A stretch of 64,000 nucleotides of DNA from Nitrosopumilaceae archaeon (GTDB lineage: Archaea; Thermoproteota; Nitrososphaeria; Nitrososphaerales; Nitrosopumilaceae). The position numbers and the translations under genes are program-made. The stretch covers positions 1,984,001 through 2,048,000 of the forward strand of contig CBDCCK010000002.1 of assembly GCA_965214835.1 (NCBI GenBank), given 5' to 3'. This document shows, piece by piece, positions 1-64,000 of this stretch; within the stretch, counting starts at the first letter, position 1, and each line of letters begins with the position of its first letter. The notes beneath the pieces are model-generated. The model was not told where the DNA came from, made no database searches, and saw nothing but the letters and a program-made list of their open reading frames with translations.

Positions 1-350
1 TTGCACCGGTTTCCGGCATCGCCGCCTCTTACGTCGTCCTCCCAGAACAGGGGTCTGTCCTCGTCGTCCATGACTTCTTCCGTAAAGCGCTCCAGTATGA
101 TCGTAAATGACTCCTTTGTGCATCCCGTGACGTTGCGAAGGCGCACCGGATCGCCGATTATGCCGTCTGCAACCTCGATTGCGTGCATCCGCAGAGGCGT
201 TCTGCCGCGCACGACTCTTTTTGTCTTGTTTTCTTCGGACTGCCACAGTGAGTCCTCAAACGCAAGCCTGCTCTTCAGATGCTCGTTTTGCTCTACCAAA
301 CTCTTGTTTTGCTCTTGCAGTGTTTGGACAAGCTCGACATCTGAACCCAT
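1..350 (-). CDS. IS5-family (DDE_Tnp_4-like) transposase, N-terminal part, running off the window edge
   Basis: The minus frame from ATG at 350 reads MGSDVELVQTLQEQNK...DRPLFWEDDVRGGDAGNRC, homologous to GPLFSEDEDDGPGNRC in the 4071-5417 transposase. The terminal repeat TAGACTTTATGCGTAAT (reverse complement) ends at about 453. Confidence 0.75.
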   Translation of the reverse strand, partial: MGSDVELVQTLQEQNKSLVEQNEHLKSRLAFEDSLWQSEENKTKRVVRGRTPLRMHAIEVADGIIGDPVRLRNVTGCTKESFTIILERFTEEVMDDEDRPLFWEDDVRGGDAGNRC

Positions 351-503
351 ACCGTTAGAGAACCATTACTGATCTTTATGGTTGTAGGTGTGCAAACCAT
401 GATCTGTTGTGTTGTATTTTTAGATCAGATTTTCCAATTACGCATAAAGTCTATTGCTTTCCGCCTGCTGTTGCGAGTCAGTCTATAAGACACCCTTGTA
501 TAT

Positions 504-1919
504 CAGTACTTCCTAGATGTACTTTTGCAGACCCGACACGGCACCTCCGCTACTTTCCGCGATCGTTTACAAACGAGTCGGCCGCATCGACAATGCACGC
601 GACAAACAGCATCATGGTAAACCCCTTCCCTCCTGCAAATCCGTCCCACTTGGATTCCACGTCTATGAACACGGCAGTCCTCCACAGGTTGTACAGTATG
701 ACAGACATATAGAACAGCAGCAGCCTGACGACCGGGGAATTGCTGCACGTCTTGCCCATTATCCCCTTGATCACCCTGAACCCCGTCTCGATTCCCCACC
801 GACTGCGGTACTCCTCCGGTATCTGCTCAATGACTGCCTCTGCACTTTTAGCAGACATGTTGGTGGCAAAGACCAGATACCTGTCGGCTATGGTCTCTTC
901 TGCCTTGTCCTTCTTTGCTGCTGCCGTGCCGTCCTTTTCTACCTCGTCCTTTTCCACAATGACTAGCCTGAATGTGGCGCTCTTGCCGTCCTTGTTGGTC
1001 ATTGTATATTTTGATACCGCACCGCGTTCTCCGCGGTCATGCTCCTCTATTGCCGCCACTATCCTCCTGTTCTTGACGGCAGGCATGATGTAGCTACCCG
1101 TGCTTGTTTCTGCAGCCCTCATGCAGTCCACGTTAAAGAACCCGCGGTCATACAGGAACGTCTTGATCCTCATCCCTGATCTGGACGCCTTGCGGATCAT
1201 TTTAGGCACGAAATCGGCCAGTTTTGCCTCTTTTGGAAGCTGCAGCGAGGAAAGCACGAGGTCAGACCCGTCATCTGATCCTATTCCGTGCATGGTAATG
1301 TGCGAGAGAAACGTCGACGTGCCGTTCTTGGGCTTTGACTTTCTGGTGATATCCTCCAGGCCCTTGCCATAGTATTCCACGTCGGTAACGTCCACTGCCA
1401 CGACGTCCGTGTTGTGCAGCATGCCTGACCTGCGGGCGCACCTTACCGTATGCTGCAGCATGGAGCTGCACCACTTTTGCGCATCATCCAGGCTGACGCC
1501 CCGGATCGCCTTTAGGATCCAGTCCGGACTAGGCGTACGGCAACTATGCGCGCCGCCCTTGGAGGCAGCCCCGTCGTCATGCTGCTGCCTGCTGCATTTT
1601 GAGGCCCGCCTGCGAAGGTGCGTCACGGCAGATTCTGCAAACATCCTCCTCTCAGACATGAAATATAGAACGCGCAGTGCGTCGATGTGGTCATACACTG
1701 CGTTGCGACTCTTTGAGACGGCCAGCCCGAGCTTGGGAAACCGCCGTCGCAATGTTTTAAACTGTCTCGATGTTATGTCAAACTGGTGTGCAAACACGTC
1801 GTTTTGTGTTACTGACATGATGATGGTTGGCACACCGCCTGATCTATAGTATGATGGTCAAAAAATCTCGGCAAATTGCGTAATTATCGTGCCTGCAAAA
1901 GTACATCGAGGAACTACTG
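504..1919 (-). mobile_element. Complete ISH3/IS4-like insertion sequence
   Basis: About 27-bp TIRs (CAGTACTTCCTAGATGTACTTTTGCAG and CTGCAAAAGTACATCGAGGAACTACTG) with a 4-bp TSD ATAT on both sides. Confidence 0.9.
550..1833 (-). CDS. ISH3/IS4-family DDE transposase
   Basis: Motifs VAVDVT, YDRGF and YRSRWGIETGFR (YREK-type). Confidence 0.9.
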   Translation of the reverse strand: MPTIIMSVTQNDVFAHQFDITSRQFKTLRRRFPKLGLAVSKSRNAVYDHIDALRVLYFMSERRMFAESAVTHLRRRASKCSRQQHDDGAASKGGAHSCRTPSPDWILKAIRGVSLDDAQKWCSSMLQHTVRCARRSGMLHNTDVVAVDVTDVEYYGKGLEDITRKSKPKNGTSTFLSHITMHGIGSDDGSDLVLSSLQLPKEAKLADFVPKMIRKASRSGMRIKTFLYDRGFFNVDCMRAAETSTGSYIMPAVKNRRIVAAIEEHDRGERGAVSKYTMTNKDGKSATFRLVIVEKDEVEKDGTAAAKKDKAEETIADRYLVFATNMSAKSAEAVIEQIPEEYRSRWGIETGFRVIKGIMGKTCSNSPVVRLLLFYMSVILYNLWRTAVFIDVESKWDGFAGGKGFTMMLFVACIVDAADSFVNDRGK

Positions 1920-2086
1920 ATATGGTAAGATCACATCGACTCTCAGACCCAACGGTAATTGTATATCACAGAATACGGATAAGATTTCATATAGCGTCTA
2001 TAATCTTAACGGTCATTTTGCGGAAATTTTTTGGACAACCCCGGAAAAGATTGATCATTTATAAACAATTACAACGGATTTTGATT

Positions 2087-2845
2087 ATGGCAAATATGCA
2101 GTTTGGAAGTAAAGACATCAAAAGTTTAGATTTTGAAGTGCGTTTTGAAAAAATTGCACTAGACACCCTACATAATAAATTAGAAGCCATAGAGAGAGGC
2201 AAATTCCTCTCAGGTAGCATAACAAGTGATAGTTTTATCAAATTTTTAGAAGACAATATACCATCACTAGAGTTAACAGGAGACGGATTCAACATCGGGG
2301 TCTATCCACATTCAATTAGATTATCAATGCCCGATGTACGACGAAACAATAGGATCACGCAAGTTTCAGATATGATTTCAGATCCAGAAAAAATATTTTC
2401 AAGTGAAGAATTACAAAAAATTAGTGTAGATTTTAATTCCATAGTAAGTTTTGTATTAGCTAAGTTAGGAATAGAATACAAATCAACAACATTTATGGTT
2501 AGAATAAACCTAAGAAAAAATAAAGTTGATTATCAAACAGATAAGCTTAGTGAAGCGATAAATCCCAGTATTCAATCAATTATTGGAGACAATAGTGAAG
2601 TACAGTCAGCAGGGGTGGAATTCAAAACAAAGGAAATGTTTCTAGGTAAATCTGTTAAAGCATTCTACAATTTGAGTAAAAGGGGCCTACGGGACATTGA
2701 AAGAACTGATGCAGTGGTATTTTCAGGCTGGTTTAGTTTTGAAAATACAGGAGTTCAAGATCTAGCAGAGATAGCAGAAGAATACGTCAAACATGTCAAC
2801 AATACAATTGAGAAATTAGTGGGAGGCCTAAAGCCAAATGAGTGA
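2087..2845 (+). CDS. Hypothetical protein, first gene of an AT-rich 3-gene operon
   Basis: Long ORF with ATG at 2087 that overlaps the next gene. AT-rich relative to the flanking IS. Confidence 0.7.
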   Translation: MANMQFGSKDIKSLDFEVRFEKIALDTLHNKLEAIERGKFLSGSITSDSFIKFLEDNIPSLELTGDGFNIGVYPHSIRLSMPDVRRNNRITQVSDMISDPEKIFSSEELQKISVDFNSIVSFVLAKLGIEYKSTTFMVRINLRKNKVDYQTDKLSEAINPSIQSIIGDNSEVQSAGVEFKTKEMFLGKSVKAFYNLSKRGLRDIERTDAVVFSGWFSFENTGVQDLAEIAEEYVKHVNNTIEKLVGGLKPNE

Positions 2846-3443
2846 ATTTGAATCAGAGCCTCAAACCACTGATCATTTAATTGAATATTTACTGTGGGGG
2901 AATATGCACATCAATGCTGATGCGGCACATGTAGCTGCCGCTGATCATTCAATTGAATATTTAAGATGGATGGATGAAATGAGACAGAAGTTTTTATCAG
3001 AGTATGTGGACAGAGAGGAAAAGTCAACTTCAGAACTATATGAAGACGTGAAAACATTAACAAAAAAACTTCATGTTTTGGAATCAAAAGTAACATCACA
3101 TGATTCGCTGATTGAAGAGTTGGAATTTAGGACAAATTCGATTCCTTTTGAAAAGAATCTAGATGACATGGTTAGCTACATACAAAAGGACTTTGAGGAG
3201 TTAGAGTTTGTAACTGGGGTTCATTATGTACCTTTAGAGGGTGGAACATTCCAATTAATTGTGATTCACAATATGGAAAATAGAGTAAAAGCATTACAAT
3301 TAATTCGTAAAAAATTCCTAGACATTGAAAATGCATTTTCTGATGTGGATTTCCAGCAAGTTCTACTACATAGAAACGAAGTTCAACCAGATCATCTAAT
3401 GGGAACAAAACCAATTTTTCAGAGTTTATGGAATGAAAAATGA
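2838..3443 (+). CDS. Hypothetical protein: coiled coil plus possible degenerate MNT-like C-terminal domain
   Basis: 201 aa, translationally coupled on both sides. Its position upstream of a HEPN gene suggests an antitoxin (inference). Confidence 0.6.
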   Translation: MSEFESEPQTTDHLIEYLLWGNMHINADAAHVAAADHSIEYLRWMDEMRQKFLSEYVDREEKSTSELYEDVKTLTKKLHVLESKVTSHDSLIEELEFRTNSIPFEKNLDDMVSYIQKDFEELEFVTGVHYVPLEGGTFQLIVIHNMENRVKALQLIRKKFLDIENAFSDVDFQQVLLHRNEVQPDHLMGTKPIFQSLWNEK

Positions 3444-3808
3444 GCTGGCATATAGGACAAAGCAGTCATAACTTTGATACCAAAAAATATCTTGCACAAG
3501 TGAATCCTCTGCACAAAGATTGGGAAGTGACCACACTGTTCTATTCAGCAGTGCACGTTGTAGATAGCTATTTAGTCTTAGTAAAAAACACAAAACCACG
3601 AACGCATGCCCAAAGAAGGAAGTTGGTCAAGCAAGAATTATCCCCAATTTTTGATGATTATGATTTACTTGAATCACTTAGTAGGAAATCCAGATACGAT
3701 TCGTCACCCCAAGAATTAACTCCAGATGAGGAAAGAGCTGCACATCAATGGCATAGATCGGTTGATGATTATGTTGGATCACAGCTAAAGTTATTTGGAT
3801 TTGTTTAG
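3440..3808 (+). CDS. HEPN-domain protein (toxin-like RNase)
   Basis: W-x3-LFYSAVH, PRTH and LSRKSRYD pattern typical of small HEPN proteins. ATGA overlap with the upstream gene. Confidence 0.75.
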   Translation: MSWHIGQSSHNFDTKKYLAQVNPLHKDWEVTTLFYSAVHVVDSYLVLVKNTKPRTHAQRRKLVKQELSPIFDDYDLLESLSRKSRYDSSPQELTPDEERAAHQWHRSVDDYVGSQLKLFGFV

Positions 3809-3875
3809 TGAGACTGAAAGAAAATATCTATCGAGAGAAATTACATCATCAAGGCAATGTCAAGATATGTTAAAT

Positions 3876-5609
3876 TAGACCTCATGCGTAATCGACCGGA
3901 TCGAAATATTCCGACGGTGGCAGATCACACATGCAAGGCTGGCGGCATCACATGACGTGTACAGGGGCGGCAGAGTCTGTATATAGTGCAGCTACGGACC
4001 ATTCCAGCTGGTAAAAACTACAATGTCGTGCGGCATCGTGTGGCGCCGCAATGCGCTCCGTATCGTGGTATCAGAACCCACGCATGAGCTTCTTGTTCCG
4101 CTTGTCCCACAGCAGCCTAAAGCTGGCAAGCCCGGCTGTCACCTGGAACTCCCGGTCAAACTCCTCGGCCGTCCCATCGTACGGATCACGCATCCGCCTG
4201 TACCACTTGATGCCCCCTATGGCGTGCTCTACTGTCACCCTCTTGCTGCTTATCCTCCTGTTCTGCGCCTTCTGTTTCTTTGTAAGCTTGCCCCCCCTTG
4301 GCTTCTTGTGGGGCTGCATGGATATGGCCCCGGGGTACAGTTCCTTGATTCCCACGTATCCCAGATCCGAGAGCAGTTTTACCTTCTCGTCCTCGGGGTG
4401 CTTTCTGTTGCTGCGCATCCTGGCAGTCAGGGTTCCCAGATCCGGGGGGTTGTTCTTTATCATGGTGAGGTCGTGCGCGCTTCCGGGCGCCGACTCGCTT
4501 GCATACATCGCCAGTCCCGTCTGGTCTGCAATCACCCGGGGTGTTGCGCGTAAAGTCCTTCTTCTTGCCCGAGTACGCCCCCCTTCCTCGGTTCCTTGTC
4601 CGAGGGGCGCTGTATTTTGATGTGCGTGCCGTCTACAATCACGGTCAGATCCGGGACGATCTTCTTGACCTCCTCGATCGTGCGGGCGTTTCGTATCTTC
4701 TGAGATACGGTGTCCGGCGTGGGCAGTATCTTGAGAAATATCATATCGCAATACCTGAGGTACCTGCATACCGTACTCTGGTCTATGCCAAAGAACGCCG
4801 CAAGCTGCCCCCTGTGTCGGGTTTCCGTACTTGCGCATCAGCGACATCAGCAGGGCGTGACGGTAGGACAGCTTGCACCGGTTTCCGGGCCCGTCGTCCT
4901 CGTCCTCGGAGAATAGTGGGCCCTCCGTGTGCTTTTTGGCAAGCTCCGTAAACCGGTCGGATGCATGGTCAAACTGGCGGCGGTCCATCGACGTGGTGGA
5001 CTGCAGGGATCCGCCGCCGATTATGTCCTCGAGCACCTCGAGCCTGTGCATGAAGGCGGCGTTGTTTACGGTGCGCCTGTCGTCATCCCAGGTTGCGGGC
5101 CACATCCGGCGCTCGGTGTCCAGCCGCTGCTCCAGCTGCCCTATCCTCTCCTGATCCTTCTCGTGCCTCCTGTCGTCCTGCCTGCTCTTTCTTTCGTACC
5201 CTCTGATCTTCTTTCTGTACTGCATCCTCTCCTTCCTGCCCCGCGCCTTCTCCTTCCTGTCCTTCCTGATTCTCTTCTCGTGCCTCTTGATCCTCTTCTC
5301 GTACTTTTTGATCTTCTTTTTGTCCCGCGCCTTCTCCTTGTCCCGCGCCTTCTCCTTCTCGTACTGCTCGATCTTCCTCCTCAGCAGTCGTATCAGCTCG
5401 GTCTCGGACTTTGCCATTACTCTTGTGCGGGAATGGATCCCGGATCTAAATCAACCGGCTGAAAATACTTGCAGGTTTGATCAAATACTTTCAACGTAGT
5501 GAGGTACAGTCACGCGTGCGCCGGCCCCGACTCGCCCCATTTGTAGCCCGTGCGCCGGGGGCATCGCCGCTAATTTCGTTTATGCATGAGGTCTTATGCA
5601 TGAGGTCTA
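3876..5609 (-). mobile_element. IS5-family element
   Basis: TIRs TAGACCTCATGCGTA (3876) and TATGCATGAGGTCTA (about 5595-5609; this end is duplicated). Confidence 0.75.
4071..5417 (-). pseudogene. IS5-family DDE_Tnp_4 transposase with compensating frameshifts and a long charged N-terminus
   Basis: VIVDGTH lies in an alternative frame (4532-4744). GSAHD, DLGY and RVTVEHAIG are in the main frame. Confidence 0.8.
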
Positions 5610-5930
5610 TCGTGTAGACATCTATCATATGACTCGTCATTCTTCAGCCGTTTTATTTTTTTATTCATGATTTCTAATTTTAATGATTCGGGCATTTTCA
5701 ATTCCATGATAATACGCCCATACATAGTCAAATCCAGCTTTCTTGTAGCATAATACAAATCTGATGTATCTGTTATGATTTCTTTGTCATCTTTTGATTT
5801 GCCATGTACATAAAAGTTCCTGGTATTGGTAACCCTTTCTGCAAATTCAGATATGTCATTATCATCGATCACATTGTACGTGTTCTGTAAAAGATAAACC
5901 AGCCTCTCCTTGTGGGTTTTTTCACATTTT
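5594..5930 (-). pseudogene. C-terminal fragment of an ApeA/HEPN-like protein
   Basis: TRNFYVHG (R-x4-H) motif. AT-rich and cut by IS ends on both sides. Confidence 0.6.
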
Positions 5931-5967
5931 GGAAATTTTGTCTTGTAAAACCCCTCTAGTGCTGTAC

Positions 5968-6429
5968 TGTATAGTCCAAAAAGTAGTTCACCCCTTCTCC
6001 GAGTGTGTAAAGTCGGTCAGGAGCAGATGTGCAAGCCTGACCCACACTGGAAGTACAGGTGTGTGGGTCTGGCGACGAAAGCTCCGTAAATACGTGAGTC
6101 TTGAGCACCCAAACGGCATGAAGCTAGAGAAAAGCCAAGTACAATGGATAGTGAAAGAAAAGAAAAAGGGCGAGCTTACCAACGCCCAGATAGCCGGAAC
6201 CATGGACGTGACAGTACGGTGGGTCCAGAAGCTGTGGGCCAGGCACAAAGGCTGCCCTGCGGCAAGCGAAATATCGCATCCTGCGCCAATGGGAAGGCCC
6301 CAGAACGGTCTGCCCGGACGCAGGGAGCACTCTGCAGTCATGTCTGCCAGACATGCAGAACACATGGGGGCTGCAGGACTGCAGCAGCGCATAGCAGATG
6401 GTGAGGACCCCAAAAAAGAAGGAACGATC
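5968..6429 (+). pseudogene. IS481-like transposase, 5' fragment
   Basis: MKLEKSQVQWIV...IAGTMDVTVRWVQKLW HTH, similar to the 25464 transposase N-terminus. Truncated at the IS3 insertion. Confidence 0.65.
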
Positions 6430-6470
6430 TGCAATGCACACTTTTTGAATAAGGAGGTCGAATTACAAAT

Positions 6471-6761
6471 ATGACAAAGAAAATATGGAGTACGCAGGAC
6501 AAGATAGGGATAGTCATGGAGCATCTCAATACCAACATCGAGACGGCAGAGCTGTGCCGTCGCCACAACCTCTCCCCCAGGACGTTTTACCAGTGGAGGA
6601 AACGCTTTTTGCAGGGCGGACGCGCATCGCTGTCAGGCAGCGGCCCTGCAACGGCCGAAGGCAGGCTCCAAAAGGAGAACGAGTCGCTCAAAAACATCAT
6701 CGGCGAGTATGCCGTGGCCAATGCGCTTTTAAAAAAAACCTTGGAGGCAGGCAAAAGGTGA
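6471..6761 (+). CDS. IS3 transposase OrfA
   Basis: AELCRRHNLSPRTFYQWRK HTH followed by a leucine-zipper-like segment. Confidence 0.85.
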   Translation: MTKKIWSTQDKIGIVMEHLNTNIETAELCRRHNLSPRTFYQWRKRFLQGGRASLSGSGPATAEGRLQKENESLKNIIGEYAVANALLKKTLEAGKR

Positions 6762-7597
6762 ACATTGCAATACTGCTAAGGGAGAGGGGCTGGAGCATGG
6801 ACAAGACACTGCAGTACAGCGGTGCCTCCAGAACTGCGTGGTACCACGTAAAAAAGCCACAAAGACAGACAGAACCGGATCCGCAGACGGTCTTGCTTGT
6901 CAGGGAGATCGGCAACAGGAGGCCCACATACGGCACGCGCCGCATGGCAGCCCAGATAAGCCGCGAGACCGGCGTGCCGACAAACCGCAAAAAGATGCAG
7001 CAGATATACCGCAAGATAGGCTGGATCACGCCTAAAAAGACCAAAAACGACATAATAAGAGCAGGAAAAAGAGACAGGTTCAAGCCCACAGGACCAAACC
7101 AGCTGTGGTAGACCGACATCACGTACGTCTGGTGCGGCGTTGACGGGTGGTGCTACTGCTTTAACGTAATTGATACGTTCACCCGGAAGTGGATAGCATA
7201 CGTCTTTGCCACGCAGGCCACCGCACAGGTCGCAGTCGAATCGCTGACAAAGGCAGTCTCCACGATTTCGGCAGACGAGGCGCGCGGCCTGCTGGTCAGA
7301 AGTGACAACGGCGTCCAGTATACGAGCCGCGAATTCAAGGAAAGCATGAGGATCCTGGGAGTCCGGTGCGAGTACATCTGGCACAACACGCCCGAGCAGA
7401 ACGGACATGTTGAGTCCTTCCACAAGACCCTCAAAAAGGAGTACGTCTGGCCGCATGACTTTGCCAGGTTCCAGGATGCCAAGGCCGTCCTGGCAGAGGC
7501 GTTTGCAGATTACAACCGAGACAGGATCCACTCGGCACTGGGATACCTGACGCCGGACGAGTTTGTCCGGAAAATGCAGGAGGTGCCGCAAAAATGA
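6758..7597 (+). pseudogene. IS3 transposase OrfB with an in-frame stop
   Basis: YGTRR, PNQLW*TDITY (TAG at 7109), SDNG and NGHVESFH motifs. Confidence 0.85.
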
Positions 7598-7995
7598 GCG
7601 ATCAGAGCGTGCATAAAATGTCGCCAAAATCGTTCCTACTCATAGGGGTCCACTCCATTTTTTGAGGCAATCTGCTTGTTTGCATTGCCTTTTATTCTGG
7701 CACCATCTGAATTTCGTTTTTGAGACACATATGGTTACCGCAGGATCTTTCGCTTTGCTTGGCAGGATGCGGCTTGCAGGGCATTACGAAATGCCAGGGC
7801 GGCGCTTAGCTGCTGCGTGCGGCGTTTTAGGGGGTCAGTGTATTTTGAGCGGCATGGGAGCTAAAACTTAACGGCGGGAAAGCAGGCGGCCTTGTCACTG
7901 AATGCCGGCATGGGATTTGGCATGGCCGTATCCCGTACCAGCACATGCCAGTCACTGGGGGCGGGATGCTTCTGTAGCAAAGCAGAAATCGCAGG

Positions 7996-8373
7996 CTAGA
8001 GGTAGTGGATTCTTACGTGGTTTTGATACTCGACTTCATACATTGTAATATATCCGCAGTGGGTGCATGAGAACATGCCCTCGCTTTTTGGCACGGATCT
8101 TGCCTCGCGCTCAATTACCTTTCCATTAATTGACTTTACGAGAATCACGTCACCCTGCGTAATTACCGCAAAATTTCGGATTTCGTCTATCGAGTCGAGG
8201 AATTCCTTGATTGCAGATACCACCTCGGTGCGTGCAATGGGCTCGGACTCGTCTATCGGAGACAGGACAAACTCATGAAGCTTCAAGGCGGGCATGGCGC
8301 CCACGTTGTCTGCAACGTAAACTAGCAGCTCCTGCTTGATGGGCTCAATATCACGACAGTCAACTGTAATCAT
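7996..8373 (-). CDS. Conserved hypothetical protein with a C-terminal C2H2 zinc finger
   Basis: CTHCG-x11-HVRIH at the C-terminus. Confidence 0.75.
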   Translation of the reverse strand: MITVDCRDIEPIKQELLVYVADNVGAMPALKLHEFVLSPIDESEPIARTEVVSAIKEFLDSIDEIRNFAVITQGDVILVKSINGKVIEREARSVPKSEGMFSCTHCGYITMYEVEYQNHVRIHYL

Positions 8374-8458
8374 AAACCAATCTATCAAAAGTCAATATTT
8401 TAGTTGATCTGTATCTCAGCATACTTTTTAATCACGCAGCATACACCTAGAACCAGAA

Positions 8459-8845
8459 TTGAGGGATTCGGAGACCTTTGGGATTGAAAAGGGCCACGGG
8501 GATAAAGTAATAGAGTGGCTAAACGGCACGGCAGAGGGGGAGAATCTGAGGTTTGAGGCCAGAAAGTACGGCTATGACGTCAGGACCGAGAATTTCGGGG
8601 AGTTTGAGATGTTCTCATGGATGGGAGACGTTCAGCACGCAAGAAAACTGATCACAAGGGCCGGAAAGAGGTTCAAGGTTAAGACAATCGAGGGAGGGTA
8701 CAAGACAAAGGAGAGGACGTTCTCGATGAGGAAGACAGACTATGCGATGGTGAGGCGGGGGGACAAGCTGATAGGACACCTGCAGTTTGAGGCTGCCAGG
8801 TTTGGCAGGGATCCGTGGACAGTCAAGGCGGAGGAGAGAAGGTAG
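8459..8845 (+). CDS. Conserved hypothetical protein
   Basis: Well-formed ORF co-oriented with the downstream dehydrogenase, with a TATA-like TTTTTAA upstream. Confidence 0.7.
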   Translation: MRDSETFGIEKGHGDKVIEWLNGTAEGENLRFEARKYGYDVRTENFGEFEMFSWMGDVQHARKLITRAGKRFKVKTIEGGYKTKERTFSMRKTDYAMVRRGDKLIGHLQFEAARFGRDPWTVKAEERR

Positions 8846-8852
8846 CTCCAAA

Positions 8853-9728
8853 ATGACATCAATAGGAATCATCGGGACCGGGATGCTGGGAAGTGCAGTA
8901 GGCCTGCGCCTACTTGATGAGGGAAACCAGCTGCATGTCTTTAACAGGACGGCAGACAAGACAGGGCGGCTACGGCAGAGGGGAGCCGTGACATGCGAGT
9001 CGCCCAGGCAGGTGGCAGAGAACTCTGAGATTGTGATTACGGTGGTAAAGGATGCAGACGCAGTAAGACAGGTCGCCTTTGGGCCAAACGGAATAGTCAA
9101 GGGAGGCCGGGAGGGACTGGTCGTGGCAGACATGAGTACAATAGGTCCGCTAGAGTCAAAACAGATCTCGCAAAGATTCAGGGACTCGGGCATAGAGATG
9201 CTAGACGCCCCGGTCATGGGAGGACCAAACGTGGCAGTTTCAGGGGGCCTGGTAATGATGGTTGCTGGAAGCCCGGTGGCCTTCAACAGATACAGGCCAG
9301 TCTTCAAGACAATTGCAAGCAAGGTGTTCTATCTGGGGGAGGGCGGGACTGCGCATGCGGTAAAGCTTGCAATGAACTTGCAGATTGCAATGCTGGCACT
9401 GGCATTGTCTGAGGGGATTACCCTGGCAAGGGGCGCAGACGTTGATCCGGAGACCTTTCTGAAGATCCTAAACTCGACTTATTTTAAGACCGGAATGAGC
9501 GAAAACAAGGCATTCAGGATGATAAGGGATGAGTTTGAGCCTACCTTTACGCTTGCAAATCTGAAAAAGGATCTGCATGCAATAAACCAGACATCAAAAT
9601 CGCTTGGGATCAAGCTCCCAATGTCAGGCAGGGCAGAGGAAATCTACAGTGCGGCAGTCAAGAGCGGCTTTGGGGACTTGGATTATACCGGAATCCTGGC
9701 ATACATAGGGCAGGCCTCGAGGTCCTAG
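8853..9728 (+). CDS. NAD(P)-dependent beta-hydroxyacid dehydrogenase (3-hydroxyisobutyrate/6PGD family)
   Basis: GIIGTGMLG Rossmann motif, DMSTI, LDAPVMGG and the catalytic Lys in AVKLAMN. Confidence 0.92.
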   Translation: MTSIGIIGTGMLGSAVGLRLLDEGNQLHVFNRTADKTGRLRQRGAVTCESPRQVAENSEIVITVVKDADAVRQVAFGPNGIVKGGREGLVVADMSTIGPLESKQISQRFRDSGIEMLDAPVMGGPNVAVSGGLVMMVAGSPVAFNRYRPVFKTIASKVFYLGEGGTAHAVKLAMNLQIAMLALALSEGITLARGADVDPETFLKILNSTYFKTGMSENKAFRMIRDEFEPTFTLANLKKDLHAINQTSKSLGIKLPMSGRAEEIYSAAVKSGFGDLDYTGILAYIGQASRS

Positions 9729-9838
9729 ACTGCTGCTTTACGCTTGGAATAGGCCCGGTATGCCAAGGACGAGACAAAAATCAGCACGCCTGTGATGGCT
9801 GACCAGGCCGCAAACGGTGCAAGGTCGGTTTCAGACAT
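9725..9838 (-). CDS. Small single-TM protein (37 aa)
   Basis: MSETDLAPFAAWSAITGVLIFVSSLAYRAYSKRKAAV has a TM segment and a basic tail. Confidence 0.45.
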   Translation of the reverse strand: MSETDLAPFAAWSAITGVLIFVSSLAYRAYSKRKAAV

Positions 9839-10225
9839 GGTTTTCCAATGCGGTCGAGGCGTACAAAAGTCGTGTGCTTTTTGCCGCCGACTGCCGTACT
9901 TTTCTGGCAGCCGCCCCATCTGCCGCCATGACTGCATGCGAGGTCGCACCCCTTGCCGGCTAGGCATGAAAATCACGTCTAGGGCAACTCGCACCCAACT
10001 GCCGGGCAAAAGTGACCCCGTACAGCCGTGCGATGTTGTCCAGACGGGGCGTAAAGTGGCGGAGAATCAAAAAATGTGCAGATTGAATCAAGCAGGCTGA
10101 ACTGCGCGGCAGCTCCCTCTTCATGCGGGTTGCGTGTACGGCGCATCCGATCCAGATCTGATCCCACCAGCACATACGCTATACTGTGATCCGCGCCACG
10201 CCTAGTCCTTGCCGCATACGGGTTT

Positions 10226-10611
10226 GTGATCGCCTGCATAGAGAAACTCTATTGCATCATTGTCCCAATCACGCACACCTTGGAATCAAGATCGTACCGT
10301 AGCGTCATCGACGGCCGGCTGCCGTGCGATACGCCCCGGTGCCCGCGCAGGGGACCGCGTTTTTTGCCCCGGGCAGCATCGCAGGAACCGCCTCCGGGAT
10401 CCCCGCCTCTTTGCTCCCTGAACTTCTTTCTGGCGTCATTGTACAGTGACGGCGTGGATGTGGGCATGCCGGGACTCATACATGGCAAGCTTTGCCTAAA
10501 TCTCGGAGTTTTCCTTGTCCAGCTTGGAGATCTTCTCATCCCGCTCTTTGATCATGACTAGTGCTTTTGGAAGATCCATGGGGTGTGCAGGCGCGGCTTT
10601 GGAATCCACAT
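10226..10611 (-). pseudogene. IS66-like transposase N-terminal remnant
   Basis: Coiled coil followed by PSTPS and KKRGPLRGHRGVS, like KKPGGQKGHKGVS in the 18175 IS66. Confidence 0.6.
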
Positions 10612-10871
10612 GTTACATCAGACAAGCAAGATCAAAAAAGATTTCCATCGAAATTCTGACCCAGGTGCCGATATTATGCCACTCCCGCAAATTCCAAGCC
10701 TGCAATGTCTGGTCACAGATGCTTGATGCTCAAGCATGTCTGCAAGGGCATCTGATCATAAGATGCTGTCCAAGAAATGTTTGGCCGTCAGTATAAAAAG
10801 AACCTGATGTTGTACTCTCCATCTACTGTGTTACTCTAAACATCTAAATAGATTTGGCTGGGAGCCAGATC

Positions 10872-11078
10872 ATGCCGGAAATCATTTGTGAAGACTGCGG
10901 CAAGAGGCTGTTTCATGAAAATGAGACCACGCTAAAGATAGAAGAGACCATTCACAAAAAGTTCTGCAGAAAAAAGGCGGGGGAGACGCACAGCTACATG
11001 CACAGGGATGCCTCGCATCCGGACGGCTTTGATCCTGAAAGGACCAGCGATGCAGAGGGAAATCCGGTTCTAAAGTAG
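10872..11078 (+). CDS. Small Zn-binding hypothetical protein
   Basis: CEDC...HKKFC motif. Confidence 0.55.
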   Translation: MPEIICEDCGKRLFHENETTLKIEETIHKKFCRKKAGETHSYMHRDASHPDGFDPERTSDAEGNPVLK

Positions 11079-11204
11079 GATTTTGCGGATCCTCATGCCA
11101 GACATTGACGAGTTTACAAGACAGTAAAGGCTGTCACTGAGCCTCGGAAATCCAAGGGGACTCGCGCAGCACAGAGGCCCCAAAGATAGTTCCCGCCACA
11201 TTAA

Positions 11205-11395
11205 TTCCCAGATGTGCTTTTGCAGGCCCGATACGGCACCGCCGCTACTTTCCGCGATCGTTTGCAAACGAGTCGGCCGCATCCGCAATGCACGCGACAA
11301 ACAGCATCATGGTAAACCCCTTTCCTCCTGCAAATCCGTCCCACCTGGATTCCACGTCTATGAGCACGGCAGTCCTCCACAGGTTGTACAGCATA
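11205..11395 (-). mobile_element. ISH3 3'-end remnant
   Basis: Near-identical to 510-700. Confidence 0.85.
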
Positions 11396-11702
11396 GCGGG
11401 AAGATACATGGCAGGCCATACTGCCGTAGTCAACTCATAAAAAAACGTACAGTTTCGGCAACTGCTTTTAGCCCAAAGATCTAGGATCATGTAAACCATA
11501 CGCACATGCACGGGGAAACAGGCAAAAATCGTAGCATCAAAGGACAGATTCCTGCTAGGCAAAGCGCTCACACCTACGCAAGGCGTACGGGGAGGGCCTA
11601 CAAGAGGTAACGCGGCAGGCCGTTGCGGTCAGTTCGGGCATGTGGCGTTTGACATGCTGCCACGCAAGACCCGGCAGGGGGTAACGCGGCAGGCCGTTGC
11701 GG

Positions 11703-12753
11703 TCAGCCCATCAGGTATCGGAACATCTTTACCGGAAGGATCTCGCGCCTGGCAAACAGCCTCCCCGCGGACTGCTCTACGTCATCAAACGTATCAAACA
11801 TCTTGGCAGAAAGCCTTCGCTTTATCTCCCTGTCCCGTATCTTGACGGGGTTGAGCTCCGGCGTGTACGGAGGCAGGTATTCCAGTATTATCTGGCCGTC
11901 GTACTTTTTCAGCGTCTCCTTTACGCCGCCGGACCTGTGGTATGACGCATTGTCCAGGAATATCGGCACCTTGCCGTATCTTTCGTGCACCCTTTCTAAA
12001 AAATCGCAAAAGCTGCCGGTGTTGGCCTTCTCATAGAACATAAAGTGGAATATGCCTGCTGCCAGCACGCCGAATATGTACCTGCGCTGCCGTGACGGGG
12101 ACGAGGGCGTCGTGAGGCGCCTGCCGCGCTTTGTCCACCCACGCTTGGGGCTGTTTGAGGTCTTTTGGATGGAGGACTCGTCTTCTGCCAGCACGGTAAA
12201 TCCCTCTGCCGTCTTTTCCCTGATCAGCCTCTGTGCTGCCTCCTTGAACTCGTTTTGCTTGCGCTTTGAGGCGGCCTTTGGGTTCTTTGGCCTTGATTTC
12301 TTCCAAGCGAACCCAAGCTCGCGTGCCAGCAGCCGCGTGCCGCTACTGCTGTACTGTATACCGAACTTCTTTCTGATGTGCCGCCTCATCAGGCGCGAGT
12401 CCCACATGCTGCCCTCAAAGCCGCAGTCCCCGGGATCCGACTTGAGATCCGCGTCAAGCTGGCTCAGCTGCGACTCGCTCAGCTTGTGCTTGCGTCCCCT
12501 GCCTGCGCGCTCGTGTCTTGCGCGCATCCCCTCATCCTGGGCGCGGTTGAGCCACTCGGATATAGCAGACTTTGACCGGCAGAGGTTCTCTGCTATCTGC
12601 GACAAACTGAGGCCGTCCTTGCGCTGCATGTGTGCCAGCAGCCTTTCACTCTCTCTTGTCGGTCTCCTTGTACGCCTTGTGCAGGTAGGGGCTCCTCGTG
12701 TTTGGCAGGAACTAGTCCCCCGATGCTACGAATTCTTTTCTCTGTCTGTCCAT
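11703..12753 (-). pseudogene. IS630-family transposase (5' frameshifts)
   Basis: AEDES, LDNASYH and LPPYTPELNP motifs. The last catalytic E position reads VK. Confidence 0.85.
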
Positions 12754-13165
12754 ACACATACGTGGTAGATTGCCTGATCTTAATCTTTGGATCAAAAATA
12801 ATTGTCAAAATCATTTCATTTTTTATGCTTTCACTATGGGATGACCCTTCAAGATGACAAAATTCACGCCTGAACTTCCAGAGCCCGAGCTGTTACCTTT
12901 TTCATGGTTTTTCGTGATCGGCACAGCCTAAAATAGTCAGCTATTGTCCTACTGATCCTAGGCGGACTGGCTTTTCGTACAATAGGCCCCCTGCTAGCTA
13001 GGCACGAAAACCACGGTTGCATGAGAGCCCGAGCCGGACTGTTCAAGGGGCAAGCGGCCTCATGCGTGCCGCCAGATGTGCCTGCCCGAGCTTTTGGGGA
13101 GTGGCCTGCCCTCACAAGACGCATGATTAGAAATCATTAAAACCAAACATTTTGCACGTTAATCA

Positions 13166-13543
13166 TTGAGGAAGAAAGACTATGATGCAATCGTAGAAGG
13201 CGTCTCGAAGATCAGCCCGTACATCCGATTCGTAGGAATCATAGGACCAGGGGGTGACCTCAAGGCACACAGCAGAAGGCCGGGACTAGAACCGCTGCTC
13301 AACGCGAAAAGTACGCAGCACCAGTTCTCGCACATCGCAATCAAGACGGGGCTCGAGGGATCCTTTGACAGGAGTCTGGGCCCGGTAGAGTTTGTCTGGG
13401 AGGAAAGGATGAAGGTTCAAACCATATCGTTTGCGATAAAAAAGATCAGGGTTTGGATCTCAATTGATAAAAAGGTAGTGCGCTCCGAGGTGCTGAGAAT
13501 CATCGACAATTGCTTTCAGATAGTAAAAAAACACTCGAGATAA
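13166..13543 (+). CDS. Roadblock/profilin-like DUF6659-type protein
   Basis: IRFVGII, R-x-GLEPLL and FDRSLGPV pattern typical of this thaumarchaeal family. Confidence 0.65.
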   Translation: MRKKDYDAIVEGVSKISPYIRFVGIIGPGGDLKAHSRRPGLEPLLNAKSTQHQFSHIAIKTGLEGSFDRSLGPVEFVWEERMKVQTISFAIKKIRVWISIDKKVVRSEVLRIIDNCFQIVKKHSR

Positions 13544-13612
13544 GGCCTCCGCATTGTGGCGCAGAACCGGGCATGGCGGACACATCAAGTGCGTTTGAGC
13601 ACAAGCCAGCGG

Positions 13613-14548
13613 TTACTTTTCATAAAGCCAGCACCGGACATAGCCGGAGTCTGTCTTAAAGCTGGGTGGATCCCTACTGCACCTCTCAAACGCGTGGGGG
13701 CACCGATCTAGAAACCTGCAGGTTCCTGCGGGATTGACCAATCCCGGGGGGGATCCCTTGATGTATGCAGGCCTTACACCCCTCAGCGTCGGGATAGATG
13801 CAAGAAGCGCCTTGGTGTAGGGATGCTTTGGATTTCTGTAGATGTCATCGGCTGCTCCAAATTCCACCATCTGTCCGGCATACATTACCCCTACCTTGTC
13901 TGCAATCTCAGACAGCACTGCCAGGTCGTGGGTAATCAGCATAAACGACATACCCCGGCTTTTCAGATCCTTGAGCAGGTTGATGATTTGTGCCTGGATC
14001 AGCACGTCTAGCGCAGTCGTAGGCTCGTCGGCGATGACAAGCTTCGGATGGAGCAGCAGTGCCATTGCGATGACTACCCTCTGCTTCATTCCCCCGCTCA
14101 GCTCGTGGGGAAACCTCTTCAGAATGGAGGCGTCAAGGTTTACGGAGCTTAGAGACGCAGAGATTGTGCCCTCCATGTCTCCCTCAAAACCATGCTGCCT
14201 TAGAACTTCGACGAACTGATCACGTATGGTAAATACGGGATCTAGGGAGTTCATTGCGCCCTGAAATATCATCGACACCTGCTTCCAGCGGTAGGATTTG
14301 TCAAAGTCAGACTCTGGTATCTCCAGTATGGGTACACCGTCAAAACTGACAGATCCCGAGGTGATCCTCCCGCCCTGAAGCATCCTGATCAGGGACAGCC
14401 CAAGCGTGCTCTTGCCGCACGCGCTCTCCCCTGCAATGCCTACGGACTCGCCGTCGCCTAGGGCAAACGAGACCCCCGATAGCGCGTGCACGTCGCCGGT
14501 ACCGGAGGGATAGCACGCACTGAGATCATCCACGTCAAGCTTTGTCAT
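13613..14548 (-). CDS. dppD: Oligopeptide/dipeptide ABC transporter ATP-binding subunit
   Basis: GESACGKS, LSGGMKQR, IADEPTTALD, HPYT and the C-terminal Cys cluster. Confidence 0.9.
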   Translation of the reverse strand: MTKLDVDDLSACYPSGTGDVHALSGVSFALGDGESVGIAGESACGKSTLGLSLIRMLQGGRITSGSVSFDGVPILEIPESDFDKSYRWKQVSMIFQGAMNSLDPVFTIRDQFVEVLRQHGFEGDMEGTISASLSSVNLDASILKRFPHELSGGMKQRVVIAMALLLHPKLVIADEPTTALDVLIQAQIINLLKDLKSRGMSFMLITHDLAVLSEIADKVGVMYAGQMVEFGAADDIYRNPKHPYTKALLASIPTLRGVRPAYIKGSPPGLVNPAGTCRFLDRCPHAFERCSRDPPSFKTDSGYVRCWLYEK

Positions 14549-14692
14549 GCAGTATCTAGGCAACCACAGGTAGATTTCTGTTTTGTCTTCCCATCTATGT
14601 TAAAACGCCCGGGCCCTTTAGCGGTGGCAAACTGTGTCTCTCTGATCCACGCCTAGTTTGATATGGGCCGCTTTATAGCTTACGCTGGGTAT

Positions 14693-15395
14693 GGGCTGTT
14701 GCATAACTCCGACTAGAGCCCATCCAATCCGCCAAGATCACTACCGGCGCCAGGTTCCTACATGGCAGCCACCGCCTCTGCGATCCACTTGTTGTACAGC
14801 CATATCCTCAACTTTACCTCCTGCACTATATTGGATCACCTGAGGGCCTTTACGTCCTCGCCGAACATGCGCTTTGTGGCAGATATCATGATCTCGACGA
14901 TCCACTTCACACCGTAACCGATCGTGCTCTTCGGGTACTGCAGGTTCTCCTGCCCCTTCTCCTTTGGCAGATCCCCAACCGGCACCTCGGAGCCGTCTCC
15001 GAGCTGGCTTTTCACAAGCATGCCCCACTTATCACCGGTACCCTTGCCCCTTGCAGTACAGCTTGTCAAGAGCCGTATGAGCGGCCTTATGCCGTGCTTG
15101 TGGCACTCGGATATGTTTTTCCTTGAGCCGTATGCGCCGTCTGCAAACAGGATCGTACCTGGTGCATCCTGATTCGCTCCGGTGCCGAGCAGGGTCAGCG
15201 GCGATATCCCGTCTGCAAGCATGCTGGGGATCTTTACTGCATCTGCGCTATCGGGGCAGTCCTACTGCTCCTCTTCCTTGACGTTCCTGACCGCCTCCTC
15301 AAGCAGTGCCGGCAGCTCCGTGCTGTCTCTAACTGCCTCGTCTGTGACGGCTACTGCCAGCACCTGCTTGGTGTCTGCGTCGACCATCAGGCAGT
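14693..15395 (-). pseudogene. IS5 (IS903-group) transposase 3' fragment
   Basis: Homologous to 37429-38487 (ADGAYGS). TIR CTGTTGCATAAC at about 14696. Confidence 0.85.
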
Positions 15396-15401
15396 AGACC
15401 T

Positions 15402-15572
15402 TGGAGTGGACCCCTATGAGTAGGAACGATTTTGGCGACATTTTATGCACACTCTGATCGCTCATTTTTGCGGCACCTCCTGCATTTTCCAGACAAACTC
15501 GTCCGGTGTCAGGTATCCCAGTGCCGAGTGGATCCTGTCTTTGTTGTAATCTGCAAATGCCTCTGCCAAGAC
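15402..15572 (-). mobile_element. IS3 right-end remnant
   Basis: Reverse-complement match to about 7485-7657. Confidence 0.85.
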
Positions 15573-15573
15573 G

Positions 15574-15703
15574 GTGGTTGTCGCCTAATTCCATTTGTTT
15601 GACTCAATCTGCACGTTTTTCTGAATCTCCGCCCTTTTGCACGCCTGATCCATATGGCATTTCAGCGGTTTCTAGGAATTCTGATGAATTAGGCGACAAC
15701 CTC
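15574..15703. mobile_element. MITE family A (about 130 bp)
   Basis: TIRs GGTTGTCGCCTAATTC and GAATTAGGCGACAACC. Homologous to 44810-44939. Confidence 0.8.
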
Positions 15704-15819
15704 GCCCATTTGATCAAAATTTGCTAATTTCGAGTCAACTCTGGAGCTTGTCATCTCGATTCCGCAGTCGAACAGTTCCTCCTCAAAGGCGGTAGGCGTC
15801 TACCCACAGGTGAGGAGGA

Positions 15820-16473
15820 CTATATTATCAGATCAGGTTTTAGTCTATTGATTATCGTTCCGTACACCACGACGCGCTCCCTCCTGCCGGATCGTTCCAC
15901 CTCGATCCTGTCCCCAGCGGGCGACCAAAACTTTCTGCCGTCCCTTCCCGTACTGACGAATATCGACTCGTCCTGTACGGTTATCCTGAATCCGCGCCTT
16001 TTTGCAAGCGCAATCGTGTCTTTTGCATCCCTCTGCCACCGTCTTACCGCCTTTGCGTCGGCAGCGTCTGCCAGCTTGGTGGTTGACGTCTTTGGCGAGA
16101 ATCCCATCGTGCGCAGGATTCTTCTAATGCTTCCCACGCTGTATGTGACGTGCAGCCTGCGGCGCACCCGGTCGCGCAGCTTCTTCGGGGTGAGCTTTTC
16201 CATCCTGCGCAGCCTCGTGGCGATCTTTTTTATCCTGCCGACCGGAACCTTTGGTTTTTTGCCCCTGTTGGGGGAGTCACGGAGGCCGTCAATGCCGTCA
16301 AGCTCGAACCTTTCAACCCACATCTGTACGGTGCGCTGTGTCACGTCGGCAATCTCCGCAGTATGTGCGGTGGTGTTGCCAAGCAGTACGGAGCGCACCG
16401 CCATGATTCTGGTGTGAGTCTTGAGATCCTTTTCGACATGCATGGCATCCGTGAGGATTTTCGTCTTGTTCAT
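15820..16473 (-). pseudogene. IS630-family transposase, 3'-truncated
   Basis: HTH, winged HTH and VQDES. Ends before the second D. Confidence 0.75.
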
Positions 16474-16534
16474 GCCGGGAGTGACATGGTGGGGAGCTAT
16501 AAACCTTTACAAGATGTGTGATCAGGCGAAATTT

Positions 16535-17098
16535 TCAATGACCATCAGTATTGTCGTCAACAACTTTGTATTTTCCGTACTTGCCGAGCTCTACAAAGTA
16601 GAATCCGTCATCATCAAAGACGGGACCGTTTTTGCCATGTCCCACATGAAGTATGACTTCTTCACCGATTTCAAACTGTGGTTCGAAGCCGTGCATGTAG
16701 AATTTGTCGGATTCATACACGCCGCCCAGATACACGGTAAACTGGTCGCCTTCTTTCAATTTGAGATCTGGAGTGATATCCTTGGCTTTTTCATCAAGTT
16801 CAATTGTTATCGGTACAAAGCCCAGCTGGTTTTTTGATTCGTCACTCCAATCAATCGGATCCCCCACAGAAAGAACCGTTCCCTTGACGGTTAACACCAC
16901 TGTGGGCTTGGTTTCGCTGATTTCTTCGGTTGCCAGCATGACGTCGGTTGGGGCAACAGCAATGTTTGGATTTGCCTTTGTAATGTCAGATTGCACATAA
17001 ACATAACTCTCATCAGATGAACTCAATGATGCTACCATGCCAATGGAAACAGCAACGATGACAACAATGCTAAATATGGCTAATTTTTGTCTGTTCAT
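16535..17098 (-). CDS. Membrane-anchored beta-rich protein (partner of the metalloprotease; C-terminus probably clipped by the IS)
   Basis: N-terminal TM segment. Starts 9 bp after the protease stop. Confidence 0.75.
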   Translation of the reverse strand: MNRQKLAIFSIVVIVAVSIGMVASLSSSDESYVYVQSDITKANPNIAVAPTDVMLATEEISETKPTVVLTVKGTVLSVGDPIDWSDESKNQLGFVPITIELDEKAKDITPDLKLKEGDQFTVYLGGVYESDKFYMHGFEPQFEIGEEVILHVGHGKNGPVFDDDGFYFVELGKYGKYKVVDDNTDGH

Positions 17099-17107
17099 TT
17101 TTTTCTC

Positions 17108-17752
17108 CTACGTATAATGATCATTTATGTCATTTAGATCCTCTGTTCTAAGCTGTGATTGATCAGAGTTGCATCCACTCTTCATCGCAGTATGACCATC
17201 CCAAGCGCCCCAATGCCATACATGATGGCCCAAGCCTGCAAAGTGACCAAACTCGTGTGTGATCACGTAATCTGGGTTTACTTCGCCGAAAATAATGTTG
17301 CATCCGACATCCGGATCATAATTCAGGCTGTTGTTAGTGTTAAGCCAAATTACTTTGTACTGACCGCCGCCACCCGAATAGCTACCGGTGGCACCAAAGA
17401 CATTTGTGCTTCCAAGATATGCGGCACCAAGCCTGCTGTTGTATCCGGGATTGTTGGAGGAAACAACAGTTAGGTCAAAATCTGTCGAATGAATTGTATG
17501 TCTTGGAACTTCTGCAATGAGGGTCAACGCAACGCCATTATTTTCCGATCCATCATAAGTTACATCATCTAACGCATCCATGTCATACCATATGGTTTCT
17601 GAAGACGATGCACTGAATGGTTCAAAATTCATAATGTCGCCATTTGAATCATGTGCATAAGCGGGTGTCATCATAACAATTGTCAAGACAGTTACAAGGA
17701 AGGATATCGAGGTTGCTGAAACAGCTTTCGTGTTTTTTGTTTTGTGATTCAT
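17108..17752 (-). CDS. Secreted metzincin (matrixin-like) zinc metalloprotease
   Basis: Signal peptide ending AYA, HEFGHFAGLGH and the Met-turn TAMK. Confidence 0.85.
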   Translation of the reverse strand: MNHKTKNTKAVSATSISFLVTVLTIVMMTPAYAHDSNGDIMNFEPFSASSSETIWYDMDALDDVTYDGSENNGVALTLIAEVPRHTIHSTDFDLTVVSSNNPGYNSRLGAAYLGSTNVFGATGSYSGGGGQYKVIWLNTNNSLNYDPDVGCNIIFGEVNPDYVITHEFGHFAGLGHHVWHWGAWDGHTAMKSGCNSDQSQLRTEDLNDINDHYT

Positions 17753-17820
17753 GTTGTTGCCTGTATCACGATCACTTGTTATATAACAACTGCTAGCCGT
17801 TTGCGGTATGCCTTTTGCGC
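17750..17820 (-). promoter_or_regulatory. Shared cassette promoter, copy D
   Basis: GCATACCGCAAACGGCTAGCAGTTGTTATATAAC about 26 bp before the ATG. Aligns with the copies at 46424, 49113 and 52084. Confidence 0.65.
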
Positions 17821-17915
17821 ACGAAACGAGCAAGAACCGGATCCCGTACTCGTCAAATGGGTGCAGGAAGGATCGCCAGTGAAACGGCGATCCTCACCGG
17901 AAGATCTGTCTTGCG

Positions 17916-18090
17916 CTATTTTGCATGTCTCCTGATCGTCTTCCACAGGGTGTCTGGCTCGATGGGCTTGTTTATCATGCCCCTGAGGGAGGATGCCTTT
18001 GCCCCTCCGTACTTTGCGTCGTCTATCATGTAGCTTGAGGTAAAGACTATCCGGGCATCCTGATCGTGCTTTCTCAGCAGCAGAAAGGTC
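17916..18090 (-). pseudogene. Response-regulator receiver C-terminal remnant
   Basis: KHDQDARIVFTSSY...GMINKPIE matches DARVVFTSSY...GMIDKPV of 47805-48173. Cut by the IS66 TIR. Confidence 0.75.
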
Positions 18091-19725
18091 GTATGAGGTC
18101 ACCTACCCCTCACAATAGGGTAAACATTACTGACGGTGCTGATCCTTATACTATGATCGCGTAGACTAGGCATTGTGAAAGGTCAGCCCTCCGCATGCTG
18201 CGAGATCGAGGCATCTACAGCATCGCCCACGGAGACGATAAGGAATCTAAAAAAGGACCTCAAGGAGCGTGACAATATCATTGAGGAGCAGGGCAGGACC
18301 ATTGAAAGGCTAAACAAGACACTTGAAAAGCGCGACAAGACCATCAGGGAGCAGGACAACAGGCTCCGATACTACGAGAACGAGAACTCGCCCCCGTCGG
18401 CAGACTCGCTGGAGTAGAAGAGGCAAAAGGCGCAGAGGAGAAAGGAGAGGGCCCGGCCCGATGCTGCAGCCGGGGATGACGGCACCGGGGAGGACAGAAA
18501 AAAGCCCGGCGGCCAGAAGGGCCACAAGGGCGTATCGCGCACCCACCGGCCCACCAGGGTACAGAAACACTGCTTTCCGGGTGGACGGGCGCCGGAGTGC
18601 AAGTGCGGCACCACCACAGAGATCATGAAAAAGCCGCAGGTGCGCGACATGATAGGATTCAAGATAAAGTACACCGAGACGCGCCACGAGACACAGAGGG
18701 CAGTGTGCCCGAAATGCGGCACCATGCATACGGCCCCCGACGGCCTGCCCCGACGCGGCAGCTATGACACGAGCGTGGTCACAGCCGTCACAAAGCTGCG
18801 CAGCGAGGGCGTCCCACACAACAGGATCCCGGGTATAATGTCAGATATCCTGGGCGTGCACATGTCAAAGTCAACTGCAATCAACAGCATAGGACGCGTC
18901 TGCGACGCCGCAAAGGCGCCTGCCGAGGCCATCGCAGAGGAGGTAAGAAGCTCAAAGACGGTCTGCATAGACGAGACGGGGATCAACCTGGCAGGCAGAC
19001 TGGGATGGGCGTGGGCCATGCTGTCGGCGGTGGGCGTGTTCATGATATATGCAGACACCAGGAGCGCCCGGATCCTGGACCAGTACATGGGCGGGTACGG
19101 GGGCGTCGTCACATCGGATGGATATCCCGCATACAAGAGGTTCGGGCTGCTGGGAAGGCTCCAGCGGTGCCGGGCGCACGAGCTGCGGTTCCTCCTGTAT
19201 GGCTCGCAGAAAAAGGGTGCCCTGCTGTTTGCAGGAGTCCTGTACCGGCAGATGCAGCAGCTGTTCAAGGATGCCAGGGAGTGTCTTGAGGGCTGGGACA
19301 AGCTGTCCGAGGAGGATCTCCGGGAGCTCGAGGAGAGGACGGGGATAAGCAGTGCCGACGGACTGATGGGGCGGCACTCGCCGGAGCTGCGCCGGCGGTT
19401 TGAAACCAACATGCAGAACATGCTGTTCGGATACGTTGATGCATGGGGCGGCCCGCTGGAGCCCCTTCTCAAGAGGATGCACAGGGCCCTGCCGTGCATG
19501 TTTGCGTTTCTGGAATACGAGGGTGTCGAGCCGACCAACAATGGTGCAGAGCGGGCGCTGCGCCCCGTCGTACTTCAATTCAAGATAAGCGGCCAGATCA
19601 AGGGAGGCCTGGTCTGGACGGAAAGGCATGGATGGCTCAATACATGCGTGTCGACATGGAAGCTGCAGGGCAAGTCCATCATGGATGAGGTGGCCAAAAT
19701 AATCTAGGGGTAGGTGACCACATAC
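18091..19725 (+). mobile_element. IS66-family (single-ORF type) element
   Basis: TIRs GTATGAGGTCACCTACCCCT and AGGGGTAGGTGACCACATAC. No TSD, implying an adjacent rearrangement. Confidence 0.85.
18175..19707 (+). pseudogene. IS66 transposase with a premature stop (TAG at 18415)
   Basis: NSPPS, IDETG, TSDGY and PTNNGAER motifs. Confidence 0.85.
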
Positions 19726-19764
19726 AAAAAGAGTATGGATGCCGAGGATATGATCCCGGCACGG

Positions 19765-20274
19765 TCAGGGGCGCGGAACAAGCCTGTACTGGATGCCCTT
19801 TATCCCAAAGGCCACGATTATCACCACGGCCCCGCCTATCCGTATCGCGTTGAGGGCGATGCTTATCAGGCCCGTGACATCCTCTGAGAATATCGCGTTC
19901 TCCTGGCACTGCTCGTCCTCGCCTACCGCACAGAACGTGTTGATGTCGACCCCCATGAGGGGCGCTATGATTGTCGGTGCTGCAATGATGAATATCATCG
20001 CGACGAATGTCTTTTTTCCGAACCTGACAAGGTCTCCCTTGCTTTTTCCCTCGTCATCGTCTCCAAACTTGGGAGCGAACTTTCCACCGGCATCCCTGGA
20101 GTGCTTGGATTCATCCCAGGCGGCTGCCAGGGCATCCACCTTGGCGATGGCATCATCGATGGGGCTCTTTCTGGCTGATTCGGGCTGGTATCCTGATGCC
20201 GATACAGTCGAGAGTCGCATGACATTATAGGCGGCCTTTGTTACATCCACCTGATCCGTGGCACGACTATCCAT
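19765..20274 (-). CDS. Membrane protein with a phage-type WDESKHxRD-x-GGKF motif and pilin-like TM segments
   Basis: WDESKHSRDAGGKFAPK followed by two hydrophobic helices. Confidence 0.55.
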   Translation of the reverse strand: MDSRATDQVDVTKAAYNVMRLSTVSASGYQPESARKSPIDDAIAKVDALAAAWDESKHSRDAGGKFAPKFGDDDEGKSKGDLVRFGKKTFVAMIFIIAAPTIIAPLMGVDINTFCAVGEDEQCQENAIFSEDVTGLISIALNAIRIGGAVVIIVAFGIKGIQYRLVPRP

Positions 20275-20313
20275 GATTTATCATCCATGACAATGGTAAA
20301 TAAGTATTAGGAG

Positions 20314-20604
20314 TCATTTCCCCGGTGCTATACAATATAGTTCCTTCCCGCCGGGTTCGCGCACGCCTGACTTTACTATAATTCCATTGTCGACGTAATA
20401 CTGGACCATCTCTTCGGGAGTCATGTCCAAATATTCCATCAGACTGGAGCCCCAGCTGCGGAGGTTGTTTGCCATCCACCTGAGCCCGGCACCGTTCCAT
20501 TCGGGCGGCCGTCCCTGATCCCTCAAAAACGCGATCAGTCCCGAATTTTCCAATGCGTCCAGCTGCCGGGCGTCAAGGTTCCTCGGCGGCGTTGATTCCT
20601 TCAT
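20314..20604 (-). CDS. Hypothetical protein
   Basis: ORF in an apparent operon with 20609-20869. Confidence 0.5.
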   Translation of the reverse strand: MKESTPPRNLDARQLDALENSGLIAFLRDQGRPPEWNGAGLRWMANNLRSWGSSLMEYLDMTPEEMVQYYVDNGIIVKSGVREPGGKELYCIAPGK

Positions 20605-20608
20605 GATG

Positions 20609-20869
20609 CTACACTATATCGATCTTTATATTAAATTTCTTGGCAATATCGTCCAATGATATGCCCATCCCGGCAAGAAACTCCGGAATGTTGCTGTCCT
20701 TTGTGATTGCCAGTCCTACCGGATCGCGGGGAAGTTTGAATGGCTTCGTGTTGTCCATCCTTGCCTCAAGCTGACTCGTGTTCATTCCATGCAGGCTCAT
20801 ACCATGCTTCATGCTCTTATCATCCGAGTCACGCGGGTATGGTGATGCCGGAAGTGCCTCGAGGTTCAT
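20609..20869 (-). CDS. Hypothetical protein
   Basis: Short ORF ending 4 bp before the next gene. Confidence 0.45.
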   Translation of the reverse strand: MNLEALPASPYPRDSDDKSMKHGMSLHGMNTSQLEARMDNTKPFKLPRDPVGLAITKDSNIPEFLAGMGISLDDIAKKFNIKIDIV

Positions 20870-21224
20870 TCCCTCCGGATTGAATGACAGTCTGACTGTG
20901 TCATGTTTGAAATATTTATGGTTTGGATCGAATGTAAATGACTTTGACGAGCCCGGTTTTTCATCCGGCTCTAAATTGCCCGATTTACCATGATGTGTAT
21001 GATGCCGTTTGATTTAAGGCGCAAAAACACGGTATGACGGGTCACAGATCTACAAGCCTGTCGGCGGATTTACACAGGAATTATGGACGACCAAGTCAGA
21101 ATTTACACTCGGGATCCACACGCTTGGATTATTTTGGATATCCCAGTCAAAGATCCCCTGGGTATTTTTTAAAAAATTACCCAAAATTTGGCACATGCTT
21201 AAACAATTCGCCACATGAGGTTTA

Positions 21225-21317
21225 TAAAGCCAGAAGATCTAATTGAGGTAGGTAATGCGGGACGCATTATTAGAGGGCATGTTGAATGGGGGGTTCCTTG
21301 TTGCATGCTCTTGACCC
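21225..21317 (-). ncRNA. Candidate DUF3800-associated structured RNA
   Basis: Directly 3' of DUF3800. GCATG/CATGC and TAATGCG/CGCATTA stems with a GAACCCCCCATTC loop. Confidence 0.35.
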
Positions 21318-22034
21318 TTATTTTGGAAACACCCTGTAACCGCATCCTATTGTATTTCCAGAACTGTCAGTTTGAAACTTCCCATAAATCAGATTCCAAT
21401 ATCTTTCGAATTCATCCGGTGTTGAATGATGACGAAATGATGCGTATGCGACTGCATCTGCAATTTGAATTCCTTCAACTCCAGATGAATCAACAAAAAC
21501 AGGGGGTTCTGCTTGCACTTTTCTTTGGTAGTCTGTTCCCAGTTCTCTTATATCTTTGATTACATCGGTAATATCTCTATGAAACCTGTTTGAACTCTTG
21601 TCAATTTTTATGGTTCCGTTATTATTTTCATCCGATCTTTCTTCTAGGAGTTTGTCGAATCTTTCAATTAAAAACGCCCATGCAATAGTGAATGGTTTCC
21701 AAGATGGGTGTTGGTGTCTTAGTGATCCTTTGTCAATTACCACGGAAACGGTGATGACATCCAAGTTAGATATGACATGATACAATTCATCTAACATGAT
21801 TCGCTTTTTTGAAAGACTCAAGCTGGCAAAATCGCCTTTGCCCTTAAGGATGTCATGTGTATGAATTTCTGCATCTACATACTGATCGGTAAAATGTTTT
21901 AGTTTGTAATCATACGTAGATCTTTTGAGATCGTTGGCTTTGTCTTCCTCGACAATCACTCCTGATAAAACGAAGAAATTTGTATGATCGCTATGTCTCA
22001 CGGAACCGGATTTGTCCACATACATAATCGGCAT
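21318..22034 (-). CDS. DUF3800 domain protein (RNase H-like fold)
   Basis: N-terminal YVDKSG, EIH and C-terminal GIQIADAVA. Confidence 0.85.
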   Translation of the reverse strand: MPIMYVDKSGSVRHSDHTNFFVLSGVIVEEDKANDLKRSTYDYKLKHFTDQYVDAEIHTHDILKGKGDFASLSLSKKRIMLDELYHVISNLDVITVSVVIDKGSLRHQHPSWKPFTIAWAFLIERFDKLLEERSDENNNGTIKIDKSSNRFHRDITDVIKDIRELGTDYQRKVQAEPPVFVDSSGVEGIQIADAVAYASFRHHSTPDEFERYWNLIYGKFQTDSSGNTIGCGYRVFPK

Positions 22035-22056
22035 GTAATTACTGCTTTTACATTCC

Positions 22057-22227
22057 TATTAGTGTCAAGTTATTTTGGAAAGGTGAACAAATCCATAAAA
22101 CCATGGTGGCGATTAAAGGCTCGTCAGCGCATATGGGCATGGAGCGCCTGTCGTTATTAGTGTCAAGTTATTTTGGAAAGGTGAACAAATCCATAAAACC
22201 ATGGTGGCGATTAAAGGCTCGTCAGCG
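22057..22227 (+). repeat. 73-bp exact direct repeat (22057-22129 and 22155-22227)
   Basis: TATTAGTGTCAAG...GCTCGTCAGCG occurs twice, 98 bp apart. Confidence 0.9.
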
Positions 22228-22311
22228 TGCAAAGGGAATAGAAATTCAGAAGTGTGCAGATTGAGTCAAGCAGGGGGAATTAGGCGACAACCTCGATCCG
22301 ATGCATGCAGT

Positions 22312-23928
22312 CTATCTGGATCTCCTCACATCAAGCACCGCGTCCACCGCGGGCCGATCCTGGCCGTCGACCTCGATCCTGAGACTCTTCTGTCCCTCGG
22401 AGCGCGGCACGAACGTCATTCCCATGGTGCCGTCTGCGTCGGTCGTAATCGAGGCCTGCAACACATCGTCAACGTATGCGCGTGCAAGCCTGTTGCGCAT
22501 GGGAACCCCGTGTATGTCGTATAGGGTCACCGTGATGCTCTTTGGAACCCCGAGCTCGGTTACGGATACGGTGTACGCGCCCTCTCGATGTGGCAGTGGT
22601 CCGGCCTCATATGGATCTGCAAATCCTGCCAGCCTGCTCTCGTATGCCTTCTTGCCGCCTGCCTGCGGCCGCACCATCCGGCCGTCACCCGTGATTATCC
22701 TTTGAATGGCCTCCCTGATGGCGCTGACCTCGTCGTCTTCGGCACCTGCCTGCCCGGTCTTTTTGCCCTGCGGCACCCTCTGTCTTTCTATCCTTATCTT
22801 CACGGGGTCTATCCCGTACAGCCGCGCCTGCCCCCTCCACATCTCAAACAGCATCTCCTTTCTGTCCACTGATCCCGCCTTCTCCTCCGCGCCGGGGACA
22901 AGGAACACCAGGCTGCGCCCGTAGGCATCCCTCATGTCCGATACGAGCTCGTCGGAAAGCCTGTGCTTGCTGGTCGTATACTTTGCCTCGATGTCGCCCT
23001 TGTGGCCCATGAAGAACTGGCGGTACGCGTGCGTCATCGCGCCCTTGCTTTCTGCAAGTAATAGCTGCGTGTCAAAGTACGCCCGCAGGACGTAGGGCCG
23101 CTCCTTGATAATCACTCCAAAGGCGTTTTTGATCCCCTTTGTAACCGTGATCGTTCTCAGGTGGGACGTGTCATCGCTTGACTTTGTGCGGTACCCCTTT
23201 ACGAACGTGATCACGGGCGAGTCGGGTCTTATCTTCTCGCCGCCTGCGATCCTCTCCCTGAGGTATCCCTGCAGGTACCTGCACCCTGCCTCGGGCAGGA
23301 ACGTAAAGTACTGGTGTCCTGCCTTGCTCAGCGCCGGCCTTACCGTTATCCTGGCAGGCATCCGGGCAAATGAGATGTTCTGGCCGTCCACCTCCAGATC
23401 CGGGATGTCCCTTATGCGGAGGCCGTCCTCGCCGTGATGGTTGCCAAGCACCTGCGGCCGCACTCCGGCAAAGGCCATCATGGATATGGATACGCGCTCC
23501 CTTGCAGGCGCCGAGTCAAGCACGTCCTGGATTTTCTCGCGGGTCGGAATCTCCTCGTCTTCCAGCGTCACGGGAATGTCGGCGTTCTTGATCTTTATCC
23601 TCCGGACAAGCTTGACATAGTTGAATGCAAGCCAGGAGCGCAGCGCCTTGAGGATATCCTCGATGTATGAGGGCGCATACTTTTTGCCCTCAAGAAGCGA
23701 TACGTAATCCATCAGCATGTCCTCTACTTTCCTTACGTCGTCGACTCCGGCCTGCGCAAAATCCCTGGGAGTGGTGTTTGTCCTCTCGCAGTACACGCCG
23801 AGCCTTCGCAGCCTTACCTCGGCTGTCGCCACGCTGCCCCTTGCGGTATTGTCGCACCATCTCTTGACGTTGGGATCCTCAAGTAACTTTCTGTGACGTC
23901 CCCACGCCTTTTTTACGGTATCACTCAT
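22312..23928 (-). CDS. Archaeal tyrosine recombinase/integrase with a C-terminal extension
   Basis: GVRPQ, SKAG, YVLRAYF, FMGHKG and KY catalytic set. Confidence 0.9.
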   Translation of the reverse strand: MSDTVKKAWGRHRKLLEDPNVKRWCDNTARGSVATAEVRLRRLGVYCERTNTTPRDFAQAGVDDVRKVEDMLMDYVSLLEGKKYAPSYIEDILKALRSWLAFNYVKLVRRIKIKNADIPVTLEDEEIPTREKIQDVLDSAPARERVSISMMAFAGVRPQVLGNHHGEDGLRIRDIPDLEVDGQNISFARMPARITVRPALSKAGHQYFTFLPEAGCRYLQGYLRERIAGGEKIRPDSPVITFVKGYRTKSSDDTSHLRTITVTKGIKNAFGVIIKERPYVLRAYFDTQLLLAESKGAMTHAYRQFFMGHKGDIEAKYTTSKHRLSDELVSDMRDAYGRSLVFLVPGAEEKAGSVDRKEMLFEMWRGQARLYGIDPVKIRIERQRVPQGKKTGQAGAEDDEVSAIREAIQRIITGDGRMVRPQAGGKKAYESRLAGFADPYEAGPLPHREGAYTVSVTELGVPKSITVTLYDIHGVPMRNRLARAYVDDVLQASITTDADGTMGMTFVPRSEGQKSLRIEVDGQDRPAVDAVLDVRRSR

Positions 23929-24000
23929 GATCTCTCCATTTTGCAACGGATTTTTTCGGTTTAAGGGGGGATTTCATCGCTTGAGATGGGTGGACCGGAT

Positions 24001-24049
24001 GGGTACCGTCACCATATTGGATCCTTTTTGCGTTCCGATAATCTGGTCT
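24001..24049 (+). repeat. att-like 49-bp direct repeat, copy 1 (copy 2 at 26416-26464)
   Basis: GGGTACCGTCACCATATTGGATCCTTTTTGCGTTCCGATAATCTGGTCT versus GGGTACCGCCACCATGTCGGATCCTTTTTGCGTTCCGATGATTTGGTCT. Confidence 0.85.
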
Positions 24050-24084
24050 GCCACGCCTGATTTAGGTATTACGCGGCAATGCAT

Positions 24085-24176
24085 GCATGTGATCACCTCC
24101 CCCTGCTGCCCAGGCATGAAAATCACAGCTGCGGACAAACTTGCATGTGTTTGTTTGATGGGAGGTGGCCTCGTAC
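24085..24176. mobile_element. IS66-derived miniature element
   Basis: Ends resemble the IS66 TIRs (GCATGTGATCACCTCCCC and GGGAGGTGGCCTCGTAC). The internal CAGGCATGAAAATCACA is shared with 49523. Confidence 0.55.
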
Positions 24177-24500
24177 GCAGGTCCGGCCCGCCATGATCGC
24201 GAGTATGATACGGTGCAGACGTCCGGGGGCAGGATGTTTGGTGCTACAATGTCATGCGTCATGGTATGATGGAGATTGCCGCCCAATTCATCAGACTCCT
24301 CAAAACCATACGATGCCATCCGGACCGAGGCGTGCAAGATTGGTAGAAATTCAGAAAAACGTAGAGTCAGGTAGGGTGGAATGAAAAACGGGATCCGCAT
24401 GAATTGCGACACGGATCTCTATTTTTTGTCAGGATTTCAAATAACCTAAAGCGATCAGAACACCACAAATGTCATAAATCAGAAGCGCATCAGCAAGTTA

Positions 24501-25241
24501 TTGTCAGTGCCAAGAGAGCGAATTTTTGTTGACGAGTCAGGAGATCCTGGACTGTCTCAAACATCAAGGAGGCGATATTTTGTTTTTGGTTTTGTCTACT
24601 GCCAAGACCCAACGAAATTACGTAAAAAACTAAAAAGATATCTAAAGCGATTACATCAAAGAAGAAAGTATCCAAGGCACCTGGCAGAGTTGAAATTTAG
24701 TCTTCCCTATACCAACCTAATGCAGCAAGGCTACACCTTGCAACAACTAGATAACGATTACAGCATACATATGCCTGAAATTCGGACAAAATCACTAGAG
24801 ATTATTCGTGATAACTGTGACGGGGTGTTTGGGGCAATAATCGATAAGCAAAGTGTACGACCAGAAAAGAATTGGACGTCTGAACGCATAGGGAACTTTG
24901 TTTTAGCTCGAAGCTTAATTGTAGATGTTATGAATAAGGTTTCTCCGCCAAATCCTCCCACGGTCTATTATGACAAAGGAAGGCTATCTGCATCAAAAGC
25001 CACAAAATTCAATGCGTATATTGTAAGCAAGTATGATTATTTTCAATATAGGGGACGGAGGAAATACCGAGGGAGCTTGTCTCCGCCAACCGATACTTCT
25101 TCGGTTTTGGAAGCAGGAATATGGGCCGCAGACATGGTAGCCGGTTCGTATTACCATAAATTTGAGAATAACGAGTGGGCGTATTCGAACATTCTTCATT
25201 CAAAAAAGATCGGCAGTGGCGAAAGAATATTTTGGAGATAG
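24501..25241 (+). CDS. DUF3800 domain protein
   Basis: FVDESGD, ELKF and GIWAADMVAG. Confidence 0.85.
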   Translation: MSVPRERIFVDESGDPGLSQTSRRRYFVFGFVYCQDPTKLRKKLKRYLKRLHQRRKYPRHLAELKFSLPYTNLMQQGYTLQQLDNDYSIHMPEIRTKSLEIIRDNCDGVFGAIIDKQSVRPEKNWTSERIGNFVLARSLIVDVMNKVSPPNPPTVYYDKGRLSASKATKFNAYIVSKYDYFQYRGRRKYRGSLSPPTDTSSVLEAGIWAADMVAGSYYHKFENNEWAYSNILHSKKIGSGERIFWR

Positions 25242-25247
25242 TAAAAA

Positions 25248-25330
25248 AGACGACCCCGCGGTATTCCCGATTGGGCATGAACCCCTCTCATTCCTTTGTG
25301 GAACACGGTTTCCCGCGGACTTACTCGTCT
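25248..25330 (+). ncRNA. Candidate DUF3800-associated structured RNA
   Basis: Nested stems AGACGA/TCGTCT, CCGCGG/CCGCGG, CCC/GGG, GAACC/GGTTT and TTCC/GGAA, starting 6 bp after the stop. Confidence 0.55.
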
Positions 25331-25463
25331 ACCATACAATACTGTACCATTGCAATTAAACTTTATTTTTATCCCAGTCTTCTCTATTGTACGAAAATTA
25401 GGTCGCACTAATTTGAGGAGGGTTGCAAATGATTACTTTAGGCTTTACCGATCAAGAAAACCG

Positions 25464-26414
25464 ATGGTTGCAAGGCTCAAGGCAAAGCAGATCAGATACG
25501 CAGTAACGCAGTGTGCTAAAGGACGAAGGCCCTCGGAGGTAGCCACGGAGATAGGCGTCACGACAAGGCACGTCCAGCGGATGTATGCCAGGTTCAGGAA
25601 GACGGGGGGTGCGCACCACCACGTGCCGCTCAAGCCTGGAAGAAAGAGGAACGCCCCGGCCCCCGACGAGGCCGTGCGCGCCGTCCTGGAGGAGCACGGG
25701 TACAGTGCAGCAGGGGTGCTTTATACGGCCAGAAGGTTGCGAAGGCGACTCGATATAAGCTACTGCGAGGTATACAGGATAATGAGGGAGCACGGGCTGG
25801 TGACGCCGTCGCCTGCAAAATCCAGACCACGGAAATACGTCCGGTTTGAGCGCAGGTACTCCAATGCCATGTGGCATGTGGACTGGCACACCATGAAGGA
25901 TCCGCGCTTTGCGGGGCTCAATCTGGTCACGTTCCTGGACGACTCGTCCAGGTGCGTGACCGGTGCGGGCCTGTTCAGGGAGGCCACCTCGGAGAACGTC
26001 GTGGTGGTCCTGCGGCAGGCCGTGGCCCAGTTCGGCGCGCCTGCCACAATCCTCTCAGACAACGGCAAGTGCTTTGTCGGGGCGCGCTCGGATCCGAAGA
26101 AGAGGAAGAACCCTCCCAAGAAAGGGTGGACGCCGACTGCCTTTGAGGATGAGCTGCTCAACTGCGGAATCGAGCTGATAAACTCCAGGCCGTACCACCC
26201 GCAGACCAACGGCAAGCTGGAGCGTTCCACGGCTCCCAAGCGACGAAACCCCGCCAAATTCGGGTCTCATCAAGATGTTCGTTGTACCGTTGGATGCGTC
26301 GGCTTAAAATTGTTTTGGATTGCACGGAGTTTGTCCGAAAACCAGGAAAACGACACGGGGGTTACGGCAAAAATGAGCGATCAAGGCGTGCGAGCAGAAG
26401 CGTTCCCATCCTAG
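25464..26414 (+). pseudogene. IS481-family transposase, 3'-truncated after GKLER
   Basis: WHVDW, LDDSSR, SDNG and HPQTNGKLER. TGT left end at about 25388. Confidence 0.85.
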
Positions 26415-26415
26415 A

Positions 26416-26464
26416 GGGTACCGCCACCATGTCGGATCCTTTTTGCGTTCCGATGATTTGGTCT
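26416..26464 (+). repeat. att-like 49-bp direct repeat, copy 2
   Basis: See 24001-24049. Confidence 0.85.
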
Positions 26465-29400
26465 AGCCGAGGCCCGCCGCATGCAGCAGCCGCACCTGCC
26501 GGGCCGACAGCTCCGCATTGTACACGCGCAGCTCGTCAAGTGCCGCATCGGATATGCCGTGCTCCCCTAGGCCGGATGCCCCTATGGTAAACGCATGGTC
26601 GTTTGTCATGTTGCCTGTCAGCCCCGCGCCCCTGCGGTATAAGCCATAGTCCCGGTGTTCGCCGTCCACGTATACGTTGAGGCCCTCCTTGGCGCCCGAG
26701 CCGTCGTACGTGAATGCGATATGGTGCCAGGCACCGTCTGACATGTTCAGGTGTTGCGGTGTATGCACGTTTATGAAAGAAGAGTTTCCATACAGCAGGA
26801 GCAGGATCCTGTTGGGCGCCCCGTCCCACACAAACACGTATGCGCCAGGACGGCCAAACGACTCTGCCTTGGAGAGGATCATGGACCTGGCAGTCTGAGG
26901 CACATCCTGCCTGAGCCAGAACGCCATGCTGAACGGGTCGCTCCGCCCAAAGTCAAAGTCGGCCTCTTCTGCAAGGACTACATGAGAGGAGTTGTCAAGC
27001 TGCAGAGCCCTTCCTATCATGCCCGGCACGTATGTGATATCTCCTGCCGCCGTGCCGTTGTTGTCCCCGGTTGTATCTGCCAGATTGCCTTCAAAGGACA
27101 GGCCTGCCACGAGCTCCTCGTATGGGGCCGTGACGGCCACCGGATCGGCGATCGTGACCCGTATGCCGCCCATCGGACTTCCGTCCCCGTCCACCAGGCC
27201 GACCCAGAACGTGCCTCCCGCGCCCGCGTCGTCGGCGGTCCTCAGCAGTATCGTATACTGGGAGCCGGGCGCGTTGATCGTGTGGTACCTGACGTCGTAC
27301 GCGGAGCCTGCGTGGTTGTCAAGCTCCATCGTGCGGCGCCGCTGCTCGGGGAAATCAGTGCACACCGCCGTGCCGCACCCGGAGCCCTCCGGGAATCCCC
27401 CAAAGTCGTCCACGGTAAGCGATCTGCTGTATATGGCAAGGGCGTCGTGCTGGTGCCTTGTGCCATCAAGGGTTACGGTATACTCGAGGGTCTGTCCCGG
27501 AAATATCCTGTCGGGGCCCGTGATCCTCCAGGTGGCGTGCTCGCCCGTTATCGTCTTTGCGGACGGCGGCATCACCGTTACCGGTATGCCTCCCACCGGC
27601 CTGCTGCCGCTGTCCATCATGCCTACTGTGACCTGCGTGCCCGCCGGCGCGTCGGCTGCCGGCTGCAGCAGTATGGTGTGGCTGGATCTGGACTTTTTCA
27701 TCTTGTTGAACATGACCGTGTACGGCGAGTCCTCGTCACTGGCTATCTTGTACGTGTCGTGCTTTTGTTCTGGAAACCCCGCGCATATCACCGTCTGGCA
27801 GTCCGTATCGGAATCGTGCCATCCGAGGTCCCGCTCTGGTGCCGCGCTGTACACGGCAAGGGCCTCCTCTCGCGGCCTCGCCCCGTCCTCGAGTGTTACG
27901 GTATACTCGAAGGTCTGCCCCGCAAACACCCTGTCCGGGCCCGTGACGCTCCACGTGGACCTGCCCGTGCTCACTGTCTGGGAGACGTCCAGGATGGCGT
28001 CAGAGGCGTCCACGTGTATGATAAACCAGTCCCGCAGCGAGTTTGCAGAGCCGTCTGTCGCCGTGCATACTACCTCGGTGAATCCGGGCGCAAACGTCGA
28101 TCCCGACTCATGCGTGCACGATACTGCCACGACCCCGTCTACGAGGTCGGAGGCAGTCGGCGCATCGTAGCTGACTGCCACCCCCCGGCCCGCCGGATCA
28201 GCCACGTCTATGTTGCGCAGGCCGGAGATGGCAGGCGGCGTGGTGTCCTGAACGGTTATGGTCTGGGCGGCCGTGGCAGCATTGCCCAAAGAGTCGGTGG
28301 CAGTCCATGTTACTGTCGTGTTGCCCAGCAGGAACGACTCCGGGGCGTCGTTTGTGATTGCCGGGTCGGGATCGGCAATGTCAGACACGGTGGGAGTCCC
28401 ATAGTCGCCGGCATTCAGGACCGTCATGATGCCGGTGGCCTCGGCCGTATGGTCTGCAGGCGCCGTGATGCTCGGCGGCGTGGTGTCCTGTATCGTCACG
28501 GTCTGGGTTGCCGTCGCCGTGTTGCCCGAGGAGTCGGTGGCAGTCCATGTTACCGTGGTATCGCCTAGCGGGAACGACTCCGGGGCGTCGTTTGTGATTG
28601 CCGGGTCGGGATCGGCAATGTCGGATACGGCGGGAGTCCCATAGTCGCCGGCATTCAGGACCGTCATGATGCCGGTGGCCTCGGCCGTATGGTCTGCAGG
28701 CGCCGTGATGCTCGGCGGCGTGGTGTCCTGTATCGTCACGGTCTGGGTTGCCGTCGCCGTGTTGCCCGAGGAGTCGGTGGCAGTCCATGTTACCGTGGTA
28801 TCGCCTAGCGGGAACGACTCCGGGGCGTCGTTTGTGATTGCCGGGTCGGGATCCAGATTGCCGGTGGCCGTGGCCTGCCCTATGGATACGGCAGTCAGCA
28901 CGCCGGTGGCCTCGGCCGTGACGTCTGGTGGTGCGGTTATACTTGGCAGTGTCGTGTCCTGTATCGTAACAGTCTGGGTGGCCGTAGCCGTGTTGCCCGA
29001 GGAGTCGGTGGCAGTCCATGTTACCGTGGTATCGCCGAGCGGGAACGATTCCGGTGCGTCGTTTGTTATTGTGGGGTCGGGATCGGCAATGTCGGTGGCG
29101 GTGGCCTGCCCTATGGATACGGCAGTCAGCACGCCGGTGGCCTCGGCCGTGACGTCGGCTGGCGCGGTGATTACGGGGTCAGTCGTGTCCTGTATCGTAA
29201 CAGTCTGGGTGGCAGTGGCAGCATTGCCAGAGGAATCAGTAGCAGTCCATGTGATTACCGTGTCGCCGAGCGGGAACGACGCGGGTGCGTCGTTTGTTAT
29301 TGTGGGGTCGGGATCTGCAGTGTCGATGGCGGTGGCCTGCCCTATGAATGTCACGGTCAGTGCGCCGGTGGCCTCTGCGGTACGGTCGGCAGGTGCCGTG

Positions 29401-31955
29401 ATCCAGGGCGGCGTGGTGTCCTGTATCGTAATAGTCTGGGTTGCCGTCGCCGCGTTGCCAAAGTCATCCGTGGCAGTCCACGTGACTGTGGTGTCGCCTA
29501 TGGGAAACAACTCCGGTGCGTCGTTTGTTATCGCCGGGTCGGGATCCAGGTTGTCGGTGGCCGTGGCCTGCCCTATGGATACGGCAGTCAGCACGCCGGT
29601 GGCCTCGGCCGTGACGTCGGCAGGTGCGGTGATTACGGGGTCAGTCGTGTCCGAGGGTTCGCCTCCGTCACTTGCCATGACTGCAACATTATCTATCTCG
29701 ACGTGCTCGCTTGAGGAGCTGGACTTTGCCACGAACCTGATCTTTGCGGTGTCCTCCGTGATGTCCAGGGACAGGGACTCGCTGCTCCACGAGCCGCTGT
29801 CCTCGCGGTTGTTGTGGGTATAGCTTGCAAGATTGATCCAGCTTGTCCCGTCTGCAGAGTACTCTACAAACAGGCCCTCCCCGGCATCGACGCTAGAGTC
29901 GACGAACCTGTCAAAGGAGACGGTCAGTGCGTCCTGCGTGTCAAACGTCGAGGATGTCGTGGCGATGCAGTCAGTGTCGCAGTTGCTTGATATGAGCGCC
30001 TGGTTTGTCCGGCTGTTCTCGCCGGGCACGTCCTCGTCGGGATCCCCGATCTCCCAGTCAGAGTCGCCGGACAGGTTCCACTTTGAGAGATCCGACTCAA
30101 AGTCGTCTGCGAACTCCGTGACCGGGACGACGAGGTCGTATGGGAACTTGTCTATCCCGTGCGTGCTTGCCAGGGCGTACGGCTCGCCGATGGCAGTAGT
30201 CAGCGTCCCGTCGGAGCTCACGGTGATGGTGTAGAATCCGGTCTCCGGCGCGTCAAACACGACGAACTCGTTGTTCTGGACGTCAGAGTCGCTCGTCCTT
30301 GTCGCGCCGTTGGGAGACGTCACCGCCAGGTCATAGTTGTGGTACTGGCTTGGAAGCTGGATGTGCGGGCTGCCGATTGGAAGGGTGGGCGACAGTACCG
30401 TGCCCCTCGGATGCACCAGCCAGGACAGCAGCACCTTTACCTGCTCGCCTGCTCCTGCGTATATCCTGTACGAGTTTGCCTCAAAGTCGCCTGAGCTTCG
30501 GTCGTACAGGACGTTTGGGTACTGGTTGTCGTTGGCATAGTCAAGGGATCTCGTTGCGTTGAGTATGCCAAAGCCGTACCGGTTCATGGTATCGTATATC
30601 CCGGCCCTACGGTTATCATAGTCTGCTGCAGTAGCCGGCGTGTCTGCCTGCCAGTCTGCGCCGAGCAGCAACGCGGACTTTATCTCCAGATGGCGGTAGT
30701 CCGGCTGCTTTTCTAGGATCAGGGCACTGGCACCTGCCACAAAGGCGGTGGCAAAGCTCGTACCGCTGTCTATTTCATAGTCACGGTTTATCATATTTCT
30801 AGTATCTGCGGCCCGTGCAAGATCAAGATCTACGCCGATTGCGGTTATCTCGGGCTTTATTCTGGGTGCGTCGCCGCCCGGGGCGTTGAACTGGGCAGGG
30901 CCGGGAACGCTGGCACTCCACAGGATTCTGTCCTTGTCGACTGCACCTGCGCTGATGTAGTTAAAGCCGCATGCCAGCTTTTGTATGTGTGGCGGGGGAA
31001 ACGCCGCCGTGTTACTTGGTTTGTTTCCGATGGCCATGGAAAAGCTCAAGCCCTCGTGTACCGCCCTGTCGGTGACAATGGTGAGGGCAGAATAGTCGTT
31101 GCATCCATAACTTTCAGTATCTGCCAGTATTGAAAGTGCCACAGTGATATCGCTGGTCATCATCTCATCAAGTGCCCTGGCAAAGGTATTTTTTGCCACG
31201 GAACTCTCACCCACGTGAGTCACGCCAGCTAAGCGAGCGTCGTGTATCATGGAGTCTGGTGCCATCCCCGCCATTGCGGGGTTGGTGCTGTTGGATGCTA
31301 TGACTGCGGAAGTCGAGGTGGCACGGTTGGTACCGGCCAGCAGTGAAGCATTAATGCATTGGAGTTGGGTGCATAGGAGCGAGGCGGCGTCCTTGTTTTG
31401 CAGGTCAGGGTGTGTAAAATCCGTGCCCGTACCAATCAGTCCAACGGTGATCTCCCTGCCGGTATACGGATACACGTCGGAGCCTACGTTGGTGGCGCCA
31501 ACTACGGCCTTGGCCTGCGCCAGTGTCAGTGCCGGCGGCAACCTTGACGGTGATGCCGACGATGTCATTTCCCCGTGCCCGTCTCCAAGCTTGTAGACGT
31601 GATCATAGCCTGCCAGCTCCGCTATCCTGTTCACCGGGACGTCGGCGATGAGAAAGTCCAGGCTCTTTGACTTGAATATGTCCCGCGAGCCCACCTCCCT
31701 TAGCGTTTGCTCCAACCTGTCTTCGTATCCGTCATCTGTGACTATTATTACGGAATGTGCAGTCAGTGTTGCGTTGTCTGCGCTGCCTGCACTTCCATGC
31801 GATGTCACGTTCTGCATGCGCTGGATCTTTTCATAAAAGCCGTCATCGAACTTGTACAGGTTGTCTTGTACCTCACCTGACTCTGAGAATGACAAAGCCG
31901 GAACGGAGAGCAGGACTGGCAGCAGGATGGCAAGACATGCGACTGCTTGGTTCAT
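26463..31955 (-). CDS. Large secreted protein: S8 subtilase-like domain, PPC/beta-sandwich, about 7 HYR repeats, two paralogous Cys domains and LamG
   Basis: Signal peptide, IKPEITA, SGTSFATAFVAG, repeats DTTPPxITAP...FPLGDTTVTWTATD and C-terminal WHHIAFTY...LDELRVYN. Confidence 0.9.
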   Translation of the reverse strand: MNQAVACLAILLPVLLSVPALSFSESGEVQDNLYKFDDGFYEKIQRMQNVTSHGSAGSADNATLTAHSVIIVTDDGYEDRLEQTLREVGSRDIFKSKSLDFLIADVPVNRIAELAGYDHVYKLGDGHGEMTSSASPSRLPPALTLAQAKAVVGATNVGSDVYPYTGREITVGLIGTGTDFTHPDLQNKDAASLLCTQLQCINASLLAGTNRATSTSAVIASNSTNPAMAGMAPDSMIHDARLAGVTHVGESSVAKNTFARALDEMMTSDITVALSILADTESYGCNDYSALTIVTDRAVHEGLSFSMAIGNKPSNTAAFPPPHIQKLACGFNYISAGAVDKDRILWSASVPGPAQFNAPGGDAPRIKPEITAIGVDLDLARAADTRNMINRDYEIDSGTSFATAFVAGASALILEKQPDYRHLEIKSALLLGADWQADTPATAADYDNRRAGIYDTMNRYGFGILNATRSLDYANDNQYPNVLYDRSSGDFEANSYRIYAGAGEQVKVLLSWLVHPRGTVLSPTLPIGSPHIQLPSQYHNYDLAVTSPNGATRTSDSDVQNNEFVVFDAPETGFYTITVSSDGTLTTAIGEPYALASTHGIDKFPYDLVVPVTEFADDFESDLSKWNLSGDSDWEIGDPDEDVPGENSRTNQALISSNCDTDCIATTSSTFDTQDALTVSFDRFVDSSVDAGEGLFVEYSADGTSWINLASYTHNNREDSGSWSSESLSLDITEDTAKIRFVAKSSSSSEHVEIDNVAVMASDGGEPSDTTDPVITAPADVTAEATGVLTAVSIGQATATDNLDPDPAITNDAPELFPIGDTTVTWTATDDFGNAATATQTITIQDTTPPWITAPADRTAEATGALTVTFIGQATAIDTADPDPTITNDAPASFPLGDTVITWTATDSSGNAATATQTVTIQDTTDPVITAPADVTAEATGVLTAVSIGQATATDIADPDPTITNDAPESFPLGDTTVTWTATDSSGNTATATQTVTIQDTTLPSITAPPDVTAEATGVLTAVSIGQATATGNLDPDPAITNDAPESFPLGDTTVTWTATDSSGNTATATQTVTIQDTTPPSITAPADHTAEATGIMTVLNAGDYGTPAVSDIADPDPAITNDAPESFPLGDTTVTWTATDSSGNTATATQTVTIQDTTPPSITAPADHTAEATGIMTVLNAGDYGTPTVSDIADPDPAITNDAPESFLLGNTTVTWTATDSLGNAATAAQTITVQDTTPPAISGLRNIDVADPAGRGVAVSYDAPTASDLVDGVVAVSCTHESGSTFAPGFTEVVCTATDGSANSLRDWFIIHVDASDAILDVSQTVSTGRSTWSVTGPDRVFAGQTFEYTVTLEDGARPREEALAVYSAAPERDLGWHDSDTDCQTVICAGFPEQKHDTYKIASDEDSPYTVMFNKMKKSRSSHTILLQPAADAPAGTQVTVGMMDSGSRPVGGIPVTVMPPSAKTITGEHATWRITGPDRIFPGQTLEYTVTLDGTRHQHDALAIYSRSLTVDDFGGFPEGSGCGTAVCTDFPEQRRRTMELDNHAGSAYDVRYHTINAPGSQYTILLRTADDAGAGGTFWVGLVDGDGSPMGGIRVTIADPVAVTAPYEELVAGLSFEGNLADTTGDNNGTAAGDITYVPGMIGRALQLDNSSHVVLAEEADFDFGRSDPFSMAFWLRQDVPQTARSMILSKAESFGRPGAYVFVWDGAPNRILLLLYGNSSFINVHTPQHLNMSDGAWHHIAFTYDGSGAKEGLNVYVDGEHRDYGLYRRGAGLTGNMTNDHAFTIGASGLGEHGISDAALDELRVYNAELSARQVRLLHAAGLG
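28200..29650 (-). repeat. HYR-domain coding tandem repeats (about 234-240 bp units)
   Basis: Near-identical units, including an almost exact 240-bp duplication around 28330-28850. Confidence 0.9.
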
Positions 31956-32347
31956 GCCTTAAGATTATCATGGTGTTTTATAAAAGACGTTTGCATGGGG
32001 CGCAGGTAATCGGCTGGGCCACCCCGGTTTTCAGCCATGCCCAAATCATCTTGCAACAAGATTCGTGCCTGCATGTTGCAACGACCTTGACCTCTCACAG
32101 GTGCAGTCTTCCCAGATATGACTCACGGATGCACCGGAGGATGGTGTTCGGACAGCATGCTGGGCAGCGGTGAGGTCGGGATCGCACGGATAAGTGATTG
32201 TCCAAGCTGGGCACTACGTGCATGACGTAGATCAAGGCGGCCAGGGCGAGCCGTTGCCTGCCGGGATAGCTGTGCATCCATAGTCTGCAGCGGCCGTGCA
32301 GGACAGCGTGTGCCGGCACGCCCACATGTGGCGTACCATGTGCCGGC

Positions 32348-42486: not shown

Positions 42487-43374
42487 TCATTCAATCTTTC
42501 CATTAAAATGGGTAAAAGACGAAACGGGCTCTTTTATTTCTCCATATTTTTCTTCCACAACGCTTAACATTTTTTCAGCATGTTGGTAGTCAATCTGCAA
42601 CACACCTTTAGCATATCTGGCATCAGGCCGTAATCCGAATAATTTGTTATGTACTGTAATGAAAGGCTCTTCATCGTTTTTTTGTATTCTTTTGTATTGA
42701 GCAATTTTAGACGAATGGCTTTTTATTTTTTTAGCATGTAAGAAAAACAACAGAATTATGTCAACTATTAATTCAGACGCACTAAATAGGTTATCAACAA
42801 ACGCAGAATAATGTTTGTTTTCTAGTGCGAATTTAGATGTCTGAATAAACTCATTAATTTTATCGTATTTTTTCTTCATTTCACCTTTCCGTAATCTAAA
42901 ATCAAATGAGATGATCCAAGATTTCTTATGTCCAAGCATGATGATATACGCGTCGTTTTCTTGTATTACTTCAGGTTTTTGGCAAATTTCTACATATTTA
43001 GATATGTCATCTTCGTATACCGGATCGTGTTTTTTCAGTCTATTTTTTCCAGTTAATTTTGCTTTTACAATAAGCTTAGTCTCTTTGTTAAACAGTACTT
43101 GGTGCTTTTCATCAGGTGGGAATCGGATCAGGATTGCGCGGGGCATTTCATATGTTGTTTTATTTTCGTCTTTTAGTCTGCGTTTAATTTCAGGCTCCAG
43201 CCACAACTGCCAAATTTGATCAAACAAATTCTGTGCGCCTTGACCATCATCTAATGAAAGACTATCACCCAACAATGATTTGTGTCGTGTTTGAATACTA
43301 AAAACTTTGTAGTAATTCAGCAGACCAGTATCCATGTGAATTCTTTTTAAGCATTTTCCTGGATTTCGTGACAT
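42487..43374 (-). CDS. HEPN-domain protein with an N-terminal extension (true start uncertain)
   Basis: NLFSASEL, KSH and LRPDARY. Confidence 0.7.
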   Translation of the reverse strand: MSRNPGKCLKRIHMDTGLLNYYKVFSIQTRHKSLLGDSLSLDDGQGAQNLFDQIWQLWLEPEIKRRLKDENKTTYEMPRAILIRFPPDEKHQVLFNKETKLIVKAKLTGKNRLKKHDPVYEDDISKYVEICQKPEVIQENDAYIIMLGHKKSWIISFDFRLRKGEMKKKYDKINEFIQTSKFALENKHYSAFVDNLFSASELIVDIILLFFLHAKKIKSHSSKIAQYKRIQKNDEEPFITVHNKLFGLRPDARYAKGVLQIDYQHAEKMLSVVEEKYGEIKEPVSSFTHFNGKIE

Positions 43375-43531
43375 GGTGCATGGCTTTCGCTAGGGTTGAT
43401 CCACTTCCAAAGGATGGGCGGACACGTATCCATTCGGGGCTTTCCCCCAGTACCATCTTCATCCATTCGTTAGGCGATCCCGCAGTTACTTCCCCGAGGC
43501 ATTATCCTCATACTGATAACGCGGTAAATTC

Positions 43532-43686
43532 CTAACCATGATCCATTTGAAACGTTTCATGCCGTCGGGTGCAAGCATATCCTATAAGATCATTGGGTGG
43601 GTGGGTGGGGGCTAGGGGGCGGACACCCATGCCATGACCGCACCATGCAGGGTCATCCCACCATCCCCGCAGTGCAGTACATACGG
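43532..43686 (-). ncRNA. Candidate IS1111-type seek/bridge RNA non-coding region
   Basis: Long non-coding end downstream of the IS110 transposase, containing CTTATAGGATA. Short subterminal IR TAACCAT/ATGGTTA (44794). Confidence 0.45.
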
Positions 43687-44680
43687 TCACAGCCATTCTA
43701 CGAACTTCCTGTTCTCCTTTAGCATCCAGTAGATGACCCGCAGCAGCTTGGCGGCGGTTGCCACGGTGGCCTTGGAGGTTCCCCTGCTCTTGGCAAGCCG
43801 CTTGTAGAATCTCGTAATGCTGCTGTTGGGCGCACACCTTACATGCGTGTGCACTACCTCGACGAGCGCCCACCGCAGCATGTTGCTTCCCCGCTTGGTT
43901 ATGCGCCCGTGGTATACCTTGTCTGCAGAGTTGCGCACCGACGGGACGATCCCCGCATTCGCGCACAGTTTGTGGGAGTCCGGAAACCTTTCAATGTCGC
44001 CTATCTCAGCTATTGCAACCAGTGCAGTGTACTGCCCCATCCCGGGGATCGACGTGAGAAGCTGCGCACCGGGGCTCTCATCGACTGCCTTGCGTATCAT
44101 CATGTCGGCCTTTGCAACCTCCACGTTCTGCATGTCTATCTCCCTCAGGTAGGAGTCTATCCTATAGTCATGCATGTCCTTGAGCTCTGCCACGTGTGCG
44201 GGCGAGAACGGATACGGCGCCTTGCTCTTGAATCCGGCCTGCAGTGTTATGCCGTGGATCAGGTTCTTCATCCTGGTCCTGACCCTCACTATCTTGTTCC
44301 GGTGTCTGGTCAGCTGCCTGTGGTGTACGATCCTCTCATCGGGGACATAGCATTTGGCTATGTATCCGCCCCGCAGCAGCTCGGCAAGCTTGTGCGCGTC
44401 TATCCTGTCCGTCTTCTTCAGGGATGCCGCTATCATCTTGGTGGCGTACGGGTTTGACAGAACCACGTCCAGCTTGAGGATATCAGTCATGTACCGGTAC
44501 AGCCCGTACCACACAGAGGAGGACTCTGACGTACTTTGCCTTCTTTGGGATCTTCGAGACGGCCTCTGATACTGATTCAAAGTCGCTTGAGATCTTCTTG
44601 TTGGACAGGAGCTTTCCGTCCCCGTCAATCGTTGCCATCTGGACGGATTCCTTGTGAACGTCCAGTCCCACGTATATCAT
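43687..44680 (-). pseudogene. IS110/IS1111-family DEDD recombinase with a frameshift at about 44530
   Basis: IYVGLDVHK, ESS, KTDRIDA, SIPGMG and SVRNSA...GRITKRG. Confidence 0.9.
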
Positions 44681-44809
44681 GCCCTTACTACGTCGATGGG
44701 TAATGAGTTTGTTTGCCTTCCCTGATGCCTTCCTGGGCTTTGGCGTATCAGTGGAGGTACCACCTGATCGCCGCACTTTCGATGTCTTCACATATGGTTA
44801 CTTCCTAGG

Positions 44810-44939
44810 GGAGTTGTCGCCTAATTCGCCAGAATTCCTGAAAACCGTTGAGATACCACGTGGATCAGGCGTGCAAAAGGGCGGAAATTCAGAAAAGCGT
44901 GCAGGTTGAGTCAAACAAGTGGAATTAGGCGACAACCCC
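44810..44939. mobile_element. MITE family A inserted in an ISH3 end remnant
   Basis: TIRs as at 15574. Perfect 9-bp TSD CTTCCTAGG. Confidence 0.85.
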
Positions 44940-44959
44940 CTTCCTAGGTGTACTTTTAC

Positions 44960-45201
44960 AGACGACGACGCGCAAGAAAGGAAGAATAGCCCATATGCCA
45001 GATACAGGCTGTCAATGTACGGCATACTGTACTGCGTTGACGTGTTGGAACCTACCAGAAAGGAGACGGACAGCATGGTCAAGCAGTACGCGTTCCTACT
45101 GCCACGAGCAGTTGCACAAGTGGTACGAGGATTTTTTCAGGCAGGCCAAGAACTACTATGCCGAGCGGGTGCGGGCAATGAGGGGATCTGGGATTTTTTG
45201 A
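44960..45201 (+). pseudogene. Remnant of the wHTH regulator family seen at 48181
   Basis: YRLSMYGILYCVD matches YRLSLHGILYCLD. Confidence 0.7.
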
Positions 45202-45222
45202 AGGATGTCTTAGTTAGCCCAT

Positions 45223-45337
45223 TAGACTTTATGCGTAATCGACCAATCTGATCTAAAAATTCAACACAACAGATCATGATTTGCATACGTACAACCTAAA
45301 GATCAGTAATGGTTCTTTGACGGTATGGGTTCAGATG
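45223..45337 (+). mobile_element. IS5 left-end remnant
   Basis: Reverse-complement match to 339-453. Confidence 0.8.
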
Positions 45338-45573
45338 CCAAAATGCGCCCATGGCTTTCTTTCGGGATGGAGATAGCACTGGAGGCGCTCGCTCCATTCC
45401 AGCGTAGACAGATCAATGCCCCCGAAGGTCACCGCATCAGACGGCCATATGCACGGACCTCCAAGATGCCCGTATACCAAAAAGGCAAGCATCATCCTGC
45501 CGTATGTCAGCCCCATGAAAAAACCCAGCATGGTTCCTAAAATTAAAAAAAGATAAGGCCTAGTAGTACTCAT
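45331..45573 (-). CDS. Small membrane protein coupled to the secreted gene (immunity-like), 3' end clipped by the IS
   Basis: MSTTRPYLFLILGTMLGFFMG... Its ATG overlaps the upstream stop. Confidence 0.55.
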   Translation of the reverse strand: MSTTRPYLFLILGTMLGFFMGLTYGRMMLAFLVYGHLGGPCIWPSDAVTFGGIDLSTLEWSERLQCYLHPERKPWAHFGI

Positions 45574-46423
45574 GCCACCACGGAACATACAATCCCCAAT
45601 AAGGAGATGGCCATACATATGACAGTAATTCTGGATTCGGTTCTTCATCTTGGACGGTGTATGAAAAATCGCCGTTAATTCCGGCATGATCGCGAAACGC
45701 GCCCGTATCACAAAGTCCGCCATAATTGCTGCTTGCTACAACCTTGGTGAATTCATACGGTTGTGATGCCGCACCATTCCAAGCTGCATATTCGGGCACC
45801 ATGTGAAACCCCCGATCCTCCAGGATTTGCTGCGTGCTACTTAGAGAATCTCCACCGTAGTGAGTGGACGGATTCGGATCCGATAGGTGTGGATCCAGAA
45901 AGTTGCCTCCACACCAAGTAGGCCATGCACCATGATGCACTGGCACTATTTTGTCACTCAATATGCTGGGCGTTGCGCTCAGGGTAGTGCCGACAGAACC
46001 GTCATTGTCGTCATCAAACAGTTTTCTGAACTCACCTGATCGAAAATCTGATATGATATCGCCAATTCTTTGATCGGTGCCGGTTTGTGATTCATTTACC
46101 TGCCCTACAGGTCCCACCACATCCATAACCCTGTCATTATACGATGCATATCTTTGTGCTATCTGGATGTCTAACTCGCTAACATAGGGATCGTTTTGAG
46201 AGGATGTTATGTCAATGTCAAAATGATAATCCGAATCTATCAAGATGTGTCTTTCCATGACATTAAACATCTGAAGAATGTCAGATTTTTCATATGCCGT
46301 AGTTTTTTGCGTGTCGTCTTCAATGCCTCCCGGAGCTTCTTGTGCCACTGCATTTGTCACTCCTACAGGAGCCAGTAGTGCTAGTACCAAGAGAGGCATT
46401 ATGGATGTTGTTTTGCTGTTCAT
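45560..46423 (-). CDS. Secreted protein (cassette C)
   Basis: Signal peptide ending AVA, acidic pro-region and an aromatic/Cys C-terminal domain. Confidence 0.8.
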   Translation of the reverse strand: MNSKTTSIMPLLVLALLAPVGVTNAVAQEAPGGIEDDTQKTTAYEKSDILQMFNVMERHILIDSDYHFDIDITSSQNDPYVSELDIQIAQRYASYNDRVMDVVGPVGQVNESQTGTDQRIGDIISDFRSGEFRKLFDDDNDGSVGTTLSATPSILSDKIVPVHHGAWPTWCGGNFLDPHLSDPNPSTHYGGDSLSSTQQILEDRGFHMVPEYAAWNGAASQPYEFTKVVASSNYGGLCDTGAFRDHAGINGDFSYTVQDEEPNPELLSYVWPSPYWGLYVPWWHEYY

Positions 46424-46530
46424 GTTCTCACCAGTCACTACGCACCTTCGTTATATAACAATTGATATCGGTTTGCGGCATGCTTCTTTTTTCGGGGCCG
46501 GGACGCCCAAAGCGCCGAAAACCGGCAAGA
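46424..46530 (-). promoter_or_regulatory. Shared cassette promoter, copy C
   Basis: GAAGCATGCCGCAAACCGATATCAATTGTTATATAAC on the minus strand. Confidence 0.8.
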
Positions 46531-46560
46531 ATTTTTACCATCCCGGATACACATACCTTG

Positions 46561-47808
46561 ATGAAGGCGGTCCACAAGGTGACGGTACTGGTAGCGCTGC
46601 AGGTGGCCATGATACTTGCGAGCTTTCTGATAATCATACACCTCGAGTCCCAGACGGCGCTCACCGGCAACATCGTAAACGTTGCCGGAAAGAACAGGGT
46701 CCTTGCCAGCGCGGTCCTGGTGGAGCTGAACCACGTGCTGTTTCACAACCAGACGCAGGACGCGGTGTCAGGATCGCTGGATGCCCTGCATGAGAACATC
46801 CGGTTTCTAAAGTCTGGGGGAACGTCATCGCAGCTGGAGATAGCCCCGCTCTCGCCACGGTTTGCAGGGGACTGGGACCGCATACGGGAAAAGGCGTCCC
46901 AGTACGGATCCCAGGTTCGCGCGCTGATGGGGCAGGATGCGGTGCGTTACCGGGACATCGAGGGGATAGAACAGACGGCCAGGGAGCTTACCGAGATCTC
47001 AGACGCCCTCACAGAGAGGCTGGGCCGCGACGTCGATGCGCTGTCATCCCAGCTTGTGGCACTGCAGGCGGTGCTTGGTGTCATCAACGCGGCCTCGCAC
47101 TTGCTGGTGATCTGGGTGGTGTGGAGGATTCTTGACAGGCATGCACAGCAGATGGCCGTGGCCGAGAGGATGGCCGTCCTAGGCGAGTTTACAGCAGTCA
47201 TGGCGCACAACCTGAAAAACCCGCTGGCTGCCATAATGAACGCCTCCAACAGGATCCGGACACACGGCGGCGGCCACGCAATCATAGGCGGCGAGGCAGA
47301 CAGGATAGACAGGTGTGCTGCCCGCATGTCGCAGCAGATCGACGGTGTGATGAGCTATGTGCGGACCAGGCCGCCGTCCATGGAGGAGTGCTCCGTGCTG
47401 GAGATGCTGGGGCAGGCAGCGGACATGGTGCAGATTCCGGGCAACGTGGATCTGATGGCACCCGAAGGCGACGTGACGGTACGGTGCGACCGAGAGGGAA
47501 TGCAGACGGTCTTTGCCAACCTGATACAAAACGCGGTGCAGGCCATCGGCGCCTCTGCCGGACACGTCACGGTCAGGTGCGAGGAAGGCGGCGGCCACAT
47601 CACCATAACGTTTGAGAACTCGGGGCCGCCCATACCCAAAGGCGACCTGGACAGGATATTCGAGCCGCTGTACACCACGAAGATCCGGGGGACCGGACTG
47701 GGCCTTGCCGGCTGCAGGAACATACTGGAGGCCCACGGCGCGACGATTGCAGCATGCAACGATCCGGTAACATTTACAATACGCCTTGAAAAACATCATG
47801 ACACATGA
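46561..47808 (+). CDS. Sensor histidine kinase with a NarX/PilJ-like extracellular domain
   Basis: Two TM segments, P-box-like VNVAGKNR, H-box AHNLKNPL, NLIQNA, FEPLYTTK and GTGLGL. Confidence 0.9.
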   Translation: MKAVHKVTVLVALQVAMILASFLIIIHLESQTALTGNIVNVAGKNRVLASAVLVELNHVLFHNQTQDAVSGSLDALHENIRFLKSGGTSSQLEIAPLSPRFAGDWDRIREKASQYGSQVRALMGQDAVRYRDIEGIEQTARELTEISDALTERLGRDVDALSSQLVALQAVLGVINAASHLLVIWVVWRILDRHAQQMAVAERMAVLGEFTAVMAHNLKNPLAAIMNASNRIRTHGGGHAIIGGEADRIDRCAARMSQQIDGVMSYVRTRPPSMEECSVLEMLGQAADMVQIPGNVDLMAPEGDVTVRCDREGMQTVFANLIQNAVQAIGASAGHVTVRCEEGGGHITITFENSGPPIPKGDLDRIFEPLYTTKIRGTGLGLAGCRNILEAHGATIAACNDPVTFTIRLEKHHDT

Positions 47809-48173
47809 CGGGGACCAAGAAGATCCTGGTGGTGGACGACGATTACGATGTGCTCGAGTCGTGCCTGCTCATGCTTGCCGACGAGGGGCACCACGTCATC
47901 GGCGCCTCAAACGGCTCGGAGGCCGTAGAAAAATACTTTGAGTTCGAGCCGGACATCGTGTTCATGGACATACGCATGCCTGGCATGGACGGATACGAGG
48001 CGTTCCTCAGGATCCACAGGCGCGACGGCGATGCGCGCGTCGTCTTCACGTCAAGCTACGCGCTGGACGAGCAGAGGCACGAGCACGTGCGGGGCATCGC
48101 ATCGGTGGGGATGATCGACAAGCCCGTGGCATGGCGCGACCTCAAGCGGATGATGGGAAGGCATTCCAGGTGA
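47805..48173 (+). CDS. Single-domain response regulator
   Basis: VVDDD, MDIRMPGMDG and KP. Confidence 0.93.
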   Translation: MTGTKKILVVDDDYDVLESCLLMLADEGHHVIGASNGSEAVEKYFEFEPDIVFMDIRMPGMDGYEAFLRIHRRDGDARVVFTSSYALDEQRHEHVRGIASVGMIDKPVAWRDLKRMMGRHSR

Positions 48174-48180
48174 CGCTGTC

Positions 48181-48993
48181 TCACGGAGGGGTGCCAGAGT
48201 TCATGGCTGCGAGTCTTTTTTTGCAGTGATCCCTTGCCTCGTCAAAAAATCCCCTGTACCACGCGCGCATCTCCGGGTTCCTCTCAAACACCCTCCTGGT
48301 CCGCCCCGCGGCGTTCCTCCTTGCCTGCACGGATCTGGACGGGTGCGTATGGTACAGGAGGTAGGTGTAAAACCAGTACGATATCTGCTCTGCCAGATCG
48401 GACTCGGATATGACCTCAAAGTTCCTCCTGTACTTTGTGTGCACGAACGACATCAGCTCGTGTACCGGGCCGTCGGCGCGTCCTGCCGCGGGCGTGTCCA
48501 GAAACAGGGCCTGGGAGAGCACCCGCAGGCAGTACACGTTGTCCCCCAGCGCGGACTTTAACTCGTTCCACATTCCAAATATCCTAGGAAGCGTGCCCGC
48601 ATACGCCGATGCCATCCTGTCCATGCCGTTCCCGTCAAGGTTCATCGCGTCAAGGCAGTACAGGATGCCGTGCAGCGAAAGCCTGTACGCCCAAGAATTC
48701 TTCCTGCCTATCGTCTTTTTCTCCCTTACGGCCAGCCCCGTGTCCAGGATGCCGCCGGTGTACCGGCCCCTGTCGCGCCGCCCCACAAAGAACCGCCGGT
48801 ACTCCCTCTCCTTCTTCCGGACGTCGTTTATGTTGCGGAGCTCCAGCCTTGCCATGTCCCACGTGGTGCACGCGCCATGGGCCGCCAGCAGTCCCAGCAT
48901 GTGCTGCACGCTGCTCTGGTACTCTGTCCTCGTCTTTGCAAAATGGCCGCATCGCGAACGCGCCATGGGCCTTGTATAGATCTTGTACGACAT
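48181..48993 (-). CDS. Winged-helix transcriptional regulator (thaumarchaeal family)
   Basis: G-x-CTTWDMA, YRR, YRLSLHGILYCLD and QISYWFY. Divergent from cassette promoter B. Confidence 0.7.
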   Translation of the reverse strand: MSYKIYTRPMARSRCGHFAKTRTEYQSSVQHMLGLLAAHGACTTWDMARLELRNINDVRKKEREYRRFFVGRRDRGRYTGGILDTGLAVREKKTIGRKNSWAYRLSLHGILYCLDAMNLDGNGMDRMASAYAGTLPRIFGMWNELKSALGDNVYCLRVLSQALFLDTPAAGRADGPVHELMSFVHTKYRRNFEVISESDLAEQISYWFYTYLLYHTHPSRSVQARRNAAGRTRRVFERNPEMRAWYRGFFDEARDHCKKRLAAMNSGTPP

Positions 48994-49112
48994 GAGGTTG
49001 CCGTAGCCGTGCCAGTCCTCCATCAAGGGGGGCATGGCATGTCCCGTATTTTTTCCTATGTGTCCGCGCATGATGCAAGGATATTCCCCGCCGGATCACC
49101 TTTGCCCTGCCG

Positions 49113-49254
49113 GTCACGGACTTACAGCACATGCCCGATCTGCCGGTCAGGCGGCTTTTGGCGCCCCGGCGCCCCCGGCCTAGAAAAAAAAGAAGCATGC
49201 CACAAACCGATATCAATTGCTATATAACGAAGGCGCGTAGTGACTGGTGAGAAC
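49113..49254 (+). promoter_or_regulatory. Shared cassette promoter, copy B
   Basis: About 120 bp nearly identical to 52084-52205, with TATA CTATATAA. Confidence 0.85.
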
Positions 49255-49473
49255 ATGAACAAAAAAATAAGAAATGCAATACCGTTTCTTGTGCTGGTGC
49301 TTCTGATTCCAATCGGGCTAGCTAATGCACAAGAAATACCAGGACAAAACGATCCAGCCCAAGAGCCAAGCCAAACAGAATCCATCTATGATCCAGTCAT
49401 GGTTCAATACATGAAGGAGTTAACCGCTGATCCGGGAAAAACGGTAACCGAACGGCTTATTGCAAACCAAACA

Positions 49474-51229
49474 GTAATAGGTTAGCCCCTGCCTAGAGTT
49501 AAAGTCACACCCACCGTCTTTTCAGGCATGAAAATCACAACTGCAGGCAGATTAGTGCAGGATTGCTAGGGGCAGACGACCACGTACCCGGGGTTTCTGA
49601 CCAGCGCGTCCCTGATCATGTCCGTAACGTTACACCCCCGGAGGCGCCATGTCTCGATGCACGTCAACATGTTACCGAACATCTTCTGTCCGTCTTTTGT
49701 CCGCAGTCCGAACCGTATCTTGCGCGCGATCACGCCGGGCCTCAGCGTGCGCTCTGCCAGGTTGTTGGTGGGATCCATCCCAGGACGCGTCGTAAACGTG
49801 TAGAGAAACTCCGAGGCGTTGTCAATCTTTGTGGCACAACTGTCACATCCTTCCTTCCTGTATATGGCGGCAATCTCGCGTGTTTCTGCCACCCGACTGT
49901 CGTGCTGCCTGGCAGCCTCCTCCGGCGGCCCCGGCCCCTTGGCGCAATGCATCTGCCACTTGAGGCGCTCGCCTGCGGCGCGAACCTCCGGGGAGTCCGT
50001 TTTCTCGCTTTGGGCATCTGCCTCCCGGATTATGTGGGCCCAGCACCGCTGCCTGTTCCTGCCAAAGAACTTGTCGTATCCGGGGTATCCGTCAGTCACC
50101 CCGACTCTGGGCACGTATGAAAAGTGCTCATCCAGTACGGATGCCCTCCTGCTGTCAGTTGCCACCATGTGCGCGCCGACGGCATTGCCGTCCTTGACGC
50201 CCACTGCCACCCACATGTAGCCGCTCTTGCCGTCGTATGGCATCCCCGTCTCGTCCATGTGGACGTGGTCGCATCCTGCAATGTCTTTTTTGATGTCCTC
50301 CACGCACGGATCAAGCTTCTTTGCAACGGCCTTGAGGCAGTTCTGTATCATCGCCTTGCTTACATCAATTTCAAAGATCTCCTTTACGATGCGCCTGATC
50401 GAGCCGACGGATGCCGGCATGGTGTACAGGGTGCCGATATAGGAGGCAATGTTGGGTCCAAACTCGGTGCCCGGAACGACCAGCCCGCCCCCGTTTGTCG
50501 TGGTGATGGCGCCGCACTTGCGGCACTTGCGGCGGGTAAAGTAGTGCTGTGTCGTGACCGGCTCTGGGATCTCTGGAATGTCAGTAGCCATCCTGGTTCC
50601 GGCGGGAACCGGATCTGTCAGGTCGCGCCCGTTGCACGCGCCGCACATGTCAGGCACGTGGTTCATTTCCCGGGTCGGTGTTCTCCTGTGTGATATGCCC
50701 TCGTGTCCGGGCCTGCGGCCCGGCCTTGTAGGTGCCCTTCCAGATGCCCCTGCCGCGGCTGCTGCCTTTTTCTGCCTGGTCGGAATCGAGTTCTGCGAGG
50801 AGGGGCTGTGCGGGTTCTCATAATATGTGATGCGTTGTTTGAACTGCTTGATTTGTGCTGTCTGCGTCGCGATTTGCGCGGCAGAGACGGCATTGTCAGA
50901 TTTGCGTCCCGCCTTCTCAGCGGCAAGCTCCTCCCGTGTCCTCTGATGTTCCTTCTGCTCCTTCTGAAGCTTGCCTTGCGTCCTCTGATGTTCCTTCTGC
51001 TCCTTCTGAAGCTTGCCTTGCGTCCTCTGATGTTCCTTCTGCTCCTTCTGAAGCTTGCCTTGCGTCCTCTGATGTTCCTTCTGCTCCTTCTGAAGTTCCG
51101 CTTTTTCGCGGGCAAGCTCATTGCATAGTTCCTTGAATTCCGAGGCTGTAGGCATGTATTTCCCGGGTAATGATAGTTTATAGATCAGGTGGTCAGAAAA
51201 AATCAACTAGGCAGGGGCTAACCTATTAC
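49474..51229 (-). mobile_element. Complete IS66-family element
   Basis: 23-bp perfect TIR GTAATAGGTTAGCCCCTGCCTAG and an 8-bp TSD ACCAAACA. Confidence 0.95.
49566..51155 (-). CDS. IS66 transposase with a 14-aa tandem coiled-coil repeat
   Basis: MDETG, TDGY, QRCWAH and PTNNLAER. QKEQKEHQRTQGKL repeated about 3.7 times (42-bp unit). Confidence 0.92.
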   Translation of the reverse strand: MPTASEFKELCNELAREKAELQKEQKEHQRTQGKLQKEQKEHQRTQGKLQKEQKEHQRTQGKLQKEQKEHQRTREELAAEKAGRKSDNAVSAAQIATQTAQIKQFKQRITYYENPHSPSSQNSIPTRQKKAAAAAGASGRAPTRPGRRPGHEGISHRRTPTREMNHVPDMCGACNGRDLTDPVPAGTRMATDIPEIPEPVTTQHYFTRRKCRKCGAITTTNGGGLVVPGTEFGPNIASYIGTLYTMPASVGSIRRIVKEIFEIDVSKAMIQNCLKAVAKKLDPCVEDIKKDIAGCDHVHMDETGMPYDGKSGYMWVAVGVKDGNAVGAHMVATDSRRASVLDEHFSYVPRVGVTDGYPGYDKFFGRNRQRCWAHIIREADAQSEKTDSPEVRAAGERLKWQMHCAKGPGPPEEAARQHDSRVAETREIAAIYRKEGCDSCATKIDNASEFLYTFTTRPGMDPTNNLAERTLRPGVIARKIRFGLRTKDGQKMFGNMLTCIETWRLRGCNVTDMIRDALVRNPGYVVVCP

Positions 51230-51792
51230 ACCAAACATACTCTGTCACAACAATAGTGCGTGAAATTACCGATGATAAATATGCAGTAAAGTCCGTAACC
51301 AGGATTGACGGCGAAAAAATTTCCTCTGAAAAATTCAGGATGACGGCAATTGACAACTCAACCTACAAACTGGTAAACAACGGTCTGGGCATACGCCAGG
51401 TTTTCACCGACATTCCCAGTGAAGTGGCAGGTGCAGGTTCGGGATCCTCGACGCCCAACAACGCAAGAATTGATCTGTATGATGGAGAGCATGGCACGCC
51501 GCACACATTGACACTGCATGACAACTATTCCGGATGTGCGACGCTTAACCAGGCTGTATTTCAGGCACCTGTAAGGCCAGACACCGTTGATGTGACATGG
51601 GAGGCAAGCCCGTTTTACATGCACTGGTGCTTTATCCCCCACGAGTTCCAACAGGGTGAGGTTAGACACGGAACCGAAACCGTGTTTTTGAACGGCCATG
51701 GCGATCGAAGAGGCAGCCATGCGTTTGACAATCCTCATGTGGGCACAACTTGGTATAGTGTAGAGGCGGATTTCGAATACGGTGTGTGGTAA

Positions 51793-52023
51793 CACATACT
51801 GACGCATTCTTTTTTTTATCCTAGGCTGATACTTGGCTTTTGCGGGCTGGTGCTGGCTGGAGTGGGCTCGCTGTCTCTGGCGCATCAAATCCGTCTAGAT
51901 TCTATGTCCTTTGGCCCGTCATATCTGTTACAAGATCTACCCGCACTAGCTCTGCTTGTAGTTAGTGTGGCATTACTGACAGTTTTGATTTACAAGATCC
52001 GCTCCAAAAGGCTGTTTCTTTAA
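51793..52023 (+). other. Hydrophobic 2-TM reading frame after cassette B (start unclear)
   Basis: YPRLILGFCGLVLAGVGSL...ALLVVSVALLTVLIYKIRSKR. The GTG at 51786 is out of frame by 1 nt across a T8 run. Confidence 0.4.
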
Positions 52024-52083
52024 CCACTGCAAGCGATACAAGGCCCGCTCCACGCCAGATCATCGCTGATTGGTGCGTTGTCA

Positions 52084-52225
52084 GTCACGGATTTACAGCG
52101 CATGCCAGATCTGCCGGTCAGGCGGCTTTTGGCGCCCCGGCGCCCCCGGCCTAGAAAAAAAAGAAGCATGCCACAAACCGATATCAATTGCTATATAACA
52201 AAGGCGCATAACGACCTGTAACAAC
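52084..52225 (+). promoter_or_regulatory. Shared cassette promoter, copy A
   Basis: See 49113. Confidence 0.85.
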
Positions 52226-53104
52226 ATGAACAACAAAGCAAAAAAAACCGTACTGATCCTGTTCGGTTCGCTGATCGCCGCGGCGGTTCTGCCGCTCGGC
52301 GTGGCCGGGATGGCAGATGCTGCCGCAGACAGGGAGCAGACCAAGGAAGGCTTCAAAAGCGACGTAAAGCAGTGGCTGCAGAGCCTTGATGCAGACAAGC
52401 AGTCAAGGGCCGAAAAGGCCGAGGAGCTAAAGCGGGACTATAACGAGTTCCTGCTGGACACGATAGAGCACGTACGCGTCCTGACCGGCACCGTCGATCT
52501 AACGCTTGAGGAGAAAAAGGCCGCAATGCAGTACATCGTGGATGAGACGATAAAAGACGAGCGGTTCAAGCTTGCAACGGACGGCGACAGCGGCGGCGAC
52601 AGGCTCGACTCGGAGTTTCTGGACCTGCTCGGGATACAGACGGCCCAGGCCACGTGTCCGGCCACCACCAATCCGACGTACCGGCAGCTGGCAATCGACA
52701 TCGACGGCGGCACGTATGGGGGACACGCGTTTAACGGGGACAACGGCCTGTACCTTGTCCTGTACGAGGACGATCCTGGCAGCTGCGAGAGGACGTTTAC
52801 GCTCTCGTTCTACGACGAGGATCACCCAACACTTGACGCACTTTATGACGGCCTGAGATTCTTCCTGTACAACAGGGTGTTTGACATCGAATCATTCGTT
52901 ATCCGGAACAACAGCCAGATAATATTCGACAATTCCTGGAGCTCCGGCAATCAATATGCCTGTCTAGACGGGGCTGAGGGATGCCACGACAGCGGTACGC
53001 TGAGCTACACCCCTGGCCAGATGGTCTACGTAAGCAACACCTGGAACCACATGATGAGTACGTCTGATACAAACCCGTCCCTGACAAAGGTCTCTGTACC
53101 TTGA
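52226..53104 (+). CDS. Secreted protein (cassette A)
   Basis: Signal peptide, helical pro-region, internal TAQA|TC site and a 4-Cys C-terminal domain ending in NTWNHMM. Confidence 0.85.
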   Translation: MNNKAKKTVLILFGSLIAAAVLPLGVAGMADAAADREQTKEGFKSDVKQWLQSLDADKQSRAEKAEELKRDYNEFLLDTIEHVRVLTGTVDLTLEEKKAAMQYIVDETIKDERFKLATDGDSGGDRLDSEFLDLLGIQTAQATCPATTNPTYRQLAIDIDGGTYGGHAFNGDNGLYLVLYEDDPGSCERTFTLSFYDEDHPTLDALYDGLRFFLYNRVFDIESFVIRNNSQIIFDNSWSSGNQYACLDGAEGCHDSGTLSYTPGQMVYVSNTWNHMMSTSDTNPSLTKVSVP

Positions 53105-53123
53105 CCCCCTTTTTATTTTAGAA

Positions 53124-53540
53124 TTGCCGTTTGCTGCCGGCAGGCTGGTCCGATTCTTTACGGAGAAAAAGACAAACTTACTGTATGTCGTAATGCCTGC
53201 ATGCGGATCATTGATGTTGATCGATAACTGGTGTCGGAAGGCGATAGATGAGGCGATAGATGTCGTAATGCCTGCATGCGGATCATTGATGCAGTTTTTG
53301 GGTTTTTTTGAGATAAGCACGAGATATGCTACGTTGAACCCTGCAGCCATGATCATGCTCTTCTTTTGGGAGCTGACATCAATATACAAAATAGAAGTTG
53401 ACTATCTTTTAGCATTCTTTATAGTGATTGGCTCGAACCTGCTGTTCTGGGTTCCAATGGCCCGCTATGTCATGATTCCGCTTCTGAACAGGGTGTTTTA
53501 CCCCAAAGGTCGAGATGGGAAGGGATCATCTAACCGCTGA
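53124..53540 (+). CDS. Membrane protein downstream of cassette A
   Basis: Several hydrophobic helices and an internal 31-bp duplication (VVMPACGSLM twice). Confidence 0.55.
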   Translation: MPFAAGRLVRFFTEKKTNLLYVVMPACGSLMLIDNWCRKAIDEAIDVVMPACGSLMQFLGFFEISTRYATLNPAAMIMLFFWELTSIYKIEVDYLLAFFIVIGSNLLFWVPMARYVMIPLLNRVFYPKGRDGKGSSNR

Positions 53541-54347
53541 TTTTCACATCCTGTGCGTGACTCAGACTCGAACCCTTCCTAGTTAAGACCCAATCCAAGA
53601 ATGGGTTTGTTGGGCAACCTGCGCCTTATGGGTTTATCAAATTCGACGGCGCAAGAGTTTACCTAGCCGGCATTTGCAATGGTGGCGGATGACGTGTCAT
53701 GCCTGCCCACAACCTAAACACAAGGCACTGGCATCACTGGTCACGCACCATTGCCCTCAGCAGATCCCTTTTCCCATTCCAGACATCCTGAATCCGGCGG
53801 ATATCTTGCACTTTTTTGCACAGCTCGGAAAGGCATCGCAATACGGGAAATACTGAAAATTCAAAATCTCAAAAGCCACTCTCAGTATAACCCAAAGTAT
53901 ATCATCAGAAAACATGACATAATTGTTCATGGCCAAGGCGGTTCTATAGGCTATTTTTTCACGACTTGGCCAGAAAACTTGACTCGAAATGATTTTTCGT
54001 TCAAATACGAAGGCGGATAATCAAAGTGAGGGGCGGCGATTCTGCAAAATTATTTCCATGACTCCAAATCAGAAAATTTGACTCTGGAAATGGCTTTTCA
54101 CATATGAAGATGGGCAATCAGAACCAAAAGGACAATCATAACAACAAAGAAGTTTTGAAGTGCCTTAAATTCAGAAGGGATGGGAAGAAACATCGGAAAC
54201 GGATAGGTTATTTTCAGAATCAGAATCCAAGACAAGTTGACATGATATAATATCGCCAGATTATCATAAAAAAATCACGATCATGTAGATTAATGTCATA
54301 TCACAGGGCCCGGGCATGTAATTTTCTCAGATAATATCATGATAATC

Positions 54348-54604
54348 AAAGAGCGATTAAAAATTACAGGTTTTTGACGGGCAAAAGATTCAAAAGATTC
54401 CAAGATGTACGGTATATCGTGACAGGATAGAAAGGGAAATAGCCAATACCCTCAGATTGTGTAAACTCCGTGTTTTCATGCTCATTTGATTCCTGTCATG
54501 ATTCTTGGTATTTCTTCGTACACGATATTATAATTTTAAAATTGGTTATCTGTGGTTAATCGTAATAATTTCAGCCCAGGGGGATGACTTTGGCCGGTCG
54601 GTTC
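54348..54604 (+). repeat. About 250-bp diverged direct repeat (copy 2 at 55683-55934, partial copy at 60123-60270)
   Basis: Shared GACAGGATAGAAAGGGAAATAGCCAATACCCTCAGA and TAATTTCAGCCCAGGGG. Confidence 0.85.
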
Positions 54605-54620
54605 ATAGCTATGGTGTGAA

Positions 54621-54833
54621 GTCTGAGGAAATCCTTCACTCAGGTAGGGTACAAGGGACTGGGACGACTCTGACGTCCCAGAAGGCTGTGGGATACAGGG
54701 CCCACGTCAGGGGCCTGGGAGTCTTTGATTTTCAGGCCCCGGAGGGGGCCTGACGTGTGGTGGATTGGAGACCCAGAAGGGTATCCATGGGAGACTTGAC
54801 TGGTCGTTTTTGTGTCTGGTGAAGTAATGCGAG
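54621..54833 (+). ncRNA. Conserved structured element, module 1
   Basis: Stems CTGAG/CTCAG, GGGACG/CGTCCC and CACGTCAGG/CCTGACGTG. Ends with TAATGCGAG. Confidence 0.5.
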
Positions 54834-54902
54834 AGATCCGGTCCAAGTGCCGGCAACGTCAGGCAGAAAAAAAATAGTGAAAATGTAGCTTTTTGCGATA
54901 GT

Positions 54903-55084
54903 CAAAAGTTACACTATGTACATTTTGGGGCGGCCAAAAGTTACACTATGTACATTTTGGGGCGGCCAAAAGTTACACTATGTACATTTTGGGGCGGCCA
55001 AAAGTTACACTATGTACATTTTGGGGCGGCCAAAAGTTACACTATGTACATTTTGGGGCGGCCAAAAGTTACACTATGTACATT
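54903..55084 (+). repeat. 32-bp tandem repeat, about 5.7 copies
   Basis: CAAAAGTTACACTATGTACATTTTGGGGCGGC, no spacers. Confidence 0.95.
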
Positions 55085-55137
55085 ATGTACATTTGGCAAA
55101 AAGTTGGCCCTTAAACGTGAAATTACAGATACAGTAC

Positions 55138-55434
55138 ATGCCTGAAAAAAAATATTATAGAAAGGTGCGCAGGCAGGGCCATAGCCTCGTCATCACGATT
55201 CCAAATGCACTGGTGGAGAATCTCGACATTGACGAGGATCAGATCGTCGAGTTTGTGAGTTTTGAGGATCGGATGGAACTAATCCCCATGCGGACCCAGC
55301 ACACTTCATCAAGCGAAGGCGGCAAGGACAAGTACGATCTTGCGCTTGACAAGGCAATGGAGAATTCCAAAAAGCACGGGGAGGAACCTGATGCCTCCTA
55401 TGATAAAAAACTGGAAAGGCTGCATCTCAAATGA
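55138..55434 (+). CDS. AbrB/MazE/SpoVT-family DNA-binding protein 1
   Basis: RKVRRQGHSLVITIPNALVENLDI. Confidence 0.85.
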   Translation: MPEKKYYRKVRRQGHSLVITIPNALVENLDIDEDQIVEFVSFEDRMELIPMRTQHTSSSEGGKDKYDLALDKAMENSKKHGEEPDASYDKKLERLHLK

Positions 55435-55570
55435 CCAGGGCCGTCACTCCCTGCCTCTCCTTTTCATCTAGGGTCTCGAAGATCTTGTGGATTTTCGGGC
55501 TCCTTGACCACACGTGACACTGCTCAAAGCCAAGTTTTCCCACTTTGTCATGTTGTATCTGACATGCCCG
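55427..55570 (-). other. Conserved convergent small reading frame (CHVWxxSPKIH)
   Basis: Homolog at 59975-60110 differs mainly at third codon positions. Confidence 0.35.
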
Positions 55571-56109
55571 CGACGGCTTTCTGGGATACGGACTCTGCCT
55601 ATGGGGCATCCTGCAACCACAGGCGACAGGATCCGTCCTGTCCTTGGGAAGATGATCTCCTCGGATGATTCCTATGACAGCCAATGAGTGATTAAAAATT
55701 GTAGACTTTTGGCGGGCAAAAGGTTCAAAAGATTCCGAGACACATGATGTATCATGACAGGATAGAAAGGGAAATAGCCAATACCCTCAGAATTGATAAA
55801 CTCTGTTTTTCATGTTCTTGATTCCTGTCATATTTTTTGATATTTCTCCGGACATGATATCATAATTTTAAAATAATTATCTGGGGTTAATTGTAATAAT
55901 TTCAGCCCAGGGGATGATTTTGGCCAGTCGATTCGGAACGGTCATCCGGGGTCTGGAGGGACTAATCTGGCACTCACCGCTTATTTTGGACCCAAGCTGA
56001 ACGGCTTTGACAATTCTTCTTTGCTAACTGGCTAGTCTGAATCTAGCGTTGGGTTCGCTGTTTATGAATGACTTATGGATCGTAAGAAACGATTACGATG
56101 TAGCAGACA

Positions 56110-58653
56110 TTACTTGCTGTGTTTTATTTCCTCAGTATATTTTCTAGTTAAATTATAAAGATCTAACTTATGCTCGGACAATTTTGTCTTTATCAGTTCC
56201 TCTGTAATGTCGTCCAATGGGTATCGGTTGAAGCAAGTATAGAATTTTATGACATTTTCCTTCAAATTGTCGAGGTTCGCCTCTCTGATGACATACGGTT
56301 TTTGCGTAGGAAACGCGTCACGGTTCAACGTATTGGCAGGATGAATTAAAATTGGTTTTAGGTCGCATTCTTCGTAATACTTGTTGAACCAACCTATGTC
56401 GTTATCAAGCTGGCCTATCTCTTTTTTGGAAATGTGTGGTCGATCATATTTCACCTCGTTTTTACACGATATGAGCCAGTACATTTTACCGCCAACGCTC
56501 CACAAGTTGTCAGGTCCCTTGTCACTTTCTTTTTCTGGCCGTTGTGAGGGAAAACCAAGCAGTTCTCCAAGTCCCTTGATCCCCTCTTCAAAGGATTCGG
56601 AGGGAGTGCCAAATGCCACACTGTCTAAAGTACGCCTAAGGTCAGCCATTAGCAAATTGTGGGATTCGTGTTTTCTTATCCATCCTAAAATTTCTGCTTC
56701 ACGGCCATTTGTGTCACTTGAAAGTCTGTTGTAGACCGTACCTAGTTCTGGTTTGTGTAACAAATTATTTTTTTTGAAAGCTTTCTTCTGTTTTTCCATT
56801 GAACCTGTTGCATCGCTGGGATAAAGATAAGTGGCCATTAGCTGTAAATACCAGCCCTTGTCATTTTCTGCAACGGCATCCATGATTTTATTAACTGTTT
56901 TAACGGCGCCGGAAAAATCGTCATGCTGGTATTTTAACTCTGCATCACGTTCTAGTTGGAAGATCTTCAGAAATTCATTACTTAAACATACAGGTTCAAC
57001 CTCTTTCATTTTTTTATCATAATAGCTCTTCCAAGATTTCTCTCGATCCAAAGACTGCTGTATGAGCTTTTCAACTACATCCAACATGTTCCTTCCTTCC
57101 TTTTTCATTTCCTTGGCAAGTATCTCTGCAATTTCAATTTGTTTTTTAGTTTTATCGGATAGAAACTTACGCTTGTCGGTTTCTGAAACAAAATCTGACA
57201 GGCTGTCTCCAGTGATGATAACTATGCACCAGTCGCTACCTCCTCTGATTGCCCTGCCTATGCCCTGTTCTATGCGCTGAGATAATAGTCGCCTCACAGC
57301 GGAAGACCCTTCTCGTACTTTTTGCACATACGATTCAAACAATGACATATGTACAGGCATCGAATCCAAGCACAGAATCCGACATAGACTGTCAGGCAAA
57401 TCGACTCCGTCATATTTGTTTACCAAGACAGTCACCTTCGTGCATCTGTTTTCCCGTATTGCATCTTTGACTTTTTTTAGTTTTTCTTCTAAATTTTTCA
57501 CATCAGCAATGTCCCCACCTTCCCGAGTCCAATCCTCAGCGAGTTTTGACGAGGGAACTATCGACATCGTGCCAAATTCCCCATGCTTTTCGGCCAATTT
57601 GGAAACCCACTTGATCATCTTATATCTAGTCAAAGATGGACTGACTAGTGTAGGAATTATAACGAGTCGTTCACCGCGGTATTTGGATGCTGAGGTTAAT
57701 GGATTAGACACGCTGTCTGCATCTATGCCCAGATCTCTTACTAAAAAGGCGTCATCGTTGAGAGTTGCAGAGAGAAAAATTCGCCGCTTGGCACCTGTGA
57801 ATGAGGGAAGCATATCGATTGGTGACAGCCTCAAAGAAATTTGCATCTTTTTACCGGAGAAGAGGCAGGCAGAAGAAGGGATCTTGTTTTTTAGAAAATC
57901 CCATGCAAACTTTACACTTTGTACGTCTTTGTGTTCGTTCAATATTTCTAGCACGTTTTTGCGATTATCATGCCATGCCCAGAATGGTACTGCCATGACG
58001 CCGTCCGAGCCCCCTTTGATATCGATGCAGGTTCCTTGCGCTTGGCGCATTAGCGGCGCTTCAAACAACGCCCACAGCTCGTTGTAAAGACGTTTTTCTT
58101 CTTCCGAATCATTTTTTGAGACAGTGATAGAGAAAGATTTACGGATTATATCTACACAAGCATGAGCATCATCCATGACCAGAGCCCCAATTGGGACAAT
58201 GTCTTTACCAGATCCAGAAACGGCAAAAACAGACTTGCCGTTAAATAATTTCTGGCAGGTCGTGATCAGGATGGCCTTGGAGTTGCGAAAATCTAAAGGA
58301 AGTTTCCTATCTTCACAGGCCAGAACTGTTTTTATCCCGAATGACTCTGCTTCGCGAGTGGCCTGCTTGACCAGATAAGTGTCAGGACACAAGAAAATAG
58401 CTGGTCCCAGTCCAGCGTTTAAGCTTGATTGCAGCATTAAAAGGCCCAGAAGGGTTTTTCCCTCACCGGTATGGAGTTTGACTATGACATCTTTTTTATC
58501 AAGATGGTTTTCATGCCAGTTTTTTAATATTGTTTCTTGGTTGGTGCGCAGATCTTCCTTGGTTACTTGCTTGTCCAGGCGCTCAAAAATCTTCAGAGGA
58601 TCTGTCTCGTTGGCGTTTGATTCCCCTCCCAGCAGCCTATCAAAATCAACCAA
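56110..58653 (-). CDS. SF2 (DinG/XPD-like) helicase with a C-terminal PD-(D/E)xK-like nuclease (Hna-like)
   Basis: TGEGKT, DDAH, SAT, GVDLP, QGIGRAIR and GPDNLW...ISCKNE. Confidence 0.85.
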   Translation of the reverse strand: MVDFDRLLGGESNANETDPLKIFERLDKQVTKEDLRTNQETILKNWHENHLDKKDVIVKLHTGEGKTLLGLLMLQSSLNAGLGPAIFLCPDTYLVKQATREAESFGIKTVLACEDRKLPLDFRNSKAILITTCQKLFNGKSVFAVSGSGKDIVPIGALVMDDAHACVDIIRKSFSITVSKNDSEEEKRLYNELWALFEAPLMRQAQGTCIDIKGGSDGVMAVPFWAWHDNRKNVLEILNEHKDVQSVKFAWDFLKNKIPSSACLFSGKKMQISLRLSPIDMLPSFTGAKRRIFLSATLNDDAFLVRDLGIDADSVSNPLTSASKYRGERLVIIPTLVSPSLTRYKMIKWVSKLAEKHGEFGTMSIVPSSKLAEDWTREGGDIADVKNLEEKLKKVKDAIRENRCTKVTVLVNKYDGVDLPDSLCRILCLDSMPVHMSLFESYVQKVREGSSAVRRLLSQRIEQGIGRAIRGGSDWCIVIITGDSLSDFVSETDKRKFLSDKTKKQIEIAEILAKEMKKEGRNMLDVVEKLIQQSLDREKSWKSYYDKKMKEVEPVCLSNEFLKIFQLERDAELKYQHDDFSGAVKTVNKIMDAVAENDKGWYLQLMATYLYPSDATGSMEKQKKAFKKNNLLHKPELGTVYNRLSSDTNGREAEILGWIRKHESHNLLMADLRRTLDSVAFGTPSESFEEGIKGLGELLGFPSQRPEKESDKGPDNLWSVGGKMYWLISCKNEVKYDRPHISKKEIGQLDNDIGWFNKYYEECDLKPILIHPANTLNRDAFPTQKPYVIREANLDNLKENVIKFYTCFNRYPLDDITEELIKTKLSEHKLDLYNLTRKYTEEIKHSK

Positions 58654-59038
58654 TCCGTCTCGATTCTATGATCTGACATACCTTGTAAAAACCATCTGTT
58701 TTTGCCACAGTAATGAAGCAGATTACCTGTTCGGATCTGATCGAAAGGCGGTCTAAAGTGGTTCCAGTGTACGATAAAAAGTACGAAGTGCTTTGTCTCA
58801 TACGCGCTTCCTTCCCAGTCAAATTCTGCGTTTATGATCTTGCCGTTCGGATCTCCATCAAGAAAGTCCCTGATCCCATACGGAACCAAGTTCCTGCTTC
58901 ACTTCATCTTCCAGCTTTCCTCCAATTTCTTCGAATCCACCAGTATCAGGTAGAAGCGGTATGCGCTATCAAGCCTTAGGGATGATCCGAAATTGAAATT
59001 AGAAACCTCGCAAATGCCCGGATTTTTCTGTAAGTTTG

Positions 59039-59149
59039 CAGCTAAGTGAAAAGTACCCTGAAATTGAGTAAAAACAAAAACTGGGCATGAGACACAACGC
59101 CTCAGCAGTAAGGCAAAACAACAAATCTCATTTACATTTCACTTAGCTG
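59039..59149. mobile_element. MITE family B
   Basis: IR CAGCTAAGTGAAAAGTA and TACATTTCACTTAGCTG. Confidence 0.7.
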
Positions 59150-59316
59150 GTTTGCCAAGTAGTTTTATAGATAACCTATCATTTGTAAGAATTTTAATCT
59201 ATTAATGTAAATTCATTTATGCTCGTCAGAATTTGCTAATTTCGAATCAGCTCTCAGATCTACCTTCATGTATCAATATGGTTTTGGGTCTATTTTAATC
59301 AGTAGAAGATAGGCGG

Positions 59317-59455
59317 GTCTGAGGAAATCTCTTACTCGGGTAGGGTTGAGGGACGGACGATATGACGTCCCAGAAGGCTGTGGGGATCAGGGATCCACGT
59401 TATGTGGCTCTTGTGTTCTGGTTTCATTTTCTGTGTTTTGTGTATTAATGCGAGT
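59317..59455 (+). ncRNA. Conserved structured element, module 2
   Basis: Stems CTGAG/CTCGG, GGACG/CGTCC and CCAC/GTGG. Ends with TAATGCGAG. Confidence 0.5.
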
Positions 59456-59490
59456 TGAAATTCCGTTACTGGCCCTCGGAGATTGGGGCC

Positions 59491-59634
59491 TTTGGCGCCG
59501 TTTTTTGGCGCCTTTGGCCCCTGTAAGATAGGTACCAAACGCACCTTTGGCGCCGTTTTTTGGCGCCATTGGCCCCTGTCGGGCAGGTACCAAACGCACC
59601 TTTGGCGCCGTTTTTTGGCGCCTTTGGCCCCTGT
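59491..59634 (+). repeat. 55-bp tandem repeat, about 2.6 copies
   Basis: TTTGGCGCCGTTTTTTGGCGCCTTTGGCCCCTGT...GGTACCAAACGCACC. Confidence 0.9.
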
Positions 59635-59665
59635 CTTAAATGAATATCCAACATTTGCTGATGGC

Positions 59666-59974
59666 ATGGAAAAGATACATGAGCGAAGGCTCAGCATCAA
59701 GGACAACTCTTCATTTTTTGCGGTCATTCCATCCGTGATGGTACAAAGCCTAGGTTTGAGACCAGACGAGTACATACGGTTCCACGACCTTGGCGGCAAA
59801 GTCGTGCTGACACCCGGTGGAAAGAGCCTGTCAAAAAAGGACCTCACAGACATTGACTGGTATGAGCGGGCCTTTGATGAGGCAATGAAGGAAGGCAGAC
59901 AAAAAATAGAATGCTCCCCCGCCGGAGAAGCCACCTCCAGGACGAGTGCCTTGGAAAAATTCAGGATCAGATAG
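59666..59974 (+). CDS. AbrB/MazE/SpoVT-family DNA-binding protein 2
   Basis: RRLSIKDNSSFFAVIPSVMVQSLGLRPDEYIRF. The C-terminal helix resembles that of protein 1. Confidence 0.8.
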   Translation: MEKIHERRLSIKDNSSFFAVIPSVMVQSLGLRPDEYIRFHDLGGKVVLTPGGKSLSKKDLTDIDWYERAFDEAMKEGRQKIECSPAGEATSRTSALEKFRIR

Positions 59975-60290
59975 ACACCAGCCCTGTGTCTTTTTCCCCT
60001 CATCCTCAAGGGAGGCGTGAATCTGGTGTATCTTGGGGCTTTTGAACCATACGTGACACCTGTCAGACCCCTCTCTTTCCACTTTGTCATGTTGTACCTT
60101 ACGTGCTCCCAACGGCTGTTTACAACTCTGTTTCTCATGTTTTGGTTCCTGCCATGTTTTCTGATAGTTTCGGCCCCCTTCTCCAGACATGATATTATTA
60201 TGAAATCTTGAGGTTAATCATCTGTGATTAATCGTAGTGATTTCAGCCCGCGAGAATATCTCGGCCCTCGATCCGGAATGACAGTGTGGA

Positions 60291-60433
60291 GTCTGAGGGA
60301 ATTTTTCACTCAGGTAAAGATAAGGGACTGGGACGGCTCTGACGTCCCGGAAGGTTGTGGGGGATCAGGTGCCCTGTTGAGGGTCCCGGGCGTCCTGGTC
60401 TTGTTTTTTGTGAAATCGTAGGGTAATGCGAGT
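60291..60433 (+). ncRNA. Conserved structured element, module 3
   Basis: Stems CTGAG/CTCAG, GGGACG/CGTCCC and GCCCT/AGGGT. Ends with TAATGCGAG. Confidence 0.5.
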
Positions 60434-60451
60434 CAGCTTGCCACGAATGTC

Positions 60452-60492
60452 TTTGCAAAGCTTGCAAGGTTTTTTTGCAAAGCTTGCAAAAA
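60452..60492 (+). repeat. TTTGCAAAGCTTGCAA repeated twice (palindromic units)
   Basis: Seen directly, at the same position relative to the gene as the arrays in modules 1 and 2. Confidence 0.7.
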
Positions 60493-60524
60493 CGCGCCCT
60501 GAGTTTGTTTCAAACTCTGAATGC

Positions 60525-60833
60525 ATGGAATCCGTACAAAAAACATGGCCGAGTCATCTGCGGGCACAGCGGCGGGGCAGTCGTGTCCAGCGTCCCAAAG
60601 AGACTTGTAGACAAGCTGTGGCTTGGGGCAGGGGGGAGAGGGAGGGACTTCTCATAGCGGGCGAGTCAAACGGCACGACAATGGCAAAGCCGATGGAGGC
60701 AAGGCTTGTAAAAAAGGATCTCAAGACGGGAGATGCGGGCGGCGCGTCCTCAAAGGCGCGGGACAGGCCCAAGCACGACAATCCCTTTGATGACCCCGGC
60801 TTTGATCCGCTCCCAGGGCCGGAGATCAAATGA
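60525..60833 (+). pseudogene. AbrB-like protein 3 with compensating frameshifts
   Basis: An alternative frame reads RVICGHSGGAVVSSVPKRLVDKLWLG. KKDL is shared with protein 2. Confidence 0.6.
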
Positions 60834-60863
60834 TGATTACACATGCAGCGGTTGCCAGTAACA

Positions 60864-61115
60864 GGGAAGAAATGTTCCCGCTAGTGGGCTACTGTTGCCA
60901 GCTTCCGGGAAGAAATGTTCCCGCTAGTGGGCTACTGTTGCCAGCTTCCGGGAAGAAATGTTCCCGCTAGTGGGCTACTGTTGCCAGCTTCCGGGAAGAA
61001 ATGTTCCCGCTAGTGGGCTACTGTTGCCAGCTTCCGGGAAGAAATGTTCCCGCTAGTGGGCTACTGTAGCCAGCTTCCGGGAAGAAATGTTCCCGCTAGT
61101 GGGCTACTGTAGCCA
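60864..61115 (+). repeat. 43-bp tandem repeat, about 5.9 copies
   Basis: GGGAAGAAATGTTCCCGCTAGTGGGCTACTGTTGCCAGCTTCC, no spacers. Confidence 0.95.
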
Positions 61116-61375
61116 ACTACAGGAAGGATCGTGGTGTTGCATTGCGATCATCCGGCTCGGCCTCTGGCGCTTTAGGAAAATCCCCACTGCCGTCTGCCCG
61201 AGGAGAACTCAGACAGGATAAACGCAGGTATCACGGGGGGATCGCCAAGGCAAGAGCTTGCCCCCTCCCCGGGATGCGATATGGGGACATGATCATCAAG
61301 ACCCCGGCAGGCAGTGCCGCCCGGGGGCAATCTCCCACCATCAACGATCCTTGGCCCTCTTGGCCGGGGATCCGT

Positions 61376-61454
61376 TAGACTTTATGCGTATTTGCCAAAA
61401 ATGACGCAAAGCTGCATGATTTTTTTGATCTGCACCGATTACGCACAATGTCTG
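61376..61454. mobile_element. IS5-derived mini element
   Basis: Ends TAGACTTTATGCGTA and TACGCACAATGTCT. Confidence 0.5.
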
Positions 61455-61633
61455 TTAGGCGACAGCCCCGCTGTTGCCACAAAAATCCAAGCACCTCCTC
61501 TGACATCAAAATTGCGCCCAACCCTCGCAATCGTGTTATCACACGCATTCACATTTTATATGCAATACCACGCACAAGCAATCAATGGTATGTTTTCCTA
61601 TGCCTGCACAATTATTCCAGCTACGTGATGGCG

Positions 61634-62683
61634 ATGAGTGAGACGGTCAGCTTTGATACCTTTACAGATAAGGAGTTTGAGCAGGGATTCCTGAACATAA
61701 TAAGCCATGGCTCAAAAGACAACACATACAAGTTTGCCTTGGCGCGATTCCTGCTTGATTACAGCAGAGACAAAACCGGTACCCATGTGGATTTTGCCGA
61801 TATTGCAAAATACTTTCTAGAGTATTACTGGAATCAGATATGTAAGATGAAGATGAAACATGCCCCTCAGGCAACAAAAAAACCACAGATTGTAAAGATC
61901 ATAGAAAAAGAGTTTCCAAAAAAATACTATCCCGATACATTTAGAGAGACATGTAGGAAAGAGGAATATGAGGAAAACATCCAAAAGTGCATAGAACGCA
62001 TTGAAAAATTGTGCTTTCACAACGTTACTTGGAGGTTCCAGAGAATCAAGGTCGGCAGGGCAACAGAGGTCAGGATGTTCTTTGACTATAGGATCGCCAG
62101 GAAGACGCACAACAACAAACGGTACGTTGATCTTGACTATGGCATAAACCTGAACCCCGACGCCATCGAATTCTTCAAGCGGCATAACGCGGTTCTTCTC
62201 AAGGCGGTAATTCTTGAATGGGCAAAGTTCCTAGAAAAACTCAACGTTGGTCTCCCAAAGTTAATCGTAAAAACCGAAGGAAAAAACATGAAAAGGGGCA
62301 GCCTGACAAGATTTCGAAGGATACTCAATCCGTTCTTCACTGAATGCTTTTATTGTGGAAAGCAGCTGTCAGATGGAAGGAAGACGCATGTGGAACATGT
62401 CATTCCGTTTGACTATATTGCAGAAGACGATATCTGGAATCTCACCCTAGTCTGCCAGCGATGCAACCTGCAAAAGCTTGGGGCGCTACCGCCCAAAAAA
62501 TACATAGACGATCTGGTTAGGCGAAACCAGGATCACAGGGAGCGGATACCGCAGTTGAAAAAATCCCTTACCCGGCTTGACCAAGACTTTGAGAGGGTAG
62601 TCAAAAACCATTATGAGAATGCAAAGTCACACGGATACATGATCCTGAAGAGCCTGCCTTTGGAAAGAATCTCCAATACGTAG
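61634..62683 (+). CDS. HNH endonuclease with an N-terminal TYKFAL domain
   Basis: CFYCG, HVEHVIPF and NLTLVCQRCNLQK. Confidence 0.88.
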   Translation: MSETVSFDTFTDKEFEQGFLNIISHGSKDNTYKFALARFLLDYSRDKTGTHVDFADIAKYFLEYYWNQICKMKMKHAPQATKKPQIVKIIEKEFPKKYYPDTFRETCRKEEYEENIQKCIERIEKLCFHNVTWRFQRIKVGRATEVRMFFDYRIARKTHNNKRYVDLDYGINLNPDAIEFFKRHNAVLLKAVILEWAKFLEKLNVGLPKLIVKTEGKNMKRGSLTRFRRILNPFFTECFYCGKQLSDGRKTHVEHVIPFDYIAEDDIWNLTLVCQRCNLQKLGALPPKKYIDDLVRRNQDHRERIPQLKKSLTRLDQDFERVVKNHYENAKSHGYMILKSLPLERISNT

Positions 62684-63249
62684 TTTGACGGATCTAATAA
62701 CTACAGGGAACTGAAGAGCCTGCCCTGTTTCATGACTGATTCCGGGTCGCTTGGCTCATCTTTGATGTATATCCACTTGCTTTCCAGACGTACAAGTTGG
62801 CCACATGCAAATTCGTGCATAGTTGATATGGGCAGGAGGTGGCCACACACGTAAAAAGCTCAGACTCAAAACACGCTGATCATCCTGGTGATTTTTTGCC
62901 AAACTTCAGACTTCAGGCAGGACTGTGCGACAAGACAGAATGCCTGAAGGATGGCCGGTCAGGCCGCCCTGGTTTTCGGCCACGCCCAAAGCCTCGCAGC
63001 AGAAATTGGCTCCTTCATACGCGCCCACCAGCTGATCAAAAAGCAATATGCATCATGCGGGGCAAGGGCAGGGCAAGCGCAGTAAAAACGGGCGGGCAGC
63101 CTGTATGGATGCCAGTCAGTCAGTCCGAGATCATGCGGTACGCGCACGCTGCCAGATCCCTGTCAGTATGCCTGTCCAGGTCATCCCTGCAGACAGGACA
63201 CCTTTTGTTGCCGTTCATGCACACAAGACGCGGGCACCATAAAAGGGCC

Positions 63250-64000
63250 CTATTTGGCGTCTGGCCCTATCCTTTTTGCAAGCTGCTCCACCATGAGGCG
63301 CAGGTCGGCAATCTCTGCGCCCTTTTCGTCCTCCAGGCTCGCTATCCTCCGGGCCTGCGCGTCGTTTTCCATGCGCAGCCTTGCCGCGTCATCAAGGGTG
63401 AGGGCCGGCACCACCTGCAGGTACTCCTCTGCCAGCTCCAGCGTGTGGGTCTTGAAGTAGTTGCGGTCAAGCTTTACCAGCCCGGAGTGGCCCATCATGT
63501 ACTCCTTTTTGATCAGGCTGGACAGCGGGGACTCCCGGGAGGAGGCCTCCTTGCACGTCTTGTTCCAGAACCGCCTGAAGCCGTTGGTCATCGGGACGTC
63601 GTGCCTGCGCGTCTTGCCGCTGCCGCCTGAGCCGGATCTGTCGCGGAGTCCCGACCTTGTCAGCACGCCGAGTATGTGCTTTTTTATCATGACCATCGAC
63701 AGCCTTCGCGGAAGGCAGCCGGATCCGACAAACAGGGGATCGCCGGGGAGCGGCCTACGTCCAATCCTGTCGGCGCACTCCGCACGATAGTCGTCAAGCG
63801 CCGCATACGCCTCCGGCGTGATGAAGGCCGGATAGCTCTCGCCGGATCCGCGGTATATCTGCAGCTTTGCGCAGACCGGACGCTTGGCGCCGTCCCGCTC
63901 CCCGCCGTCTGCTGCATCCCCCATCTCAAGTGTACCGTCCGGCATCCTGTACACGGGGACGAGATCCCTCCACTCGAGCCCCTCGAACCCGCCGACCCTG
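63250..64000 (-). CDS. Tyrosine recombinase/integrase, C-terminal part (5' end outside the window)
   Basis: RVGG at the edge, NGFRRFW, MMGHS and RNY. Confidence 0.85.
   Translation of the reverse strand, partial: RVGGFEGLEWRDLVPVYRMPDGTLEMGDAADGGERDGAKRPVCAKLQIYRGSGESYPAFITPEAYAALDDYRAECADRIGRRPLPGDPLFVGSGCLPRRLSMVMIKKHILGVLTRSGLRDRSGSGGSGKTRRHDVPMTNGFRRFWNKTCKEASSRESPLSSLIKKEYMMGHSGLVKLDRNYFKTHTLELAEEYLQVVPALTLDDAARLRMENDAQARRIASLEDEKGAEIADLRLMVEQLAKRIGPDAK

Follow-up and report, generated by a model that had tools for sequence, protein, structure and literature searches.

In the relaxosomes of the F plasmid (TraM-sbm-TraD) and R388 (TrwA-TrwB) and in the TraB-clt system of Streptomyces, a small oligomeric accessory protein that binds DNA, or else the translocase itself, reads short repeated sites, and the DNA is handed to a VirD4/FtsK-type ATPase. 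Direct repeats are also read by MraZ, which binds them upstream of its own operon. For the conjugative elements of archaea, we know of no mechanism by which DNA is selected and passed on. A small DNA-binding gene that stands beside a coupling ATPase gene, often with its own tandem repeats and always with a C-terminal peptide that is conserved, is a candidate for this handover; alternatively, it could encode an AbrB-type centromere adaptor. For the ICEs (integrative and conjugative elements) that thaumarchaea carry, section 12 of PMC6563490 reports that no relaxase was found, and tandem arrays of integrated elements are mentioned in the same paper. Its main text contains none of the words "SpoVT", "actin", "ParM" and "centromere", and "MazE" matches only the reference-list author Mazel; its supplements may annotate the gene.

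We analyzed a 64,000-nt stretch of a Nitrosopumilaceae genome (the window). A sequence-only reading had proposed three homologous units with one common order, which self-comparison, nhmmer and a covariance model bore out: at 54339-60833, each unit runs from a leader through a three-hairpin core and a tandem repeat to an AbrB gene. In the self-comparison, the core formed three-copy families, and the leader segments at 54339-54475 and 55674-55810 were 82% identical. Ahead of the array lies a conserved non-coding "left arm" (53690-54338, + strand), which is homologous to the flanks of five to six other first units in this genome and its close relative G061. Within an array, only the first unit is preceded by it, and the indels among its copies are not multiples of three. 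The AT-rich leader of unit 1 (54339-54600, +; 77-88% identity to other leaders) contains a conserved TATA-like block at ~54526-54541, a candidate promoter. The leader of unit 3, located by profile mapping, is truncated (60125-60231, +), with its last ~95 nt alone kept.

A fourth unit had been proposed to begin at 55683. Instead, window alignments revealed that 55674-55961 (+), which holds a leader and the first ~14 nt of a core, is the first half of unit 2, while the second half is module 2 from ~59314. Module 2 appeared leaderless because a 3.35-kb insertion (~55962-59313), delimited by alignment with uninterrupted homologous units, splits unit 2. At its borders, the beginning of hairpin 1 is duplicated imperfectly over 13-14 nt, and the G061 array does not have the insertion. 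A 3338-nt contig, from runs of two studies, covers 55802-59139 with zero differences. Within the insertion, a gene for an 847-aa helicase (56110-58653, -; Pfam ResIII/DEAD) matches the candidate defence gene PDC-S28 over its full length (PADLOC, E = 2.8e-275), placing this defence gene on record as an insertion into the three-hairpin element. Domain search and paralogue comparison identified a second insertion (61375-62873), consisting of a short dispersed repeat and an HNH endonuclease gene (61448-62683, +), that the paralogous array at 3203 kb lacks and G061 has at locus L041. Further downstream, 63250-64000 (-) holds the 3′ part of a tyrosine integrase gene, which is convergent with the array. 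The gene continues beyond the window to 64602, and this end abuts a tRNA-Val gene (64552-64647), also outside the window.

The three-hairpin cores lie at 54612-54753, 59308-59445 and 60282-60423 (all +; located with nhmmer and the covariance model R1) and scored 119, 103 and 153 bits, respectively, with R1; in unit 1, additional hairpins lengthen the copy to ~54880. This genome contains 12 copies by nhmmer and G061 about 12, and a homologue in another genus occupies the same place, just upstream of repeats and an AbrB gene. In an alignment fitted to the model, 14 of 21 base pairs change on both sides, and none of 500 shuffles reached the score; within G000 and G061 alone, covariation was weak, with 37 of 500 shuffles reaching it. 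Mismatches on the AbrB strand comprised 30 G-U cells vs. 10 A-C cells, and most copies have T-runs after hairpin 3. A search of Rfam 15 over 50000-64000 returned no matches at E ≤ 1. The core, which has covariation support and no Rfam family, would be a separate conserved cis element, most likely a small RNA or a structure of single-stranded nucleic acid in the sense of the AbrB strand.

Two of the three repeats listed in the sequence-only reading were called by Tandem Repeats Finder: a 32-nt repeat in 5.7 copies (54903-55084; 100% matches), each unit of which contains an imperfect ~22-bp dyad, and a 55-nt repeat in 2.7 copies (59489-59635; 93% matches). The third, listed as a 16-mer in two copies, was not called; it is a 16-nt palindromic motif, read from the sequence at 60452-60467 and 60474-60489, whose period is 22 bp start to start. 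Absent from that list was a 43-nt repeat in 5.9 copies after unit 3 (60864-61115), also found by Tandem Repeats Finder. Repeat units stand head to tail without spacers, a layout other than the repeats with unique spacers of CRISPR. The gaps between repeat and start codon measured 54, 31 and 35 bp for AbrB1, AbrB2 and AbrB3, in agreement with the earlier estimate of about 30-55 bp. The claim that each module has a private repeat did not survive comparison, as all four repeats recur by paralogous modules elsewhere in the genome. The 55-nt family also adjoins genes of the AbrB2 type, at 1376 kb and in L041 of G061, the unit 3 motif has a 22-nt counterpart in 2.7-2.8 copies at a paralogue, and the 43-nt repeat is present in 2.2 copies in paralogous arrays. 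In G061, the same 32-nt array, in 5.8 copies, adjoins a 96%-identical AbrB1 at locus L042. One-to-one co-evolution of repeat and DNA-reading hairpin was likewise not supported, since AbrB1 and its paralogue m9 have nearly the same N-terminal RKVRRQG-type loop and different repeats. Modules m1 and m2 contain three successive arrays, single motifs of which are amplified in other modules. Thus, the repeats come from a shared upstream region, of which different stretches are amplified.

In the proteins of this family, the AbrB N-domain is followed by a helix and by a linker that is charged and variable, and a conserved motif occupies the extreme C-terminus. AbrB1 (55138-55434, +; 98 aa), assigned by Pfam and family alignment, has an AbrB/SpoVT N-domain, the helix and a C-terminal LERLHLK tail, and scored 29.3 bits against Pfam MazE_antitoxin/AbrB (PF04014; cut-off 24.7). 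AbrB2 (59666-59974, +; 102 aa), which ends in LEKFRIR, scored 16.4 bits, below this cut-off, and aligned over its full length with AbrB1-type proteins. Frame reading and paralogue comparison revealed two frameshifts in AbrB3 (60525-60833, +; tail FDPLPGPEIK), neither frame piece of which matched PF04014. Because it is readable only with two frame changes, AbrB3 is a pseudogene or contains assembly errors. Its paralogues are mostly frameshifted at other positions, with that of m7 continuous, and many copies of the types found in the window are pseudogenes. The AF2 model of a family member predicts a β-β-α-β-β domain (pLDDT 87-92), with residues 58-76 as a helix and the tail flexible; the best Foldseek matches were MazE, AbrB, SpoVT, Sso7c4, C68 and C56, all with E ≥ 0.09. 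AbrB1 and AbrB2 remain under purifying selection, with dN/dS of 0.12 (AbrB1 vs. the G061 copy) and 0.29-0.50 (AbrB2 vs. paralogues); values across the family were 0.12-0.76.

As the sequence-only reading had noted, no toxin gene follows AbrB. Instead, an opposite-strand VirD4-like relic lies there, and no MazF, PIN or Doc toxin gene adjoins AbrB in the same operon, the arrangement expected of a type II toxin-antitoxin pair. At the end of every unit is a remnant of a VirD4/TraG-like ATPase gene, which stems from its last ~50 codons and breaks off within them. Using tblastn and HMM mapping, we located the relic of unit 1 ("post") at 55430-55673 (-), matching residues 976-1036 of the VirD4-like protein of genome G005 (tblastn), and a shorter one at 59996-60133 (-).

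Intact relatives have the order three-hairpin element, tandem repeats and AbrB-family gene, the last convergent with the gene for a ~1040-aa VirD4/TraG-like ATPase. Closer relatives additionally have an integrase next to a tRNA gene and a ParM-like actin gene (ALP), whose product matches Pfam ALP_N and, with E = 7e-15, the PHROG "partition protein". Complete elements, with ALP, VirD4-like gene and convergent AbrB with repeats, occur in G000 at 2743 kb, at L042 of G061 and at L078/L079 of G005. In relatives further off, we find a prepilin peptidase and a second ATPase that is VirB4-like. Of 401 genomes from the class, 55 encode the VirD4-like protein. Its gene is abutted by a convergent AbrB-family gene at 15 of 30 loci in genomes and, in metagenomes, at 52 of 57 evaluable loci. 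The neighbouring ATPase matched TrwB_AAD_bind (25.5, cut-off 20.5), and that of L121 matched TraG-D_C (27.3, cut-off 22) and T4SS-DNA_transf (20.8, cut-off 20.1); its NCBIfam VirD4-like match fell far below the cut-off, and a PDB sequence search gave no match. At the metagenome loci, a prepilin peptidase is encoded along with TraG-D_C/T4SS-DNA_transf domains and an ATPase of the DUF87/AAA_10 type, a gene content that matches the thaumarchaeal ICE module as set out in the main text of PMC6563490. VirB4-like and prepilin peptidase transfer genes are present in the metagenome loci, L042 and L112; neither was found in the minimal G005 elements or in the window. ALP is absent from the window array, near G511 copy b, from L116 and L117, and from all 79 metagenome loci. 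Since it is missing at 79 of 79 metagenome loci, the ParM link is not general.

The sequence-only reading had proposed examining whether homologous loci carry a new repeat followed by an AbrB gene. They often do: where the convergent pair exists, repeats begin 31-54 bp upstream of the AbrB gene at 11 of 15 genome loci and 20 of 52 metagenome loci, the latter falling into 12 repeat families whose sequence differs by lineage. At the thresholds used, 4 of 15 genome and 32 of 52 metagenome loci had no tandem repeats upstream of AbrB. Repeat periods were helically phased in 15 of 19 families of the close clade and 3 of 12 of the metagenome clade (18 of 31 combined vs. a background of 37%, P = 0.014, with the period that represents each family chosen by the analyst). 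In the ALP-bearing clade, periods are 22, 32-33, 43-44 and 53-55 bp.

All arrays flank an integrase gene on its 3′ side, and tRNA genes abut the integrase starts. The three-unit array recurs at other integrase sites, with the order AbrB1-AbrB2-AbrB3 in every array. Because the unit junctions are identical (junction 1 in five loci and junction 2 in four, of two genomes), the three-unit block arose once and was later copied, with an integrase, to several sites. The proposal that these are modules of integrating plasmids or ICEs standing in tandem was supported as to origin and tandem arrangement, while their piecemeal collection at this site conflicts with the identical junctions. Nor do the units form a stand-alone new system: they end in VirD4/TraG-like relics, and a tyrosine integrase at tRNA-Val adjoins the array. 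As this case shows, what looks like a "novel system" built from repeated modules can be a set of truncated mobile-element ends that spread together. A search for att direct repeats of the elements found none. On balance, we consider it somewhat more likely than not that the region represents a decayed cis-acting terminus from a family of tRNA-integrating plasmid- or ICE-like elements of Nitrosopumilaceae, in which AbrB on its repeats would mark the DNA for a motor.

A mechanism of this kind could work as follows. AbrB dimers or tetramers would bind the dyad-containing repeats, which, as they begin 31-54 bp upstream of the start of the AbrB gene, would overlap its promoter, and the nucleoprotein complex so formed would be autoregulated. 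Through the conserved C-terminal peptide on its flexible linker, this complex would be coupled to the motor of the element. The primary candidate is the VirD4/TraG-like ATPase, for which the repeats would be an oriT/clt-like mark for DNA transfer; where present, the ParM-like protein may be an alternative motor, giving a centromere-like role. Element DNA marked by AbrB could thus serve transfer, partition or both. The modules of the window are orphans, because their motors are gone. From the conserved gene order, we regard the trio of hairpin element, repeats and AbrB gene as a conserved, undescribed candidate partner of the VirD4-like DNA motor. More tentatively, AbrB and its repeats could be the missing "origin of transfer" recognition module of thaumarchaeal conjugative and mobilisable elements, in which AbrB would stand in for a relaxase as a non-covalent pilot, its C-terminal peptide docking on the VirD4/TraG-like ATPase; orphan arrays would then be mini-elements mobilisable in trans (integrase plus transfer sites) or decoys against incoming relatives. 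This extended version is possible, and we would not call it likely.

AbrB could instead be a plain autoregulated transcription factor, a repressor or activator of element genes with the repeats as operator and no motor link, its C-terminal peptide serving oligomerisation or another use. The repeats do end 31-54 bp from the start codon, at the promoter, and are missing at many loci; proteins of the AbrB/MazE fold are mostly regulators, and the nearest solved chains are MazE, AbrB, SpoVT and the C68 and C56 proteins of Sulfolobus plasmid-viruses. We consider this unlikely, as it explains neither the fixed place at the VirD4-like 3′ end (52 of 57 and 15 of 30 loci) nor why, past a variable linker, a short peptide at the very C-terminus is better conserved than anything else outside the DNA-binding domain. 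Somewhat less likely is type II actin-based partition, with the repeats as centromere, AbrB as ParR analogue, ALP as ParM and the VirD4-like gene a mere neighbour: 79 metagenome loci keep the AbrB-VirD4 pair and the tail motif and lack ALP, as do L116, L117 and the surroundings of G511 copy b, the order is unlike parC-parM-parR, and known ParR proteins have, to our knowledge, an RHH fold. What speaks for partition is the match of ALP to a partition family and to ALP_N, the repeat periods of the ALP-bearing clade, and AbrB being the sole small DNA-binding protein of the minimal G005 element. As a bacterial precedent, ParM-type partition is also reported on ICEs (PMC4489591).

The adjacent integrase, the defence gene inserted exactly at hairpin 1 with its imperfect 13-14-nt duplication, and the purifying selection on AbrB1 and AbrB2 could all fit an integron-like or "memory" array, in which cassettes are recombined at the core hairpins by that integrase or are kept by the host to exclude related plasmids through incompatibility. 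We find this very improbable: unit junctions lie inside the VirD4-like relic rather than at hairpins, their identity in five and four loci means that units were not added singly, the AbrB1-AbrB2-AbrB3 order is constant, the integrase is convergent with the array rather than divergent as for IntI-type enzymes, and type-3 genes are mostly broken. Even less credible is a replication origin, with iteron repeats, AbrB as initiator or accessory factor and the AT-rich leader as unwinding element. Leader, hairpins and direct repeats do resemble classical origin anatomy, and the minimal elements have no recognisable replication gene, yet the proteins have no initiator-like domain, it would be strange for one block to contain three different origins, and the constant neighbour is a transfer-type ATPase. 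Least probable of all is a module that acts as RNA, through repeats transcribed as type III antitoxin-like repeat RNA or through core and repeats as the 5′ UTR of AbrB mRNA. The dyads inside the repeats, the mismatch bias of the core (30 G-U vs. 10 A-C cells on the AbrB strand) and the T-runs past hairpin 3 would suit it; however, the protein is an AbrB-fold DNA binder rather than a ToxN-type RNase, no Rfam family matches, and the T-run sits between core and repeats.

Compared with described systems, the array differs from integrons in its convergent integrase and in junctions that fall in the VirD4 relic rather than at hairpins, and from type III toxin-antitoxin loci (ToxIN-like) in having an AbrB-fold protein after the repeats, rather than an endoribonuclease toxin. 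The N-terminal fold is that of AbrB/MazE/SpoVT regulators, MraZ, C68 (pSSVx) and C56 (pSSVi). Unlike these regulators, the family continues past this fold with a helix and a linker to a conserved C-terminal peptide, and it is in fixed pairing with a VirD4-like gene, with no toxin partner; in contrast to MraZ, it has a single AbrB domain. As in ParMRC of R1 and pSK41, tandem direct repeats lie beside an adaptor gene, the small dimeric binder has a flexible C-terminal peptide, and an actin-like ATPase can be encoded in the same element. However, ParR has an RHH fold rather than the AbrB fold, gene order differs, and the actin-like gene is missing from most relatives here. ParM-type partition can also ride on integrating elements, as reported for SXT/R391 ICEs (PMC4489591). 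With the thaumarchaeal ICEs, as presented in the main text of Krupovic et al. 2019 (PMC6563490), the intact relatives share VirD4/TraG-like ATPases and, in some of them, VirB4-like ATPases and a prepilin peptidase, as well as a tyrosine integrase and tRNA genes as targets; a relaxase is not known in those elements according to that text, a difference from relaxosomes. The family resembles F, R388 and TraB-clt in having a DNA-binding gene next to an ATPase gene and short repeated sites on the element. The fold here is AbrB, rather than RHH or TraM, and the tail is carried by the DNA binder, whereas in F it is carried by TraD.

Repeat and self-comparison, together with sequence reading, confirmed that the window holds three homologous units on the + strand, as the sequence-only reading had claimed. 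In every unit, the parts run in the order AT-rich leader, GC-rich conserved core of three hairpins, tandem repeat and small AbrB-family gene, whose start codon lies 31-54 bp beyond the repeat in all three units (30-55 bp had been claimed). In unit 1, a 32-nt repeat present 5.7 times (54903-55084) precedes AbrB1 (55138-55434, +). In unit 2, a 55-nt repeat present 2.7 times (59489-59635) precedes AbrB2 (59666-59974, +). In unit 3, a 16-nt palindrome occurs twice with a 22-bp period (60452-60489) ahead of AbrB3 (60525-60833, +), which is readable only across two frameshifts, one in an A-run and one in a G-run. An additional tandem array (43 nt, 5.9 copies) lies beyond unit 3 at 60864-61115. These copy numbers rest on the assembly, as our read check used short Logan contigs and, among the pieces listed, none spans a tandem array. 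A few read-contig joints jump over a portion of the 32-mer or 55-mer array; paralogous copies may be their source. The top DNA read source may be the sample behind the window assembly. Upstream of the array, a perfect 32-nt direct repeat (53185-53216 and 53260-53291, 75 bp apart) lies within overlapping ORFs.

A supposed fourth unit proved not to be a separate one. Its leader (55674-55961) reaches ~14 nt into a core before it stops, and the core continues at ~59314. Since homologous units elsewhere align without interruption, the 3.35 kb between the core halves (55962-59313) are an insertion that splits unit 2. This insertion falls precisely where hairpin 1 has its 5′ arm, is bordered by an imperfect 13-14-nt duplication, and contains a short dispersed repeat and a gene for an 847-aa helicase whose match to the candidate defence gene type PDC-S28 is full-length (E = 2.8e-275). 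A 3338-nt contig, found in runs from two studies, covers 55802-59139 with zero differences, and the homologue of the window array in the close relative G061 is without the helicase insertion. A second insertion (61375-62873) carries an HNH endonuclease gene. The encoded 411-aa protein (61448-62683) has an HNH nuclease domain at its C terminus and gives weak PtuB- and Cas9-HNH-like matches; its gene separates the array from the integrase and occurs at G061 locus L041 as well. Two short dispersed repeats, at 59039-59149 (~110 nt, ~25 copies) and 61376-61453 (~80 nt, >40 copies), recur genome-wide at 75-94% identity and look MITE-like. An insertion sequence at 49566-51206, which has a 546-aa transposase ORF and includes a 42-nt coding tandem repeat, is present in at least 12 copies at 95-99.6% identity.

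Using nhmmer, we counted 12 cores over seven loci in the 3.22-Mb genome. G061 (record OZ243974.1), which we found via the AbrB protein, has ~12 core copies at five loci. Every array terminates in the 3′ flank of a tyrosine integrase that is convergent with it, and the integrase starts adjoin tRNA genes. A tRNA scan of the window itself returned no tRNA gene; the tRNA in this case, a 96-nt tRNA-Val(CAC), lies immediately outside at 64552-64647 (2048552-2048647 on contig C2 of the window's own genome, G000) and overlaps the integrase reading frame at the latter's upstream end. The tRNA-Val 3′ end recurs in partial form next to integrase fragments, once at 1307 kb and once at 1372 kb. No attachment-site direct repeats of at least 12 nt were found, which leaves the element borders undefined. 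The order AbrB1-type, AbrB2-type, AbrB3-type is repeated at 3199-3204 kb and in G061. Because the positions of the unit junctions are identical (junction 1 in five loci, junction 2 in four), the three-unit block formed once and was later propagated, by a mode that we infer. Over ~11 kb (G000 C2 ~3194871-3206074 and G061 locus L045), a stretch that takes in a four-unit array, its integrase and adjacent genes, the two genomes agree at 99.9-100% identity. Other stretches that they share are 83-96% identical. Recent exchange or a common assembly source may account for the ~11-kb match.

The sequence beyond the AbrB genes revealed what the units derive from. The ~140-240 nt that follow each AbrB gene code, on the opposite strand, for the C-terminal ~50 residues of a VirD4/TraG-like ATPase of ~1040 aa. 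Intact versions exist at 2743-2749 kb in G000, at locus L042 in G061 and twice in G005, a genome of another genus. They run in the order one or more integrases, an actin-like (ParM-like) protein, the ATPase and then the convergent AbrB gene with tandem repeats before it, the first three matching the Pfam families Phage_integrase, ALP_N/MreB and TrwB_AAD_bind/TraG-D_C. The actin-like protein also matches the PHROG "partition protein" (E = 7e-15). Thus, given these ATPase-gene ends and the intact versions elsewhere, the window units are truncated element ends. At the two G005 loci, the same perfect 19-nt repeat (L078 8717-8995, 14.7 copies; L079 7223-7453, 12.2 copies) occupies the outer side of the core, the place of the AT-rich leader in G000.

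We detected the ATPase in 55 of the 401 genomes sampled from the class and, at family level, in 39 of 223. Among 30 genome loci with 1.5-kb flanks, 17 had an AbrB-family match and 15 a convergent AbrB gene adjoining the ATPase stop; in 11 of these 15, tandem repeats precede AbrB. On metagenome contigs (42-65% ATPase identity; 57 of 79 loci evaluable; total AbrB-family matches not counted), a convergent AbrB gene adjoined the ATPase stop in 52 of 57. Tandem repeats stood upstream of AbrB in 20 of the 52, and these arrays, of 12 distinct repeat families, stand 31-54 bp before the gene. The metagenome loci contained no actin-like gene. Scanning viral contigs with the VirD4-like alignment gave zero relatives. 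Two assignments were dropped: a PD-(D/E)xK domain at the VirD4-like C terminus, an impression from the alignment that the tools did not support, and a TFIIB-like identity for a neighbouring protein of ~280 aa at the metagenome loci, which had no Pfam match.

We characterized the AbrB proteins jointly. AbrB1 is above and AbrB2 below the Pfam AbrB/MazE cut-off, and full-length alignment places both in one family. When 1.84 billion representatives were searched with a profile, only 87 matched at E ≤ 1e-3, ~30 of them full-length, and all of the latter combine an AbrB N-domain with a helix, a charged linker that varies and a conserved extreme C-terminal peptide, a layout with which an AF2 model is consistent. 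Close relatives carry a LEKLRIK-type peptide and the metagenome clade an NPLDGxxF-type one; intermediate forms also occur. With dN/dS at 0.12 (AbrB1) and 0.17-0.50 (AbrB2), both are functional now or were recently. Most type-3 AbrB genes are broken.

For the core, Rfam had zero matches in window positions 50000-64000, and a DNA search with the core matched 0 of 60 sampled relatives. Beyond G000 and G061, it was detectable by covariance model only, in G005 (E = 3.5e-7 and 0.25) and in genome G003 (E = 0.28). The homologues in both genomes lie directly upstream of repeats and an AbrB gene. Within G000 and G061 alone, hairpin variation was too small for a test, with the observed score reached by 37 of 500 shuffles. 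In the model-fitted alignment, both sides change in 14 of 21 pairs, zero shuffles attained the observed score and slid controls scored far lower. On the AbrB strand, 30 cells are G-U and 10 are A-C, although cells are non-independent and the model favours G-U. This pattern suggests either an RNA or a single-strand structure.

The repeats had been described as private to each module. Instead, the modules designated m1 and m2 hold three successive arrays whose single motifs are amplified elsewhere, and copy number differs widely among paralogues. Dyads lie within the repeat units. That reading head and repeat co-evolve could not be demonstrated, since divergent non-coding DNA should differ in any case and similar heads pair with different repeats. 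Close-clade periods cluster at 22, 32-34, 43-44 and 53-55 bp; with the representative period of each family being our choice, 15 of 19 families are in helical phase, compared to 49 of 132 repeats in the background set (P = 2.5e-4). In the metagenome clade, whose periods are 17-18, 23-24 and 43 bp, phase holds for only 3 of 12 families, ruling out helical phasing as a general rule. With the clades pooled (18 of 31, P = 0.014), phasing is only suggestive.

Homology, gene order, conservation and selection are what we observe, and a DNA-bound adaptor is the best-supported mechanism. We infer DNA binding, coupling to the motor and the role of the core. The AbrB protein would bind its own repeats at its own promoter and, once bound, could offer its C-terminal peptide to the motor of the element. 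The VirD4/TraG-like ATPase would be the constant partner, with the ParM-like protein a possible alternative in the close clade. A joint complex prediction (actin-like protein, VirD4-like residues 470-1097 and AbrB residues 48-100) returned "no answer" and is evidence neither way. In the literature searched, whose supplementary files may bear on the point, we found no description of the AbrB/VirD4-like pairing. The metagenome loci also have a prepilin peptidase and a second ATPase (DUF87/AAA_10). This combination of genes is the one that a published account gives for thaumarchaeal ICEs, in which it found no relaxase (PMC6563490).
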